Assembly: GCA_963764715.1 (NCBI GenBank)
Contig: CAVXTP010000021.1
Span: 64,001-128,000, forward strand
Length of the DNA: 64,000 bases
From: an uncultured Acidobacteriota bacterium
GTDB lineage: Bacteria; Acidobacteriota; Thermoanaerobaculia; UBA5066; Gp7-AA6
Reading direction: 5' to 3'
Shown one piece after another: positions 1 through 64,000 of the stretch. How positions within the stretch are numbered: the stretch's first letter is position 1; the number at the start of each line of letters is the position of its first letter. The notes under the pieces were generated by a model. The model saw only the letters and a list, made by a program, of their open reading frames with translations. It had not been told where the DNA came from and ran no database searches. The translations under genes were made by a program, and so were the position numbers.

Positions 1-203
1 CGGCGCGGCGCGGGCGGCTCGCGATCTCGAATCCGCGGGCGGCGGCGTTCGCGTTCTTCGCCACCGTCCATTCCTTCGTCTTCCTGCAGCACGTCGTCGA
101 GGCGCTCGAGGAACCGATGCCGCTCGACGAATACCTGGAGACCGTTCTCGCCATCTGGACCCGGGGCGCCGTCGCGCCCGCCGTCAAGGGGAGGAAGGGA
201 TGA
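1..203 (+). CDS. C-terminal part of probable TetR-family regulator (truncated by window edge)
   Basis: Frame 3 is open from the window start (ARRGRLAISNPRAAAFAFFATVHSFVFLQH...LDEYLETVLAIWTRG) to TGA 201-203, which overlaps the TolC ATG (ATGA). Helical C-terminal pattern and position before an efflux operon are typical of TetR. Confidence 0.55.
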   Translation, partial: ARRGRLAISNPRAAAFAFFATVHSFVFLQHVVEALEEPMPLDEYLETVLAIWTRGAVAPAVKGRKG

Positions 204-1783
204 AACGAGCCCTGCTCGCCGCCGCTCTGGCGCTCTCGACCGGCGCCGCGTCGGCCGCCGACCGCGATCTTTCGCTCACCGAGGCGATCGACCGCGCCCT
301 CGGAAAGAACCAGGAGATCGCCGTGCAGCGCGAGGCCGAGAACGTCGCCGTGGCGAACCTCCAGCGCGCCGACGGGAGCTACGACCCGGAGTTCCGCCTC
401 GACTTCCGCTGGCAGGAACAGACCGAGGCCGTCAACTTCATCTTCTCGGGAGCGCCGCCCGGCTCCGTCGGCCCGACCTCCAACGGGGTTCTGGGCCAGG
501 CGGCGGTCACCGAGCGGCTTCCGACCGGCGGCACCGTCAGCCTCGGCACGTCGATCGGCCGCGAGACGACCGACAACATCTTCACCCTTCTGACGCCAGC
601 CTACACGACCTTCGTCGGAATCGATCTGCGGCAGCCGCTCCTGCAGAACCGCGACATCGACCCCCAGCGGCGCCTGATCCGCGCCGCGAGCCTCGAGCGC
701 GACCAGTCACGGGCGCAGCTCCAGGCCGTCGTGGCCGACACCGTGGCCGCGGTCGAGCGGGCCTACTGGTCGCTCGCGGCCGCGATCCGCGACGTCGCCG
801 TCCGCGAGGAGTCAGTCCGTCTCGCCCAGGCCCAGGAGTCCGACACGCGCACCCGCATCGAGGCCGGCGTCCTCTCGGAGTCGGACATCGCCGTGCCGCA
901 GGCCGAGGTCGAGCGCCGGCGCGTCGACCTCTACGTCGCGCGCGAGACGGCCCAGCGCGCGGCCCTCGACCTCAAGACGCTGATGCTCAACGAGCCGGGC
1001 GACCCGCTGTGGGAGGAGGCGCTGCGGCCGGTCGATTCGCCGGAGACGCCGCTCGTGCCGCTCGACGTGCCGCGGGACCTCGCCGAGGCGCCGGACCGGC
1101 GGCCCGAGGTCGCGGAGGCGGCGGCGGGCCTCGCCCGGCGCGACGTCGACGCCGAGGCCGCGAAGAACCGCGTGCTTCCGCGCTTCGACCTCGTCGCGTC
1201 GTACGGGCGCTACGGCCTCGCGGGCACCGTCAATCCGGACCTCGTGACGATTCCCAATTTCCCGGTCACCATCCCGTCGCAGGTCCTCGGCGGGCTCGGG
1301 CGCTCCTACGGAACGATCGGCGAGAACGCCTTCCCGGACGCGACGGTCGGCTTCACGTTCGGGCTCCCGATCGGGAACCGCTCGGCCAGGGCCGACGTCG
1401 CCGCCGCGGAGGCCGAGCGCCGGCAGGCCGCCATCCTCCTCGCCCAGCAGAAGCAGAAGGTCGGCGTCGAGGTCCGGACGGCGGCGCTGGCGGTCGAGGC
1501 CGCGGCCCAGTCGATCGAGGCCGCCCGCGCCGGGCTGCGCGCGGCCCGCACGCAGCTCGAGGCCGAGAACGTGCGGTTCGCGGCGGGCCTGACGTCCAAC
1601 TTCTTCGTTCTGACCCGCCAGAACGAGCTCGCCCAGGCCGCGCGGACGGAGATCGGCGCCCTGGCGAGCTACCGGCGCGCGCTCGCCGACTACGCGCGGG
1701 CGGCCGGGACGCTCCTCGCCCGACACCACATCCAGTTCGCCGACGACGGTCCGGCCGTCGCGGCCACGGGAGGTTCTCGATGA
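200..1783 (+). CDS. TolC-family outer membrane efflux protein
   Basis: Signal peptide; LSLTEAIDRAL; PRFDL and RFAAGLTSNFFVL OEP-type motifs; operon context. Confidence 0.9.
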   Translation: MKRALLAAALALSTGAASAADRDLSLTEAIDRALGKNQEIAVQREAENVAVANLQRADGSYDPEFRLDFRWQEQTEAVNFIFSGAPPGSVGPTSNGVLGQAAVTERLPTGGTVSLGTSIGRETTDNIFTLLTPAYTTFVGIDLRQPLLQNRDIDPQRRLIRAASLERDQSRAQLQAVVADTVAAVERAYWSLAAAIRDVAVREESVRLAQAQESDTRTRIEAGVLSESDIAVPQAEVERRRVDLYVARETAQRAALDLKTLMLNEPGDPLWEEALRPVDSPETPLVPLDVPRDLAEAPDRRPEVAEAAAGLARRDVDAEAAKNRVLPRFDLVASYGRYGLAGTVNPDLVTIPNFPVTIPSQVLGGLGRSYGTIGENAFPDATVGFTFGLPIGNRSARADVAAAEAERRQAAILLAQQKQKVGVEVRTAALAVEAAAQSIEAARAGLRAARTQLEAENVRFAAGLTSNFFVLTRQNELAQAARTEIGALASYRRALADYARAAGTLLARHHIQFADDGPAVAATGGSR

Positions 1784-2769
1784 GAAGGGTTCGGGGGTTG
1801 CTCCTCGCCGCCGGCCTCGCGGCGGCGACGCTCGTCGCGTGCCGGGCGAAGGACGACGGGAAGATCGTCCACCTGAGCGGCCGCATCGAGGCGCCGCTCG
1901 TCGATCTCGGCCCGAAGGTCTCCGGCCGCGTCGTCGAGGTCCTCGTCCGCGAGGGAGACCGCGTCAAGGCGGGCGACGTGCTGGCGCGCCTCGACCTCGG
2001 CGAGACGGCGCTCGCCGTCGACCGCGATCGCGAGAACGTGCGGTCGGCCGAGGCGAAGTACGAGGACCTCGTCTCGGGCAGCCGGAGGCCCGAGATCTCG
2101 GCGGCCGAGGCCGAAGTCGCCGACCGCCGGGCGTCCGTCGCGCTCGCGGAACGGGAGCTCGAGCGGCAGAACATGCTGCTCGACAAGAAGGTCGGAACCG
2201 TCCGCGACCACGACCGGGCGAAGACGGACCTCGAGCGCGCGCAGGCGGCCCTGAAGTCGAGCGAGGAGCGTCTGCGGCTCGCGATCGAAGGCTCGCGGCA
2301 CGAGCAGACCGCCGGGGCCCGCTTCGACGCCGACCGCGCGAAGGTCCAGCTCAAACAGTCGGAGACGGTCGCGAAGGAGGCGGAGATCCGCGCCCCGGCC
2401 GACGGCGTCATCCTTCATCGCATGGCCGAGCCGGGGCTCCTGCTCGCGGCGGGCCAGCCCGGCCTGACCCTGGCCTTCCTCGACCGGCTCTACGTGCGCA
2501 CGTTCATTCCGGAGACGAAGCTCGGCCGCGTGCGCACGGGCCAGAGCGCCCGGGTCAGCGTCGACGCGTTCCCGGGAAGGACCTTCGAGGCCCGCGTGGC
2601 CGAGATCTCGCCGGACGCCGAGTTCACGCCGAAACCGGTCGAGACGAGGAACGAGCGCGTCAACCTGGTGTACTCGACCAAGATCGACCTCGTGGCCGGG
2701 TGGAAGGAGCCGCTCGTGCCCGGGCAGCCCGCGGACGTCGCCGTGGACACGGAGAGCGGGCCGCGATGA
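1780..2769 (+). CDS. HlyD/YbhG-type periplasmic adaptor subunit
   Basis: ATG overlaps TolC stop; lipobox-like LVAC; GRVVEVLVREGDRVKAGDVLA lipoyl-like motif; coiled coil; AEFTPKPVETRNER motif. Confidence 0.9.
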   Translation: MRRVRGLLLAAGLAAATLVACRAKDDGKIVHLSGRIEAPLVDLGPKVSGRVVEVLVREGDRVKAGDVLARLDLGETALAVDRDRENVRSAEAKYEDLVSGSRRPEISAAEAEVADRRASVALAERELERQNMLLDKKVGTVRDHDRAKTDLERAQAALKSSEERLRLAIEGSRHEQTAGARFDADRAKVQLKQSETVAKEAEIRAPADGVILHRMAEPGLLLAAGQPGLTLAFLDRLYVRTFIPETKLGRVRTGQSARVSVDAFPGRTFEARVAEISPDAEFTPKPVETRNERVNLVYSTKIDLVAGWKEPLVPGQPADVAVDTESGPR

Positions 2770-3662
2770 TCGAGGCGCGCGGGCTCGTCAAGGACTTCGG
2801 GAAGCACCGGGCGCTGAAGGGCATCGACCTCTCGATCCGGGCCGGCGAGCTCTTCGGGCTCATCGGGCCCGACGGCGCCGGCAAGACGACGTTCTTCCGC
2901 CTCGTGGCGGGCCTCCTCGCGCCGACCGCGGGCACCGTCGTGCGCGAGCGCGACACCGCGTTTGGTTTCGTCCCGCAGCGCTTCGGCCTCTACGAGGACC
3001 TCTCGATCGACGAGAACCTGCGGCTCCGGGCCCGGCTCTACGGCGTCGAGGACGCGGAGGCCGGGCGGCGCGCCGCGGACCTGCTCGCGCGCGTCGGCCT
3101 CGACCGGTTCGGGGCCCGGCTGGCCGGAGCGCTCTCCGGAGGGATGAAGCAGAAGCTCGCGCTCGTGGCGGCGCTCATGACGCGTCCGCCGCTCCTCCTG
3201 CTCGACGAGCCGACGACCGGCGTCGACCCGGTCTCGCGGCGGGAGTTCTGGGGCCTCCTGTCCGAGCTCCACCACGAGGGGCTGACCATCGTGATCTCGA
3301 CGCCCTACATGGACGAGGCGGAGTACGCCTCGCGGATCGGCTTCCTCGACGAAGGGAGGCTCTCCGCCCTCGGGACGCGCGAGGAGATCGTCGCCTCCTA
3401 TCCGCGGCGCCTCCTCGTCGTGCGGTCCTCGGACCGCGTCCACGTGCGCGAGCGACTCGCCGACTGCCCGGAGGTCGACGACGTGTCGCTCTTCGGGAGC
3501 TGGCTCCACGTCCGCGGAGCGGCGGGCGTCGGCGACGAGCTCGCGGACACGGTCCGCGGGCGCCTGGCGGGCCTCGTGCCGCCCGGCGACGTCGAGGCGC
3601 TCGGGCCGTCGCTCGAGGACGTCTTCGTGCTCAAGAGCGAGGAGGAAGGGGTGGCGGCGTGA
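2766..3662 (+). CDS. ABC transporter ATP-binding protein (YbhF-like)
   Basis: Walker A GPDGAGKTT, signature LSGGMKQK, LLLDEPT, STPYMDEAE. Confidence 0.92.
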   Translation: MIEARGLVKDFGKHRALKGIDLSIRAGELFGLIGPDGAGKTTFFRLVAGLLAPTAGTVVRERDTAFGFVPQRFGLYEDLSIDENLRLRARLYGVEDAEAGRRAADLLARVGLDRFGARLAGALSGGMKQKLALVAALMTRPPLLLLDEPTTGVDPVSRREFWGLLSELHHEGLTIVISTPYMDEAEYASRIGFLDEGRLSALGTREEIVASYPRRLLVVRSSDRVHVRERLADCPEVDDVSLFGSWLHVRGAAGVGDELADTVRGRLAGLVPPGDVEALGPSLEDVFVLKSEEEGVAA

Positions 3663-4611
3663 GCGCCGCGGTCCCGGAGACGTTCCTCGAGGCGCGCGCG
3701 CTGACGCGGCGCTTCGGCGACTTCACCGCCGTCGACGCCGTCAGCTTCGCCGTTCCGCGCGGACGCGTCTTCGGCTTCCTCGGGCCCAACGGCTCCGGCA
3801 AGTCGACGACGATCCGGATGCTCACGGGCCTGCTCGAGCCGACCTCGGGCTCGGCGGTCGGCTTCGGGGGTCTCGACGTGGCCCGGGACACCGAGGCATG
3901 GAAGCGGCGCCTCGGCTACATGAGCCAGAGGTTCTCGCTCTATCTCGACCTGACGGTCGAGGAGAACCTGCGCTTCTTCGGCACGATCTACGGCCTCGAG
4001 CCCGCGCGGCTGGAGGAGCGGATCCGGACGCCCTCGCCGCGCGCCTCGGGTTCGAGTCGCTCCGGCCGATCATGACGGAGACGCTCTCGACGGGCCAGCG
4101 CCAGCGCGTGGCGCTCGCCGCCGCGCTCCTCCACGAGCCCGAGCTGCTCTTTCTCGACGAGCCGACCGGCGGCGTCGACCCCCGCGGGCGGCGCCTCTTC
4201 TGGGACCTGATCTACGAGCTCGCCGCGGAACGGGGCATGACCGTGCTCGTGACGACGCACTACATGGACGAGGCCGAGCAGTGCGACCGCCTCGCCTTCA
4301 TCCTCGACGGGGCGCTGATCGCCGAGGGCACGCCGCACGAGCTCAAGTCCGACCTCGAGGGCCGGATCTTCGAGGTGGCGACGGCGGGCGACCCGTTCGC
4401 CGCCCTGGCCCGGATCCGCGACGACTCCGCGCTCGAGGACGCGTACCTCTTCGGCGTGCGCCTGCGCGTCGTCGTGCGCCGCGGGCGCGAGGCGGAGGCG
4501 CGCGCGCTCCTGGGTCGCCTGGGCGACCCGCGGGCGGCGGAGCCGTCGCTCGAGGACGTGTTCGTCTCGCTCGCCCGAGGCCGGGCGGCGAAGGCAAAGG
4601 TGGCGTCGTGA
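3659..4611 (+). pseudogene. Second ABC ATP-binding protein, split by a frameshift near 4020-4035 (pseudogene or sequencing error)
   Basis: Walker A GPNGSGKST is in ORF 3659-4075, while LSTGQRQR, LFLDEPT and TTHYMDEAE are in ORF 3898-4611 in another frame. Both ends are translationally coupled to neighbours. Confidence 0.8.
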
Positions 4612-5723
4612 AGCGGCTCCTGGCGCTGACCTGGAAGGAGTTCCTGCAGCTCAAGCGCGACCGGATCACGATGCGCATGATCCTGTTCGTGCCGATCATG
4701 CAGACGCTGATCTTCGGCTACGCGATCAACTACGACGTCAAGCACCTGAAGACGGTGGTCCTCGACGAGGCGAAGTCGGTCGAGAGCCGCGACCTCATCT
4801 CGAAGATGACGGCCACGGAGTACTTCCGCATCGTCGGCCACGTATCCTCCTTCGAGGAGCTCCGCCGGGAGCTCGATTCCGCGCACGCCTCGGTGGGGCT
4901 CGTGATCGACGCCGACTTCGGCAAAGACGCGCACCGCGGCAAGCCGGCGCAGGCGTTTCTCATCGTCGACGCCTCGGACACGACGACGTCGAGCCAGGCC
5001 ATGTCGATCGCGTCCGGCATCGCCAACGGGCTCTCGATCCGGGTCCTCGCGCGGCGCGCGGGCTGGAACTGGCCGCAGCTGCCGGTCGACCTGCGCGTCC
5101 GGCCCTGGTACAACCCGGACCTGAAGACCGCGACCTTCATCATTCCCGGCCTGATCGCGATCATCCTGACGTTCACGCTCATCCAGTTCACGGCCTCGGC
5201 GATCGTGCGCGAGCGCGAGCGCGGGACGCTCGAGCAGCTCCAGGTCACGCCCGCGACGCGGGTCGAGATCATCCTCGGCAAGATCCTGCCGTTCACGCTG
5301 ATCGGTTACGTCCAGCTCACGATGACCGTGCTGCTGATGCGGTTTCTCTTCGGCATCGTGATCCAGGGATCGGTCATCGAGCTTTACGTCGTGGGGCTCC
5401 TCTTCATCGCCGCGGTCCTGGGGCTCGGGATGCTGATCTCGACCGTCGCGAAGACGCAGATGCAGGCGATGCAGATGTCGACCTTCGTCCTGCTGCCGTT
5501 CGTCTTTCTCTCGGGGTACGTCTTCCCGATCGACGGCATGCCGGAGATCTTCCAGGCGCTCTCCCGGCTCATCCCGGCCCGTTACTTCATCGAGGTCCTG
5601 CGGGGAATCATCCTGCGCGGCGCGGGCATCGGGGAGCTGTGGCAGCCCGTCGCCTGGCTGACGCTCTACACCGTCCTCATCATCGCCCTCGCCGTCGCCC
5701 GCTTCAAGAAAACGACCGAATAG
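4608..5723 (+). CDS. ABC-2 type transporter permease (YbhS/YbhR-like)
   Basis: GTG overlaps upstream TGA; WKEFLQLKRD, WYNPDL, IVRERERGTLEQL, FLSGYVFPI; multiple TM helices. Confidence 0.92.
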   Translation: MKRLLALTWKEFLQLKRDRITMRMILFVPIMQTLIFGYAINYDVKHLKTVVLDEAKSVESRDLISKMTATEYFRIVGHVSSFEELRRELDSAHASVGLVIDADFGKDAHRGKPAQAFLIVDASDTTTSSQAMSIASGIANGLSIRVLARRAGWNWPQLPVDLRVRPWYNPDLKTATFIIPGLIAIILTFTLIQFTASAIVRERERGTLEQLQVTPATRVEIILGKILPFTLIGYVQLTMTVLLMRFLFGIVIQGSVIELYVVGLLFIAAVLGLGMLISTVAKTQMQAMQMSTFVLLPFVFLSGYVFPIDGMPEIFQALSRLIPARYFIEVLRGIILRGAGIGELWQPVAWLTLYTVLIIALAVARFKKTTE

Positions 5724-5725
5724 CC

Positions 5726-5876
5726 GGGGTCAGCCCTGCAACTCTGACTCTTGGGGTCAGCCCTGAAAGTCTGAAAGATCTGGATGGTCCAGGAAGTTGT
5801 CGAGCGCGAGGGGTTTACGCCGTTGGGCGGCTGAAGTGCTGCCGCGCCAAACTGTCATTCTTTCAGGGCTGACCCC
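5726..5876. repeat. GGGGTCAGCCCTG repeat cluster: two tandem 27-bp units plus one inverted copy
   Basis: GGGGTCAGCCCTG at 5726 and 5753; CAGGGCTGACCCC ends at 5876; lies between convergent genes. Confidence 0.8.
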
Positions 5877-5879
5877 AGG

Positions 5880-6248
5880 CTAGCGGACGGAGACGGCGAT
5901 GCCGTTCTCGAAGACCACGGTCTTGCCGACGCTGCGGTAGGTCCAGGTCTCGCGGGCGACGCCCGCCCCGGTCGTCTCGGTCGAGACGTCGTCGGGAGCG
6001 CCGAGGAGGGCGCGGACCTGGTCGGGCGTCATGTTCTCCGTCACGCCGCCGTTCGAGGGCTGATCGGCTTCGCGGCCGACGGCCTCGCCGGCGGACGTGC
6101 GCGCGTCGCTCGCCGCGGCCGCGGTCCGGGCGCGATCGATGGGGGAGCCTCGCGTTTCGCCGGGCGCCGAGCGGGTCAGCAGGCCCTGCGTCTTGACGAG
6201 GTACGCGACGATCCCGGCGGCGGCGAGCAGGAGCAGCAGCCTCTTCAT
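5880..6248 (-). CDS. Membrane-anchored small protein with SmpA/OmlA(BamE)-like C-terminal domain
   Basis: N-terminal hydrophobic anchor; MTPDQVRALLGAPD...ETWTY...VVFENG pattern; TATCAT-N6-ATG upstream. Confidence 0.65.
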   Translation of the reverse strand: MKRLLLLLAAAGIVAYLVKTQGLLTRSAPGETRGSPIDRARTAAAASDARTSAGEAVGREADQPSNGGVTENMTPDQVRALLGAPDDVSTETTGAGVARETWTYRSVGKTVVFENGIAVSVR

Positions 6249-6295
6249 GGCCCGATGATACGCGCCTCCCCGCCGACGTTAGACTTGGCCCTCGC

Positions 6296-6883
6296 ATGAG
6301 CTACTGCCGCGCGGCGAAGGGGCACCCGTACCACGGCCCGTACCACGACCGCGAGTATGGATTTCCCGTGCGTTCCGAGGCGGCCCTCCTCGAGCGGCTG
6401 GCCCTCGAGATCAATCAGGCCGGCCTCTCCTGGCTCACGATGCTCGTCAAGCGCGAGAATTTCCGCCGCGCGTTCGCCGGTTTCGACCCCGACGCCGTGG
6501 CCGCGTTCGGCGCCCGCGAGCGCCGGCGCCTGATGTCCGACGCCGGCATCGTCCGCAACCGTCTCAAGATCGCCGCGGTCATCGAGAACGCGCGGCGTCT
6601 CCGGGCGATCCGCGATACGCACGGCTCGTTCGCGCGATGGCTCGACGCGCACCACCCCCGCTCGGCGAAGGAATGGCAGAAGCTCTTCGGGGCGACCTTC
6701 GTCTTCACCGGCGGCGAGATCGTGAAGTCCTTTCTCCTCAGCACGGGCTACCTGCGCGGGGCGCACGTGCCGGCCTGCCCGGTTTACGCGAAGGTGGCGA
6801 GGAAGAGGCCGGCCTGGATGAAGGCCGCGGAGCGGCGACGTCCGCGGGCCCCGAGCGTCACTTCATCGGGCCGAACGGCTTGA
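6296..6883 (+). CDS. tag: DNA-3-methyladenine glycosylase I
   Basis: YHDREYG, LEINQAGLSW, KRENFRRAF, GIVRNRLKI, H-x3-C zinc motif. Confidence 0.92.
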   Translation: MSYCRAAKGHPYHGPYHDREYGFPVRSEAALLERLALEINQAGLSWLTMLVKRENFRRAFAGFDPDAVAAFGARERRRLMSDAGIVRNRLKIAAVIENARRLRAIRDTHGSFARWLDAHHPRSAKEWQKLFGATFVFTGGEIVKSFLLSTGYLRGAHVPACPVYAKVARKRPAWMKAAERRRPRAPSVTSSGRTA

Positions 6884-8234
6884 CCTGCTCCTCGACGAGC
6901 TTCCGGTCCCCGACCACCACGATCGTGGCCTTGTCGTCCTGGAGGTACTTCTTCGCCATCTCCTGAACCTCGGCCGGCGTCACGGCGTAGATCCGCGCGA
7001 CGTATCCGTTGAGGTAGTCGGCCGGAAGGCCGTTCAGGTCGACGAACTCGAGCTGCCCGGTGATCCCGGACCGCGAGGAGTTCTGCAGGACGAACACTCC
7101 CGCCCGGTAGTTCTGGAACGCGCGGAGCTCCTTTTCCGTCGGCGGCTCGGCCTGGAGCCGGTCGATCTCCGCGAAGATCTCCTTCAAGGCCGGCCCCGTC
7201 ACGTTGGTCGTGACGTCGGCGATCTCGATCCAGTACGCGTCGCGGTACCGGTTGGAGAGCTGGCCCTGCGGCGAATACGTGTAGCCCTTCTGCTCGCGGA
7301 TGTTGGACGTGATGCGGGAGGCGAAGGAGCCGCCGAGGAGCACGTTGGTCAGGTAGAGCTTGTCCCAGTCCGGGTTCGAGGGATCGATGACGGGCATGCC
7401 GACGTCGAGCGTCGACTGCGGCGCGCCCGGACGGTCGATGAGGTACACGGCGCGCTCGCTCCTCGGCTTCGGCCGGGAGGTGTTCGGCGCGGGCCCGCGC
7501 TTCCAGCCGGCGAACGCCTTGCGGATCGCGGCCTCCATCGCCGTCGCGTCGAAGCGGCCGACCACGTAGATGCGAGAGCGCGCGGCACCGAAGTTGCGGT
7601 CGTAGAAGTCGCGCACCTGCGCGACCGTGTAGCCCTGGAGCATCGCCTCCGTCGGGAAGATGCGGCCGTAGGGATGGTCCCCGTAGAGGACGGCGCGAAA
7701 CTTCTCCTGCGCCAGGGGCTGCGGCTGGCTCTTCTGGATCGAGAGCTGGCGGGCGCGGTCGGCCTTCAGGCGGCCGAGCTCGCTTTCCGGAAACTTCGGG
7801 TGCTGAACCACGTCGGCAACGAGGGCCACCATCTCGGGCCCGAACTCCGAGAGGACGTCTCCGCCGATGTCGGTCCGGTTCGGTCCGACCGCAATCTCGA
7901 GGGCCCCGCCCATGCGGGCGGCGTCCTCGGCGATTTTCGACGCGCTGCGGGTCGCCGTGCCCTCGGAGAGCATGTCGCCCGCCAGGTCGGCCAGCCAGAC
8001 CTCGTTGGCCTTCTCGTCGACGTTGCCGGTCAGGACCGCGAGGTTCACGGAGACCTTCGGGACCGTTCCGTACGGCACCAGCGTGACTCCGAGCCCGTTG
8101 TCGAGGGTCAGCGTCGTCGGCTTCGGCACCGAGAAGCCCTTCGGCGTCCCGGGCGCGGGCGGCGCCTGCTTGTCGGCGAGGAGCGCCGGGGCCGCGGCGA
8201 GTCCGGCGAGGAAGGCGGCGGTGAGCTTGTTCAT
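6858..8234 (-). CDS. M16 family peptidase, non-catalytic (beta-like) subunit
   Basis: LDNGL, LGGSFASR, IREQKGYTY; lacks HXXEH. Confidence 0.88.
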   Translation of the reverse strand: MNKLTAAFLAGLAAAPALLADKQAPPAPGTPKGFSVPKPTTLTLDNGLGVTLVPYGTVPKVSVNLAVLTGNVDEKANEVWLADLAGDMLSEGTATRSASKIAEDAARMGGALEIAVGPNRTDIGGDVLSEFGPEMVALVADVVQHPKFPESELGRLKADRARQLSIQKSQPQPLAQEKFRAVLYGDHPYGRIFPTEAMLQGYTVAQVRDFYDRNFGAARSRIYVVGRFDATAMEAAIRKAFAGWKRGPAPNTSRPKPRSERAVYLIDRPGAPQSTLDVGMPVIDPSNPDWDKLYLTNVLLGGSFASRITSNIREQKGYTYSPQGQLSNRYRDAYWIEIADVTTNVTGPALKEIFAEIDRLQAEPPTEKELRAFQNYRAGVFVLQNSSRSGITGQLEFVDLNGLPADYLNGYVARIYAVTPAEVQEMAKKYLQDDKATIVVVGDRKLVEEQVKPFGPMK

Positions 8235-8242
8235 GATCGCTC

Positions 8243-9649
8243 CTAGGATCCCTGCCGGGTGTCGGCCTTGGGTTCGATGACCAGGATCGTGCGATTGCCG
8301 GGCCGCAGGTACTCCCGGGCCGTCTTCTGGATCTGCTCGGGAGTGACCTTGCGGAACTCGGCCTCGATGCGGTTGATCTTTCCGGGATCGTCGTCGAAGA
8401 GGGCGAAGGAGGCGAGGAGGTCCGCCCGCCCGAAGCCGCCGAACTGCTCCATCTTGTCGTAGAGGCTGGAGCGCATCTTGACGAGGGCGCGGTCGAGCGT
8501 GGCCTGGTCGACCGGAGTCGTCTGGATCCCGGAGATCTCGTCGTCGAAGACCTTGAGGATCTGGTCCGGTGTCTTGTCCTTGTCGAAGAAGAGCGAGACA
8601 TCCCAGAGCGTCGGGCCGTTGATGTTGAACATGTCGCCGAGGCCCGAGTTGATCCCGCCCTCCACCTCGCCGGTCAGGCCGTTTTTCTGCACGAGCGCCT
8701 GGTACAGGCGGCTGTCCTTGCCCTGGACCATGATCTGGTCGATCAGGCCCATCGCGTAGTAGTCGGGCGTGCCCGGGCCGGGCGCGTGGTAGCCGATGGC
8801 GATGGCGGGCCGCGTCGCGAGCTTGTCTTCCTTGGTGACGCGTTTCTCCTTTTCCTGGCGGGGCTCGGAGATGTCGGCCTTCGGCGGCAGCTTGGAGGCC
8901 GGGACGGGCGAGAAGTACTTCTCGATCCAGGCCTTCGTCGCCGCGGGCTCGAAATCTCCGACGACCACGAGGACCGCGTTGTTCGGGGCGTAGAAGGTCT
9001 TGAAGAAGTTCGCGACGTCGTCGAGCGTGGCGGCGTCGAGGTGCGCCAGGTCGCCGTAGAAGTTGTGGGCGTTGTACCAGTTCGTGTTGGCGTACTGCGG
9101 CAGGTCGAGCCAGGGAAATCCGCCGTAGGGCTGGTTGAGGACGTTGACCTTGACCTCGTTCTTGACGACCTCCTGCTGGTTCTTGAGGTTCTCGGCGGTG
9201 ATGGCGAGGCCCTTCATGCGGTCGGCCTCCGCCCAGAGCGCCGTTTCGAGGGCGTGCGCGGGCACGACCTCGAAGTAGTTGGTGAAGTCGAACCGGGTCG
9301 AGCCGTTGAGCATGCCTCCGTTCGACTGGACGAGCTTGATGAACTCCATCTTCCCGAGGTTTTCCGAGCCCTGGAACATCATGTGCTCGAAGAGATGGGC
9401 GAAGCCGGTCCGGTCCTTCGGCTCGATCCGAAACCCGATGTTGTAGTAGACGGCGACGACCGCCACGGGGGCGGTCGTGTCCCGGGACAGAACGACCTTC
9501 AGGCCGTTGGGAAGCTTCGAGTAGTCGACCGGGATCTCGAAGGCCGCCGGGGCGGCGGGAAGCGCGAACGCGGGGGCCGCGGCAAGCCCCCCGGCGCAGG
9601 CCAGCACGGCGGCGGCCACTCGGACGCCCGAACGCGAAACGAATTTCAT
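8243..9649 (-). CDS. M16 family zinc peptidase, catalytic subunit
   Basis: Signal peptide; LPNGL; TGFAHLFEHMMFQGS (HXXEH); EADRM. Confidence 0.92.
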   Translation of the reverse strand: MKFVSRSGVRVAAAVLACAGGLAAAPAFALPAAPAAFEIPVDYSKLPNGLKVVLSRDTTAPVAVVAVYYNIGFRIEPKDRTGFAHLFEHMMFQGSENLGKMEFIKLVQSNGGMLNGSTRFDFTNYFEVVPAHALETALWAEADRMKGLAITAENLKNQQEVVKNEVKVNVLNQPYGGFPWLDLPQYANTNWYNAHNFYGDLAHLDAATLDDVANFFKTFYAPNNAVLVVVGDFEPAATKAWIEKYFSPVPASKLPPKADISEPRQEKEKRVTKEDKLATRPAIAIGYHAPGPGTPDYYAMGLIDQIMVQGKDSRLYQALVQKNGLTGEVEGGINSGLGDMFNINGPTLWDVSLFFDKDKTPDQILKVFDDEISGIQTTPVDQATLDRALVKMRSSLYDKMEQFGGFGRADLLASFALFDDDPGKINRIEAEFRKVTPEQIQKTAREYLRPGNRTILVIEPKADTRQGS

Positions 9650-9704
9650 GTCATCCTCCTCGGCTCCGACGGCTGAACTTTACGTCGGAAAGCGAGGAAG
9701 GTTC

Positions 9705-10736
9705 TTGTCCGCCGAAAACGGGCCGTCGTCCGGCCCGGGCCCGTTTCGCCCGGCCGCCTGGCTTCCCGGTCCCCACCTGCAGACCGTCTGGGGAAGGCTG
9801 GCGCGCTCGCGCCGGCAGGTCGCTTTGCGCCGGGAGGTCCTCGAAACGCCGGACGGCGACGACCTGGTGGTCGACCACGTCGACGGACCGGCGGGAACCC
9901 CGCGGGGGATCGTGCTCCACGGCCTCGAGGGCAGCTCCTATTCGGTCTACGCGCAGGGCCTTCTCCTCGAGATGCGCCGGCGGGGCTGGCGCGGGACGGC
10001 GATGAACTTTCGATCGTGTGCCCGCGATCCCGCCGACCTCGAGCGGATGCTCCCGAACCGCCGCCCGCGTCTGTACCATTCCGGCGAAACGCAGGACCTC
10101 GACTTCCTCGTCCGCACGCTCGCCGCGCGCGACCCGGCGGCGCCGCTCTTCGCGGTCGGCGTGTCGCTCGGCGGCAACGTGCTGCTCAAGTGGCTCGGCG
10201 AAGCTCGTCCGCCCCGTCCGATCGCGGCGGCGGTCGCGATCTCGACGCCCTACGATCTGGCGGCGAGCGCCCGGCAGCTCGACACGGTGCTCGGGCGCGC
10301 GTATACGGCCGGATTCCTCTCGACGCTCAAAGGAAAGGCGGTCGACGTCCGCCGCCGCTTTCCGGAGGCCGCCGGATCGATCGACCTGCCCCGGGCCCTC
10401 GCGGCCCGCACGTTCTGGGAGTTCGACGACGCGGCCAACGCGCCCCTCCACGGGTTCGAGGGGGCCGACGACTACTATCGCCGCGCGAGCTCGCTCGGAT
10501 ACCTGCCGGGGATCGAGGCGCCGACGCTTTGCCTTTCGGCCGCCGACGATCCCTTCCTCCCCGCGGAGGCGCTCGAGCGGGCGCGCCGGGCCGCGCCGCC
10601 CTCCGTCGAGTTCGCCGTCACGCCGCGCGGCGGCCACATCGGCTTCGTCTCCGGCCGGGCGCCGTGGGACGCGCGCTACTGGGCGGAGGGGTTCGCGATC
10701 GACTGGGTCGCACGGACCCTGCGCGACTCGCGCTGA
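9705..10736 (+). CDS. YheT-family alpha/beta hydrolase
   Basis: HLQT, HGLEGS, YHSGET, GVSLGG nucleophile, DDPF, GGHIGF. Start at TTG 9705 after GAGGAAGG is inferred. Confidence 0.88.
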   Translation: MSAENGPSSGPGPFRPAAWLPGPHLQTVWGRLARSRRQVALRREVLETPDGDDLVVDHVDGPAGTPRGIVLHGLEGSSYSVYAQGLLLEMRRRGWRGTAMNFRSCARDPADLERMLPNRRPRLYHSGETQDLDFLVRTLAARDPAAPLFAVGVSLGGNVLLKWLGEARPPRPIAAAVAISTPYDLAASARQLDTVLGRAYTAGFLSTLKGKAVDVRRRFPEAAGSIDLPRALAARTFWEFDDAANAPLHGFEGADDYYRRASSLGYLPGIEAPTLCLSAADDPFLPAEALERARRAAPPSVEFAVTPRGGHIGFVSGRAPWDARYWAEGFAIDWVARTLRDSR

Positions 10737-10740
10737 ATGG

Positions 10741-10769
10741 AAAAGCCGGGGGCCCCATGCCCCCGGCTT
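10741..10769. terminator. Intrinsic terminator hairpin between convergent genes
   Basis: AAAAGCCGGGGGC-CCCAT-GCCCCCGGCTT. Confidence 0.65.
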
Positions 10770-10807
10770 GCGATCGACGAAGAAGTCCTACGAAGCCTGG
10801 TGACGGT

Positions 10808-11164
10808 TTAGTAGGGCTTCTTCGCGCTGGTCGCGTCGATCGATGTCGCGACCGTGCGGCCGCCCTGCTCGCTCGACTCGATGGAGACGAGGGAGCCGAC
10901 CTTGAGGTCGCCGTTCAGCTTGGTCGAGCCGGTCCAGTAAACCGTGACTTCCTTGCCGCTGGCCTCGTCCTTCATGACGAAGCTCTTCGAGGTGTTGTCG
11001 ACCGAGGTGATCGACCCGCGCATCGTCCTGGCGGGCGCCTGCGTCGACTGTGAAGACTGGACGGCCTGCGGATCCTGCGGATCGCGCGGCTTGTCCTGAG
11101 GCGTGGCCACGGCTGCCGCCGCGATGGCGGAAGCGATTGCCGCAGAAAGGAACATTTTCTTCAT
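10808..11164 (-). CDS. Secreted small beta-rich protein (DUF5666-like), function unknown
   Basis: MKKMFLSAAIASAIAAAAVA signal peptide; AAAGGAGG SD; RGSITSVD...DLKVGSLVSI. Confidence 0.7.
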   Translation of the reverse strand: MKKMFLSAAIASAIAAAAVATPQDKPRDPQDPQAVQSSQSTQAPARTMRGSITSVDNTSKSFVMKDEASGKEVTVYWTGSTKLNGDLKVGSLVSIESSEQGGRTVATSIDATSAKKPY

Positions 11165-11222
11165 CGAAACCTCCTTTGGACAGGTGTCCTCACCGAGAGG
11201 CACCTGAGAGAGAGATTTCAAC

Positions 11223-11238
11223 TGCAATCGGCGGGCCA
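11223..11238 (-). promoter_or_regulatory. sigma54 -24/-12 promoter
   Basis: TGGCCC-GCCGA-TTGCA upstream of the gene starting at 11164; IHF-like AATCAAACGGTTC at 11276-11288. Confidence 0.65.
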
Positions 11239-11277
11239 GCGAGGCCGGACGCCGACCGCCGGCGAGGTGTGACGAAA

Positions 11278-12546
11278 TCAAACGGTTCCGGCCGCGGGCT
11301 TGCGCCGGGGCGCGCGGCGGCGCGGGGCCTGGACGAACTGCTCGGCCGTGACGTCGGTGTGGATGACGGTGCCGCGGCGGACGGTGGCGCCGTCCGGGAT
11401 CTCCGCGTTCTTGCCGATCGTCGTGATGCCGAGCCCCTCGGCCGGCCGCTCCCCGCGCGCGAACTTGCCGACGCGGGCCCGCCGCCCGATCCGCACGGTC
11501 TTGTCCACGATCGCGCGCTCGATCTTTGCCCCGGCGTCGATCCAGGTGTCGGTCAGGATGACCGACTCGCGGATCCAGGCGTCCGGGCCGACGAAGACGC
11601 CGGGGGAGAGGATGCTTCGTTCGACGCGCGCCCCCGCCGAGATGATGCAGCCGTCGGTGATCATGCTGTCGCGGATCACGGCCCCGTTGTGGATCGAGAC
11701 GGGCGGGCGCTCCTCCGACCGCGTGTGGACGATCCAGGCGCGGTCGTTGAGGTCGACGGGCGGCGGCGTCTTCAGGAGGTCCATCTGCGTTTGCCAGTAG
11801 GCCTCGGTCGTCCCGACGTCCACCCAGTAGCCCTGGAAGGGATAGGCGAAGACCCGCTGCCCGGCCGAGATCATGCGGGGAAGGATGTCCTTGCCGAAGT
11901 CGTGCGTCGAGTCGCGGCGCTTGGAGTCCTCCGTCAGGACCTGCGCGAGCATCGTGCGGCCGAAGACGTAGATGCCCATCGACGCCAGCGTCCCGGGCGG
12001 ATCGGCCGGCTTCTCGACGAAGCGGGTGACGCGCTGGTTCTCGTCGGTCGAGAGGATGCCCATGCGCGTGGCCTCGTCGCGCGTCACGTTGAGCGTTGCG
12101 ATCGTGCAGTCGGCCTGCTTCTCGAGATGGAACGCGACGAGCCACCCGTAGTTCATCTTGTAGATGTGGTCGCCGGACAGGACGAGGATCAGGTCCGGCG
12201 AGCCGCGCTCCACGAACGACAGGTTCTGGGCGATGGCGTCGGCCGTGCCCTTGTACCAGTCGGTGACGGAGCGTCCGCGGTAGGGCTGGTAGATCTGGAC
12301 GCCGCCGGTGAACCCGCGGTCGAGGTCCCACGGCCGACCCGAGGCGATGTGCTCGTTCAGGGAGTGCGGCCGGTACTGGGTCAGGATCATGACGTCCGAG
12401 ATCCCGGAATTCACGCAGTTGGAGAGCGTGAAGTCGATGATCCGGTACTTGCCCGCGAAGGGCACGGCGGGCTTGGCGCGCTTCTCGGTCAGCACGCCGA
12501 GGCGCGAGCCTTCGCCGCCGGCGAGGATCACCGCCCGGGCCCTCAT
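11278..12546 (-). CDS. glgC: Glucose-1-phosphate adenylyltransferase
   Basis: [53 protein letters not shown]. Confidence 0.96.
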
Positions 12547-12556
12547 CGGCTTCGGT

Positions 12557-13993
12557 CTACCCCGGCGCGCGCGCGGCCCGGGCGCGCTCGTACAGGGCCG
12601 CGTACTCCTTCGCCGAGCGCGACCAGGAGAAGTCGCGGGCCATGCCGTTCTTCTGGAGCTCGAGCCATCGGGCCGGCTGAGCGTACACCTTCAACGCGCG
12701 TTCGAGGGCGTCCCAGAGCGCCCAGGGATGGAATTCGTCGAACATCACCCCGGTCCCGCCGGGATCGCCGGCGTCGGTCACCGTGTCGGCCAGCCCGCCC
12801 GTGCGGCGGGCGATCGGGACGCAGCCGTACCGCATGCCGATCATCTGCGCGAGGCCGCAGGGCTCGTAGCGCGACGGGATCAGAAGCGCGTCGGCGCCCG
12901 CGTAGACGCGGCGCGCGTACCGGGCGTCGAAGCGCAGGCGGACGCTGGCGCGCCGGGGGTAGCGCATCTCGAACTCGGCGTACTCGTGCTCGAGGCCCGG
13001 GTCCCCCGTCCCGAGCAGCACGAACTGGCCGCCGCGCTCGAGCCAGCGGCGCACGGCGGGAGCGGCGACGTCGAACCCCTTCTCCTTGACGAGCCGCGAG
13101 ACGACCGCGAGGAGGGGCATCCGCGGGTCCTTCTCGAGACCCGCCTCGTCCTGGAGCGCCGCCTTGTTCCCGACCCGCGCCGCGAGCGTCGCGGAGTCGA
13201 AGTGGACCGCGATGTCGGGGTCCGTGGACGGGTCCCAGGATTCGACGTCGATGCCGTTCAGGATCCCGGAGAGCCGGTCCGCCCGCAGGCGAAGGACGGC
13301 GTCGAGCCCGTGACCGCCCTCGGGCGAGAGGATCTCGCGGGCGTAGGTCGGCGAGACCGTGGAGAGGTAGTCGGCGCCGAGGATGCCGAGCGCCATCAGG
13401 GAGTCCCGGTAGCCCGCGGGCAGCGCGTTGAGCGCGTCGTTGAGGCGAAGCTTGTATTCCCCGAGGTACCGGCCGGCGCCCTGGGCCGCGTACGGAAGGT
13501 TGTGGATCGTGAAGACCGAGCCGACGTCGCGGAAGAACGGGTTCTCGCGCCCCTCCGTCCCCAGCCACCAGACCGCCGGCCCGGTGTGCGAGTCGTGCGC
13601 GTGGACGACGTCCGGCTTCCACGAGGTCGCTTCCGCCGACCACAGCGCGGCGAGGGAGAAGAAGACGAACTTCGGCCCGTCCTCCTCGATCGAGCGCCCG
13701 TAGATCCAGCGGTCCTGGGGGATCGGGGGACCCGTCACGAGGTAGACGGGCGTGCCGCCGGACTCCGTCTGCCAGACGTCGGCGCGCTCCTCTCCGCCGA
13801 GCGTGTAGACCGGGAACTGCGCCACGCGCAGGGGTTCGTAGCGCGCCCAGTCGATCGCACCGTAGCCGGGGATGGCGACGCGGACCTCGTGGCCGAGGGC
13901 GGCGAGCGCGCGCGGGAGCGAACCGACGACGTCCGCGAGCCCGCCGACCTTGGCCAGCGGCGCTGCTTCGGCCGCCAGCATCAGGATCCGCAC
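12557..13993 (-). CDS. glgA: Glycogen synthase
   Basis: [42 protein letters not shown]. Start at GTG 13993, preceded by CATAAT-N6. Confidence 0.95.
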
Positions 13994-14192
13994 GGGGCAA
14001 TTATGGCCCACCCCCCGGCGTCCGGCCGGGCGCGCCCCGCATGCTATGCTTTCATCTGTTCTCGTCCGCTCGCCCCATTCCGGGCCCCTGCCCGAATCCC
14101 GAACGGTACGAAGCGAGAAGGCGTGAGGGCGTTCGGCGGGCCCTCCCGTCCGAACATCGCCGAGGGTTCGGAGCATTCGAAAGGGCAGAGTG

Positions 14193-14504
14193 ATGAAGCT
14201 GTACGTGGGCAACCTTTCCTACAACGCGGGCGAAAACGACCTCCGGGAGCTCTTTTCGGCCTACGGGACCGTGGATTCCGTCGCCGTGATCACCGATCGC
14301 GACACCGGCCGCTCGAAGGGCTTCGGGTTCGTCGAGTTCGGCAACGACGCCGAGGCCCAGGCCGCGATCGCCGGCCTGAACGGCAAGGAAGTCTCGGGAC
14401 GCGCGCTGACGGTTTCGCCCGCCCGCCCGAAGAGCGAGGGCGGCGGGGGCGGCGGACGCGGCGGGTACGGCGGCGGCGGCGGCGGGCGGGGAAACCGTTA
14501 TTGA
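14193..14504 (+). CDS. RRM-domain RNA-binding protein with Gly-rich tail
   Basis: RNP2 KLYVGNL, RNP1 [15 protein letters not shown] tail. Confidence 0.93.
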
Positions 14505-14547
14505 GTCGCGAACGCGGCACGGCCAACTTCGGCCGGGGAGTGTCCCG

Positions 14548-14850
14548 ATGAACCATGATTGGAAGATTCGAGTCCAGGCGGCCGGGCGGACTCCGTACGT
14601 CTTCAAGGCGACGTTCGTGGGGCGCAACTCGGGCCGGGACGAAGGCTCGCTCGACGTCCGTTATCTCTACGGCGACGGCGACCTCGCGGTCCTGCTCGAG
14701 GACCTGGGCGCCCGCGTGCCCGAGATCTGCGGCCTGATCGACGAGCTCCAGGAGAAGCCGAGCGCGGAGATCGCCGTGGACGTGACCGAAGAAGCGATGG
14801 AGATGCTGGCGAAGGGCCGGTTTCCGGGTCGACGGGAAGGACAGGCGTGA
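14548..14850 (+). CDS. Hypothetical protein
   Basis: GGGGAG SD; stop overlaps the desaturase GTG; coding-like composition. Confidence 0.6.
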
Positions 14851-15929
14851 ACGAGCGTAAGAAAGACTGGGTCCGGATCGCGTTCTTCGTCCTGTCTCCG
14901 GTCGTCGGCATTCTGGGAACGGCCGCCTGGGCCCTGACGCACGGGATCGCCTGGTGGCAGCCGGCGCTCTTCTTCGTGCTCTACGCCTGCGTCGGCGTCT
15001 CGGTGACCGCCGGCTACCACCGGCTCTTCGCGCACCGGACCTACGAGTGTCATCCGGCCGTCCAGGCCTTCTACCTGTTCTTCGGCGCCATGGCGCTCCA
15101 GAACTCGATCCTGAACTGGGCCTCCGACCACCGCCTGCACCATCGTTACGTCGACCACGACTGGGACCCCTACAACATCCAGCGGGGCGGCTGGTGGGCG
15201 CACATCGTGTGGATCTTCTACAAGAGCCCGGCCGACCGGACCTTCGAGGACGTCCCGGACCTGCAGAAGAACCCGCTCGTGCGGCTCCAGTACCGGTTCT
15301 CGAACCTGATCGGCATCGGGTTCGGACTCGGGATCCCGACGCTCATCGGCTGGGCGTTCGGCGATCCGCTCGGCGGCCTGCTCTGGGGAGGGTTCCTCCG
15401 GGTCGTCGTGATTCACCACACGACGTTCTTCGTCAACTCGATCGCCCATCTGTACGGCACGCGCCCCTACACCGAGGAGAACTCGGCGCGGGACAACCCT
15501 TGGGTGGCGCTCGTGACCAACGGCGAGGGGTACCACAACTTCCACCACCGGTTCCCGACCGACTTCCGCAACGGCCTGCGCTGGTACCAGTGGGACCCGA
15601 GCAAGTGGTGGATCCGCGGCCTGGCCGCCCTCCGGCTGGCCCGCCGGCTCCGCCGCACGCCCGCCCTGGTGATCGAGCGCTCGCGCCTCCAGACGGCGAT
15701 GGGCCGGGCCGAGAAGGAGCTCGTCGCGGCGCCGTCGCACCTTGCCGAGGCGATCCGGCAGCGGCTCGAGTCGGCGCACCACTCGCTCGAGCGCGCGGCG
15801 GCGCTGTGGAACGAGGCCTCCGAGAAGCGGCGCAAGGACTGGAAAGAATACCGGGAGCATCTCGCGCTCGCACGCGGTCACTGGCGCGCGGCGCTTCGTC
15901 TGCTCGGCCGAGCTCCCGAAGGGGCGTAA
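14847..15929 (+). CDS. Delta-9-type membrane fatty acid desaturase
   Basis: His boxes GYHRLFAH, HRLHH, EGYHNFHH; TM helices; WDPSKW. Confidence 0.93.
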   Translation: MNERKKDWVRIAFFVLSPVVGILGTAAWALTHGIAWWQPALFFVLYACVGVSVTAGYHRLFAHRTYECHPAVQAFYLFFGAMALQNSILNWASDHRLHHRYVDHDWDPYNIQRGGWWAHIVWIFYKSPADRTFEDVPDLQKNPLVRLQYRFSNLIGIGFGLGIPTLIGWAFGDPLGGLLWGGFLRVVVIHHTTFFVNSIAHLYGTRPYTEENSARDNPWVALVTNGEGYHNFHHRFPTDFRNGLRWYQWDPSKWWIRGLAALRLARRLRRTPALVIERSRLQTAMGRAEKELVAAPSHLAEAIRQRLESAHHSLERAAALWNEASEKRRKDWKEYREHLALARGHWRAALRLLGRAPEGA

Positions 15930-15992
15930 CCGCCGCGTGAGGTCCTTCCTTGAACGGGAAGGGAACGACACGGGCCCTGCCGGGGCGGTTCC

Positions 15993-16469
15993 TCAGGCCT
16001 GGGGCGAGTAGGTCGGCAGGGACATCGAGCCCGCGCGCCAGTCGTTCATCTCGGGCTCGCTCCGCAGCAGGTCCTTCAGCGTGATCTTGCCGAGGACCTC
16101 GTCGACGGCCGTCTGGACGCGCCGCCAGACCGAGCGGATCGAGCAGTCCGGCATGTGGGTGCAGAGCCGCTCGAGACCGGAATGCCCGTCGCAGAACGTC
16201 GGCTCGTAGAGACGGCCGCCCAGGGTCGCGAGCACGTGGCCGACGACGATCTCCTCGGCCGGACGGGAGAGGGCGTAGCCGCCCGACTGGCCCCGGGTCG
16301 AGGTGACGAAGCCGCCGCGCCGCAGGATGCGCATCATCTTCGCGACGTTCGGCTCGGAGATCCCCTCGGCCCGCGAGAGCTCGGGGATCGTGAGGCTGGC
16401 GCCGCCGCCTCCGCGGCCCACCCGGAGGAGGCACCGCAGACCGTACTCTTCCTGCGAAGTCAGTTTCAT
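15993..16469 (-). CDS. Rrf2/IscR-family regulator
   Basis: EEYGLR, STRGQSGGY wing; three C-terminal Cys as likely Fe-S ligands; last gene of the suf operon. Confidence 0.9.
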   Translation of the reverse strand: MKLTSQEEYGLRCLLRVGRGGGGASLTIPELSRAEGISEPNVAKMMRILRRGGFVTSTRGQSGGYALSRPAEEIVVGHVLATLGGRLYEPTFCDGHSGLERLCTHMPDCSIRSVWRRVQTAVDEVLGKITLKDLLRSEPEMNDWRAGSMSLPTYSPQA

Positions 16470-16485
16470 GCCGCGCGTGCTCCGA

Positions 16486-17031
16486 TCACATCATTCCGAG
16501 CTGCAGCTTGGCCGCGTCCGACATCATCTGGAGGCCCCACGGCGGATCGAAGACGACCTGGACGTCCGCCTCGGCGATGCCGGGCACCGTCAGGAGCTTT
16601 CCCTTGATGTCCTCGCGGAGAACGTCGCCCATGCCGCAGCCGGGCGCCGTGAGCGTGAACTTGACGTCGATCCGGTGGCCGCCGTCTTCCCGCGGCGCCA
16701 GCGCGAGGGCGTAGACGAGGCCGAGGTCCACGATGTTGACCGGGATCTCGGGGTCGAAACACGTGCGGAGCTGGTCCCAGGCGAGCTCCTCCGTGGTCTT
16801 GCCCTCGGAGGCGGCGGCGTCCGGGGCGACGACGGTCTCGCCGATCGCGTCCGCGTCCTTGCCGTCCACGCGGGCGAGGAACCCCACCGGCGTCATGACG
16901 GTGTAGCTGCCGCCGAGCGACTGGGTGATGATGACCGGGTCCCCGGCCTTCAGCGTGATCGGCGTTCCGCTCGGGATCTCCCGCGCGGGAACGTCGCGCG
17001 AGACGGTGGCTTCTTTTCGCATCTGCATCAT
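16486..17031 (-). CDS. sufT: Fe-S cluster assembly protein SufT (DUF59)
   Basis: ITQSLGGSYTV; DPEIPVNIVDLGLVY; TLTAPGCGMG; FDPPW. Confidence 0.88.
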   Translation of the reverse strand: MMQMRKEATVSRDVPAREIPSGTPITLKAGDPVIITQSLGGSYTVMTPVGFLARVDGKDADAIGETVVAPDAAASEGKTTEELAWDQLRTCFDPEIPVNIVDLGLVYALALAPREDGGHRIDVKFTLTAPGCGMGDVLREDIKGKLLTVPGIAEADVQVVFDPPWGLQMMSDAAKLQLGMM

Positions 17032-17516
17032 GCCCCTCCGCTGCCCGTGTGCGGGCCCTCGGACTCGGTCGACACCGTGGCGCCGTCGCTCGCGAGCGCG
17101 GCCTTCAGCGTGTGCCACGGCAGCGTCGCGCACTTGACCCGCACGGGGTACTCACGCACGCCCGAGAACACCTCGAGCTTGCCGAGGTCGGGCGCCCCGT
17201 CGGCCTGGCCGTGCTGCCCCGTGATGAGGTCGTGGAACCGCTCGAAGAGGGCCTCGGCCTCGGCGCGCGTCTTGCCCTTCACGCTCTCGGTCATCATCGA
17301 GGCCGAGGCGGTCGAGATCGCGCACCCGGCGCCCTGGAAGGCCACCTCGCGCAGCCGGTCGCCGTCGAGCTTGAGGTACACCGTCTCCCGGTCGCCGCAG
17401 AGCGGGTTGTACCCCTCGGCCTGGCGGTTCGCGCCGGCGAGGGCGTGGAAGTTCCGCGGCCGCTTGCTGTGGTCGAGGATGACTTCCTGGTACAGGTCGC
17501 GCAGGTCGGACGACAT
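17028..17516 (-). CDS. sufU: SUF system NifU-family protein
   Basis: LYQEVILDH, NPLCGD, GCAISTASAS, RVKCATLPW. Confidence 0.94.
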   Translation of the reverse strand: MSSDLRDLYQEVILDHSKRPRNFHALAGANRQAEGYNPLCGDRETVYLKLDGDRLREVAFQGAGCAISTASASMMTESVKGKTRAEAEALFERFHDLITGQHGQADGAPDLGKLEVFSGVREYPVRVKCATLPWHTLKAALASDGATVSTESEGPHTGSGGA

Positions 17517-18763
17517 CAGCGGAACATCCCGATGACTTTGTGGATCGCCGCGGCGAGGGCATCGACCTCGCCGCGCGTGTTGTAGAGGCCGAAGGACGCC
17601 CGCGCGGTCGCCGGGATGCCGTAGCGGTCCATGACGGGCTGCGCGCAGTGGTGGCCGGTCCGGATCGCCACACCCTCGCGGTCGAGCACCGTGCCGATGT
17701 CGTGGGGGTGGATGCCGTCGAGCACGAACGACAGGACGCCCGCCTTCTCGCGGGCCGTGCCCACGACGCGCAGGCCCGGGATCGCGGAGAGGGCGTCGGT
17801 CGCGTACGTCAGGAGCTCCCGCTCGTGCGCCTCGATCGCCGGCAGGCCGAGCGCCCCGACGTAGTCGAGCGCGGCGCCGAAGGCGATCCCTCCCGCGATG
17901 TTGGGCGTGCCGGCCTCGAACTTGTAGGGCAGCTCGTTGTACGTCGTCTTCTCGAAGGTCACGGAACGGATCATGTCGCCGCCGCCCTGGTACGGCGGCA
18001 TCGACTCGAGGAGCGCGGTCTTGCCGTAGAGCACGCCGACGCCCGTCGGACCGTAGATCTTGTGGCTCGACAACGCGTAGAAGTCGCAGTCGAGGGCGCG
18101 CACGTCGACCGGCATCCGCGGGGCCGCCTGCGCGCCGTCGACGAAGACCACGGCACCGGCGGAGTGGGCGAGCTCCGCGATCCTCCGGACGGGGAGGATC
18201 GTGCCGAGGGCGTTCGAGAGATGGGCGACCGACACGATCTTCGTGCGCGGCGAAAGGAGCTTTTCGAAGGCCGCGAGGTCGACCTCGCCCTCCTCCGTGA
18301 TCGGCGCGACGGCGAGCCGGGCGCCCGTCTCCTCGCAGAGCATCTGCCAGGGGACGATGTTCGAGTGGTGCTCGAGGCCCGTGATCAGGACCTCGTCCCC
18401 GGCGCGCACCCGGCGCCGGCCGAGCGTCTGCGCCACGAGGTTGACGGCCTCGGTCGTTCCCCGGACGAACACGATCTCGTGCGCGGCGGCGGCGTTCACG
18501 AACGCCCGCGCCTTCTCGCGCGCGGCGTCGTAGGCGTCGGTCGCCTGGACCGAGAGCCAGTGCACGCCGCGGTGGATGTTGGCGTAGCAGGTCTCGTAGA
18601 CCCGGCGCTCGGCGTCGATCACGGCCGAGGGCTTCTGAGCGGAGGCGGCGTTGTCGAGGTAGACGAGGGGCTTCCCGTAGACCTTCGTCGCGAGGATCGG
18701 AAAGTCGCGCCGGACCGTCGCGACGTCGTAGGCGGTGGCGGCTTCGCGGACGGCGGTGCTCAT
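17516..18763 (-). CDS. sufS: Cysteine desulfurase
   Basis: YLDNAASAQKP, EHHSNIVPW, SSHKIYGP (PLP Lys), RTGHHCAQP. Confidence 0.96.
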   Translation of the reverse strand: MSTAVREAATAYDVATVRRDFPILATKVYGKPLVYLDNAASAQKPSAVIDAERRVYETCYANIHRGVHWLSVQATDAYDAAREKARAFVNAAAAHEIVFVRGTTEAVNLVAQTLGRRRVRAGDEVLITGLEHHSNIVPWQMLCEETGARLAVAPITEEGEVDLAAFEKLLSPRTKIVSVAHLSNALGTILPVRRIAELAHSAGAVVFVDGAQAAPRMPVDVRALDCDFYALSSHKIYGPTGVGVLYGKTALLESMPPYQGGGDMIRSVTFEKTTYNELPYKFEAGTPNIAGGIAFGAALDYVGALGLPAIEAHERELLTYATDALSAIPGLRVVGTAREKAGVLSFVLDGIHPHDIGTVLDREGVAIRTGHHCAQPVMDRYGIPATARASFGLYNTRGEVDALAAAIHKVIGMFR

Positions 18764-19965
18764 GCGGCCTCCCCGGCCCCGGAGCCCGGCAGGCGTCGGC
18801 CGAGCTCGCGCTCGACGCGGCGCCGCACGGCGGGCACCCGGATCTTCTCGGCGACGTCGGCCGCGAAGGCCCACGTCAGGAGCGCCCTCGCCTCGGCCTC
18901 GCCGATCCCCCGCGACCGCAGGTAGAAGAGGGCGGTCGCGTCGAGCTGTCCGGTCGTCGAGCCGTGCTTGCACTTGACGTCGTCGGCGAAGATCTCGAGC
19001 GCGGGCGTCGAGTTGACGAGGGCCTCGCGCGAGAGGAGCAGGTTCTTGTTCGTCTGGACGGCGTCGGTCTTCTGGGCATCCGGCCGCACGACGATGGTCC
19101 CGTGGAAGACGCCCCGCGAGGCTCCGTCCATGATCCCCTTGTAGAGCTCGCGGCTCGTCGTGTGCGGCGTGGCGTGGTCGATGACGGTCCGGGTGTCGAG
19201 GTGCTGGCGGTCCCGCCCGACGAAGAGGCCGTTCAACGAGCACTCGGCGCCCTCGCCCGCGAGCACCGTCCCGATCTCGGTCCGCGCGAGGGCGGCGCCG
19301 AGGGCGATGTTGTGCGAGGTGAAGCGGCTGCCGCGCGCCTGGGACACGGCGAGCGCGTGCAGGTGGCGGGCCTGTCCGGATTCCTCCTGGAGCTTCGTGT
19401 GCTCCAGGATGGCGCCGGGGCCGAGCGCGATTTCCGTCACGGCGTTGGTGAAGGTCTGGCCGCCTCCGCCGTAGGTCTCGACGATGGACGCCTCGGAGCC
19501 CTCGCCCGCGATGACGAGAAGGCGCGGGTAAAGGACCTCGGGAGCGGCGGGAGCGCCGGCGTCGAAGAGGATCTCGATCGGTTCCGTGATCACGGCGCCG
19601 GGCGCGATCTCGATGGCGAGGCCTCCGGCGAAGAGCGCGGTGTTGAGCGCCGCGAACGCGCTCTTCTGGAAGTCCGCGATCCGGCCGGCGTGATCGGCGG
19701 CCGCGGCCGCCTCGGACAGCGGGACGACGCGAACGCCCGGAGGCAGCGGTGCGGTCACGCGGGGCGCGCGCTCGGCCCGCCGCCAGGCGGTTTCGGTGAT
19801 CGGCTGGAGGCCCGTGGAGCGCCACGCCTCGTCCTGCGCCGTCGGGAAGCCGAGCGCCTCGAAGCGGGCAAAGGCCTCGCGCCGCAGCGCCTGGATCCAG
19901 CCGGGCTCGCCGCCGACAGACGGCGGCTCGGGGGCGAAGGCCTTCTCGAGGGCGACCGCTTCCAT
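18760..19965 (-). CDS. sufD: Fe-S cluster assembly protein SufD
   Basis: GFPT..DEAWR, AQKTDA, PALEIFADDVKCKHG, LFYLRSRGI. Confidence 0.94.
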   Translation of the reverse strand: MEAVALEKAFAPEPPSVGGEPGWIQALRREAFARFEALGFPTAQDEAWRSTGLQPITETAWRRAERAPRVTAPLPPGVRVVPLSEAAAAADHAGRIADFQKSAFAALNTALFAGGLAIEIAPGAVITEPIEILFDAGAPAAPEVLYPRLLVIAGEGSEASIVETYGGGGQTFTNAVTEIALGPGAILEHTKLQEESGQARHLHALAVSQARGSRFTSHNIALGAALARTEIGTVLAGEGAECSLNGLFVGRDRQHLDTRTVIDHATPHTTSRELYKGIMDGASRGVFHGTIVVRPDAQKTDAVQTNKNLLLSREALVNSTPALEIFADDVKCKHGSTTGQLDATALFYLRSRGIGEAEARALLTWAFAADVAEKIRVPAVRRRVERELGRRLPGSGAGEAA

Positions 19966-19967
19966 GC

Positions 19968-20762
<795 letters not shown>

Positions 20763-20771
20763 GGGTGTCAC

Positions 20772-22220
<1,449 letters not shown>

Positions 22221-22229
22221 GACGAGAGA

Positions 22230-22264
22230 AGCATATTTAAATCTGTACAAGAAAGTCAACTTAT
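22230..22264 (-). promoter_or_regulatory. suf operon promoter overlapped by an IscR-like operator
   Basis: Minus strand ATAAGTTGACTTTCTTGTACAGATTTAAATATGCT gives TTGACT-N18-TATGCT. AT-rich island whose left half resembles IscR type-1 sites. Confidence 0.55.
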
Positions 22265-22302
22265 GGCTATGAACTAAGCCTATTGTTTACAGGCGCTTAA
22301 CT

Positions 22303-22330
22303 AAAACGCCCGCCGGGTGGCGGGCGTCTT
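22303..22330 (-). terminator. Intrinsic terminator after the DUF6600 gene
   Basis: AAA-ACGCCCGCC-GGGT-GGCGGGCGT hairpin with a T-run on the minus strand. Confidence 0.65.
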
Positions 22331-22351
22331 CGGGTCAGTCTTGCGCCGGAT

Positions 22352-24562
22352 CTACTTGTTGTCCTTCTTGGGGGTCGGCGTCGGCTTCCGGCCGCGCTGG
22401 GGCGTCGAGACCTCGGCCGGTTTGGCCTTGCGCGACTCGGGCTCGACCCGCTGGTCCGACGGGTTCGTTTCGCGCGGCGCCGCGGCCCGCGGCTGATTGC
22501 GATCGGGCTGGCTCCGTTCGGATGCGACCGGCGGGCGCGGCGTCGGCCGCGGCGACGGGTGCCGCTCGGAAGCCTGGGGAGGCGGGCTGGCCGGGCGCTC
22601 GGCCGAACCCTGCGCCGAACGCCCAAAGCCCGCATGCGGATTCGAATCGGAGGTGAGCGGTCGGGCCGTCGGCCGCTGCGGCGGCCGGCGATCCTCGGGC
22701 CGCTCCTGCGGCTGCGACCGGTCCGGGGCGTCGCCCGGCACGCGGTCCTCGGGCCTCACCGGCGACTGGCGCGGCGTCGGACGCAGAGTCGTCGTCGGCC
22801 GCTCCTGATCCTCGGGCCGTGCCTCGGGCTGAGGCCGCGCCGGTGCTCGGTCGCTCGTCGCGGGGCGCTCCCGGTCTTCGGGCCGCGCGGGCGACGTCGG
22901 CCGGGGGGACGCGGATTCGCGGACCGGAGCCACGGGTTGCTCCTTCGTCGCGAGAGGGCGCCCGCGATTCGGCGCCACGGGCTCGGGCTTCGGCGCCCGG
23001 CTGTCCTCGGTCTTCGGCGCCAGCGTGACGCGGCCCTCCTCGGCCGCGGCCGGCCGCGAGGCGCGCGCGGGCTGCGCGGCGCGGCTCTCCCGCGCGGTGA
23101 GAGTCGCCGCTTCGGTCGTCGTCACGGGACGCCCGCGGTTCTCGCGGATCACGGCGACCTTCTGGTCGAATCTCGGCGGCGCCGGCGGGGGCGCCGACCG
23201 CGTCACGACCGTCCTCGAAACGGTGGCGGCTGGCGGACGTGCAACGGCCGCCTGACGGGTGGCGACGCGGATCGACTCGCGCGTCGGGACGATGGGGACC
23301 GCCCCGCGCACGACGGGCGCGCGCTCGACCTGGCTGACGATCGCCCGGTCGCGGACGTAGTTGTTCGTGACGCTGCGGCTCGAAACGAAGGTCTGCTGGT
23401 TGACGACCGTCACGTAGGTCCGATTGACGTACGTGATGTTCGTGACGTTGACGACGTTGACGGCCGGACGGCCCCACCAGGGGACGAGCGGGTCGCGCGG
23501 CGCCAGGGGAAACCATCCGATGTAGTCGGTCCCGACGCCGACGGACACCGAGAAGCCGGGCCCTCCGCCGACGAAGGCCACGAGGGCCGGGCTGTAGGAG
23601 ACGACCGCGACGCGGGGCGCCACGGGAACCCAGAACCAGCGGGAGCGGTACGTGACCCAGCGTCCGTAGTGGTACGGCGCCCAGCCCCAGGGCTCCGTCG
23701 AGACCCAGGTCCATCCCCACGGGTCCTGCCACAACCAGCGGCCGGCGCGGTAAGGCTGCCAGCCCACGGCGACCGACGCCGGCGTCCAGCACCATCCGTA
23801 GCTCGGGACCTGCTGCCAGTTCCCGTGGCGGTCGAGGTCTTCGACGCCCGCGATGTCGGCCGAGACGTACTGGTAGGAGCGCACGTTGGCGTAACGCGCG
23901 TCGCGATCGGCGACCCATCGGTCCCATCCGTCGGGCGCCGACACGGCGATCATGTCGTAACGCGGAGGCTCCTGTCCTTCGATGAGGATCGCGTCTCCGG
24001 CGCCGAGCGGGACCTGTCCGCCGCCCGAGGCGACGATCGCCCGGCCTCGCCAGACCTGCAGCCGCGTGTCGCCGTTGTCGCGGACGTCGACCCGGTAGTC
24101 GCCGGTCCGCTCGAAGGTGATCGCGGCGTTGGGCGTGTCGACTTCGAAGACGTCGTCGTCGCCGAGACGGCGGATCTGGAACGACGCCACGCCCGCCGAG
24201 AGCGAGAACTGCTGCGTGTCTTCGGTCAGGTTGAGCGCCGCGAGGTCGGTCTGGTTGGCAAGGCGGATGATGTTGCCGCCGTGGACCTGCAGCTCGAGGC
24301 GCCCGCGCGCGGTCCAGACCCGGTCGCCGAGGGTCATCGGAACGTTGGGGTTGGCCGGCTGCCACTCATCGGGATCGTCGCCGCGGGCGAACGAAACGTC
24401 GCCCGAGATGTACGCGAGACGCGCCACCGTCTGGCGGATGTCGTTGTCCGGATAGCCTTCGTTCGGATTGGCGTAGCCGTAATCGTCCTGCGCGAAGGCG
24501 ACGCCGCCCGCGAGAGCGGCGGCGAAAAATGCGGCGAGAGCCGCGTTGCGGCAGTTTTTCAT
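22352..24562 (-). CDS. Secreted FecR-like / DUF6600 domain protein with long Pro/Arg-rich tail
   Basis: Signal peptide; FEVDTPNAA (FecR-like); GWQPYRAGRW...WGWTWVSTEPWGWAPYHYGRW (DUF6600). Confidence 0.85.
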   Translation of the reverse strand: MKNCRNAALAAFFAAALAGGVAFAQDDYGYANPNEGYPDNDIRQTVARLAYISGDVSFARGDDPDEWQPANPNVPMTLGDRVWTARGRLELQVHGGNIIRLANQTDLAALNLTEDTQQFSLSAGVASFQIRRLGDDDVFEVDTPNAAITFERTGDYRVDVRDNGDTRLQVWRGRAIVASGGGQVPLGAGDAILIEGQEPPRYDMIAVSAPDGWDRWVADRDARYANVRSYQYVSADIAGVEDLDRHGNWQQVPSYGWCWTPASVAVGWQPYRAGRWLWQDPWGWTWVSTEPWGWAPYHYGRWVTYRSRWFWVPVAPRVAVVSYSPALVAFVGGGPGFSVSVGVGTDYIGWFPLAPRDPLVPWWGRPAVNVVNVTNITYVNRTYVTVVNQQTFVSSRSVTNNYVRDRAIVSQVERAPVVRGAVPIVPTRESIRVATRQAAVARPPAATVSRTVVTRSAPPPAPPRFDQKVAVIRENRGRPVTTTEAATLTARESRAAQPARASRPAAAEEGRVTLAPKTEDSRAPKPEPVAPNRGRPLATKEQPVAPVRESASPRPTSPARPEDRERPATSDRAPARPQPEARPEDQERPTTTLRPTPRQSPVRPEDRVPGDAPDRSQPQERPEDRRPPQRPTARPLTSDSNPHAGFGRSAQGSAERPASPPPQASERHPSPRPTPRPPVASERSQPDRNQPRAAAPRETNPSDQRVEPESRKAKPAEVSTPQRGRKPTPTPKKDNK

Positions 24563-24590
24563 GCGTTTCAACTCCTCGGCCGGACGATAC

Positions 24591-24606
24591 TGCAAAGTCC
24601 GTTCCC
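24591..24606 (-). promoter_or_regulatory. sigma54-like -24/-12 promoter
   Basis: GGGAAC-GGACT-TTGCA about 30 nt upstream of the DUF6600 start. Confidence 0.5.
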
Positions 24607-24635
24607 GATCGTCCCGCGGCCGTAGACTTGACCGG

Positions 24636-26471
24636 ATGGCCGACGGATTGCGCGTGACGCGGCCTCCCGACCGCCCTCTGGCGATCTTCGACGGCGACTG
24701 CGGATTCTGCCGTCTCTGGATCGCCCGCTGGAAGCTTCGGACGGGTCCGAAAGTGGACTATGCGCCCTCGCAGGAGGTCGCGTCGCGTTTCCCGGAGATC
24801 CCCGCGGAGCGCTTCGCGCAGGCCTTTCAGCTCGTGCTGCCCGACGGCCGCGTTCTCGAGGGGGCGGAGGCGGTGCTGGCGATCTCGGGCCGCACGCCGG
24901 GCGAGGGCATCGGGCTGGCGCTCTACCGGCGGGTCCCCGGGCTCGCGCCGCTCCTGGAGCTCGCGTACCGCCTCGTCGCGGGGCATCGACCCGCCGCGAT
25001 GGCCGTGACGCGGTGGGCGTGGGGCGCCTCGGTCCTCGTGCCGACGTACGAAGTCGCGAACGGCCTCTTCCTTCGGCTGCTCGGCCTCTGCTATCTCGCC
25101 GCGTTCGCTTCGCTCTGGGTCCAGATCGACGGCCTCGTCGGCTCCCGCGGCATCCTCCCGGTCTCGGAGTTTCTGGAGTGGGTCCGTGGGCAGACGGGCG
25201 CCGGCCGCTACTGGCTGCTGCCGACGCTGTCCTGGATCGCGCCGGGGGACGGGGCCCTGCATCTCCAGTGCGCCGCCGGAGTGGCGGCCTCGCTGTTGCT
25301 CGTCGCGGGCCTCGTCCCGGCCTGGAGCGCGTTCGCCGCGTGGGCGCTGTATCTCTCGCTCTCGGTCGCGGGCCAGCTCTTCCTCGAGTTCCAGTGGGAC
25401 TTTCTGCTCACGGAAGCCGGGCTCCTCGCCATCTTCCTCGCGCCGCCCGCGCTGCGCGCCCTGCGCCGAGGACTCGCGTCCCCGCGCCTCGCGCGCTTCC
25501 TCCTCGTCTGGCTGCTCTTCCGGCTGATGCTCTCCTCGGGAGCCGTCAAGCTCCTGAGCCGCGACCCGTCGTGGGCGACCCTGACCGCCCTGCGCGTGCA
25601 CTACGAGACCCAGCCGCTCCCGCCGTGGACCGCCTGGTTCATGCACCAGCTCTCGCCCGGGTTCCAGACGGCGTCGTGCGTCTTCCTCTTCTTCGTCGAG
25701 CTCGTCGTGCCGTTTCTCTATTTCGCTCCGCGGCGGCTGCGCCTCTTCGCCTGCGCGATGACGATCCTGCTGCAGGTCCTGATCGCAGCCACCGGAAACT
25801 ACGCCTTCTTCAACTGGCTGACGATCGCGCTCGCGGTGCTCCTCGTCGACGACGCGGCGTTCCGGAGGCGGGCCCCGGAGGCGCCAGCGCCCCGCGGGCC
25901 GGGTCCCTGGCCGCGCGCGATCCTGGTTCCGGCCGCGGTCCTTCTCCTCGCGGCGTCGGCTCCGCCCTTCCTCGCCTCGATCGGCCTTCGTGAGGCGATC
26001 CCGGGCCCGCTCATCGCGGCCTATCGCGCCGTCGCCCCGCTGCGCAGCGCCAACGGCTACGGGCTCTTCGCGGTGATGACGACCGCGCGCCACGAGATCG
26101 TCGTCGAGGGAAGCGAGGACGGCGTTTCCTGGCGCCCGTACGAGTTCCGCTGGAAGCCCGGGGATCCGATGCGCCGGCCGTCCTTCGTCGCGCCGCACCA
26201 GCCGCGACTCGACTGGCAGATGTGGTTCGCCGCACTCGGAAGCGCCGACGAGAATCCGTGGCTGACGCGATTTCTGGCGAGATTGCTGGAGGGCTCGACG
26301 GAGGTCCTGGCGTTGCTCCGATCGAATCCGTTTCCGGGCCGCCCGCCCCGCTTCGTTCGCGCCGTGGTCTACGACTACCGGTTCACCGACGCGCAAGAGC
26401 GACGCCGCAGCGGCGCCTGGTGGAAACGCGAGCTCCTGGGGCTCTACCGCCCCGTGCTCGGCGGAGGCTAG
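24636..26471 (+). CDS. Lipase maturation factor family protein with N-terminal DCC-type thiol-disulfide domain
   Basis: IFDGDCGFC (DCC); FQWDFLLTEAG, HYETQPLP, TGNYAFFN, HQPRLDWQMWFA (LMF); TAGACT-N7-ATG upstream. Confidence 0.9.
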   Translation: MADGLRVTRPPDRPLAIFDGDCGFCRLWIARWKLRTGPKVDYAPSQEVASRFPEIPAERFAQAFQLVLPDGRVLEGAEAVLAISGRTPGEGIGLALYRRVPGLAPLLELAYRLVAGHRPAAMAVTRWAWGASVLVPTYEVANGLFLRLLGLCYLAAFASLWVQIDGLVGSRGILPVSEFLEWVRGQTGAGRYWLLPTLSWIAPGDGALHLQCAAGVAASLLLVAGLVPAWSAFAAWALYLSLSVAGQLFLEFQWDFLLTEAGLLAIFLAPPALRALRRGLASPRLARFLLVWLLFRLMLSSGAVKLLSRDPSWATLTALRVHYETQPLPPWTAWFMHQLSPGFQTASCVFLFFVELVVPFLYFAPRRLRLFACAMTILLQVLIAATGNYAFFNWLTIALAVLLVDDAAFRRRAPEAPAPRGPGPWPRAILVPAAVLLLAASAPPFLASIGLREAIPGPLIAAYRAVAPLRSANGYGLFAVMTTARHEIVVEGSEDGVSWRPYEFRWKPGDPMRRPSFVAPHQPRLDWQMWFAALGSADENPWLTRFLARLLEGSTEVLALLRSNPFPGRPPRFVRAVVYDYRFTDAQERRRSGAWWKRELLGLYRPVLGGG

Positions 26472-26558
26472 GCGCACCCGAGACGGCGGCCGCCCGGGGG
26501 AGGGCGAACCGGGGGGAGGGTCCGAGCGCGACCCCGGGATGAGAGATGACCGAGGGCA

Positions 26559-28604
26559 CTAGACGCCGAAGCGCTCGGCGTTCCAGGCGAGCCCGAGCTC
26601 CCCCGGCGGGGCCATGTACCCCGCGAGGGCCGAGGCCGCGACGACCGCGGGGCTCGCGAGGAAGCCCTCGCCGCCGTAGCCCATGCGGTTCTGCCAGTTG
26701 CGGTTGAAGGACGTGATCGCCCGCTGTCCCGGCGTGAGGGCGTCGGGCCCCTGGCCGAAGCAGGGACCGCACCACGACTGGCGGATCTGCCCGCCGACCG
26801 AGCGGAAGACCTCGGCGATCGACTCGCCGCCCAGGCGCGGGTCCGGTTTCTCGATCTGGCGCCCGACGCCGCCCGAGCCCGGAAAGATCGTGAACGTGCG
26901 CGCCACCTTGCGGAAGCCGAGGTCGCGCGCGGCGTGGAGCACGAGGGCGGCCGAGAGCAGATCGTCGTAGCCGCCGTTGGTGCAGGAGCCGATCATCGCC
27001 CGGTCGAACGCGAGGCGCTCGCGCGCCACCTCGTCGGCGGGGAAAGCGTTGCCGGGAGCGAACGGCTTGGCGATCATCGGCGCGATCTCCGAGAGCGCCA
27101 GCGTTTCGTCGAGGGCGTAGACGGCGTCGGGGCCGGGGGCGACGCGCGGGTAGGGAAGCGGACCGAGGCCCTTGGAGCGGTACCAGGCGTCGGTCACGTC
27201 GTCCTCGGCGAAGATGCCGTTCAACGCCTCGGCCTCCGCCATCATGTTGGCGATCGTGTTTCGGAACGCGATCGGGAGCTGGCGCTCGGCGTCCACGAAC
27301 TCGACCGACATGCCCTGCGACTGCTTCGCCCCCCAGCGGCGCAGGAGCTCGAGGACGATGTCCTTGCCCGAGACCCAGGGCTGGAGCCTGCCGGAGAGGA
27401 CGACGCGCCGCTGCTTCGCGAGGGTGAAGTAGATGTAACCCGTGGACCAGCCGAAGCCGAGCGTCGTCGACCCGACGCCGAACCCGACCGCGCCGTAGGC
27501 GCCGTAGGCGCGGCTGTGCGAGTCGGCGCCCGGGATGAACTGGGCGGGCAGGACGAGCCCCTGCTCGGGGAAGTAGAAGTGGAAGATCCCGTCGCCCGGG
27601 CTGGCGTAGTAGGGCTTTTCGAGGCCGTGGAGGCGGGCGAACTCGCGGCCGATCGAGGTCTGCCGGTCGTCGTCCTCCCGGCCCGTGAAGACGAAGTGGT
27701 CGTTGGCGATGGCGGCCTGCCGCGGGTCGATCGCGCGCCCGCCGGTGATCTGGTTGAAGGTGTGGATCGCGAACGGGGCCGTCCCGTCGGAGGCGGGCAG
27801 CAGGTCCGCGTAGACCCGCAGCGTCGCCCCGGGCTCGACCCGCGCGTCCTTGTCGACGCGGTGCGCCCACACGATCTGCTCGGTCGTCGTCATCCGGCGC
27901 GCGAGCTCCGCGTCGGGGAAGCGGACTTCCGGGGTCCGGCGAACCGACTCGCGGAACTCCCGCCGGCCCACGGCGAAGATTCCGCCGCTCGAGCGGATCT
28001 CCTCCTCCTTGGGCGAGAGCGGAACGGGCGTGTACGTCTTTCCCCGGGTCTCGTTGGTCAGTCGGCGCGAGGCCGGGTCGAACGCGAAGACGTCGCCGTC
28101 CTTCGCGTCCTCGACCGCCTCGGGCGACTGCACGACCTGGAGCCCGAGGTTGAACGCGTTGCGGCGGAAGATGTCGCCCATCCCGTGGCTGCAGACGACG
28201 ACGAGCTCCAGCCCCTTTTCCTCGGCCACGCCCTTCAACCCGGCCGGGCTCATCTCCCGCGAGGAGCCGATCGCGAAGCGCTCGCCCGCCACGACGAACG
28301 TCTCGCCGCGGTGGACGCGCTGGCGGAAGTCCGGCATCAGGTGGCGGAAGGACCCCGCCTTCCAGCGCTCGTCGAGGGTCTCGAGGCTCTCCGAGACGCA
28401 GTCGGCGGCCGGCGTGATCTGGTCGGTGTCGATCGCATCGAGCTTGCGCCCGGGCCGCGCCGGGTCCCAGAAGATGAGGGCGCGGCCCCGAATGAGGCGC
28501 GACGCGGCGTCGTCCGCCGGAGTGTCGGAGGGGCGGGGCCCGGGGAGGTCTTTCGGTTGGATGCCCGGCTTGAGTCGGGCGGGTTCGAGCCTGTGTTTCG
28601 TCAC
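26559..28604 (-). CDS. Aconitase-family hydro-lyase, fused with small (LeuD-like) domain N-terminal to large (LeuC-like) domain
   Basis: IDTDQITPA, GSSRE and IFRRNAFNLGL are N-terminal; NDH, GADSH, GSCTNG, WCGPCFG, SFNRNWQNRMG and LASPAVVAASA are C-terminal. Confidence 0.88.
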   Translation of the reverse strand: MTKHRLEPARLKPGIQPKDLPGPRPSDTPADDAASRLIRGRALIFWDPARPGRKLDAIDTDQITPAADCVSESLETLDERWKAGSFRHLMPDFRQRVHRGETFVVAGERFAIGSSREMSPAGLKGVAEEKGLELVVVCSHGMGDIFRRNAFNLGLQVVQSPEAVEDAKDGDVFAFDPASRRLTNETRGKTYTPVPLSPKEEEIRSSGGIFAVGRREFRESVRRTPEVRFPDAELARRMTTTEQIVWAHRVDKDARVEPGATLRVYADLLPASDGTAPFAIHTFNQITGGRAIDPRQAAIANDHFVFTGREDDDRQTSIGREFARLHGLEKPYYASPGDGIFHFYFPEQGLVLPAQFIPGADSHSRAYGAYGAVGFGVGSTTLGFGWSTGYIYFTLAKQRRVVLSGRLQPWVSGKDIVLELLRRWGAKQSQGMSVEFVDAERQLPIAFRNTIANMMAEAEALNGIFAEDDVTDAWYRSKGLGPLPYPRVAPGPDAVYALDETLALSEIAPMIAKPFAPGNAFPADEVARERLAFDRAMIGSCTNGGYDDLLSAALVLHAARDLGFRKVARTFTIFPGSGGVGRQIEKPDPRLGGESIAEVFRSVGGQIRQSWCGPCFGQGPDALTPGQRAITSFNRNWQNRMGYGGEGFLASPAVVAASALAGYMAPPGELGLAWNAERFGV

Positions 28605-28616
28605 AGGCCCGTCATC

Positions 28617-30380
28617 CTACCGCGCCGGGGACTCGTTCGGGAGCGCGTTGGCCTGGGCGAGATCGGTGCGGCGGACGCGCTCCTGCCAGGTCACCTGCCG
28701 GGCTTGCTCGAAGAGACCCGCCGCGCGTCCGAACGCGAGGCGGGCGGCGTCGTAGTCGCGGTCGCGCAGCAGCCGTTCGCCCTCCTGCTCGCTGGCGCGG
28801 CCTTCGCCGAAGATCGCTCCCGCCGTCTCGCGCGCGTTGATGCGCTCGGCCTCGATGCGCGCCAGCGCGGCCTTCAGCCGGAGGTCTTCCGCCGGCTGGC
28901 GCAGCTCCGGCCGGACCTTCCGCGCGATCCGCGCGGGAGGACGATGCGACGCGGGCACCGCGGCGGCCGCGGCCGCGTCCGGCGAAGGGGCCGCGACCGC
29001 GGGCACGGCGACCTCGGCGGGCGCGAGGACCGAAACGGCGAGAGGGGCCTCCGCCGCCGGAGGATCGACGCGGACGGCCTCGCGCCTCGACTGCACCTGG
29101 CTCACGACGAAGAAGGCGCCGACGGCGAGCGTCGCCGCGGTCGCGAGCGCGGTCAGCGGCCGCGCCCAGGCGCGCGCGAGCGGGGGAAGCGGGGGCAGCG
29201 AGCTCCGGCGGGCCGCGTAGAGGTCGGCGACGGTGCTCGCCGCCGCCGGCGGCTCGGCCGCGACGGGAGCCTCGATCCAGAGCTCCTCCGGAGTCGGCAC
29301 CGGTTCCGAGAGCGTCGCCACCACCACCGGGACCTCCACCGGCGTCAGCGGCTCCTCGTCGGGAACGGCGTCGCCCCGGCGGCGCCGAGGCGCGCCCGGA
29401 GGCGGCAGCGCCGCCGCGACCTCGGGCTCCGGGGCGAGCACGGGACCGTGGACGACGACCGGGTTCGTCGACTCCATGTCGGAGGTCGCCGCGACAGCCT
29501 GGCTCTCGGGGTTGAGGAGCTTGTAGAGGAAGAGAGCGAGGTTCGCGGTGTAGAGCGAGAACGGGTTGCCCGTCACGATCTGCTGGAGGGCCCGGTGCGC
29601 GTCGATCGCGGATTCGAACCGCTCGGCGGCCGGCGCGAGGCACTTCCGGAGAAACTCTTCGAGCTCTTCGGAGCGGGGATCCCCGGCGCGCAGCTCCGCC
29701 GACGGCGTGTCGAGGGACGGCCGGCGCCCGGTCAGGAGCTCGATCAGAATCGCCCCGAGCGAGTAGACGTCGGCGTTGGCGCCGACGAGCCCGGCGTAGC
29801 GGACCTCCGGGGCGACGTAGGGTCCGATGTCCGCCAGCAGCCGCGGCGACATGATCGACGGGAGGACCCCGTCGGCGACGCCGAAGCCGCCGACCCGAAC
29901 CGCGGCGTCGTGCGAGATCGAGACGAAGCCCGGCCAGAGCAGCCCGTGATCCGACGGCCGACCATCGACCACGGTCTGGTGAGCGTGCTCGAGCGCAGCC
30001 GCGATGCGCTCGGTGATGAGAAGGGCGTACTCCGCGGGAATGCGGATGCCGAGCATGCGCACGCGCGCGAGCATCGCGTCGAGCGTCCACCCGGACGTCT
30101 CGTCCCAGGTCATGAACGGGACGTCCTCGACCTCGTCGAACTGGCCCCGCGCGACGATGGCGTCGTGGACCATCGGGCCGCGAAGCGCGTTCTCCTCGAT
30201 CGCCCGGGCGATGTCGTCGTGCGACAGCTCGGCCGACTCCAGGACCCGAAGCCGGACGAAGCGGCGCTCGTCGGCGGCGTACAGGGCGCGGTAGACGGTT
30301 CCGAGGGAGTCTTCGCCGAGCTGGGCGACGAGCAGGTACTCGCCCAGCTGGCGCTGGAGGAACGGAGCGGGGCTGCTCAT
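28617..30380 (-). CDS. Membrane-anchored Ser/Thr kinase-like protein, probable pseudokinase
   Basis: Kinase-fold motifs (GTVYRA, YVAPE, ADVYSLGAILIELLTG) with degenerate catalytic motifs; Pro/Ala linker, TM segment, helical C-terminus. Confidence 0.8.
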   Translation of the reverse strand: MSSPAPFLQRQLGEYLLVAQLGEDSLGTVYRALYAADERRFVRLRVLESAELSHDDIARAIEENALRGPMVHDAIVARGQFDEVEDVPFMTWDETSGWTLDAMLARVRMLGIRIPAEYALLITERIAAALEHAHQTVVDGRPSDHGLLWPGFVSISHDAAVRVGGFGVADGVLPSIMSPRLLADIGPYVAPEVRYAGLVGANADVYSLGAILIELLTGRRPSLDTPSAELRAGDPRSEELEEFLRKCLAPAAERFESAIDAHRALQQIVTGNPFSLYTANLALFLYKLLNPESQAVAATSDMESTNPVVVHGPVLAPEPEVAAALPPPGAPRRRRGDAVPDEEPLTPVEVPVVVATLSEPVPTPEELWIEAPVAAEPPAAASTVADLYAARRSSLPPLPPLARAWARPLTALATAATLAVGAFFVVSQVQSRREAVRVDPPAAEAPLAVSVLAPAEVAVPAVAAPSPDAAAAAAVPASHRPPARIARKVRPELRQPAEDLRLKAALARIEAERINARETAGAIFGEGRASEQEGERLLRDRDYDAARLAFGRAAGLFEQARQVTWQERVRRTDLAQANALPNESPAR

Positions 30381-30460
30381 GCGCTCGTTCTCGGGGGAAG
30401 CTCCCGCCCGCGGCCCGCCTCAGCGTTGGCAGTCATAACTTCGTTGGGTTCCAGCAGTTT

Positions 30461-30476
30461 AGCAGCTTCCGTGCCG
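30461..30476 (-). promoter_or_regulatory. sigma54 -24/-12 promoter
   Basis: CGGCAC-GGAAG-CTGCT with IHF-like TTTCAAGCGGTTA upstream. Confidence 0.6.
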
Positions 30477-30566
30477 TCGGCCGCTCCGAGCGGGGTTGCG
30501 GGCTAACCGCTTGAAATCAAAGGGACGAGCGACTGGGAGCGAACCGCCCGCGCGCCCGAGCCTGAC

Positions 30567-30600
30567 AAAAAAAGGCGGAGACGCCGAGGGCGCCTCCGCC
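30567..30600 (-). terminator. Intrinsic terminator after the FKBP gene
   Basis: GGCGGAG...CTCCGCC stem followed by T7 on the minus strand. Confidence 0.75.
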
Positions 30601-30620
30601 GGATTGTCCAATCGCGAGAG

Positions 30621-31094
30621 CTACTTGACCGCGATGAGCTCGACCTCGAAGAGGAGCGTGGCGTTGGGCGGGATCACGCCGCCGGCGCCACGCGACCCGT
30701 AGCCGAGCTGCGCCGGGATGAGCAGGAGCCGCTTGCCCCCGACTTTCATCGTCGCGACGCCCTCGTCCCAGCCCTTGATGACCCGGCCCTGGCCGAGGGG
30801 AAACTCGAACGGCGTTCCGCGGTCGACCGAGCTGTCGAACTTCTTGCCCTTGGCGCCGTTCTCCCAGAGCCAGCCCGTGTAGTCCATGACGCAGGTCTGG
30901 CCGGACTTGGGCGTGGCGCCCGTGCCTTCCTTGATGTCCTCGTACTGAAGCCCGCTCGGGGTCGATCTCATCTTGGACTCGCTTTTCTTGGCCGCCTCGG
31001 GGGCGGGAGTCGGTTTCACGTCGTCGGCCACCGCGGGCGCGACGGCGAGCGCAGCGGCGAGCGCTGCCGGGAGGAAGAGGGAGATCCGCTTCAT
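30621..31094 (-). CDS. FKBP-type peptidyl-prolyl isomerase
   Basis: Signal peptide; YTGWL, KFDSSVDRG, VIKGWDEG, IPPNATLLFEVEL. Confidence 0.95.
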   Translation of the reverse strand: MKRISLFLPAALAAALAVAPAVADDVKPTPAPEAAKKSESKMRSTPSGLQYEDIKEGTGATPKSGQTCVMDYTGWLWENGAKGKKFDSSVDRGTPFEFPLGQGRVIKGWDEGVATMKVGGKRLLLIPAQLGYGSRGAGGVIPPNATLLFEVELIAVK

Positions 31095-31174
31095 GCTGAC
31101 GTCCTTTCTGGCTTCGGCTTCGGTCCAAAGCAACCGAAGCGCGGCAGTCTACCGCAACGCTTTCGGGTCGGGGC

Positions 31175-31948
31175 ATGTTAGAGATACCCCGCGTGCGAGC
31201 GGCGCTGGTGCGTTCGGGGTTCGTGGCGACCGGGGCGATCTACGTCGCTATGGGAATCGTGTCCGGACGGGTGGCGCTCCTGGGCGCCCGTGACCGGGCC
31301 AACGGCGTTCCGGGAGCGCTGCGGTTCCTGCTCGAGCAGCCGTACGGCGCCTGGCTGCTCGGTGCGGTCGTCGCGGGGCTCGGAGGGATCGCGCTCGCGG
31401 ATGGGGTGCGCGCCGTCCGGGGCCCGGGCGGCGCGATCCAGCGGATCGGCCTGGCGTTGAGCGCTCTCGGTTATGCGGCCCTCGCCTGGACGGCGGGCGG
31501 ACTGCTCCTTCGCGCGGGCCGCCGCGCCCGGGGCGTCGGGCTCGAGCGCCAGAGCGCTTCGTGGCTGCTCGCGCAATCCTGGGGCGCCTTCGCCCTCGAG
31601 GCGATCGGCGCGGTCGTCATCGTCGGCGGGCTCGCGGAGATCCTGCGGGGCGTCCGGGGCAAGCTGCTCCTGCGCGGCGACGTCCTTCCGCGGGCCCTCC
31701 TTCGAACCCTGATTGGGGTGTCGCGGTTTGGCCTCGTCATGCGCGGCCTGACCCTCGGGGCTCTCGGTTACTTCATGATCCGCGCCGCCGAGCAGGTGGA
31801 CCCCCGGGTCGTGCGCACGTTCGGCGGGACCCTCGACGCGCTGGCCCACACCGTCCTCGGACCGGCCTTTCTCGGCGTCCTCGCGGCCGGGCTCGCCTCG
31901 TACGGCATCCACCTCTGGGCCGTGGCCCTCCTCCGCCGCCGCGTCTAG
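31175..31948 (+). CDS. DUF1206-like membrane protein
   Basis: Threefold repeated hydrophobic unit (RSGFVATGAIY / RFGLVMRG; LLEQPYG / LLAQSWG). Start uncertain. Confidence 0.75.
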   Translation: MLEIPRVRAALVRSGFVATGAIYVAMGIVSGRVALLGARDRANGVPGALRFLLEQPYGAWLLGAVVAGLGGIALADGVRAVRGPGGAIQRIGLALSALGYAALAWTAGGLLLRAGRRARGVGLERQSASWLLAQSWGAFALEAIGAVVIVGGLAEILRGVRGKLLLRGDVLPRALLRTLIGVSRFGLVMRGLTLGALGYFMIRAAEQVDPRVVRTFGGTLDALAHTVLGPAFLGVLAAGLASYGIHLWAVALLRRRV

Positions 31949-31951
31949 CCC

Positions 31952-31975
31952 GGGGTCAGCCCTGCATTTCTGAAC
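31952..31975 (+). repeat. GGGGTCAGCCCTG repeat, single copy
   Basis: GGGGTCAGCCCTGCATTTCTGAAC in the short gap between convergent genes. Confidence 0.75.
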
Positions 31976-31982
31976 TATTCTC

Positions 31983-33431
31983 TCAGTCGAGCCCGAGCCA
32001 CTGGCGCAGGATCTTCGCGACCTTTTCCGCCGACGGCGGATCCAGGTTCGACATCACGACGACGGTGTAGTCCGTGTCGAGGTCCATTTCGAGCACACAG
32101 TTGACGCCCGCGGTCCCGCCGGCGACTCCCTTGCCGCCGCGCAACTTCCCGGGCGCGCCGGAGGGCGGGGTCGAGAGGTCGGAGAAGTACCACGCGGTCC
32201 ACGCCGGCGAGAGGAGCTTGCCGCTCCGCATCGCGATGTCGAACCGCAGGAGGTCGCCCGCCGTGGAGTAGCCGCCGCCCGCTGAGCTGCCGCGGGCTGG
32301 GAGCTCGTAGACGTTGACGCGCGGCTCGGGCAGGCGCTTTCCGGCGGCGTCCTCGGAGGTGTAGCCGACGGCCCGGTTCGCGACCACGGCGTCCTGCATG
32401 AAGGAGTCGGAGCTCGTCATCCCGGCCGGCCCGTAGATGTTCTCGCGCACATAGTCGTAGTAGCTGCGGCCCGTGATCCTCTCGATGATCAGCCCGAGCA
32501 CGACGTACCCGGCGTTCGAGTAGCGCCGACTCGTGCCGGGCTCGAAGAGCAGCGGGTCCGACGCGAAGAGGCCGAGATAGTCCTGCAGGGTTCGGATCCG
32601 GCTCTTCGGCGTCGCGTCGAACTTCTCGCCGAAGAAGTCGCCCAGCCCCGAGGTCATCGTCAGGAGCTGGGCGATCGTGATCCGGTCCGCCGCCGGATTG
32701 GGATAGTCCGGCAGGTGCCTGCGGATGGTGTCGGAGAGAGAGAGCCGGCCCTTCCCGGCGAGCTGCCCGATCGCCGTCTGGGTGAACGTCTTGTTGATCG
32801 AGCCGAGGTTGAACTTCGTTTCGTTCTGGTTCGGGACCCCGAACGCGCGGTCGGCCAGGCCGTAGGCCTTGTGGAAGAACGGCGTTCCGTTGCGCGCGAG
32901 GAGGACGACCCCGGAGAACGCTTCGGAGTCGGCGAGCTGGCGCAGGTGCGCGTCGGCGGCCGCGGCGACCTCGGCGTCCGAGCCCTTGCGGGTCTCGCGC
33001 ACCGCGTCCGGGCCCTCGGTCTGCTCGAACCGCAGGCCGCGGATTCCGTGGGGCGGGGCCGGATCGAGCTGCAGACCGACCTCGAGCCAGTCGCCCGAAG
33101 TCTTCGCGCGCGCGAGGAAGGCCGCCCGGTCGTCGCCCCCGGGGAGCATCTTCTGGAACTCGAGCGGCCCGGTCTGCTTCGCCATGCCGGACAGGCGCTG
33201 CGTTCGCTGGTCGAGGGGGGCTTCCGCGAGAGCCGCCTCGGAGAAGTTCGCCGCGATGAACGCGCGAATCGCGTCGGGCGATCCGGCCTCGAAGGCCTTC
33301 AGCAGCGCCTGGATCCGCCGGCCGGCGGGGGTGTCGGGCGGCGCGGGCCCCTGTGGGGGAGTTGCGGAGGCCGCCGGGGCGAGGCCGAGACACAGAAAGA
33401 CCGCGAGGGCAGACGCGTGGCGAAGTCTCAT
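31983..33431 (-). CDS. Beta-lactamase-family serine hydrolase
   Basis: Signal peptide; FNLGSINK (SxxK), LLTMTSG, YSNAGY. Confidence 0.9.
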   Translation of the reverse strand: MRLRHASALAVFLCLGLAPAASATPPQGPAPPDTPAGRRIQALLKAFEAGSPDAIRAFIAANFSEAALAEAPLDQRTQRLSGMAKQTGPLEFQKMLPGGDDRAAFLARAKTSGDWLEVGLQLDPAPPHGIRGLRFEQTEGPDAVRETRKGSDAEVAAAADAHLRQLADSEAFSGVVLLARNGTPFFHKAYGLADRAFGVPNQNETKFNLGSINKTFTQTAIGQLAGKGRLSLSDTIRRHLPDYPNPAADRITIAQLLTMTSGLGDFFGEKFDATPKSRIRTLQDYLGLFASDPLLFEPGTSRRYSNAGYVVLGLIIERITGRSYYDYVRENIYGPAGMTSSDSFMQDAVVANRAVGYTSEDAAGKRLPEPRVNVYELPARGSSAGGGYSTAGDLLRFDIAMRSGKLLSPAWTAWYFSDLSTPPSGAPGKLRGGKGVAGGTAGVNCVLEMDLDTDYTVVVMSNLDPPSAEKVAKILRQWLGLD

Positions 33432-33480
33432 GCCTCCGTCTACGCGCCTGCCCCGCGGAAGTTACGCTTCCGGCCGGGTC

Positions 33481-34527
33481 CTAAGCCTTCATTTTGGCGA
33501 GGATGTCCTGGATCCGCTTCTTCTGGACCGGATCGGTCGTCATCGCCATCGCCTTGTTGTAGCTCTCGATGGCCGCCTTCTTGTCGCCCTTGGCCGCGAG
33601 GGCCTCGCCGAGACTGTCGTAGACGTTCCAGGAATTGGGGTAGTCCTTGACGTTCTTGCGGAACAGGGCGATCGCCTCGTCGGTCTTCTTCTGGCCGAGG
33701 AGCTGATAGCCGAGCAGGTTGACGTCGACTTCGGTCGCGATCTTCATCGCCTGCGCCCGTAGGTCCTCGGCGGCCTTGACGTCGCCCTTCTTCTCGAGGA
33801 TCGCGGCCTTGGTGCGCAGGTTCACGAACGTCGCCTGCATCCCGATGGAGTGGTCCGCCCACTGCAGCGCCTGGTCGAGGCCGGCGTCGTGCTGGAGCGC
33901 CCACTGGGCCGCCTGGTTCCAGGCCTGCCAGCCGAAGCGGGACAGCCCGCGGAGCTGTTTCTGCAGGCTGTCCATGACGACCGCGTTCGTGTCGACCGTG
34001 ATGGGGAAGGAGACCGCGAGCTTCTCCCACTGCATCACGACGTCGACGGACGTGTCGGTCGGGTTCTCGAAGCGGTACTCGAGGCGTTCTTCGAAGTCGG
34101 CCGGCTTCGGCGTCACCGGGAAGCGGACCACGTCCTCCTTCTCGTCGTAGCTGAAACTGCCCCACGCGGCCGACGTGCTCGAGAGCATCACCGACCAGTC
34201 CTTCTCGGTCGGCAGCATGTGCAGGCCGTACTTTCCGGCCGGGACCTTCTTGCCGCCGATCGTGACGGGGGAGGAGAACTCGATCGTCGTGTTCTCGTTG
34301 GCGCCGGCGCGCCAGGTCTGATTGTAGGGAACGAGGTCCCCCCAGACCGTGCGCTTGTTGACGGCCGGCCGGTGGTAGTCGATCGAGATGTCCGTCAGGC
34401 CCACCACCTGGCTGACGGTGGCCGCCGGACTGGCCTGGGGCGTGTTCAGGGGCGGGAGCTGCGCCAGGGCCGCCCCGGCCGCGGCGAGAAACGCGGTCAG
34501 CGCGAGGGAAAGGGAACGGGTCTTCAT
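33481..34527 (-). CDS. DUF2911 domain protein with C-terminal TPR
   Basis: SPAATVSQVVG, YHRP, WRAGANENT, PAGKYGL; NVYDSLGEA TPR. Confidence 0.85.
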   Translation of the reverse strand: MKTRSLSLALTAFLAAAGAALAQLPPLNTPQASPAATVSQVVGLTDISIDYHRPAVNKRTVWGDLVPYNQTWRAGANENTTIEFSSPVTIGGKKVPAGKYGLHMLPTEKDWSVMLSSTSAAWGSFSYDEKEDVVRFPVTPKPADFEERLEYRFENPTDTSVDVVMQWEKLAVSFPITVDTNAVVMDSLQKQLRGLSRFGWQAWNQAAQWALQHDAGLDQALQWADHSIGMQATFVNLRTKAAILEKKGDVKAAEDLRAQAMKIATEVDVNLLGYQLLGQKKTDEAIALFRKNVKDYPNSWNVYDSLGEALAAKGDKKAAIESYNKAMAMTTDPVQKKRIQDILAKMKA

Positions 34528-34602
34528 CGGGACCTCCTCCTTCGGTGTTCTGGAGGTCCTTACGGGGAAGGGGGGCGGGAGTTTATGGGGAGATTGTCGG
34601 AA

Positions 34603-35310
34603 TCAGGCGGCCGAGACCCCGGAGACGTGCGCGGCCTCGGCGTCCGCCCGGCGGGGGGCGCCGTTCTTCAGGGCGCAGAAGAGAAGGTCCGCCCGGCGCC
34701 GGACGCCGTGCTTGACGAGGAGGTTGGAGACGTGGAACTTGGCCGTCCGCTCCGACATGTGGAGCCGGTGCGCGATCTCCTTGTTGGAGAGGTTGTCGAG
34801 CACGGCCTCGAGGACCTGCCGTTCCCGGCGCGTGAGCCCCTCGAAACCCGTGGCGTAGACGCGCAGGGGGACCGTCGAGAGGGCGGAGTCGACGAACCGC
34901 GAGAGCAGCGCGCGGCCGACCCAGAGCCCGCCGTCCGCGACGGTCTGCAGCGCGGTCGTCAGCGAGCGCGCGGCTTCCTCGTAGGTCAGGAGTCCCTTGA
35001 TGCCGAGCCGCAGGAGGCCGAAGGCCAGGTGGTCGGCGAACCTCTCGCCGAGGACGAGGATGCGGGCCGTCGCCTGCCGGGCGTGGATCCCCGTCACGAC
35101 GGCCTCCGTCACCGGGAGCTGCGGATGCGCCTCGACCACGTAGACCGAGGCCCGCGGGACCGAAAGGCTCTCGAAGTCCGGGATGCGATTGGCCTCGAGG
35201 CGCCGGGCGGCCAGGCGAAGGCCGGCGTCCGAGATGAGTCGTTCGAACTCCGGCAGGACCAGCGGATGGCACCAGTAGAGACCGACCGTCGTGGAGCGAT
35301 GAACCGTCAC
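34603..35310 (-). CDS. LuxR/NarL-type regulator with degenerate receiver domain
   Basis: LTRRERQVL...SNKEIA...SERTAKFHVSNLL HTH. Start at GTG 35310 inferred from TACCCT-N8-GTG; the ORF extends to 35373. Confidence 0.85.
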   Translation of the reverse strand: MTVHRSTTVGLYWCHPLVLPEFERLISDAGLRLAARRLEANRIPDFESLSVPRASVYVVEAHPQLPVTEAVVTGIHARQATARILVLGERFADHLAFGLLRLGIKGLLTYEEAARSLTTALQTVADGGLWVGRALLSRFVDSALSTVPLRVYATGFEGLTRRERQVLEAVLDNLSNKEIAHRLHMSERTAKFHVSNLLVKHGVRRRADLLFCALKNGAPRRADAEAAHVSGVSAA

Positions 35311-35380
35311 CGTTTTGGAGGGTAACGGATTCTCGTAGGCGAGGGCAACCCAAAATTTCGGGGCTGTCCTCATCCGAGGT

Positions 35381-36361
35381 CTATCCGGTCGCGCCGGCCG
35401 GACGGCGCTTGTCGCGCGCCGGAATCGGCGTCGCGTCCGCGTACACCGCGTGGCACCAGCCGCGGTACTCCGCGCGCTTGCCGCGCACGACGTCGAAGAA
35501 GACTTCGCGCAGCGCCGCGACGATCGGCCCCATGCGGCCCGAGCCGATCGGCCGGTGATCGACGCGCGTGACCGCGGCGATCTGGATGCCCGTGCCGCAG
35601 AAGAACGCTTCGTCGGCGAGGGTGATCTCGGTCCGGTCGATCGTGCGCTCGGCGACCGGGACGCCGAGCACGTCCTTCACGAGCTCGAGGATGGTGCGCC
35701 GCGTGATGCCCTCGAGGACGTTGTCGGTGATGGGCGGCGTGACCAGCGTGCCATTGCGGACGAGGAAGAAGTTCGCGGCCGAGCCCTCCGACACGTGGCC
35801 GTCCTGGTTGAGGACGATCGCCTCGTCGAAGCCGGCGCGCTGGGCGTCGGTCTTGGCGAAGGCGGAGTTGACGTAAGAGCCCGTGATCTTCCCGCGCGCG
35901 GGGATCATGTTGTCGTCGACGCGGCGCCAGGAGGAGATCGTGGCGTGGACGCCCTCCTCGTTGTCGACGTAGCGCCCGTAAGGCATCGCCACGATCGAGA
36001 CCTCGGGGGAGGAGAGGTTGTGGAGCCGGACGCCGATCGACTCGTCTCCGTAGAAGGCGAGCGGGCGGATGTAGCAGTCCTCGCGGAGCAGCTCGGTGCG
36101 CAGCAGGCCGATGAGCGCGTCGGTCAGCTCGGTCGCCGTGTAGGGCAGGGTCATGTCGAGGAGCCGGGCCGACTCGAGGAAGCGCCGGAAGTGGTCGTGC
36201 GGACGGAAGACGAAGAGCTCCTGCTCTTCGGCGTTCCAGTAGCCGCGGATCCCGGCGAAGCAGCCGGTCCCGTAGTTGAGCGCGTGGGTCAGGACGCCGA
36301 CGCGGGCCTCGGCGTACGGGACGATGTGGCCGCGGAAGAAGGCGTGGCGTGGAAGGGCCAT
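35381..36361 (-). CDS. ilvE: Branched-chain amino acid aminotransferase
   Basis: THALNYG, YIRPL, KITGSYVNS, EGSAANFF, LEGITR, EAFFCGT. Confidence 0.93.
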   Translation of the reverse strand: MALPRHAFFRGHIVPYAEARVGVLTHALNYGTGCFAGIRGYWNAEEQELFVFRPHDHFRRFLESARLLDMTLPYTATELTDALIGLLRTELLREDCYIRPLAFYGDESIGVRLHNLSSPEVSIVAMPYGRYVDNEEGVHATISSWRRVDDNMIPARGKITGSYVNSAFAKTDAQRAGFDEAIVLNQDGHVSEGSAANFFLVRNGTLVTPPITDNVLEGITRRTILELVKDVLGVPVAERTIDRTEITLADEAFFCGTGIQIAAVTRVDHRPIGSGRMGPIVAALREVFFDVVRGKRAEYRGWCHAVYADATPIPARDKRRPAGATG

Positions 36362-36392
36362 CGGAGACCTCCTCAGGGTGCTTGGCGAGCCG

Positions 36393-36491
36393 GTCCACTT
36401 TTCGAGTCCATCTCGGATGTATCATCGAAGTGGACATCAAGATGGACCTCGAGCCGGCGGGAATCAAGAGCCAGATGCCCCGGAAGTGGAC
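36393..36491. promoter_or_regulatory. Putative MocR operator array (TGGAC core, direct and inverted)
   Basis: GTCCACTT 36393, GTCCATCT 36406, AAGTGGAC 36428, AGATGGAC 36440, AAGTGGAC 36484. Confidence 0.7.
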
Positions 36492-37982
36492 TGGGCCGGG
36501 GAGGTCGTCCGCGTGACGCCCCAGGCCTTCGTGGCCGCTCTCGGCCGCTGGACGGAGGGCGCCGGCCCCGTCTATCGCCGCCTGGCGGCGGCCGTCCGCG
36601 CGTCGATCGGCCGCGGAGAGATCCGCGCCGGCGAGCGCCTGCCGTCCGAGCGCGCCCTCGCCGCGCGCCTCGCCGTCTCGCGGACGACCGTCGTGGCGGC
36701 GTACGACGAGCTCCGCAAGGACCGCTGGATCGAGAGCCGCCAGGGAAGCGGCACGCGGGTGCGGGGTGCGGCGCCGCGGCCGCCGGCGCTGCAGCTGCGC
36801 GAGGATCCGTCGGGCTCGTTCCGCCGCCACCCGGTCTGGCGGAGCTTCACGGAGGGGCCCGGCGGGACCATCGAGTTTCTCGGCGCGCACCTTCCGGCGC
36901 CGGACATCCTCGCGCGCGAGGCCTCGCGCATCGACGAGAAGGCGCTGCGCGATCTCGCGCACAGCCCCGGTTACCTTCCGATGGGCCTTCCGGCGCTTCG
37001 CCAGGCGATCGCGCGCCACCTCTCGGCGTCGGGGCTCGAGACCGGCGAGGACCAGGTCCTCGTCACGCACGGCGCCCAGCAGGCGATCGGCCTCGCCGGC
37101 GCGCTGCTCGTCGAGCGCGGCGAGTCGGTCGTCGTCGAGGACCCGACCTACCTCGGCTCGATCGACATCTTCGCCGGCCAGGGCGCGCGCCTCGTGACCG
37201 TCCCGGTCGGGGGCGACGCGGCCTGGGTTGCGCGGCTCAAGGAGACCGTGGCGCGCACGGCGCCGCGGCTCGTGTACCTGATGCCGACCTACCAGAATCC
37301 GACGGGGGCCGTCATGCCGGAGGCGTGCCGCCGCGCGGTCGCCCGGCTCTCCCGCGAGCTGAAGCTGCCGATCGTCGAGGACAACACGCTCGCCGATCTC
37401 TCCCTCGGCGGACGTCCGCCGGCGCCGATCGCGGCCTTCGAACCGGAGGCGCCCGTGCTGACGATCGGGTCGCTGTCGAAGCTCTTCTGGGGCGGCCTTC
37501 GCATCGGCTGGGTCCGCGCGTCGGAGGAGATCCTGCTGCGCATGACGCGTCTCAAGATCATGGCCGATCTCGGCGGATCGCTCATCGGACAGCTCGTCGC
37601 GGTGCGCCTGCTCGCGGAGGCCGAGCGCGTCCGGGCCTCGCGGCGGCGCGAGATGCGCGAGAGGCTCGACCGGCTCACGAAGCTCCTCGGGCGCCACCTG
37701 CCCGACTGGGAGTGGACGGCGCCGGCGGGAGGACTGTCGCTGTGGGTCAAGCTCCCGCGCGGCGACGCAAACACCTTTTCGCAGGTGGCCCTGCGCCACG
37801 GGGTCGCGGTCGTGCCCGGTACCCTCGCTTCACCCGAGGGTGCCTTCGGCGATCGGCTCCGCATGCCGTTCGTGCTCGACGCCGGCCCGATGCGCGAGGG
37901 CGTCGAGCGCCTCGCCCGCGCGTGGGAGGCCTACGCGGGGGGCGAATCCCGCCGGCGTCGCGCGGCGGGCGTTCTGGTTTAG
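36486..37982 (+). CDS. MocR/GabR-family regulator (GntR HTH + PLP aminotransferase domain)
   Basis: LPSERALA..LAVSRTTV..AY..SRQGSGT; THGAQQA, QNPTG, IGSLSK, GLRIGW. Start approximate. Confidence 0.92.
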   Translation: MDWAGEVVRVTPQAFVAALGRWTEGAGPVYRRLAAAVRASIGRGEIRAGERLPSERALAARLAVSRTTVVAAYDELRKDRWIESRQGSGTRVRGAAPRPPALQLREDPSGSFRRHPVWRSFTEGPGGTIEFLGAHLPAPDILAREASRIDEKALRDLAHSPGYLPMGLPALRQAIARHLSASGLETGEDQVLVTHGAQQAIGLAGALLVERGESVVVEDPTYLGSIDIFAGQGARLVTVPVGGDAAWVARLKETVARTAPRLVYLMPTYQNPTGAVMPEACRRAVARLSRELKLPIVEDNTLADLSLGGRPPAPIAAFEPEAPVLTIGSLSKLFWGGLRIGWVRASEEILLRMTRLKIMADLGGSLIGQLVAVRLLAEAERVRASRRREMRERLDRLTKLLGRHLPDWEWTAPAGGLSLWVKLPRGDANTFSQVALRHGVAVVPGTLASPEGAFGDRLRMPFVLDAGPMREGVERLARAWEAYAGGESRRRRAAGVLV

Positions 37983-38140
37983 CCGTCGCTCCGCGAGCGT
38001 CGTGGGTCTGCGCCCGGAGGGCGCACCGGCGCGCGGCTCGCGGACGGCGCTCGACCGCGCACCTGACCCCCGCCGCTCGCTTCGCTCCCGCGGCGCGGAC
38101 CTCCTCCCTCCCTTCGGTCGGGAGACTATCCGCGCCGCGA
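37983..38140. repeat. Intergenic palindromic elements
   Basis: CCGCGAGC...GCTCGCGG hairpin; ACCTGACCCC at 38061 (inverted GGGGTCAGGT); CGCGGCGCGGA...TCCGCGCCGCG hairpin. Confidence 0.5.
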
Positions 38141-38174
38141 ACTTGAGGGAGAGTGCCGCTGGGGGCGGGGCGCG

Positions 38175-40073
<1,899 letters not shown>

Positions 40074-40127
40074 GCGGAGTCCTCCCGTCAGCTCACTACG
40101 CATTTGATCCCGAGGAGTTCCCGAGAA

Positions 40128-40481
40128 TCATCCCGCCCGGGTCCCGTCCGGGACGGGCCGCTCGGGCACGGCGAGCGCCGGCGGCACGCCGTCGGCATAC
40201 CCGAGGTCGAAGACCATCCCCTCGGACGTCTCGCCCATCATCTTTCGAGGCTCCAGGTTGACGACGAAGAGCGCCTGGCGGCCCACGAGCTCGGCCGGGT
40301 CGGCCCGCTCCTGCTTCATTCCGGCGAGGATGGTCCGGACGTGGTCGCCGAACCCGACGGTCAGCCGCAGGAGGCGGTCGGACTTCGGCACCGCCTCGAC
40401 CTGACGAATCGTTCCGACGCGGATGTCGATCGCCTCGAGCGCGGAGACGGGGACCACGGGCTTGACGGGTGCGGGGGTCAT
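40128..40481 (-). CDS. CsaA/Trbp111-like tRNA-binding protein
   Basis: IDIRVGTI, VVNLEPRKMMGETSEGM. Confidence 0.88.
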   Translation of the reverse strand: MTPAPVKPVVPVSALEAIDIRVGTIRQVEAVPKSDRLLRLTVGFGDHVRTILAGMKQERADPAELVGRQALFVVNLEPRKMMGETSEGMVFDLGYADGVPPALAVPERPVPDGTRAG

Positions 40482-41905
40482 GCGTTCTCTCCTTCGGCCG
40501 CGGCGGCCCGGATGTCCTCGAGCGCCTGCTTCATGCGGTCGCGGTGCGTGCGAAACGACAGCACGCAGATTCGGATGGCGAAGCGTCCCTTGAGCTTCGT
40601 GCCGGTGAGGTAGACGCGCCGGCGGCCGTTGATCCGTTCGAGGAGCGCGAGGTTGCGCCGGTCGAGCTCCTCGGCCGTCGCGCCCGGCCACGTCCGCCGG
40701 AACGCGACGATCGAAAGCTGCGGCTCGGCCAGGATCTCGATGCCCGGGACCTCGCGGAGACGCTCGCAGGCCCAGCTTGCGAGCTCCAGCTTTTCCTCGA
40801 GATTGGTCCGAAACGGCCCGGCGCCGTGCATCTTGAGCGGCAGCCAGACGCGCAGGCCCCGGAAGTCTCGCGAGAGCTCCGGCGAGAGCAGGTTGAAGTC
40901 GGTCAGGTCCTCGTCGGCCTGCATCGTCGGCATGTAGTCCGCCGACAGCGCGTGGGCGCGCTTCAACGCCTCGCCGTCGCGGACGAGCAGGGCGCCCGTG
41001 CCGTACGGGAGGAACAGCCCTTTGTGGGGGTCGAGCACGACCGAGTCGGCGCGCTCGATCCCGGCGAGCCGGCGCCGCCCAACTGCGGTCAGCAGGAAGA
41101 ACCCGCCGTAGGCGGCGTCCACGTGGAGCCAGAGACGCTCCCGCGCGGCGAAGGCTGCGAGCGCGGGAAGGTCGTCCACGGCGCCGGTGTTGGTCGTGCC
41201 GGCGTTGCCCACGACGAGGAAGGGCGCGAGGCCCGCCGCGCGGTCCGCGGCGACGGCGGCCGCGAGCGCGTCGAGCCGGATCCGGAAGAGCGCGTCCGTC
41301 TCGATCTCCCGCACGCGATGCTCCGGGAAGCCCGCGAGGATCGCCGCCTTCTGGATCGCGTGGTGGGCCTGGTCCGAGACGTAGATCGTTCCCGGGAGGA
41401 AATCCTCCGGCAGCCGGTCGCGCCGGGCCGCGACGAGCGCGGAGAACGTCGCGAGGGACCCGCCGCTCGTCAGGATTCCCTGCGCCGACCTCGGAAATCC
41501 GGCGAGATCGCAGAACCAGCGCACGACGTTCGACTCGAGCTGCGCGAGCCCCGGCGCTGCCGCGAAGACGCCCACGTAGCGGTTGGTCGCGTCGGCGACC
41601 AGGTCGGCGACGGCGGACTGCGGAAGGCCGCCGCCCGGGATGTAGGCGAGGTAGCCGGGGCCGGCCGTGTTGAAGCTCTTCGGGATCACGCGCTGGAAGA
41701 GGAGATCGAGGAGCTCGCCGGCCGGCGTGCCGATTTCCGGTAGGCCTTCGACGAGCGCCCGCGCCAGCTCCGCGCCGCCCGCGGTGTCGGCCGACGGCTG
41801 GTCGGGCAGCGAGTCGACGTGCGCCACGATGCGCTCGGCGGCCTCGTCGATCAGCCGACGCAGCGCCTCTCCGGTCAGCTCGAGACTTCGATCCTCCCCG
41901 GTCAC
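40478..41905 (-). CDS. PLP-dependent group II (aromatic amino acid-type) decarboxylase
   Basis: LTSGGS, GTTNTGAVD, WLHVDAAYGG, LDPHKGL. Confidence 0.9.
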   Translation of the reverse strand: MTGEDRSLELTGEALRRLIDEAAERIVAHVDSLPDQPSADTAGGAELARALVEGLPEIGTPAGELLDLLFQRVIPKSFNTAGPGYLAYIPGGGLPQSAVADLVADATNRYVGVFAAAPGLAQLESNVVRWFCDLAGFPRSAQGILTSGGSLATFSALVAARRDRLPEDFLPGTIYVSDQAHHAIQKAAILAGFPEHRVREIETDALFRIRLDALAAAVAADRAAGLAPFLVVGNAGTTNTGAVDDLPALAAFAARERLWLHVDAAYGGFFLLTAVGRRRLAGIERADSVVLDPHKGLFLPYGTGALLVRDGEALKRAHALSADYMPTMQADEDLTDFNLLSPELSRDFRGLRVWLPLKMHGAGPFRTNLEEKLELASWACERLREVPGIEILAEPQLSIVAFRRTWPGATAEELDRRNLALLERINGRRRVYLTGTKLKGRFAIRICVLSFRTHRDRMKQALEDIRAAAAEGENA

Positions 41906-42002
41906 GCCGCCATTGAATCATCCTCGCGGGACCTTTTCGTCACAAGGCAGCGCAGGCGCAGACCTCCGCGCAAGCGAAGCGACGGTATATTCGACGACCG
42001 GC

Positions 42003-44057
42003 ATGCGAGCGGGTTTACAGGATCCTCGGAGCCGAGGGATCGGGCCCCTCCTGGTGCTCGCGGTGGCGGCGCTCCTGCTCGCCCGGGCGGCGCCGCTCGT
42101 CCGCGCTTACGCCCTCAAGGTGCTTTCGCAGCATTCCGGCGCCGCGGTGGCGGCCGCGGCCGCCGGGGCCCTCTCCGCGTTCCTGTTGACGTGGACGGGA
42201 ATCCGAAAGGCGCCGCGCGCGACCGCGATCGCCTTCGCGGCGGCGGCGGCCGCGATGGTCGTTCTCTCCGGCAACCTCCGTCCGGCACTGACCGCGGCGG
42301 CGATCCTGCTCGTGACGTTCGTCGTCGGCGACGCGGTGTTCCGCATCCTGCGGGGCGCGGAGGCGGAGCAAGGCGATCTCTCGAGCGCCCTCGCCGCGGG
42401 CTGCGCGGCCGTCGGCGTGGCTTTGCTCCTGCTCGGCGAGGCCGGAATTCTCGGGCGGGGGGTCCTCCTCGCTCTCGCCGCCATCGTCGTCGGCCTGCGC
42501 CGGCGCCGCCTTCCGGCGCTCCACCGCCTCGTCCGGGACACGGTGAGGCTTCCGCGCGGCGACGCGCCGGCCGCCCTCGAGGCGGCGTGGCTAACGTTCG
42601 CCGCGCTCGCGCTTCTCGCCGTGTGGGCCGGGGTCCAGGCCCCGGACGTGTCGTGGGACGCCCTCGCGTATCACCTGCCGGAGGCGCGCGATGTCGCGCT
42701 CGCGGGCCGCGTCCGGGCGCTGCCCGACCTCCATCCCCAGTCGCTCCTGTGGCGCAACCACGAGTCCTACCTGTCGACCGCGTTCTTCTTCGCCGACGAG
42801 CGCGCCGTACCGTACCTGCAGTTCGCGGCGGGTCTCGCGGTCTTCGGCGCGGCGCTCTCGCTCGCGCGGCGCCTGGGTCTCGGGAGCTCGGGGCCGCTCG
42901 TCGTCCTGGCGCTGGCCGCGTTCCCCACCGCGATGCTCCAGCTGAAAACCGCGTACGTCGACTGGCCGGCGGCCCTGCTCACGACCGCGGCCGCCGCGCA
43001 GGTGGCGGCCGGCCCGGGAGAGCGCGGCCGCATGCGGGCTGCGGGCTTTCTTTTCGGCGCGGCGGTCGCGACGAAGGTCTTCGCGCTCTTCGCCCTGCCG
43101 GCGCTCGCCGCGCTGGCCTTTCGCGCGCGGCCAAAGCCGATGCGCCTCTCCGCGGCGGTCCTCGCCGCCGTCGTGCCGGTCGCGGCCTGGCTCGCCTGGG
43201 CCGAGCTTCACGCCGGCTCGTTTCTGGCGCCGTACGCCGACTCCCCGCGCGAGCTCGCGGCGCGGCTCGCCGACGGCCACTACTTCGCGCGGTCGCCGGC
43301 GACCGGAGAGCGGCGTCCCGCGGCGTCCCCGGCCGAGCGTGCGGCGCGGTTCGCGAGGCTTCCGTACGACCTCGTCTTTCACTCCAGCCGCTTCGAGGCG
43401 AACGGCGACGGTTACAACGGAGTCCTCGCGCTCCTGCTCCTCGCGGGGCTGGCGGGCTGGAGCGCCCCGCGGATCGGGCTCTTTCTCGCCGTGACGCTGC
43501 CGTTTCTCGTGCCGTGGTCGCTCCTCTATCTCCCGTCGATCCGGTTTCTCTTTCCCGTGTACCCCCTCTACGTCGTCTTCGCGTCCGGCGGCCTCTCCCG
43601 CCTGACCGGACGATTCGCGGGAGCGTCGGGTCGGCTCGCGGGCGCGGCGGTCCTGGCGGCGGCGGCCGCCTTCCCGGTCCAGATCGGATCGAGCGGCCTC
43701 GAGTGGAGGGTGGCCTTCGGACGGCTGTCGCGAGCGGACGCCCTGGCCGCACAACTGCCGGCGCTGCCCCTCCAGTCCCGCCTCGAGCCGGCGGACCGGG
43801 TCGTGTTCGTCGGCGAGAACGACCGCTTCCACTGCCCGGCGGCGCTCTCCTGGCGCGCCGAGTTTCTGCCCGTCTCCGCCTGGGGATCGGACCCCGCGGC
43901 CTGGAAGCGCGGCTTTTCGGACCTCGGCATCAGCGCCGTGCTCGTCCGCTCCGACCGCCGGCGACTCCCCGACGGCCTGACGTCGATCCCGGGCCTCCTC
44001 CGCCCCGACGGCGTCAACGGCGGGGCCGCCCTGTACCGGGTCGGTTTGCTAAAATGA
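42003..44057 (+). CDS. Polytopic membrane protein, GT-C glycosyltransferase-like
   Basis: Many TM segments; WDALAYHLP, AYVD, ATK and RFLFPVYP motifs. Confidence 0.65.
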   Translation: MRAGLQDPRSRGIGPLLVLAVAALLLARAAPLVRAYALKVLSQHSGAAVAAAAAGALSAFLLTWTGIRKAPRATAIAFAAAAAAMVVLSGNLRPALTAAAILLVTFVVGDAVFRILRGAEAEQGDLSSALAAGCAAVGVALLLLGEAGILGRGVLLALAAIVVGLRRRRLPALHRLVRDTVRLPRGDAPAALEAAWLTFAALALLAVWAGVQAPDVSWDALAYHLPEARDVALAGRVRALPDLHPQSLLWRNHESYLSTAFFFADERAVPYLQFAAGLAVFGAALSLARRLGLGSSGPLVVLALAAFPTAMLQLKTAYVDWPAALLTTAAAAQVAAGPGERGRMRAAGFLFGAAVATKVFALFALPALAALAFRARPKPMRLSAAVLAAVVPVAAWLAWAELHAGSFLAPYADSPRELAARLADGHYFARSPATGERRPAASPAERAARFARLPYDLVFHSSRFEANGDGYNGVLALLLLAGLAGWSAPRIGLFLAVTLPFLVPWSLLYLPSIRFLFPVYPLYVVFASGGLSRLTGRFAGASGRLAGAAVLAAAAAFPVQIGSSGLEWRVAFGRLSRADALAAQLPALPLQSRLEPADRVVFVGENDRFHCPAALSWRAEFLPVSAWGSDPAAWKRGFSDLGISAVLVRSDRRRLPDGLTSIPGLLRPDGVNGGAALYRVGLLK

Positions 44058-44175
44058 CGGAATCGCCGATTCCCGGGACCCCATCGCTTTCCACGAGACG
44101 ACGCCGGCCTCGGAGTCGCCGGGAGAGGGCCGCGATTCGCCGCTCGCCCTCAGGTTCGATCCTTCGCGCCGCGTG

Positions 44176-44445
44176 ATGTTGAAGTTCGAAGTCACTCTCG
44201 GCGGAGACGACGAGCTCGAGGCGTTCCGCTACGCGCGCCGCGCCATGATCCGGGATGAGCGCACGCGGGGCCTCGACTGGGACGAGCCCTCGATGGAGGA
44301 CCCCACGATTTCGGGTTCCGAGATCCGCTGGTTCGCATTGGCCTCCCAGGGCGCCTGGTGCCGGCTCAAGGTCAGGGAGCTCGTCGAGCGCGCCAACCGC
44401 GCCCTGGAGGAGATCCGGGCGGAGCGATCGCGTTACCCGAGGTAA
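44176..44445 (+). CDS. Small hypothetical protein (paralog A)
   Basis: Clear similarity to the adjacent gene (LEAFRYARRAM..E, EPSMED, ELVERANRA). Confidence 0.75.
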   Translation: MLKFEVTLGGDDELEAFRYARRAMIRDERTRGLDWDEPSMEDPTISGSEIRWFALASQGAWCRLKVRELVERANRALEEIRAERSRYPR

Positions 44446-44533
44446 CGTTTTTGGACGCGGTTCGGCCTTGCGCCGAGAGGATCCGGGTGCGATTCGGGCC
44501 TGTTTCGAGCGACTTAGGCCGGGCGGCCGGAAG

Positions 44534-44549
44534 CGGCACGGGGTTCGCT
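44534..44549 (+). promoter_or_regulatory. sigma54 -24/-12 promoter
   Basis: CGGCAC-GGGGT-TCGCT; ATG at 44562. Confidence 0.6.
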
Positions 44550-44561
44550 ATTTCGCCGGGC

Positions 44562-44915
44562 ATGAGCCTTCCCATCGGCTTTTCGGAAGTCGAGGAAGCG
44601 AGCGAGCCCATCGGCTTCTCGCCCGGCGCGACCGCGCCGCGTCTCGAGGAGCAAACGGTCACCCTGCGCTGCCGGCTCCTCGCGACCGACGGTCCCAGCC
44701 TGGAGGCGCTGCGGTACGCCCGCCGCGCCATGCTGCGCGAGGAGTGGACACTCGGCCCGGAAGAGGACGATCCGTCGCTCGAGGACGCCGTCTTCTCGGC
44801 CTTCGAGGTGACCTGGCCGATGCGCGCGTCGCAAAGCGGCCGGGGGCGCGCCAAGCTCGCGGAGCTCGTCGATCGGGCCAACCGCGCCCGGCGGGAGCTC
44901 GACGCGCGAGCCTAG
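44562..44915 (+). CDS. Small hypothetical protein (paralog B) with two N-terminal PIGFS motifs
   Basis: LEALRYARRAM..E, DPSLED, ELVDRANRA shared with paralog A. Confidence 0.75.
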   Translation: MSLPIGFSEVEEASEPIGFSPGATAPRLEEQTVTLRCRLLATDGPSLEALRYARRAMLREEWTLGPEEDDPSLEDAVFSAFEVTWPMRASQSGRGRAKLAELVDRANRARRELDARA

Positions 44916-44936
44916 GCGAGTCGTAGAATCTCTCGA

Positions 44937-45323
44937 ATGAGCGGGCGTCAATTTCGCAAGGTCCTCCTCTTCGTCGCGGCGGCCGGCGTGGCCTACTGGA
45001 TCTACAAGGACCGCCCGACCATGTCCGGATTCATCGACTCGATCACGGACCCTCTGATGAGCTCCCACGCCGCGGTGAAGAGCTCGGAACGCAACCGGGT
45101 CGTTGGCGAAGCATCCCAGGCCATTACCGAGCAGAGCGGCCTGCCCGTCGGAAGCCTGCGCGAAGGAATGAAGACCCGCGAGGTCCTGGACCTGCTCGGC
45201 GAGCCGGATTCGAAGGAGGACGAGACCGTCGACGGCGCCGCGCAGGTCCGCTGGACCTACGCGCGGGAGCACCGCGTCCTCTACTTTCAGCGCGACCGGC
45301 TGGTCTCGATCGTCGTCCGGTAG
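44937..45323 (+). CDS. Membrane-anchored small protein with SmpA/OmlA-like domain
   Basis: N-terminal TM; GMKTREVLDLLGEPD...WTY...LYFQ; TAGAAT-N7-ATG upstream. Confidence 0.65.
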   Translation: MSGRQFRKVLLFVAAAGVAYWIYKDRPTMSGFIDSITDPLMSSHAAVKSSERNRVVGEASQAITEQSGLPVGSLREGMKTREVLDLLGEPDSKEDETVDGAAQVRWTYAREHRVLYFQRDRLVSIVVR

Positions 45324-46291
45324 GCGGCCGCGGCCGCGCCGAGCAGGCCCAGCCGCGGCTCGAGCACCACGCGCACGGGAATCGCCGACAGCAGGCCGTC
45401 CATCGGCGGCTTGTTGCGGAACGCCTCGAGGAACGGCCGGCGCCGGAGCGCGGACAGGATCTTGGGGGCGATCCCGCCGGCGAGATAGATGCCGCCGGTC
45501 GCGCGGTACTGGAGCGCGCAGTTGCCGGCCTCGGACCCGTAGATCGAGACGAAGAGATCGAGGGCCTGGCGGCAGAGGGCGTCCTTGCGCGCGAGGCCGA
45601 ACCGGCTGATCACCGCGGCGCGGTCGTCGCTGCGCTCGAATTCGGCGGCCACGGCGGGGCTTTCGCGGGCGGCGCGCTCGGACTTGAGGAACTCGTAGAG
45701 ATAGACGAGGCCGCGTCCCGACAGGACCTTTTCGCGCGTGGCGCGGCCCGCCTGTCGGCGCAGGAAGACGACGAGACGGTCCTCGATGGGATTGCGCGCG
45801 GCGAAGTCGGCGTGACCGCTCTCCGACGGAACGACTTCGTACCGGTCTCCCGTCGACACGAGGCAGGCCTGACCGAGGCCGGTGCCGGCGCCGAGGATCC
45901 CGATCGGTCCGCGCGGCTCCGCGCGCCCGCGCGCGAGGGTCGCGAGCTGCGCGGCCTTGAGCTCCGGCAGGCCCAGAGCGTTCGACACGAAGTCGTTCAG
46001 GACCCGCACCCGCGGGATGCCGGTCGCGCGCGCGATCCGGGACTCCTCGATCCGCCACGTCAGGTTGGTGACCTTGGCGGCCCCGTCCCGGACCGGCCCG
46101 GCGACGCCGAATCCCGCCGCCTCCGGCTTCGAGCTCTCTCCGGCGAGGAAGATCTCGATGACCTGCTCCAGGCCCGGATACGCCGCGCTCGGATATCGCT
46201 CGCTCCGCACGAGCGTCCGGCCGCGCGGCCCCATCTCGAAGATCGCGAGGGCGGTCTTGGTGCCGCCGATGTCGCCCGCGAGGATGCGCAT
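45287..46291 (-). CDS. glk: Glucokinase
   Basis: LAGDIGGTKT, GVAGPV, VLNDF, GAGTGLG, SESGH, YLAGGIAPK. Confidence 0.94.
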   Translation of the reverse strand: MRILAGDIGGTKTALAIFEMGPRGRTLVRSERYPSAAYPGLEQVIEIFLAGESSKPEAAGFGVAGPVRDGAAKVTNLTWRIEESRIARATGIPRVRVLNDFVSNALGLPELKAAQLATLARGRAEPRGPIGILGAGTGLGQACLVSTGDRYEVVPSESGHADFAARNPIEDRLVVFLRRQAGRATREKVLSGRGLVYLYEFLKSERAARESPAVAAEFERSDDRAAVISRFGLARKDALCRQALDLFVSIYGSEAGNCALQYRATGGIYLAGGIAPKILSALRRRPFLEAFRNKPPMDGLLSAIPVRVVLEPRLGLLGAAAAAYRTTIETSRSR

Positions 46292-46314
46292 GCGCTGGGG
46301 ACGGTAGCAGAACC

Positions 46315-46425
46315 GGTAAGCAGTAAGCCGTAAGCCGTAAGCAGTGAGGCTTATCCGGCGGAAATGCCCGTTGAGCGCCAGACCCACGGCTTACTGCTTA
46401 CTGCCTACTGCCTACTGCCTACTGG
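46315..46425. repeat. Inverted heptamer tandem arrays
   Basis: (N-GTAAGC)x4 at 46315-46342 and (GCYTACT)x5 at 46389-46423, separated by about 45 bp. Confidence 0.85.
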
Positions 46426-46454
46426 TTTAGAGTTCCCGCCGGGACCGCGCGGGC

Positions 46455-46525
46455 AAAAAAAAGCCCCGGGTCGGGGTGGGGCCGCCCGGGGGGCGAAAGG
46501 AGGAGGTTGAGGTTCCTTTGCTCGC
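46455..46525 (-). ncRNA. Candidate sigma54-dependent small RNA (about 70 nt) with anti-SD loop and intrinsic terminator
   Basis: TGGCCG-CGCGC-TTGCT promoter, two hairpins, ACCUCCUCCUUU segment and U8 tail; no start codon in the predicted transcript. Confidence 0.65.
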
Positions 46526-46535
46526 GTTGAGAGAT

Positions 46536-46551
46536 AGCAAGCGCGCGGCCA
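46536..46551 (-). promoter_or_regulatory. sigma54 -24/-12 promoter of the candidate sRNA
   Basis: TGGCCGCGCGCTTGCT; IHF-like AAATAAGGGTTTA 16 bp upstream. Confidence 0.65.
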
Positions 46552-46658
46552 GCTTTCCGTCGGAGGCTAAACCCTTATTTCAGAGAGTGTTGGAGCTTCG
46601 CCAGCTCCGGCCCGTGACGAGAATTGTCAGGCCCCGAAGGCCTCCGGCTGCCTCAATT

Positions 46659-47882
46659 TTGCGCCTCTCCCTGGTTCTGGCGCTCGCGGTCTCGGCCTCG
46701 GGCTGCATGTACCTCTTCTCGGAGAAGCGGACCGTCTACCGGTACGAGCCCGAATATGGCGTCGACAGCCCGGAGTTCCGGAGGTCCCTCGACGCTCTCG
46801 GCAACGAGATGACCCCGGGCAACCGGGCCGAGCTCCTCCAGAACGCGGACGGCATCTTTCCGCGCATGCTCGAGACGATCGCTTCCGCGAAGCTTTCGAT
46901 CAACTTCGAGATCTACATCTTCAAGGACGACCGCGTGGGCCGGCGCTTCGGGAAGGCGCTCGCCGAGCGCGCCCGGGCCGGGGTCGAGGTGCGGCTGCTC
47001 GTCGACGGGTGGGGGTCCTCCCTCGGACCGCTCGGGGACGAGCTCGAGAAAGCCGGGGCGATCGTCCGCGTGTACAAGCCGCTCCGCATCTACTCGATCG
47101 ACCACGTCGGCAACCGGACCCACCGGCGCATCCTCACGATCGACGGCCGCATCGGGTTCTGCGGCGGCGTCGGCCTCGACGAACGCTGGGAGGCCTGGCG
47201 CGACACGATGATCGAGGTGGACGGCCCGGTCACGGCGCAGCTCCAGCGCGTCTTCGCGCAGGACTGGATGTTCACGACGGGCGAGGTCCTGAACGGCGAC
47301 CGCCAATTCCCGCACATCGATTCCGCGGGCGACCAGCTCGCGCAGGTGATCGCCTCCGCGCGCGCCGACGCGCTCTCCATGTCGAAGCTCCTTCTCTACA
47401 TGGCGATCCAGGCCTCGCGAAGCAGCCTCTGGATCGAGAACGCCTACTTCGTGCCGGACGGGCAGATCCGCGAGGGCCTCGTCGAGGCGGCGCGCCGCGG
47501 AGTCGACGTCCGGGTCGTCGTGCCGGGCGAACACATGGACGCCCCGAATGTCCGGGCGGCGGCCCGCTATCACTACGGCGAGCTCCTCGACGCGGGCGTG
47601 AAGATCTACGAATACCGTCCGACGATGCTCCACAACAAGGTCATGGTCGTCGACGGAATCTGGTCGACGGTCGGATCGATCAACTTCGTCAACCGGTCGA
47701 TGAAGAAGAATGCCGAGGTGAACTTCGCCATCTACGATCGGGCGTTCGCGCAGAAGGTCGAGGCGATGGTCCTCGACGACCTCGTGCGCTGCGACATCCT
47801 GACCAAGAAGGAATGGAAGAATCGAAGCGTCTGGGCCCGGATCGGCGAGACGTTCTTCTGGCTCTTCTCGGAGAACTACTGA
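46659..47882 (+). CDS. Cardiolipin synthase-like phospholipase D (possible lipoprotein)
   Basis: THRRILTIDG and LHNKVMVVDG HKD-type motifs; WRDT, NAYFVP, GSINF. Start TTG inferred from the signal/lipobox ASGC. Confidence 0.88.
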   Translation: MRLSLVLALAVSASGCMYLFSEKRTVYRYEPEYGVDSPEFRRSLDALGNEMTPGNRAELLQNADGIFPRMLETIASAKLSINFEIYIFKDDRVGRRFGKALAERARAGVEVRLLVDGWGSSLGPLGDELEKAGAIVRVYKPLRIYSIDHVGNRTHRRILTIDGRIGFCGGVGLDERWEAWRDTMIEVDGPVTAQLQRVFAQDWMFTTGEVLNGDRQFPHIDSAGDQLAQVIASARADALSMSKLLLYMAIQASRSSLWIENAYFVPDGQIREGLVEAARRGVDVRVVVPGEHMDAPNVRAAARYHYGELLDAGVKIYEYRPTMLHNKVMVVDGIWSTVGSINFVNRSMKKNAEVNFAIYDRAFAQKVEAMVLDDLVRCDILTKKEWKNRSVWARIGETFFWLFSENY

Positions 47883-47926
47883 GCCGGCCCGCGGACCGCG
47901 GTGGCCGGCTGGGTTAGGATCCCGAC

Positions 47927-48697
47927 GTGCTCCAGGCCCTGCTGCCCCTCGATCGTCCGCTCGTCGTCTTCGACACGGAGACCACCGGCACCAACTCCCG
48001 ATCCGACCGGATCGTCGAGATCGCGTGCGTGAAGGTCCATCCCGACGGGCGCCGCGAGGACTGGGAGCGGCGCCTGAATCCGGGAATCCCCATTCCCGCC
48101 GCCTCGACCGCCATCCACGGCATCTCGGACGCCGACGTGGCCTCGGCGCCCCGGTTCCGCGACGTGGCCGCGGAGCTCGCCGCGTATCTCGCGGGCTGCG
48201 ACCTCGCCGGCTACAACATCGCGGGCTTCGACCTGCCCGTGCTCCGCGCCGAGTTCCTGCGCGCCGGCGTGCCGTTCGAGGTGACGGACCGGCGCCTGGT
48301 CGACGCGCAGCGGATCTTCTTCGCGCGGGAGCCCCGGCACCTGGCGGCGGCCGCGCGGTTCTACTGCCAGTCCGAGCACGACGGCGCCCACGGGGCGCGC
48401 GCCGACGCGGAAATGACGCTGCGCGTGCTCGTCGGCCAGCTCGAGCGGTACACGGAGCTGCCGCGCTCGGTCGCCGAGCTGCACGACCAGTTCTGCGCGG
48501 GCATCGACCAAGACATCGATCCGGAGGGCCGGTTCCGCCTCGTCAACGGCGAGCCGACTGTCAACTTCGGCAAGAACCGGGGGCGCCTGCTCAAGGACAT
48601 CAGCCGGGAGGAGCCGGGCTTCCTGCGCTGGATCCTGAAGGGCGACTTCTCCGAACCCGTGAAGTCGGTCGCCCGCAAGTACCTGCCGGAAGGGTAG
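47927..48697 (+). CDS. DEDDh 3'-5' exonuclease (DnaQ-like)
   Basis: VFDTETTG, GYNIAGFD, HGARADA; NFGKNRG C-terminal motif. Confidence 0.92.
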   Translation: MLQALLPLDRPLVVFDTETTGTNSRSDRIVEIACVKVHPDGRREDWERRLNPGIPIPAASTAIHGISDADVASAPRFRDVAAELAAYLAGCDLAGYNIAGFDLPVLRAEFLRAGVPFEVTDRRLVDAQRIFFAREPRHLAAAARFYCQSEHDGAHGARADAEMTLRVLVGQLERYTELPRSVAELHDQFCAGIDQDIDPEGRFRLVNGEPTVNFGKNRGRLLKDISREEPGFLRWILKGDFSEPVKSVARKYLPEG

Positions 48698-48700
48698 GGG

Positions 48701-48790
48701 GGGGTCAGGTCTTCGTTTTTCGGGCCCCGGTTCTCGTGTGGCTCGAGTCCCAGGTTTTCGGGGCCTTCGAAAAACGAGAGACCTGACCCC
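48701..48790. mobile_element. MITE-like 90-bp element with about 22-bp terminal inverted repeats (GGGGTCAG family)
   Basis: GGGGTCAGGTCTTCGTTTTTCG ... CGAAAAACGAGAGACCTGACCCC fills the gap between two convergent stop codons. Confidence 0.6.
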
Positions 48791-49359
48791 TACTTCTTCG
48801 CGGTCTGCTTGAACCTCAGCGTCTCGCCGCTCTCGACGTTGCGGAAGCGCAGGTTGCCGGGCTCGAGCTCCACCGACCACTTCCCGATCGCGCCCCGCAT
48901 CGCGAGCGCGCAGGCCGTGATGCCGAGCGTGTCGCCCGCGAAACCGTCGCCCTGCGGCTTCAACGTGAAGCTGCACGCGGAGGTCAGCTCGCGCTCCGTG
49001 AATCGCCCGACGTCGTTCGAGAGCAGCGTGATCGCGGGATCGAAGTGGGGGATGTACGTGAAGTAGATGTCCTGCCCCTGCGTCTCGAGGCGGATCACGC
49101 CCTGCTGGCGGACGTTGTCTCCCTGGTAGCGTCCGGTCACCAGAGCGAAGACGTCGTAGGGGTGGGACGGATCGATCGTGACGGTGCCCAGCTGGAGCGT
49201 GAGCTCGTTGCCGGGCGTCGCGCCTTCGAACCGGCCCTGGAGGATCGAGGCGATGTCGTAGATGCGGTCCGGGGTCGCCGCGGAAAGCGCCGGCGGCGCG
49301 GCGAGCGCGGCGGCGAGCGCGATGGCGGCGGAGATCGTGATGGTTCGGTGCCTCTTCAT
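48790..49359 (-). CDS. Secreted hypothetical protein, beta-rich
   Basis: Signal peptide; GGAGG SD; two Cys. Confidence 0.75.
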   Translation of the reverse strand: MKRHRTITISAAIALAAALAAPPALSAATPDRIYDIASILQGRFEGATPGNELTLQLGTVTIDPSHPYDVFALVTGRYQGDNVRQQGVIRLETQGQDIYFTYIPHFDPAITLLSNDVGRFTERELTSACSFTLKPQGDGFAGDTLGITACALAMRGAIGKWSVELEPGNLRFRNVESGETLRFKQTAKK

Positions 49360-49381
49360 GGTTCCTCCGGGGTCGATTCAC

Positions 49382-49397
49382 TGCGAGTTCCGTTCCA
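49382..49397 (-). promoter_or_regulatory. sigma54-like -24/-12 promoter
   Basis: TGGAAC-GGAAC-TCGCA. Confidence 0.55.
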
Positions 49398-49450
49398 TGG
49401 CCGCGCGCCCGGAAGGCCGCCCGCCGGCAGGGCCTCGAAGAGGCCTGTCC

Positions 49451-50038
49451 TCATAGGCTTAGGTCGCCCGCGCCGCCGGTCGCGCGCCGCGCGGCCGCCA
49501 CGGTCGACGTCCCCGCCGGGGGACGCCTTGACCCGATTCGGGGCACCTGCGCGAGGCCCTTGACCGTGCGCTGCAGCGCCTTGCGGAAGGCCTCGTTGAG
49601 CGATTCCTCGTCGGCGCCGGAGTACGCTGGCCGCGTCTCCTGCTCGTTCGCGTCGAACTCCGAGATCGTCTGCCCGCTCGTGCTGCGGACCGTCACCGTC
49701 CAGTCCACCGCGGAGTCGTAATAGCGGTCGTTGAACACGGCGGCGAATCGATGGATCGCCACCGTGATCGTCGCCGTGTCGCCGCCCGGGGGGGACCAGC
49801 GGCAGCCCGGAAACGACTTCTGGATGCCGTCGCGCACCGCGGCGATCATCTTCTCGGACGCCTCGGGCTCGGCCCGCTGGTCCTGGACTTCGAGGTTCCA
49901 GGACAGCAGGCCCGCCGGGCAGCTGACCTCCGGGTCCGGGAACGAGACGGGCCGGACCTTGGGGGGGCCGCAGTCGACGGCGGCCAGGGCCGACAGGGCG
50001 AGCAAGGGCAGGGCCGGGACCACGAACGGCGATTTCAT
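49451..50038 (-). CDS. Hypothetical probable lipoprotein
   Basis: MKSPFVVPALPLLALSALAAVDC leader; starts 5 bp after the WYL stop. Confidence 0.7.
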   Translation of the reverse strand: MKSPFVVPALPLLALSALAAVDCGPPKVRPVSFPDPEVSCPAGLLSWNLEVQDQRAEPEASEKMIAAVRDGIQKSFPGCRWSPPGGDTATITVAIHRFAAVFNDRYYDSAVDWTVTVRSTSGQTISEFDANEQETRPAYSGADEESLNEAFRKALQRTVKGLAQVPRIGSRRPPAGTSTVAAARRATGGAGDLSL

Positions 50039-50043
50039 GAGCC

Positions 50044-51078
50044 TCAAGAACGCCGGGAGGTGGCCGTCTTCTTCCGCTTTCCGGCGTCGCCCGCGGCGGA
50101 ATAGGTCTTCGCCATGGCCTCGCTCTCGGCCTTGAGGTCCTCGACGAGCTCGGGCGGGGCGAGGGCCTCGGCGTCCCGGCCGTACGCGAGGATGAAGCGC
50201 CGGGCCTCGCGCAGGGACTCGGCCGGCAGCTCCAGGATCGCCTCGCCGTTCGCACCGGTCTCGAGCTTCTGCTTCGCGTGCCAGACCATCTCGCGCACCT
50301 CGTCCGAGACCTCGGGCGAAAACCGGACGCGGAAGCGGAAGGCCGAGCCCTTGCCCACGAAGAGGCCGAACGTGTTGCGGAAGAACTCGTCCGCGTCGAA
50401 GTCGCGCGGAATCGCGTAGCGCTCGGTCGTGACGCGCGCGTCCTCGATCCGCGAGAGGTAGAAGTTCTTGATCTGCTCCTGGTCCTCGGCGAGGACCATC
50501 CAGTCGCGTCCCGCGAGGACCAGCGCGTAGGGCCGGATCGTGCGCGGGTCGCCCGCCCCCTCGCCCGGGTGGCGGTAGCGCATCGAGAGCGCGACGCCCT
50601 TCTGCAGTGATTCCGACACGGCCTGCCAGGTCGCCTCGGGCACCGGCCGGAACGCGGCCGAGCGCAGCGTCAACTTCTCGCGGACGATCTCGGGGCGCAT
50701 GCGCACGGACGGCGGCATCAGTTTCGCGAGCCGCGTGTAGCACGAGGAGAGACTGCGGGCGAGCGGCGTGCCGCCGAGAAGCTGGAGCACCTGCGCGGCG
50801 ACGCCCATCGCGAAGAGGTCCTGGCCGTCGACCGGGAGAAACGGCAGGACGTAGTCGTCGCGGCGGTAGGCGTAGCCGTTCTCCTCGCGCCGGAATTCGA
50901 TCGGCGCGTCGAGCTCGTCGCGCAGGTAGTCGAGGTCGCGCTGAACCGTTTTCGACGAAACCGAGAGCTCCGCCGCGAGCGAGCTCGTGTTCGGAAAGCG
51001 GCCTTCCTTGATCTGGTGATGGATGAGCTGGAGCCGGCGCCAGAGCGGCCGATCCTTGAAAGCGCCTTCGCGACCCAC
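50044..51078 (-). CDS. HTH-WYL-WCX transcriptional regulator
   Basis: LAAELSVSSKTVQRDLDYLR HTH; RTIRPYAL..DWMVLA..FYLSRI WYL domain; WHAKQ; YGRDAEALAP. Confidence 0.92.
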   Translation of the reverse strand: MGREGAFKDRPLWRRLQLIHHQIKEGRFPNTSSLAAELSVSSKTVQRDLDYLRDELDAPIEFRREENGYAYRRDDYVLPFLPVDGQDLFAMGVAAQVLQLLGGTPLARSLSSCYTRLAKLMPPSVRMRPEIVREKLTLRSAAFRPVPEATWQAVSESLQKGVALSMRYRHPGEGAGDPRTIRPYALVLAGRDWMVLAEDQEQIKNFYLSRIEDARVTTERYAIPRDFDADEFFRNTFGLFVGKGSAFRFRVRFSPEVSDEVREMVWHAKQKLETGANGEAILELPAESLREARRFILAYGRDAEALAPPELVEDLKAESEAMAKTYSAAGDAGKRKKTATSRRS

Positions 51079-51100
51079 GCCCGGATTCTCTCCCGGTCCG

Positions 51101-51148
51101 TGGCAGAAATTGTCCGGCTTGTGCTCCCGGACACCGCCACGGGTGTCA
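51101..51148. promoter_or_regulatory. Putative WYL operator palindromes
   Basis: TGGCA-N5-TGTCC at 51101-51115 and GACAC-N8-GTGTC at 51130-51147. Confidence 0.5.
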
Positions 51149-51211
51149 TGGCGTGGCGTTCGCGAGCCGGCAAGGCTAATCGATCCAGAAGTTTACGCCA
51201 CGCTTTCCCCG

Positions 51212-51227
51212 TGGCTCGGTGCTTGCA
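51212..51227 (+). promoter_or_regulatory. sigma54 -24/-12 promoter
   Basis: TGGCTC-GGTGC-TTGCA; IHF-like ATCCAGAAGTTTA 16 bp upstream. Confidence 0.65.
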
Positions 51228-51243
51228 CTCTCGTCGGGGCATC

Positions 51244-51435
51244 ATGCAGATCCCATACGACCTCGAGTTCGTGGAGAACCGGCCCCGTGTGGAGCCCCGG
51301 GCGCAGGTGGCCGTCCTGCCGGACGCCTACGGAAACTGGCCCGCCGATCGGACCCGGTCCGAGGAGGACGCCTTCGACGTTCTGCTCCGTTGGGTCCACC
51401 GGGTGATCACGCGGATGGAAGGCGAGTCCCGGTAG
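51244..51435 (+). CDS. Small hypothetical protein (63 aa)
   Basis: MQIPYDLEFVEN...DAFDVLLRWVHRVITRMEGESR; GC3-rich codons; directly after a sigma54 element. Confidence 0.6.
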   Translation: MQIPYDLEFVENRPRVEPRAQVAVLPDAYGNWPADRTRSEEDAFDVLLRWVHRVITRMEGESR

Positions 51436-51462
51436 ACGTCGGCGGCGACGCGGACTCGCGTC

Positions 51463-51487
51463 GGGCGGCCGCGAGGGCCGCCCCTAC
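51463..51487 (-). repeat. GTAG-type REP palindrome
   Basis: GTAGGGGCGGCCCTCGCGGCCGCCC overlapping the TPR gene stop codon. Confidence 0.6.
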
Positions 51488-52434
51488 TTTAGGAGAGGCA
51501 GAATCTCCTTCGCCGTCCCGGCTTCCTTGCCGCTCGGTTCGAGCTCCAGGTACTTCTCGAGGTGCTCCTTGGCGGGAGCCTTCTTGTTCTGGTTGAAGCA
51601 GGCCATGCCCAGCCAGAAGTGCGCGTTGGCGAAGTCGGGCTTGGCGTCGACGGCCTTCGCCAGGAGCCCCTCGGCGTCCTTCATCTTGCCCTTGTTGTAC
51701 GCCTCGACGCCCTTGTTGTAGAGGATCTCGGGCGAGTCGGGATTCGCCTCCGCCCAGCGCGCCTGAAACTCGGCGGCGGACTTCTTGTCGCCCGACTTCG
51801 TCGCGGCGTCCGCCATCATCTGGTAGAGGTTGGTGAGCGAGGGGTCGAGGTCCGTGGCCTTCTGTCCGTACTCGATCGCCTTGGCCCAGTCCTTCTTCTC
51901 GTAGGCGATCTGCGCGAGCGCCTGCCAGCCGGCCGGCAGATCCGGGTTCTGCTTGACGGCGTCCTGGAACTTCGTCTCGGCGGCCCCCTTGTCGCCCGCC
52001 TGCATCGCCTCGACCCCCGCGTTGAAGGCCATGACGGCCTTGTCGTTCGACGACATCTGCGGCGCGGCCTGCGCCACCGCCCTGGCCTGCGCCTCGGTCT
52101 TGCTCATCAGCTTCGCGTTGATCGAGGCGATCTCTCCGATCGGGATCTTCTTGTCGAGGTCGAACGTGATGTAGCCGTCCTTCGAGAACTTGAAGTGGTA
52201 GGGCATGGTGCAGTCCTGGAGGATCGTCGCGTAGTTGCCCTTCGGGTCGGTCTTGACGTCGAGATTGAAGCTCGTGAGCTGGGGCGTGGTGATGTTGATC
52301 GTGACGTCCGCGACGCCCGCGCCCGTCGAATCCGTCACCATGCCGGTCGCGCGGCACTGCGCTCCCGCGTAGAGGTGTCCGGCCGACAGAAGCGCCCCGA
52401 GTCCGGCCGTCAACCGCATCAGCGTGGTCTTCAT
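51484..52434 (-). CDS. Secreted protein with carboxypeptidase regulatory-like domain and TPRs
   Basis: Signal peptide; GMVTDSTGAGVADVTI..KTDPKGNY; multiple TPRs. Confidence 0.85.
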   Translation of the reverse strand: MKTTLMRLTAGLGALLSAGHLYAGAQCRATGMVTDSTGAGVADVTINITTPQLTSFNLDVKTDPKGNYATILQDCTMPYHFKFSKDGYITFDLDKKIPIGEIASINAKLMSKTEAQARAVAQAAPQMSSNDKAVMAFNAGVEAMQAGDKGAAETKFQDAVKQNPDLPAGWQALAQIAYEKKDWAKAIEYGQKATDLDPSLTNLYQMMADAATKSGDKKSAAEFQARWAEANPDSPEILYNKGVEAYNKGKMKDAEGLLAKAVDAKPDFANAHFWLGMACFNQNKKAPAKEHLEKYLELEPSGKEAGTAKEILPLLK

Positions 52435-52546
52435 GATTCTCCTTATGAGCGGGGCACCGAGCGGAGCCCGCCACCGGTCCGGATTCTATTGAAGTCCGGT
52501 CCGCACGGGAAAACGGGCCGGGCGGCCCCCGGATTCCGGGCGGGGC

Positions 52547-54421
52547 TCAGGCGGGCGCGCGGGGCTCCCGGACCGGGCGCGGGATCGCCTCGAGGATCTC
52601 CCCGGCCGTCTTGTACTTGCCCATCGGCATGACGTGGATGCCGCGGGCGAGGCGGGCGATGCCGGCCGCGAGGTCCCGGGCGATCGCGAGCCCTTCGGCC
52701 CGCTCGTGCTCCGGGCCGCGCTCGGCCGCCTTGCGCATGCGGTCCTGGATCCCGGCCGGCACGACGATGCCCGGGACCTCGTTGGCGAAGAAGAGCGTCT
52801 GCTTCAAGGAGAGCAGAGGGATCAGGCCGACGAGGACCGGGATCGCCCGGGCCTCCGGGCGCTCGAGGAACCGCTCGAGGGCGTCGAGGTCGTAGACCGG
52901 CTGGGTCTGCGCGAAGGTCGCGCCGGCCTCGATCTTCGCCCGCAGCTTCGAGAACTCGACCTCCAGGTCGGTGGCCGCGGGATTGGCGGCGCAGGCGATC
53001 GCGAACCGCGTCGGGGCGCCGATCGCGTTGCCCGCGAGGTCCGCGCCCGCGTTGAGGCCGCGGGCCATCCGCAGGAGGCCGAGCACGTCGACCTCGGAGA
53101 CCTGCTTGGCCTGCGGGTAGTCGCCGATCTTCAGCGGGTCGCCCCCGAGGCAGAGGATCGCCTTGACGCCGAGACCCGCCGCGCCGAGCAGGTCCGACTG
53201 CAGGCCCAGGACGTTGCGGTCCCGCGTCGTGATCTGGACGACGGCGTCGAGGCCGACCTCGCGCTGGATGAGGGCCGCCACCGCGATCGACGACATGCGC
53301 AGCCGCGCCATCGGGTTGTCCGTGACGTTGACGGCGTCGACGCCCTTCGACTTCAGCAGGCGCGCCCCCTCGATCGCCGCGGCGCTGTCGGCGCCCTTCG
53401 GCGGCTCGACCTCCGCCGTGACGACGAACTCGTCGGCGTCGGCGAGGCCGCGCTTCAGGCGCGAAGTCTCGATCGCCGCCTCGGCCAGGTGCTCCACCTC
53501 GGCTTCGACGATCACCGACACGGGGTGGGACGCCTGCGCGCGCTTGCGCCCGGTGACCTCGCGAGACATGGCGCGGATGTGCTCGGGCGTCGTTCCGCAG
53601 CAGCCGCCGACGATGGCCGCGCCCGCCTCGACGAAGGCGGCGGCGTACTCGCGCAGGTAGTCGGGGGAGGAGAGGTAGACGCTCCGGCCGTGGACGACGC
53701 TCGGGTATCCGGCGTTGGGCATGGCCGAGAGCGGCGTCGCGATCGTCGCGGCGAGGCGCGCGAAGAGCTCGTGGGTCTCCTGCGGGCCGAGCGTGCAGTT
53801 CATCCCGACCGCGTCGGCGCCCGCGAGCGCGAGCGTCGAGAGCGCCGGGGCCACCGCCTCGCCGAAGGCGGTGCGGCCGTCGGCGAGAAACGTCATCTCG
53901 GCGACGATCGGGATCTCCGCCGACAGGCCGCGCACCGCGCGCACGGCCTCGGCCGCCTCGAGCAGGCTTCCGAAGGTCTCGAGCAGCACGAGGTCGACGC
54001 CCGCCTCGAGCAGCACCCGCGCCTGCTCCTCGAAGATCTCGCGCACCTGCGTCAGCTGCAGCGACCCGTAGGGCTTGACGAGCGCCCCCAGCGGCCCGAT
54101 CGAGCCCGCGACGAAGACGTGCTCGCCCGCCGCGGCCTCCCGGGCGATGCGCACGCCCTCGCGGTTGACCTTCTCGAGCGAGTCGCTCCACTCGTGGGCC
54201 GTGAGCTTGACGCGGTTGGCGTCCCAGGTGTTCGTCGTCAGGATGCGGGCGCCGGCCTCGAGATAGTCGTCGTGGACCTCGCGGACGGAGACCGGGTCCG
54301 AGAGATTCAGGGGCGAACGGGCCTGGTCGGGAGAGGCCCCGCGGGAGGTGAGGAGCGTCCCGATCGCCCCGTCGGCGAGCAGGACCTCTTCGGCGATCGT
54401 CTTGCGGAAGTTCTTTTTCAT
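52547..54421 (-). CDS. yitJ: Bifunctional homocysteine S-methyltransferase / methylenetetrahydrofolate reductase
   Basis: LADGAIGT, GMNC, PNAG, GGCCGTTPEHI; EVEPPKG, TRDRN, AQTQPVYD; SAM riboswitch upstream. Confidence 0.93.
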   Translation of the reverse strand: MKKNFRKTIAEEVLLADGAIGTLLTSRGASPDQARSPLNLSDPVSVREVHDDYLEAGARILTTNTWDANRVKLTAHEWSDSLEKVNREGVRIAREAAAGEHVFVAGSIGPLGALVKPYGSLQLTQVREIFEEQARVLLEAGVDLVLLETFGSLLEAAEAVRAVRGLSAEIPIVAEMTFLADGRTAFGEAVAPALSTLALAGADAVGMNCTLGPQETHELFARLAATIATPLSAMPNAGYPSVVHGRSVYLSSPDYLREYAAAFVEAGAAIVGGCCGTTPEHIRAMSREVTGRKRAQASHPVSVIVEAEVEHLAEAAIETSRLKRGLADADEFVVTAEVEPPKGADSAAAIEGARLLKSKGVDAVNVTDNPMARLRMSSIAVAALIQREVGLDAVVQITTRDRNVLGLQSDLLGAAGLGVKAILCLGGDPLKIGDYPQAKQVSEVDVLGLLRMARGLNAGADLAGNAIGAPTRFAIACAANPAATDLEVEFSKLRAKIEAGATFAQTQPVYDLDALERFLERPEARAIPVLVGLIPLLSLKQTLFFANEVPGIVVPAGIQDRMRKAAERGPEHERAEGLAIARDLAAGIARLARGIHVMPMGKYKTAGEILEAIPRPVREPRAPA

Positions 54422-54433
54422 TCTGCGCCCAAC

Positions 54434-54457
54434 AAAAAAAGCCTCTCGACGAGAGGC
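54434..54457 (-). terminator. Riboswitch expression-platform terminator
   Basis: GCCTCTC-GTC-GAGAGGC followed by T7, just upstream of the yitJ ATG. Confidence 0.85.
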
Positions 54458-54487
54458 GCCGGCCCCTTCGGACCGGTTCGCGGCGCC

Positions 54488-54611
54488 CTCATCTTCTTCT
54501 CCTGTTTCTCCTGCGGAGAATCCGGAATTGGCACCTGTCGATCCGCGCCGCGACGCGCGGTCCGGTTGCCGTGGGGTCGTCGGGCCGGTCCCTCACCCAC
54601 TCTCGATGGAG
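54488..54611 (-). ncRNA. SAM-I (S-box) riboswitch
   Basis: Minus strand ATCGAGAG..GAGGGACCGGCCCGACGA..GGCAACC...GGTGCCAATTCC...GATGAG, upstream of a methionine-synthesis gene. Confidence 0.92.
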
Positions 54612-54664
54612 TCAAAGAGCCGCCGTCAGGTTAGGCCCCGCCGCCGCGGAAGTCAACGTGGTCC

Positions 54665-54713
54665 GGGGTCAGCCCTGAACTTCTGAACTTTGGGGTCAGC
54701 CCTCAGTTTCTGA
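54665..54713 (+). repeat. GGGGTCAGCCCT repeat, two tandem 27-bp units
   Basis: Units begin at 54665 and 54692. Confidence 0.8.
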
Positions 54714-54810
54714 GGCGCGAGGCGGGTTTCGCCCCCGGGGGCCTGCTAGAATTCCGCGCGTCCTCATCGCCCGACCGGGCGCTCCGCCGGCTCCTCGAAA
54801 GGAGCCGCCC

Positions 54811-55212
54811 ATGTTCCCCGCACTCGTCCTGAGTCTCCTGTTTCTGGCCGCCGATCCGTCCGACGACCCCTGGGTCGAGGTCCACCTGTCGATCACGCGC
54901 GACCCCTACACCTCGAGCGACCAGGTCACGCTCTGCCGCGTCCGCGCGGTCAATCACGGAGGGCGGCGGTGGCCGGGCCGGGCCCTCGCGTTCGAGGCCC
55001 GCGCCCGCGGCGGCGGCGTGACGGTGCGCGAGCGCGGCCGCTTCGGCCTGGAGCTCGCCCCGTACGGCTCGCTCGAGACGCTGATCTCGCTGCCCGGCCG
55101 GCACGACGTCCTCGAGGTGACGCCGATCGCGCCGGGGGACTCCGACGCGCGCGAGCGGCGCCCCGGCAAGCCGTCCGCCGGCTCGAAGAAACGCAAGCGT
55201 CCGCGTTCGTGA
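54811..55212 (+). CDS. Hypothetical exported protein
   Basis: AAAGGAG SD; hydrophobic N-terminus; TAGAAT -10 upstream. Confidence 0.6.
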   Translation: MFPALVLSLLFLAADPSDDPWVEVHLSITRDPYTSSDQVTLCRVRAVNHGGRRWPGRALAFEARARGGGVTVRERGRFGLELAPYGSLETLISLPGRHDVLEVTPIAPGDSDARERRPGKPSAGSKKRKRPRS

Positions 55213-55239
55213 AAGCCGGGGGCGATACAATGCCGGCGC

Positions 55240-56523
55240 ATGAAAATCCTCGTCATCGGCGGAGGCGGGCGCGAGCACGCCCTGTGCTGGACGCTCCACC
55301 GCAGCTCGGCGGTCGAGGAGATCTTCTGCGCGCCGGGGAATCCCGGCATCGCGGAAGTGGCGGACTGCCTGCCGGTCTCGGGCTCGGACATCGTCGAGAT
55401 CGCGGAGCTCGCCGAGAAGCTCCACGTCGACCTGACGGTCGTCGGGCCCGAGCTCCCGCTCTCACTCGGCATCGCGGACGAGTTCATCAAGCGCGAGCTC
55501 CCGATCTTCGGACCCACGCGCCTGGCGGCGCAGATCGAGTCCTCCAAGGTCTTCTCGAAGGAATTCTTCTGGAGGCACAACATCCCGACGGCCCAGGCGA
55601 CGGTCTGTCAGTCGGTCGACGAAGCCAAGCGCGCGATGAAGCAGTATGGCTTCCCGGTCGTCCTGAAGGCCGACGGCCTCGCGGGCGGCAAGGGCGTCCT
55701 CATCATCGAGTCCGCCGAGGATGCTGAGCGCGCCCTGCGCCTCTTCTTCCAGGAGAGGGTCTTCGGCGCCGCGGGCGACCGCGTCATCGTGGAGGAGTTC
55801 CTGCGCGGACAGGAGTCGTCCTTCCTCGCGCTCTTCGACGGGGAGACCTGCGTCCCGCTCCCGACCGCGCGTGATTACAAGAAGGTCTACGACGGCGACC
55901 GCGGCCCCAACACGGGCGGCATGGGCGCGCACTCGCCGGCGGGGGTCCTCAACGCCGACACGGCCTCGCAGGTGCTCCGCGACATCCTCTGGCCGACCTT
56001 CCGGGGGCTCCAGGCGGAGGGCCGCGCCTTCCGCGGCGTCCTCTACGCCGGGCTCATGGTCACCGAGTCGGGCCCGAAGGTCCTCGAGTACAACGCCCGG
56101 TTCGGCGACCCCGAAACCGAGGTCATCCTGCCGCGCGTGACGTCCGACATGGCCGAAGTGATGCTCGCGGTCGCCCGCGGCGGCCTCGATCGCTTCCTGC
56201 CGCTCGAGGTCAAGAACGAAGCCTGCGTCGGCGTCGTGCTCGCGTCCGGCGGCTATCCGGGAACCTACGAGCACGGCAAGCCGATCACCGGCCTCGCCGA
56301 GGCCGCCCGGCTCCCGGGCGTCGAGATCTTCCACGCCGGGACCGCGCGCGACGGCGACCGCCTGGTCACCGCAGGCGGACGCGTGATGGTCGTGACCGCG
56401 ATGGCGCCCTCGATGACGGAGGCCGCCATGCGCGCCTACGAAGCCGCCGACCGCATCCAGTTCGAAGGCAAGCACCTGCGGCGCGACATCGCCGCCGGTG
56501 GAATCCGGCCCAGCCGGATCTGA
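55240..56523 (+). CDS. purD: Phosphoribosylamine-glycine ligase
   Basis: GGGGREHAL, APGNPG, KADGLAGGKGV, GPNTGGMGA, EYNARFGDPE. Confidence 0.97.
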   Translation: MKILVIGGGGREHALCWTLHRSSAVEEIFCAPGNPGIAEVADCLPVSGSDIVEIAELAEKLHVDLTVVGPELPLSLGIADEFIKRELPIFGPTRLAAQIESSKVFSKEFFWRHNIPTAQATVCQSVDEAKRAMKQYGFPVVLKADGLAGGKGVLIIESAEDAERALRLFFQERVFGAAGDRVIVEEFLRGQESSFLALFDGETCVPLPTARDYKKVYDGDRGPNTGGMGAHSPAGVLNADTASQVLRDILWPTFRGLQAEGRAFRGVLYAGLMVTESGPKVLEYNARFGDPETEVILPRVTSDMAEVMLAVARGGLDRFLPLEVKNEACVGVVLASGGYPGTYEHGKPITGLAEAARLPGVEIFHAGTARDGDRLVTAGGRVMVVTAMAPSMTEAAMRAYEAADRIQFEGKHLRRDIAAGGIRPSRI

Positions 56524-56564
56524 GCGACAGGCTCCCGGAGGGGAGCCCGTCCGTCAGCCGCGAA

Positions 56565-57533
56565 TCAGTTGCCGCAGCCCTCGGTGTCGGCGCACTTCAT
56601 CTCGAAGTAGGCGCCGTCCTTGGTGTCGTCGTCCAGGATGTTGACGTAGCCCTCGATCGTCGGAAAGCCCGTCGCCGGGCTCGTGACGTCGGCGAAGGCA
56701 ATCACGGACTGGACCGAGCTCGGGATGGCCGCCGCCGCCCAGACGTTGTTGGTCTGGCGGACCTCGCCCGGCTGCAGGTTGTTGACGTTGAGCACGTTGC
56801 CCACGGCCTGCCCGGTCGCCGGATCGTAGAACGAGAGCGCGACGTTGACCGCGCCGGCGCCGTTGAGGTCCGTATTGGTCACGCCGAGGTTCGTCCGCAG
56901 CGCGCCGGCCTCGGTGGGCGCCGTCAGGGTGTTGCGCAGCGTCCCGACGAGCGTCGTGTTGGCCGATTCGAAGAAGAGCGAGCCCGGGTAAGCGATGGCC
57001 AGCGTGCCCGCGGCAGCGTTGTTCGCGTCGAGGGGGCTGTAGGTGCGGGCGGTGACGGTGCCTTCCCAGCCGAAATTGGACGGAAGGTTCTGGAACGTCA
57101 CCAGAAGCGTCCCGAAGGATGCGGCGTCGGCGCCCGGCACGAGGACGCCCTGCGTCCCGAGGTACTGCACCATGTCGTCGTCATGGAAGTTGTCGAGCGC
57201 CGCCAGGCCGATGTCGATCGACTGGGTGCACTGGAAGTTGCCGCCGAACGCGTAGCAGTACTGGACCTGCGCCACGACGCCGTCCGTGTTGGTGTTGTTC
57301 GTGATGTCGATCGCCGTGCGGAAGAACGCCGTGCCCTGCACGCGCGTCACGATGTTGACCTGCGCCGAATAGGCGGCGGCGGTCGCCTTCGGGGCCGAGG
57401 CCTCGGCGCCGGCAGCCTTGCGCGTGACGACGCGGGGAGACGGTTTCGAGTTGGCCGCGTTTGCGGCCGTCAGCGGCGAAGCCGCCAGGCCGAAGGCCAC
57501 CGATGCGAGGACCCAGAGGCTCAGTCGCTTCAT
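56565..57533 (-). CDS. Secreted hypothetical protein
   Basis: Signal peptide; AGGAG SD; FRTAIDITN / LRTNLGVTN repeated beta-sandwich-like units. Confidence 0.8.
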   Translation of the reverse strand: MKRLSLWVLASVAFGLAASPLTAANAANSKPSPRVVTRKAAGAEASAPKATAAAYSAQVNIVTRVQGTAFFRTAIDITNNTNTDGVVAQVQYCYAFGGNFQCTQSIDIGLAALDNFHDDDMVQYLGTQGVLVPGADAASFGTLLVTFQNLPSNFGWEGTVTARTYSPLDANNAAAGTLAIAYPGSLFFESANTTLVGTLRNTLTAPTEAGALRTNLGVTNTDLNGAGAVNVALSFYDPATGQAVGNVLNVNNLQPGEVRQTNNVWAAAAIPSSVQSVIAFADVTSPATGFPTIEGYVNILDDDTKDGAYFEMKCADTEGCGN

Positions 57534-57577
57534 GCTTTCATCTCCTGTTCCGACGTTGTCGACCCGGATGGAACATT

Positions 57578-57593
57578 AGCAAATACCGGTCCA
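57578..57593 (-). promoter_or_regulatory. sigma54 -24/-12 promoter
   Basis: TGGACC-GGTAT-TTGCT. Confidence 0.6.
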
Positions 57594-57703
57594 ACCCGCG
57601 TTCGAACGGTTTTTACGGATCCTTGAGCCGGAGCGTCCCGTTTTCGGGACTTTTCGTCCTCGGGAGGGGAGGGGGGCCGGGACGGCTGCTAGACTCCCCG
57701 CCC

Positions 57704-58171
57704 GTGCGCACCGCCGCGGCCGTCCGGATCCTCACGGGAGTCCTGTTCATCGCCCTGGGGTGGGGCAAGGTCACGGGCGATTTCGTCAAGACGGGGTTTG
57801 CGCAAAGCGCGCGGGAGATGAGCGCGAGCGCCTGGCCCTTCTGGAAGGTGTTCCTGGAGAAGTCGGTGGTGCCCCACGCCGGCGCCTTTGCCTGGGTTCT
57901 GGCGCTCGGCGAGATCGCCGTGGGCGTCGGCCTCGTCCTCGGCCTCCTGACCCGGGTCGCGGCCGCGGGCGGGATCGCGTTGATGATCTCGATTCTTCTG
58001 GGCGGGAGCCGCGCGGGAGCCGGCGCCGCCTGGAACGACTGGGTCACCGAGGGGCTGACGGCGAAGTTCACTCTGCTGCTCCTCGTCCTGATCTTCGCCG
58101 TCGACCCCGGAAAGGTCTGGGGGCTGGACGGAACGTTGAGAAAGCGTCGGACGGCGCCCAAGTCGAGGTGA
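57704..58171 (+). CDS. DoxX-family membrane protein
   Basis: VRILTGVLF..GWGK, GEIAVG..LGLLTRVAA, WGLDG; TAGACT-N8-GTG upstream. Confidence 0.85.
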   Translation: MRTAAAVRILTGVLFIALGWGKVTGDFVKTGFAQSAREMSASAWPFWKVFLEKSVVPHAGAFAWVLALGEIAVGVGLVLGLLTRVAAAGGIALMISILLGGSRAGAGAAWNDWVTEGLTAKFTLLLLVLIFAVDPGKVWGLDGTLRKRRTAPKSR

Positions 58172-58212
58172 CGGAGGGCTACGGCCGGAGCCTCGCGTTC
58201 GCCACGCGCGGC

Positions 58213-58237
58213 GTAGGGGCGGGGCTTGCCCCCGCCC
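58213..58237 (+). repeat. GTAG-type REP palindrome
   Basis: GTAGGGGCGGGGCTTGCCCCCGCCC between convergent genes. Confidence 0.65.
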
Positions 58238-58259
58238 TCGTGGCCCAGGAACGCGACCT

Positions 58260-58853
58260 CTACAGCAGCGCCTTCACCGCCTTCTCGAAGTCGCCGTAGG
58301 ACTGCTTGCCGGAGAGGGCCTTCGCCTTCTTGCCGTCGCGCGAGTAGATGACGGTGAACGGGAGCTCGCCGCCCCACCTGGCGTCGACCGACTCGATGAA
58401 GACCTGGTCGTCCCCGCCGCTCGCCTTGCGGTAATTGGGAAAGTCCGGGCTCGTCTTCGCGAGAAACTTGTCGACGGCCGGGAGGTCCTTCGCGGAGTCG
58501 ATCGAGACGCCCAAAACGGCGAGTCCCCGGCCGCGATACGCGCGCTCGAGACGCGCGAGATCGGGAAACTCCTCGCGGCACGGGACGCACCAGGTCGCCC
58601 AGAAGTTCACCAGAACCACGTCGCCCTTGCGGCTGGCGACCGCGTCGGCCAGGCCCTTCGCGTCGAGCTCGCCCGCGAGCTTCGGGGCCTCGGGGGCGGC
58701 GCCGATTCGCGGGGCAAACAGGAGGGCGGCCACGAGCCAGCCACCGAAGGCAAGCCCCCGGCCGCAGACAACGCCGGAGGAACGCCGGCGGTAACCCGCC
58801 CCCACGACACCGAGGCGAGGCACGAGCGTGCCCGAACTGTTTTTCCTAGGCAC
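58260..58853 (-). CDS. TlpA-family thiol-disulfide reductase
   Basis: LVNFWATWCVPCREE. Start uncertain. Confidence 0.88.
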   Translation of the reverse strand: MPRKNSSGTLVPRLGVVGAGYRRRSSGVVCGRGLAFGGWLVAALLFAPRIGAAPEAPKLAGELDAKGLADAVASRKGDVVLVNFWATWCVPCREEFPDLARLERAYRGRGLAVLGVSIDSAKDLPAVDKFLAKTSPDFPNYRKASGGDDQVFIESVDARWGGELPFTVIYSRDGKKAKALSGKQSYGDFEKAVKALL

Positions 58854-59433
58854 GCTTGATCGAGCAGCCGAACGCCTTCGTTTCGACCTTGGCCACCGGC
58901 TGGCCGGCGAGGATCTGGTCGAGGGCGTTCTTCAGGTCCGGCGAGGCGACCTTCGTCGGCTCTTCGTAGTTCTCGTCGATCCGGCCGTGGTAGAGGAGTT
59001 TCCCGTCGGCGCCGACGACGAAGATCTCGGGCGTGTGCTTGGCGTCGTAGAGGTCGGCCACCTTGTTGCCCGGATCCTTGGCGAGCGTGAAGCCGAACTT
59101 GTGCTGGCTCGCGTGGGCCTTGACCTCGGCCTCGGGCTCCGTCTTGTTGCTGTTGATGCCGACGAAGAGAATGCCCTTTTTGGCGTAGTCGTCGGCCATC
59201 TGGCGCATCCGGTCGTTGTAGGCGTTCGAGTAGGGGCACTTGGTCGCGATGAACATCAGGACGACAGCCTTGTGGGACTTCTCGGCGTCGGCGAGCGAGA
59301 AGGCCTTCCCGTCGATCGTCGTCAGCTGAAAGTTCGGCGCGGCCGCCCCGATCGCGGGTCCGTCGGCCAGGGCAGAGCCGGCCAGGCCGAGCATCGCCGC
59401 CAATCCCAGGGCAATTCTGAGCTTCTTCATCAC
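58846..59433 (-). CDS. Exported thioredoxin/redoxin-family protein (AhpC/TSA-like)
   Basis: APNFQL, CPYS, GINSN, TPEIF, YHGRID, FGCSIK. Confidence 0.88.
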   Translation of the reverse strand: MMKKLRIALGLAAMLGLAGSALADGPAIGAAAPNFQLTTIDGKAFSLADAEKSHKAVVLMFIATKCPYSNAYNDRMRQMADDYAKKGILFVGINSNKTEPEAEVKAHASQHKFGFTLAKDPGNKVADLYDAKHTPEIFVVGADGKLLYHGRIDENYEEPTKVASPDLKNALDQILAGQPVAKVETKAFGCSIKRA

Positions 59434-59499
59434 GCGGTTCTCCTTATTGCTTCGCTCGAAATCGAGCCTCGAGCCCGATTATTCCCCGGCCGGGCTTCC

Positions 59500-59907
59500 T
59501 CAGCCCGAGCGCGGCCGCAGCCACCGGCGCCTCGGCGGGCCGGCCTCGAGCGCCGCGATCCGGGCCTCCAGCGCGTCGACCCGGCGCGCCAGGTCCCGGA
59601 GGGCCTGGCCGTCGGCCGCGCCCGCGTTCCGGACGCGCTCGACCTCCTCGCGGAGGGCTTCGGCGTCGCCGGCGGACATGAGCACGCGCCGGACCTCCGC
59701 GAGCCCGAGCCCCTCGGACTCGGTCAGGCGGCGGACCGCCGTGAAGCGCTGCACGTCGCCGTCGCCGTAGCGGCGGTGCCCCCCGGAGGTCTTGCGGATG
59801 TGGAAGAGCCCCGGCAGCTCCCGCTCGTAGAAGCGCAGCGTCGAAACCGGGATCCCGGTCCGCGCCGCCACCGCGGAGATCGACAGGCCGGACGGCTCGG
59901 GCGGCAT
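59500..59907 (-). CDS. MerR-family HTH regulator
   Basis: ISAVAARTGIPVSTLRFYE, GGHRRY; C-terminal coiled coil. Confidence 0.85.
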   Translation of the reverse strand: MPPEPSGLSISAVAARTGIPVSTLRFYERELPGLFHIRKTSGGHRRYGDGDVQRFTAVRRLTESEGLGLAEVRRVLMSAGDAEALREEVERVRNAGAADGQALRDLARRVDALEARIAALEAGPPRRRWLRPRSG

Positions 59908-59928
59908 GGCCCCCGCGGGCGCTCCCGC

Positions 59929-60306
59929 TTACACCGCGAAGAGCGGCCGGATCACCACCGGATCGAACTTCCAGAGGTACTTGTAGGCCCCGTTGAAGAA
60001 GTCGATCGTGATCTCGTAGTGCGCCTCGACGGTGATCGAGTCGCGCTGCTTGGTGATCTTGAGGTTTTCCTTCTTGATCGGGAGCCTGAGCTCGTCGGCC
60101 TTTCTCAGGATCTCGAACTCGATGAACTTCGGGTCCTTGATCGAGCCGAACGCCGCCTGCTCCTGCATGGCGTCGTAGAACTCGGAGGTGGCGATCTTGA
60201 CCGGGACGACCTTCCAGAGCAGGTAGGCGACGAGCCCCAGGACGACGAGCCAGACGATGCACCCGAAGTTGGCGCCGCCGCGAATCCCTCGCCGTGACCG
60301 TGTCAT
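59929..60306 (-). CDS. DUF4845-like membrane protein
   Basis: Single N-terminal TM; position after lepB matches the usual DUF4845 context. Confidence 0.65.
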   Translation of the reverse strand: MTRSRRGIRGGANFGCIVWLVVLGLVAYLLWKVVPVKIATSEFYDAMQEQAAFGSIKDPKFIEFEILRKADELRLPIKKENLKITKQRDSITVEAHYEITIDFFNGAYKYLWKFDPVVIRPLFAV

Positions 60307-60357
60307 GCCTTGTTCCCCTCCGATTCCGTCTGCCTCGATTCTAACCCGGCTGGCCTC

Positions 60358-61062
60358 TCAACGGACCGGAAGAAACGAGCGGTCCCACCGCATTCGCGCG
60401 AGCGCGTCGCGGATCGCGCCGAGCGGGGACGGCGCCGGCGCGTCCGCCGGACGCGGCGCGATCGACCAGTACACGAGGAGCGCGCGGCCCACGAGATGGC
60501 TTCGGGGGACCGGGCCCCACGCACGGCTGTCGCTCGAGTCGTCGCGGTTGTCTCCCATGACGAAGTACGCGTCGTCCGGCACGCGCAGGGGCGCGAGCTG
60601 GTCTCGGCGGCGGCGGTCGTCCGGAACGCCAGGGTCGTCGGGCCAGACGCGGTCGTCGGCGTGGAACACGTAGGGCTCCTCGAGGCGCCGCCCGTCGATC
60701 GAGACGGCCCGGTCTCGGATCGCGATCGTCTCGCCCGGCAGGCCGACGACGCGCTTGATGAAGTCGCGGCGCGGGTCCCCGGGGAAGCGGAAGACGAGGA
60801 CGTCGCCGCGCCGGACCGCGCGGCCCGGGAAGAGCGCCGCCCACGGCGCGAACGGCGCGTAGAGGAAGCGGTTGACGAGGAGGCGGTCGCCCGTCAGGAC
60901 CGTCTTCTCCATCGAGGGGCTCGGCACGGCGAAGGCCTGGAAGAGAAACGTTCGGGCGAAGAGAGCGAACACGACCGCGGCGACGAGCGGGTCCGCCCGT
61001 TCGCGCCGCGGCCGGGCGGGGGCCGGAGCGTCTACCGGACCACCGTGAACATCCGGTCCCAT
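60358..61062 (-). CDS. lepB: Signal peptidase I (second copy)
   Basis: VPSPSMEKT, GDRLLV, FIKRVVGLPG, MGDNRDDSSDSR. Confidence 0.88.
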   Translation of the reverse strand: MGPDVHGGPVDAPAPARPRRERADPLVAAVVFALFARTFLFQAFAVPSPSMEKTVLTGDRLLVNRFLYAPFAPWAALFPGRAVRRGDVLVFRFPGDPRRDFIKRVVGLPGETIAIRDRAVSIDGRRLEEPYVFHADDRVWPDDPGVPDDRRRRDQLAPLRVPDDAYFVMGDNRDDSSDSRAWGPVPRSHLVGRALLVYWSIAPRPADAPAPSPLGAIRDALARMRWDRSFLPVR

Positions 61063-61796
61063 CGCGTCCGGGAGAAGAAGTGGATGGCGACGTCGGCGAG
61101 CTGCCGGATCTTGGCGACGGGGCCGCGCCAGATGTGGGAGTTCGGCTCGGCCTCATAGCTCCAGTACAGGAGCGACGGCCGGCCGAAGATGTTGGCCCGC
61201 GGGATGGCGCCCCAGTAGCGCGAGTCGAGGGAATTGTCGCGGTTGTCGCCCATCCCGAAGAACGAGTCGGGCGGGACCTGGAAGGGCCCGAACTGGTCGC
61301 GCCGCCGCGCCATGTCGGGAACGCCGGGATTGTCGGGGTACGTCTCGGGATCGATGTGCTGGATCGACGGCACGTCGTAGGGCTTCCCGTTGACGAGGAG
61401 CCGCTTGTTCACGACCTGGACCGTGTCGCCGCCCCTGGCCACCGCGCGCTTGACCAGCACGTTGCCGGGATTCAGGTCGTCGCCCGGCTTCTTGAAGACG
61501 ACGATGTCGCCGGGCTTCACGTCGCGGTAGGGCAGGAACTTCGCCAGCGCCGGCAGGCGGGGCGCGAAGGCGAACTTGTTGACGAGCAGGTGGTCGCCGA
61601 CGAGGATCGTCCGCTCCATCGAGCCTGTCGGCACCTGGTAAGTCTGCACGACGAAGGTGCGGACGAAGAGGACGAAGACGCCGGCCACGAGCAGCGACTC
61701 GTACCACTCGCGCAGCGTCGAGTGCTTGTGCGCGGGCGGCTCGTCCGCGGAGGCGGCGGGGGAGGCGGGCGAAGGGGACGCGGTTCGGTTTTTCAT
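61032..61796 (-). CDS. lepB: Signal peptidase I
   Basis: [37 protein letters not shown]; coupled to lepA. Confidence 0.92.
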
Positions 61797-63592
61797 TCGA
61801 CTTTCAGCACGGCGAGGAACGCTTCCTGCGGGATGTCCACGCGGCCCACCCGCTTCATGCGTTTCTTGCCCTCCTTCTGTTTCTCGAGCAGCTTGCGCTT
61901 GCGCGTGATGTCGCCGCCGTAGCACTTGGCCAGCACGTTCTTGCGGATCGCCGAGACCTGCTCCCGGGCGATGATCTTCGAGCCGATCGCGGCCTGGATC
62001 ACGACTTCGAACATCTGCCGGGGGATGATTTCTTTCATCTTCGCCGTCAGGAACCGCCCCTTCACGACCGCCTCCTCGCGGTGGACGATCAGGGACAGGG
62101 CGTCGACCGGGTCCCCGTTGACGAGGAGGTCGAGCTTGACGAGGTCGCCCTCCCGGTAACCCTGGAACTCGTAGTCGAAGGAGGCGTAGCCCTTCGAGAT
62201 CGACTTGAGCTTGTCGTAGAAGTCGAGGACGACCTCGTTCAACGGGAAGTCGTAGATCAGCACGACCCGGTTGGAGGCCAGGTACTCCAGCGACTTCTGG
62301 GTCCCGCGCCGCTCCTCGCAGAGCTTCAGCAGTCCGCCGAGGAACTCGTCGCGCGTGATGATCGTCGCCGTGATGTACGGCTCTTCGACCTTCTGGATGT
62401 AGTTGGGCGCCGGAAGGTGGTTGGGGTTGACGATCTCGAGGATCTCGCCCCGGGTGTTGGTGACGCGGTAGTTGACGCCGGGCGCCGTCGTGATGAGGTC
62501 GAGGTCGAACTCGCGCTCGAGGCGCTCCTGGATGATCTCCATGTGGAGGAGCCCGAGGAACCCGCACCGGAAACCGAAGCCGAGCGCGGTCGAGTTCTCG
62601 GGCTCGAAGGAGAACGACGCGTCGTTGAGGCGGAGCTTCTCCATGGCGTCGCGCAGGTTGGCGTACTCGTCGGCGTCGGTCGGGAAGAGGCCGGCGAAGA
62701 CCATGGGCTTGGCCTCGGCGAAGCCCTCGAGCGGCTCGGCGGTCGGCCGCTTGATCTCGGTGATGGTGTCGCCGATGCGGGTCGAGTGGAGGTCCTTGAT
62801 GTTGCCCCAGAACGAGCCGACCTCCCCGACCGAGAGCTCCGACACCTCCTCGGCCTGCGGCCGGAAGACGCCGAGGGCCTCGACGTCGGTTTCGAGGCCG
62901 GTCCCCATGGCGCGGATCTTGGCGTGCGGCAGCAGACGCCCGTCCACGATGCGGACGAGCGAGGTGACGCCGCGGTAGGAGTCGTACCAGGAATCGAAGA
63001 GGAGCGCCTTGAGCGGCGCGTCGGGATCGCCCTGGGGAGGCGGCACGACCTGGACGATCCTCTCGAGGAGCTCGTCGATGCCGATGCCCATTTTGGCCGA
63101 GGTCAGGACGGCATCGTGCGCGGGGATGCCGACGACCTGCTCGATCTGCTCTCGCGCCTTCTCGGGCTCGGCGGAGGGCAGGTCGATCTTGTTGATGACC
63201 GGGACGATCGTGAGGTTGTGGTGCGTGGCGAGGTAGGCGTTGGCGAGGGTCTGGGCCTCGACGCCCTGCGTGGCGTCGACGACGAGAACCGCGCCCTCGC
63301 ACGCCGCCAGCGAGCGCGAGACCTCGTAGGAGAAGTCGACGTGGCCGGGCGTGTCGATGAGGTTGAGGACGTACGTGTGGCCGTCCTGCGCCTTGTAGCT
63401 GAGCGTGACCGCGCGGGCCTTGATCGTGATCCCGCGCTCCTTTTCGAGGTCCATGTCGTCGAGCATCTGCTCGTGCATTTCGCGCGCGGTCACGGCTCCG
63501 CAGCGCTGCAGGATGCGGTCCGACAGCGTCGTCTTCCCGTGGTCGATGTGGGCGACGATCGAGAAGTTGCGGATGTACCTGGGATCGGTCAT
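61793..63592 (-). CDS. lepA: Elongation factor 4
   Basis: [49 protein letters not shown]. Confidence 0.97.
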
Positions 63593-63659
63593 TTCGAACG
63601 AGCCCGGCATGATATCCGACCGTCGCTTCGGCTCCGCGGGGGGACCTGCGCCGTCGGGG

Positions 63660-64000
63660 CTAAGTCCCTAAGGGCCAGCGGGACCTTGCCTGGGCCTCCT
63701 CGAGCGGGCGCGGGCCCTCCCGCCGGTGTCGCAGCAACCCCGCCCACGCGATCATCGCGGCGTTGTCGGTCGTGAAGGCGCGGTCGGGCAGGTGCACGGG
63801 GACCCGGTTCCGCTCGCCCCAGGCCGAGAGGGTCGCGCGTAGCTCGGAGTTCGCCGCGACCCCTCCCGAGAGGGCGAGCGCCTGGATGCCTTCGTCGGCG
63901 TGCACCTCGTCGACCCGCGACACGAGGGCGGACACGATCGCCCGCTGGAACGAGGCGAGCAGGTCGACGAGCTCGGGATCGAGGGCGTCGGCGTCGAGCG
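63660..64000 (-). CDS. tsaD: tRNA threonylcarbamoyltransferase, C-terminal part (truncated by window edge)
   Basis: [27 protein letters not shown]. Confidence 0.9.

Follow-up and report, generated by a model that had tools for sequence, protein, structure and literature searches.

Thermoanaerobaculia, a class of Acidobacteriota, are widespread in soils and sediments and mostly uncultured. In a 64,000-nt stretch of DNA from one such organism (GCA_963764715.1, contig CAVXTP010000021.1, positions 64,001 to 128,000; hereafter the window), an initial annotation had marked the minus strand between a cls-like gene and the glucokinase gene glk as a candidate small RNA gene with a sigma-54 promoter and an anti-Shine-Dalgarno sequence. 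This raises the question of whether the region holds a non-coding gene or belongs to one of its neighbours, and, if it is a gene, what controls it and on what its product may act. We find that it contains an RNA gene of about 70 bases that was previously uncatalogued and that represents a new family of probably sigma-54-dependent small RNAs of a putative anti-Shine-Dalgarno type.

Anatomy of the transcription unit

The assembly containing the window comprises 4.36 Mb with a GC content of 70%. On its minus strand, positions 46629-46455 carry a palindrome, an AT-rich tract, a sigma-54-type promoter, an ORF-free RNA, and an intrinsic terminator, in that order. The features of the locus are:

46615..46629, minus strand: palindrome TGACAATTCTCGTCA, centred at about -97, a candidate upstream activator site (UAS) with putative binding of an enhancer-binding protein
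46566..46590, minus strand: AT-rich, IHF-like tract CTCTGAAATAAGGGTTTAGCC between the UAS and the promoter
46536..46551, minus strand: sigma-54-type promoter TGGCCG-CGCGC-TTGCT, with GG at -24 and GC at -12
46526..46535, minus strand: variable spacer, -11 to -1, unconserved and bounded by conserved sequence on both sides
46455..46525, minus strand: small RNA of about 71 nt, predicted from sequence and conservation
46493..46506, minus strand: invariant C/U-rich core CCUCCUCCUUUCGC, RNA positions 20-33
46455..46491, minus strand: intrinsic terminator with a 10-bp GC stem, a one-base bulge, the loop CCCCACC, and U8, from fold and conservation
45287..46291, minus strand: glk (glucokinase; PF02685, E 2.7e-99), a separate unit on the downstream flank
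46659..47882, plus strand: cls-like gene for a PLD-family lipoprotein (PF13091, E 4.8e-44) on the divergent flank

The promoter at 46551-46536, the AT tract, and the predicted transcription start (+1) at about 46525 all lie where the initial annotation had placed them, and the promoter is shared by the homologues. The RNA sequence (46525-46455, minus strand) is GCGAGCAAAGGAACCUCAACCUCCUCCUUUCGCCCCCCGGGCGGCCCCACCCCGACCCGGGGCUUUUUUUU, from which AUG, GUG, and UUG are all absent, as had been claimed. A terminator scan called one terminator on the minus strand, at 46476-46464 plus a T-run, and the RNA is present as a single copy in the genome. The proposal that these elements form a complete promoter-to-terminator unit is supported by comparative evidence, promoter and motif being jointly conserved in relatives. 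We consider it very likely that the unit between cls and glk is a real sigma-54-driven non-coding RNA gene; the evidence supports an independent non-coding unit with a sigma-54-type promoter, whose transcription is predicted from the DNA.

Conservation and distribution

A 409-nt intergenic query searched against 41 relatives matched 23 of the 24 genomes of the same genus, the unmatched genome being 73% complete. Beyond the closest relatives, the match was limited to query positions ~150-253, corresponding to 46551-46448 in the window, with 88-96% identity. In an alignment of 20 loci, conservation starts at TGGCC, spans TTGC, lapses between -12 and +1, returns at N-CGAG, remains near-invariant through the RNA, and ends at the U-tract. 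This profile is the footprint of a promoter plus its transcript and not that of a protein-coding or plus-strand element. Across the 20 species of the genus, the mean column identity of the RNA is 92%.

A covariance model of the RNA was searched against 151 genomes of the order and detected it in 79 of the 80 genomes of the window's family (f1), spread over 11 genera and mostly with one copy each (77 of 78 when the two family genomes flagged as unpublished are excluded). The sister families f2 and f3 yielded one match each among 63 and seven genomes, respectively, both at E ~0.006 and not convincing, and no homologue was found upstream of cls in sister families, where the covariance model, run without filters, scored 11.5 bits at best. 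When one genome per prokaryotic species was scanned for the exact pattern, 93 stretches were returned; the 80 matches listed all come from MAGs titled Acidobacteriota or Thermoanaerobaculia. The 3' 50 nt of the RNA, including the terminator stem and the loop CCCCACC, are invariant across the 11 genera, compared with an identity of only ~64% for the adjacent Cls protein in other genera. Throughout this family of uncultured soil Acidobacteriota, almost every letter of the predicted RNA is retained.

Promoter architecture and candidate activator site

The sigma-54 promoter consensus is TGGCAC-N5-TTGCW, with GG at -24 and GC at -12 at a fixed spacing, and upstream activator sites are typically located ~80-150 nt from the transcription start. 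The spacing of GG and GC in TGGCCG-CGCGC-TTGCT (46551-46536) is identical to the canonical one. For a comparison across the family, 160 matches were reduced to 98 distinct sequences, all of which contain TGGC-N7-TTGC with both tetramers 100% conserved. The palindrome, written as T[GA]ACA-N5-YGTCA, is found in 96 of these 98 sequences, with one-letter variants in the other two; it starts 76-80 nt (mode 78) 5' of TGGC, and its centre at about -97 falls within the usual range of activator sites. The AT tract is the A/T-richest part of a region with an otherwise 70% GC content. Within it, the T located 18 nt upstream of TGGC is A or T in 100% of the sequences and a CAA..CTTA pattern is partly conserved, a composition that is IHF-like but not diagnostic. 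Conservation resumes at N-CGAG, which most sequences place at a distance of 10-13 nt from TTGCW; as this is the distance expected for a sigma-54 start, we place the +1 at about 46525.

The machinery that such a promoter would use is encoded in the genome, with one rpoN gene (Sigma54_DBD, 225.5 bits), 19 matches to Sigma54_activat, 12 of them at >=192 bits, equivalent to about a dozen full bacterial enhancer-binding proteins, and three genes of the HU/IHF family. Sites of the TGGC-N7-TTGC type occur 31 times in the genome, many of them before genes led by a Shine-Dalgarno (SD) sequence, e.g. pilin-like genes. A loose sigma-54-plus-terminator pattern applied genome-wide returned three units, of which only the one between cls and glk is convincing.

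The strict palindrome motif occurs only twice in the 4.36-Mb genome. Its other copy lies 75 nt upstream of a second sigma-54 promoter, located before two genes for secreted, SLH-anchored, reprolysin-like metalloproteases; this promoter is kept in two congeners, together with a one-mismatch palindrome at 75-76 nt. The recurrence of the palindrome before a second sigma-54 promoter suggests a small regulon of one activator. The sharing of this site by the RNA and the metalloprotease promoter suggests a common activator and not a conserved target. The metalloprotease operon was considered as a conserved target of the RNA and was rejected, as the complement GGAGGAGG at the SD region of its mRNA is not kept in the congeners.

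RNA structure

With -27.7 kcal/mol (z = -2.42), the predicted fold of the 71-nt RNA is matched by three of 200 shuffled sequences, so that it is by itself only mildly unusual. The RNA stands far beyond chance because of its conservation, not because of its fold statistics. In the minimum free energy (MFE) structure of the window RNA, GCGAG pairs with UUCGC and AGGA with UCCU, which partly sequesters the pyrimidine tract; variation within the genus is too small for testing any fold.

Comparison across genera shows that the 5' segment is variable in its pairing. Among 80 distinct 5' segments, 48 have the form GAGG-loop-CCUC; nine of these stems are extended by A-U, U-A, or U-A plus C-G pairs and 39 have no extension pair, leaving almost no covariation in the 5' hairpin. 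A further 30 segments, all of the window type, read GAGC..CUC and could form an AAAGGA/UCCUUU pairing instead; one pair of the GAGG..CCUC-type hairpin is lost in the window's genus. The remaining two segments carry neither hairpin type. The A-rich loop AAACAAAA is found only outside the window's genus. The MFE structure of eight of 11 representatives from other genera consists of a small 5' hairpin, the unpaired segment ACCUCCUCCUUUCGC, and the terminator. The 5' stem of the initial annotation (AAAGGA/UCCUUU and GCG/CGC, exposing ACCUCAACCUCC) is therefore possible in the window's genus, although the MFE fold of the window RNA itself prefers GCGAG/UUCGC and AGGA/UCCU, and it is absent elsewhere, where GAGG..CCUC takes its place.

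The terminator is more uniform, with 98.2% of alignment cells paired over 45 sequences and compensatory changes at two pairs. Its C-rich loop CCCCACC, which had been pointed out from the window alone, is present and invariant throughout. Of the stem covariation with conserved loops that the initial annotation had proposed to look for in relatives, the terminator and its loop provide an example and the 5' stem provides nearly none. Pairing with an mRNA does not usually need as much conservation as is seen in the 3' 50 nt, which are almost fully invariant even in the stem. At the level of the family, the constant element is the pyrimidine tract itself, which the predicted folds present in most genera as a single-stranded linker and not as a hairpin loop.

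The pyrimidine core and the 16S rRNA tail

The 3' end of the 16S rRNA gene in the window's genome reads GGATCACCTCCTTT|CT (...GGAUCACCUCCUUU|CU as RNA). The core CCUCCUCCUUUCGC shares CCUCCUUUC, an identity of 9 nt, with this tail, so that the likeness to the 16S 3' end noted at the outset holds for the organism's own rRNA. The segment CUCCUCCUUUCGC is found in all 80 distinct 5' segments, although the regular expression used for their retrieval required it; the core is also present in every covariance model match that was inspected. In eight of the 11 representatives from other genera, CCUCCUCCUUUCGC is predicted to be unpaired.

In a crude profile of start sites across the genome, GGAG/GAGG peaks between -13 and -8, and a second, leaderless-like peak is formed by TANNNT, with the hexamer starting 12-15 nt before the start codon. 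These two signals indicate that SD-led and leaderless initiation both exist in the genome. The view that the genome has many leaderless genes is consistent with this profile and with glk itself, for which sequences from the same genus point to leaderless transcription from a -10-like box 6-7 nt before the start codon.

Comparison with known RNAs

No Rfam 15 family reached its gathering score on the RNA, the best matches being anti-hemB (18.5 of 49.5 bits), mmgR (16.5 of 41 bits), and sX13 (14.9 of 50 bits), in agreement with the initial failure to recognize a named family. Over the whole window, only a SAM riboswitch located elsewhere passed the gathering threshold. Full-text searches of the literature outside subscription journals found no description of such an RNA or of any small RNA from Thermoanaerobaculia.

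Small RNAs that depend on sigma-54 and an enhancer-binding protein include Qrr1-5 (LuxO), GlmY/GlmZ (GlrR, IHF), CrcZ (CbrB, IHF), and NrsZ (NtrC), of which CrcZ and GlmY act as protein decoys. The window RNA follows the same promoter logic, with an activator site, a tract for a bending protein, and -24/-12 elements, and is likewise short, ORF-free, and followed by an intrinsic terminator. It differs from them in coming from another phylum, the Acidobacteriota, in having a 16S-tail-like pyrimidine seed in place of their seeds, and in that the activator gene does not lie next to it.

Closer in sequence are the cuckoo/alpha-r14 RNAs of Alphaproteobacteria (RSs0680a-d, SmelC397/NfeR1). They are described as having 2-4 adjacent hairpins with CCUCCUCCC in each loop and as being proposed or shown to act at ribosome-binding sites, and the studied members are RpoH-dependent (PMC4615179). 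Their motif is nearly identical to CCUCCUCCUUU of the window RNA, which, unlike them, carries a single motif, placed mostly in a linker, and has a sigma-54 promoter and an acidobacterial host. Membership in this group was rejected, as the window RNA does not have the several hairpins that define it and gives no Rfam match. Staphylococcus aureus RNAIII, with its UCCC loops, and Xanthomonas sX13 are repressor RNAs with C-rich loops. C-rich unpaired motifs are proposed to pair with G-rich ribosome-binding sites (PMC4615179). The window RNA resembles these two RNAs in its C-rich, invariant terminator loop CCCCACC, but it is not homologous to them and differs in size and promoter.

A longer related RNA in other families of the class

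The first covariance model also gave weak matches in other families of the class. A match in G174 was dropped as it looks like low-quality homopolymer sequence. A second model, built on the 3' module of the RNA, gave matches in 10 further genomes from six other families of the class sample, with none in five well-sampled families (f2, f3, f5, f11, and f14) or in ~139 genomes from other classes of the phylum. Nine of these 10 matches, from five families, represent one longer RNA of ~110-130 nt (loci L261-L270); the tenth (G165) is a poorer fit and was excluded when they were aligned. In the longer RNA, the C/U tract reads UCCCUCUCCUCCCCCC, free covariation in the inner part of the terminator stem contrasts with a loop kept as (U)CCCUCC, and five of 17 predicted pairs show compensatory changes. 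Sigma-54-like promoters are found in two of the nine loci (G263 and G191), the promoter being unclear in the other seven, and Rfam contains no match.

Both RNAs have a C/U tract, outer CCCCG/CGGGG terminator pairs, a C-rich loop, and a U-tract, and a pairing predicted between the 5' GGGAG of the longer RNA and the first part of its tract corresponds to GAGG/CCUC in the window's family. In contrast to the window RNA with its ~71 nt, the longer RNA has an extra 5' hairpin and occupies another locus, often divergent from an epimerase/dehydratase-like gene (judged by the start of the neighbour's reading frame), and its tract no longer matches the 16S tail letter for letter. The longer RNA may be an orthologue that has moved or a parallel invention.

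Relationship to the flanking genes

Both neighbours offer a reading without an independent RNA. On the downstream side, the sigma-54 promoter might drive glk, with the hairpin and U-tract acting as a conditional attenuator in a cis-acting leader. Indeed, of 30 loci drawn from all genera examined, 28 have glk (identified by its MR[IV]LAGD[IV]GGT start) downstream in the same orientation, a linkage as old as the RNA. Yet the distance between the terminator and the glk start ranges from 52 to 343 nt without conservation, and in the window, where the glk ATG is at 46291, a repeat hairpin is inserted in between. In those loci of the same genus whose upstream sequence was inspected, the glk start codon is preceded at 6-7 nt by an extended -10-like TGnTAGCTT of its own. 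The terminator is also strong, no alternative anti-terminator pairing is conserved, and the related RNA of other families is found at a different locus without glk, which together make a role as glk leader very unlikely. On the other side, the conserved sequence could act on the plus strand as the 5' UTR of cls, as its ribosome-binding site (AAAGGAGGAGG), or as its N-terminal coding part: GTG 46476 of the window opens a reading frame that continues into cls, and the divergent neighbour is cls in 67 of 70 retrieved loci, some of them duplicates of one place. The initial annotation had itself named a true cls start upstream of 46536 as the finding that would speak against the RNA. However, the stop-to-stop frame of cls is closed before it reaches the RNA in eight of 18 relatives (L015, L065, L066, L071, L072, L074, L077, and L078), homology among Cls proteins starts at the lipobox Cys ~230 nt downstream, another gene lies between the RNA and cls in several genera (L064, L067, L068, L059, and L075), and no start codon is conserved after AAAGGAGGAGG. 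Moreover, only a minus-strand element accounts for the T-run, the sigma-54 promoter, and the constant spacing of the palindrome. This reading is nearly refuted and extremely improbable. The start of cls is probably TTG 46659 (or GTG 46614) and not GTG 46476, to judge from the lipobox Cys at which similarity to relatives sets in; GTG 46614 overlaps the conserved palindrome, where conservation is at the nucleotide level and not protein-like.

Proposed mode of action

For the transcription of the RNA, its activator, its pairing mechanism, and its targets, we infer the following course. An enhancer-binding protein on the palindrome at about -97 would activate sigma-54 RNA polymerase at TGGCCG-N5-TTGCT, probably assisted by a DNA-bending protein at the AT tract. 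Transcription would begin near 46525 and stop at the GC hairpin and U8 (46491-46455), yielding an RNA predicted to consist of a short, lineage-variable 5' hairpin, the invariant CCUCCUCCUUUCGC, and a terminator with a C-rich loop. Since the pyrimidine tract nearly duplicates the 3' tail of 16S rRNA, the RNA most likely pairs with SD regions, i.e. with the purine-rich GAAAGGAGGAGG-like sequences of particular mRNAs, for which CCUCCUCC is the putative pairing segment towards SD-led mRNAs. With Hfq bound to the U-tail, such pairing would block the binding of the 30S subunit. The genome encodes Hfq (67 bits), a candidate partner. Base-pairing RNAs that depend on Hfq have a 3' hairpin with a U-tail, an unpaired seed, and an A-rich or U-rich site for Hfq; the RNA has the U8 tail and a predicted unpaired tract, and an A-rich loop occurs only outside the window's genus. 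A base-pairing RNA of the Hfq type that masks ribosome-binding sites is the most economical reading of the locus. We give the whole account, a trans-acting sigma-54 small RNA of ~71 nt that masks SD regions with Hfq, a slightly better than even chance, and consider pairing with ribosome-binding sites as the main action of the RNA to fall a little below even.

In the window's genome, 18 genes have a perfect complement of >=10 nt just before their start codon, and about 12 of them begin with N-termini that look, by eye, like signal peptides, most of the 18 coding for secreted or surface proteins. They include four SLH-domain proteins (one with RHS repeats), a sulfatase, an M1 peptidase, and a BON protein, with no common theme seen among the 18. 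A 12-nt perfect complement occurs 265 times in 81 genomes of the family, about 80 of these being the RNA gene itself, compared to 151 matches for the reversed control, an enrichment of only ~1.2-fold; excluding four unpublished genomes contained in these counts gives 247 vs. 141. No conserved target was found, whether for the metalloproteases in congeners or with the 12-mer across the 81 genomes. An energy-based ranking of targets was discarded: 1775 of 4884 candidate starts passed -17 kcal/mol, and G-rich runs pairing with the C-rich hairpin arm dominated the ranking. Duplex energies are uninformative at 70% GC.

Of 23 sequencing runs considered, none contained half of the words sampled from the DNA. 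Four metatranscriptome runs from four studies have one contig each over ~46448-46526, with zero differences and a depth of 2-4. These contigs continue into unlike flanks, including promoter-side sequence of relatives, so that they may represent DNA or read-through.

Other functions can be envisaged for a sigma-54-driven RNA of this kind. It could act as a decoy or mimic that titrates a protein or RNA binding the 16S anti-SD sequence (a nuclease, a toxin, or a factor for modification or assembly) or some other protein with affinity for C/U-rich RNA. Such a function would fit the invariance of the 3' 50 nt over 11 genera with the stem and CCCCACC included, set against ~64% identity in Cls, as well as the 9 nt identical to the 16S tail and the lack of enrichment of extended complements in the genomes. 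Invariant seeds can, however, also occur in small RNAs that pair with multiple targets, no candidate partner was identified, and the related RNA of other families has UCCCUCUCCUCCCCCC and no longer a letter-for-letter 16S tail, so we regard a decoy as rather unlikely. A further variant, which we consider a long shot, is that the RNA imitates the 16S 3' tail under regulation: produced in sufficient amounts once an enhancer-binding protein senses its signal, it would compete with ribosomes for SD sequences in general, or soak up a factor acting on the 16S tail. If true, this mimic would shift translation from SD-led mRNAs, which often encode secreted or surface proteins, towards the sizeable leaderless class, and would represent a global switch of the translation-initiation mode with a design conserved across Thermoanaerobaculia.

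Implications

The locus provides a regulatory RNA that has clear boundaries, occurs throughout a family, and comes with all elements of a sigma-54 promoter architecture. As a candidate activator site is at hand and a second promoter carries the same site, the regulon and its signal become testable. As it resembles the 16S tail and occurs in genomes containing both SD-led and leaderless genes, this RNA is a good case for studying the partitioning of translation initiation. The longer related RNA suggests a class-wide group for inclusion in RNA catalogues, which would improve the annotation of hundreds of MAGs. In the organisms themselves, the predicted exposed stretch, which copies the tail with which the ribosome docks onto mRNA, probably serves to block translation starts.

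The region between the small RNA and glk

Between the terminator of the predicted ~71-nt small RNA and the glucokinase gene glk lie two elements:

46312-46426: long heptamer-array hairpin, (CAGTAGG/CAGTAAG)n facing (CTTACGG/CTTACTG)n, inserted between the small RNA terminator and glk
46426-46436 in the window, and relatives' loci L010-L028: motif GACTCTAAGCC, 16-61 nt past the small RNA terminator

Heptamer arrays of at least three units occur 28 times in the window's genome (four of them hairpin-type), and arrays of the same sort are also present in relatives. The 33-nt core of the repeat reached a summed depth of up to 164 in metatranscriptome contigs. Conservation of GACTCTAAGCC is limited to the window's genus. 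Closer to glk, TGnTAGCTT-like boxes lie 6-7 nt before the gene's start in the same-genus loci shown, a leaderless-like arrangement.

Copy variants and a longer RNA of similar design

An extra terminator-like copy occurs in one relative, and other Thermoanaerobaculia families carry a longer C/U-rich RNA:

L069:2961-3000 (-): in one relative, a diverged second copy, terminator-like (25 bits), immediately after the small RNA
L261-L270: uncatalogued RNA of ~110-130 nt in other Thermoanaerobaculia families

The MAG G154 (75% complete; loci L062 and L063) contains two versions of the small RNA, one like that of the window's genus and one like that of another genus, and may be a mixed bin. The longer RNA has the tract UCCCUCUCCUCCCCCC; its 5' hairpin is conserved, and its terminator, whose loop is (U)CCCUCC, shows strong covariation. 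A GGGAATC box is located upstream of this RNA in most loci, and an epimerase/dehydratase-like gene is often divergent from it.

Other RNA and promoter elements

54486-54612 (-) in the window: SAM riboswitch RF00162, 58.9 bits
~75976-77411 (-) on contig C3 of the same genome: three consecutive sigma-54-type promoters, each upstream of a pilin-like gene
~2859-6900 (-) at locus L221, contig C7 of the same genome: second palindrome copy (TGACAACCGCCGTCA), 75 nt upstream of TGGCCCGGTCCTTGCG

RF00162 is the sole Rfam family above its gathering score in the window, and the pilin-like genes start MKKRESGFTLIEL. The palindrome is the candidate activator site of the small RNA's promoter. At its second copy, TGGCCCGGTCCTTGCG is followed by genes for two secreted SLH-domain reprolysin-like (M12B) metallopeptidases; after these come genes for a histidine kinase and a response regulator of the OmpR type. 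The SLH-containing C-terminal module of one encoded protein (L221:4848-6743, minus strand; ~185 aa, residues ~447-630) is hugely expanded in the congener genome G006, where a search with this protein yielded 67 matches, most of them to the module alone. The TGGCCCGGTCCTTGCG promoter is kept in two congeners and is predicted to drive both secreted metallopeptidase genes.
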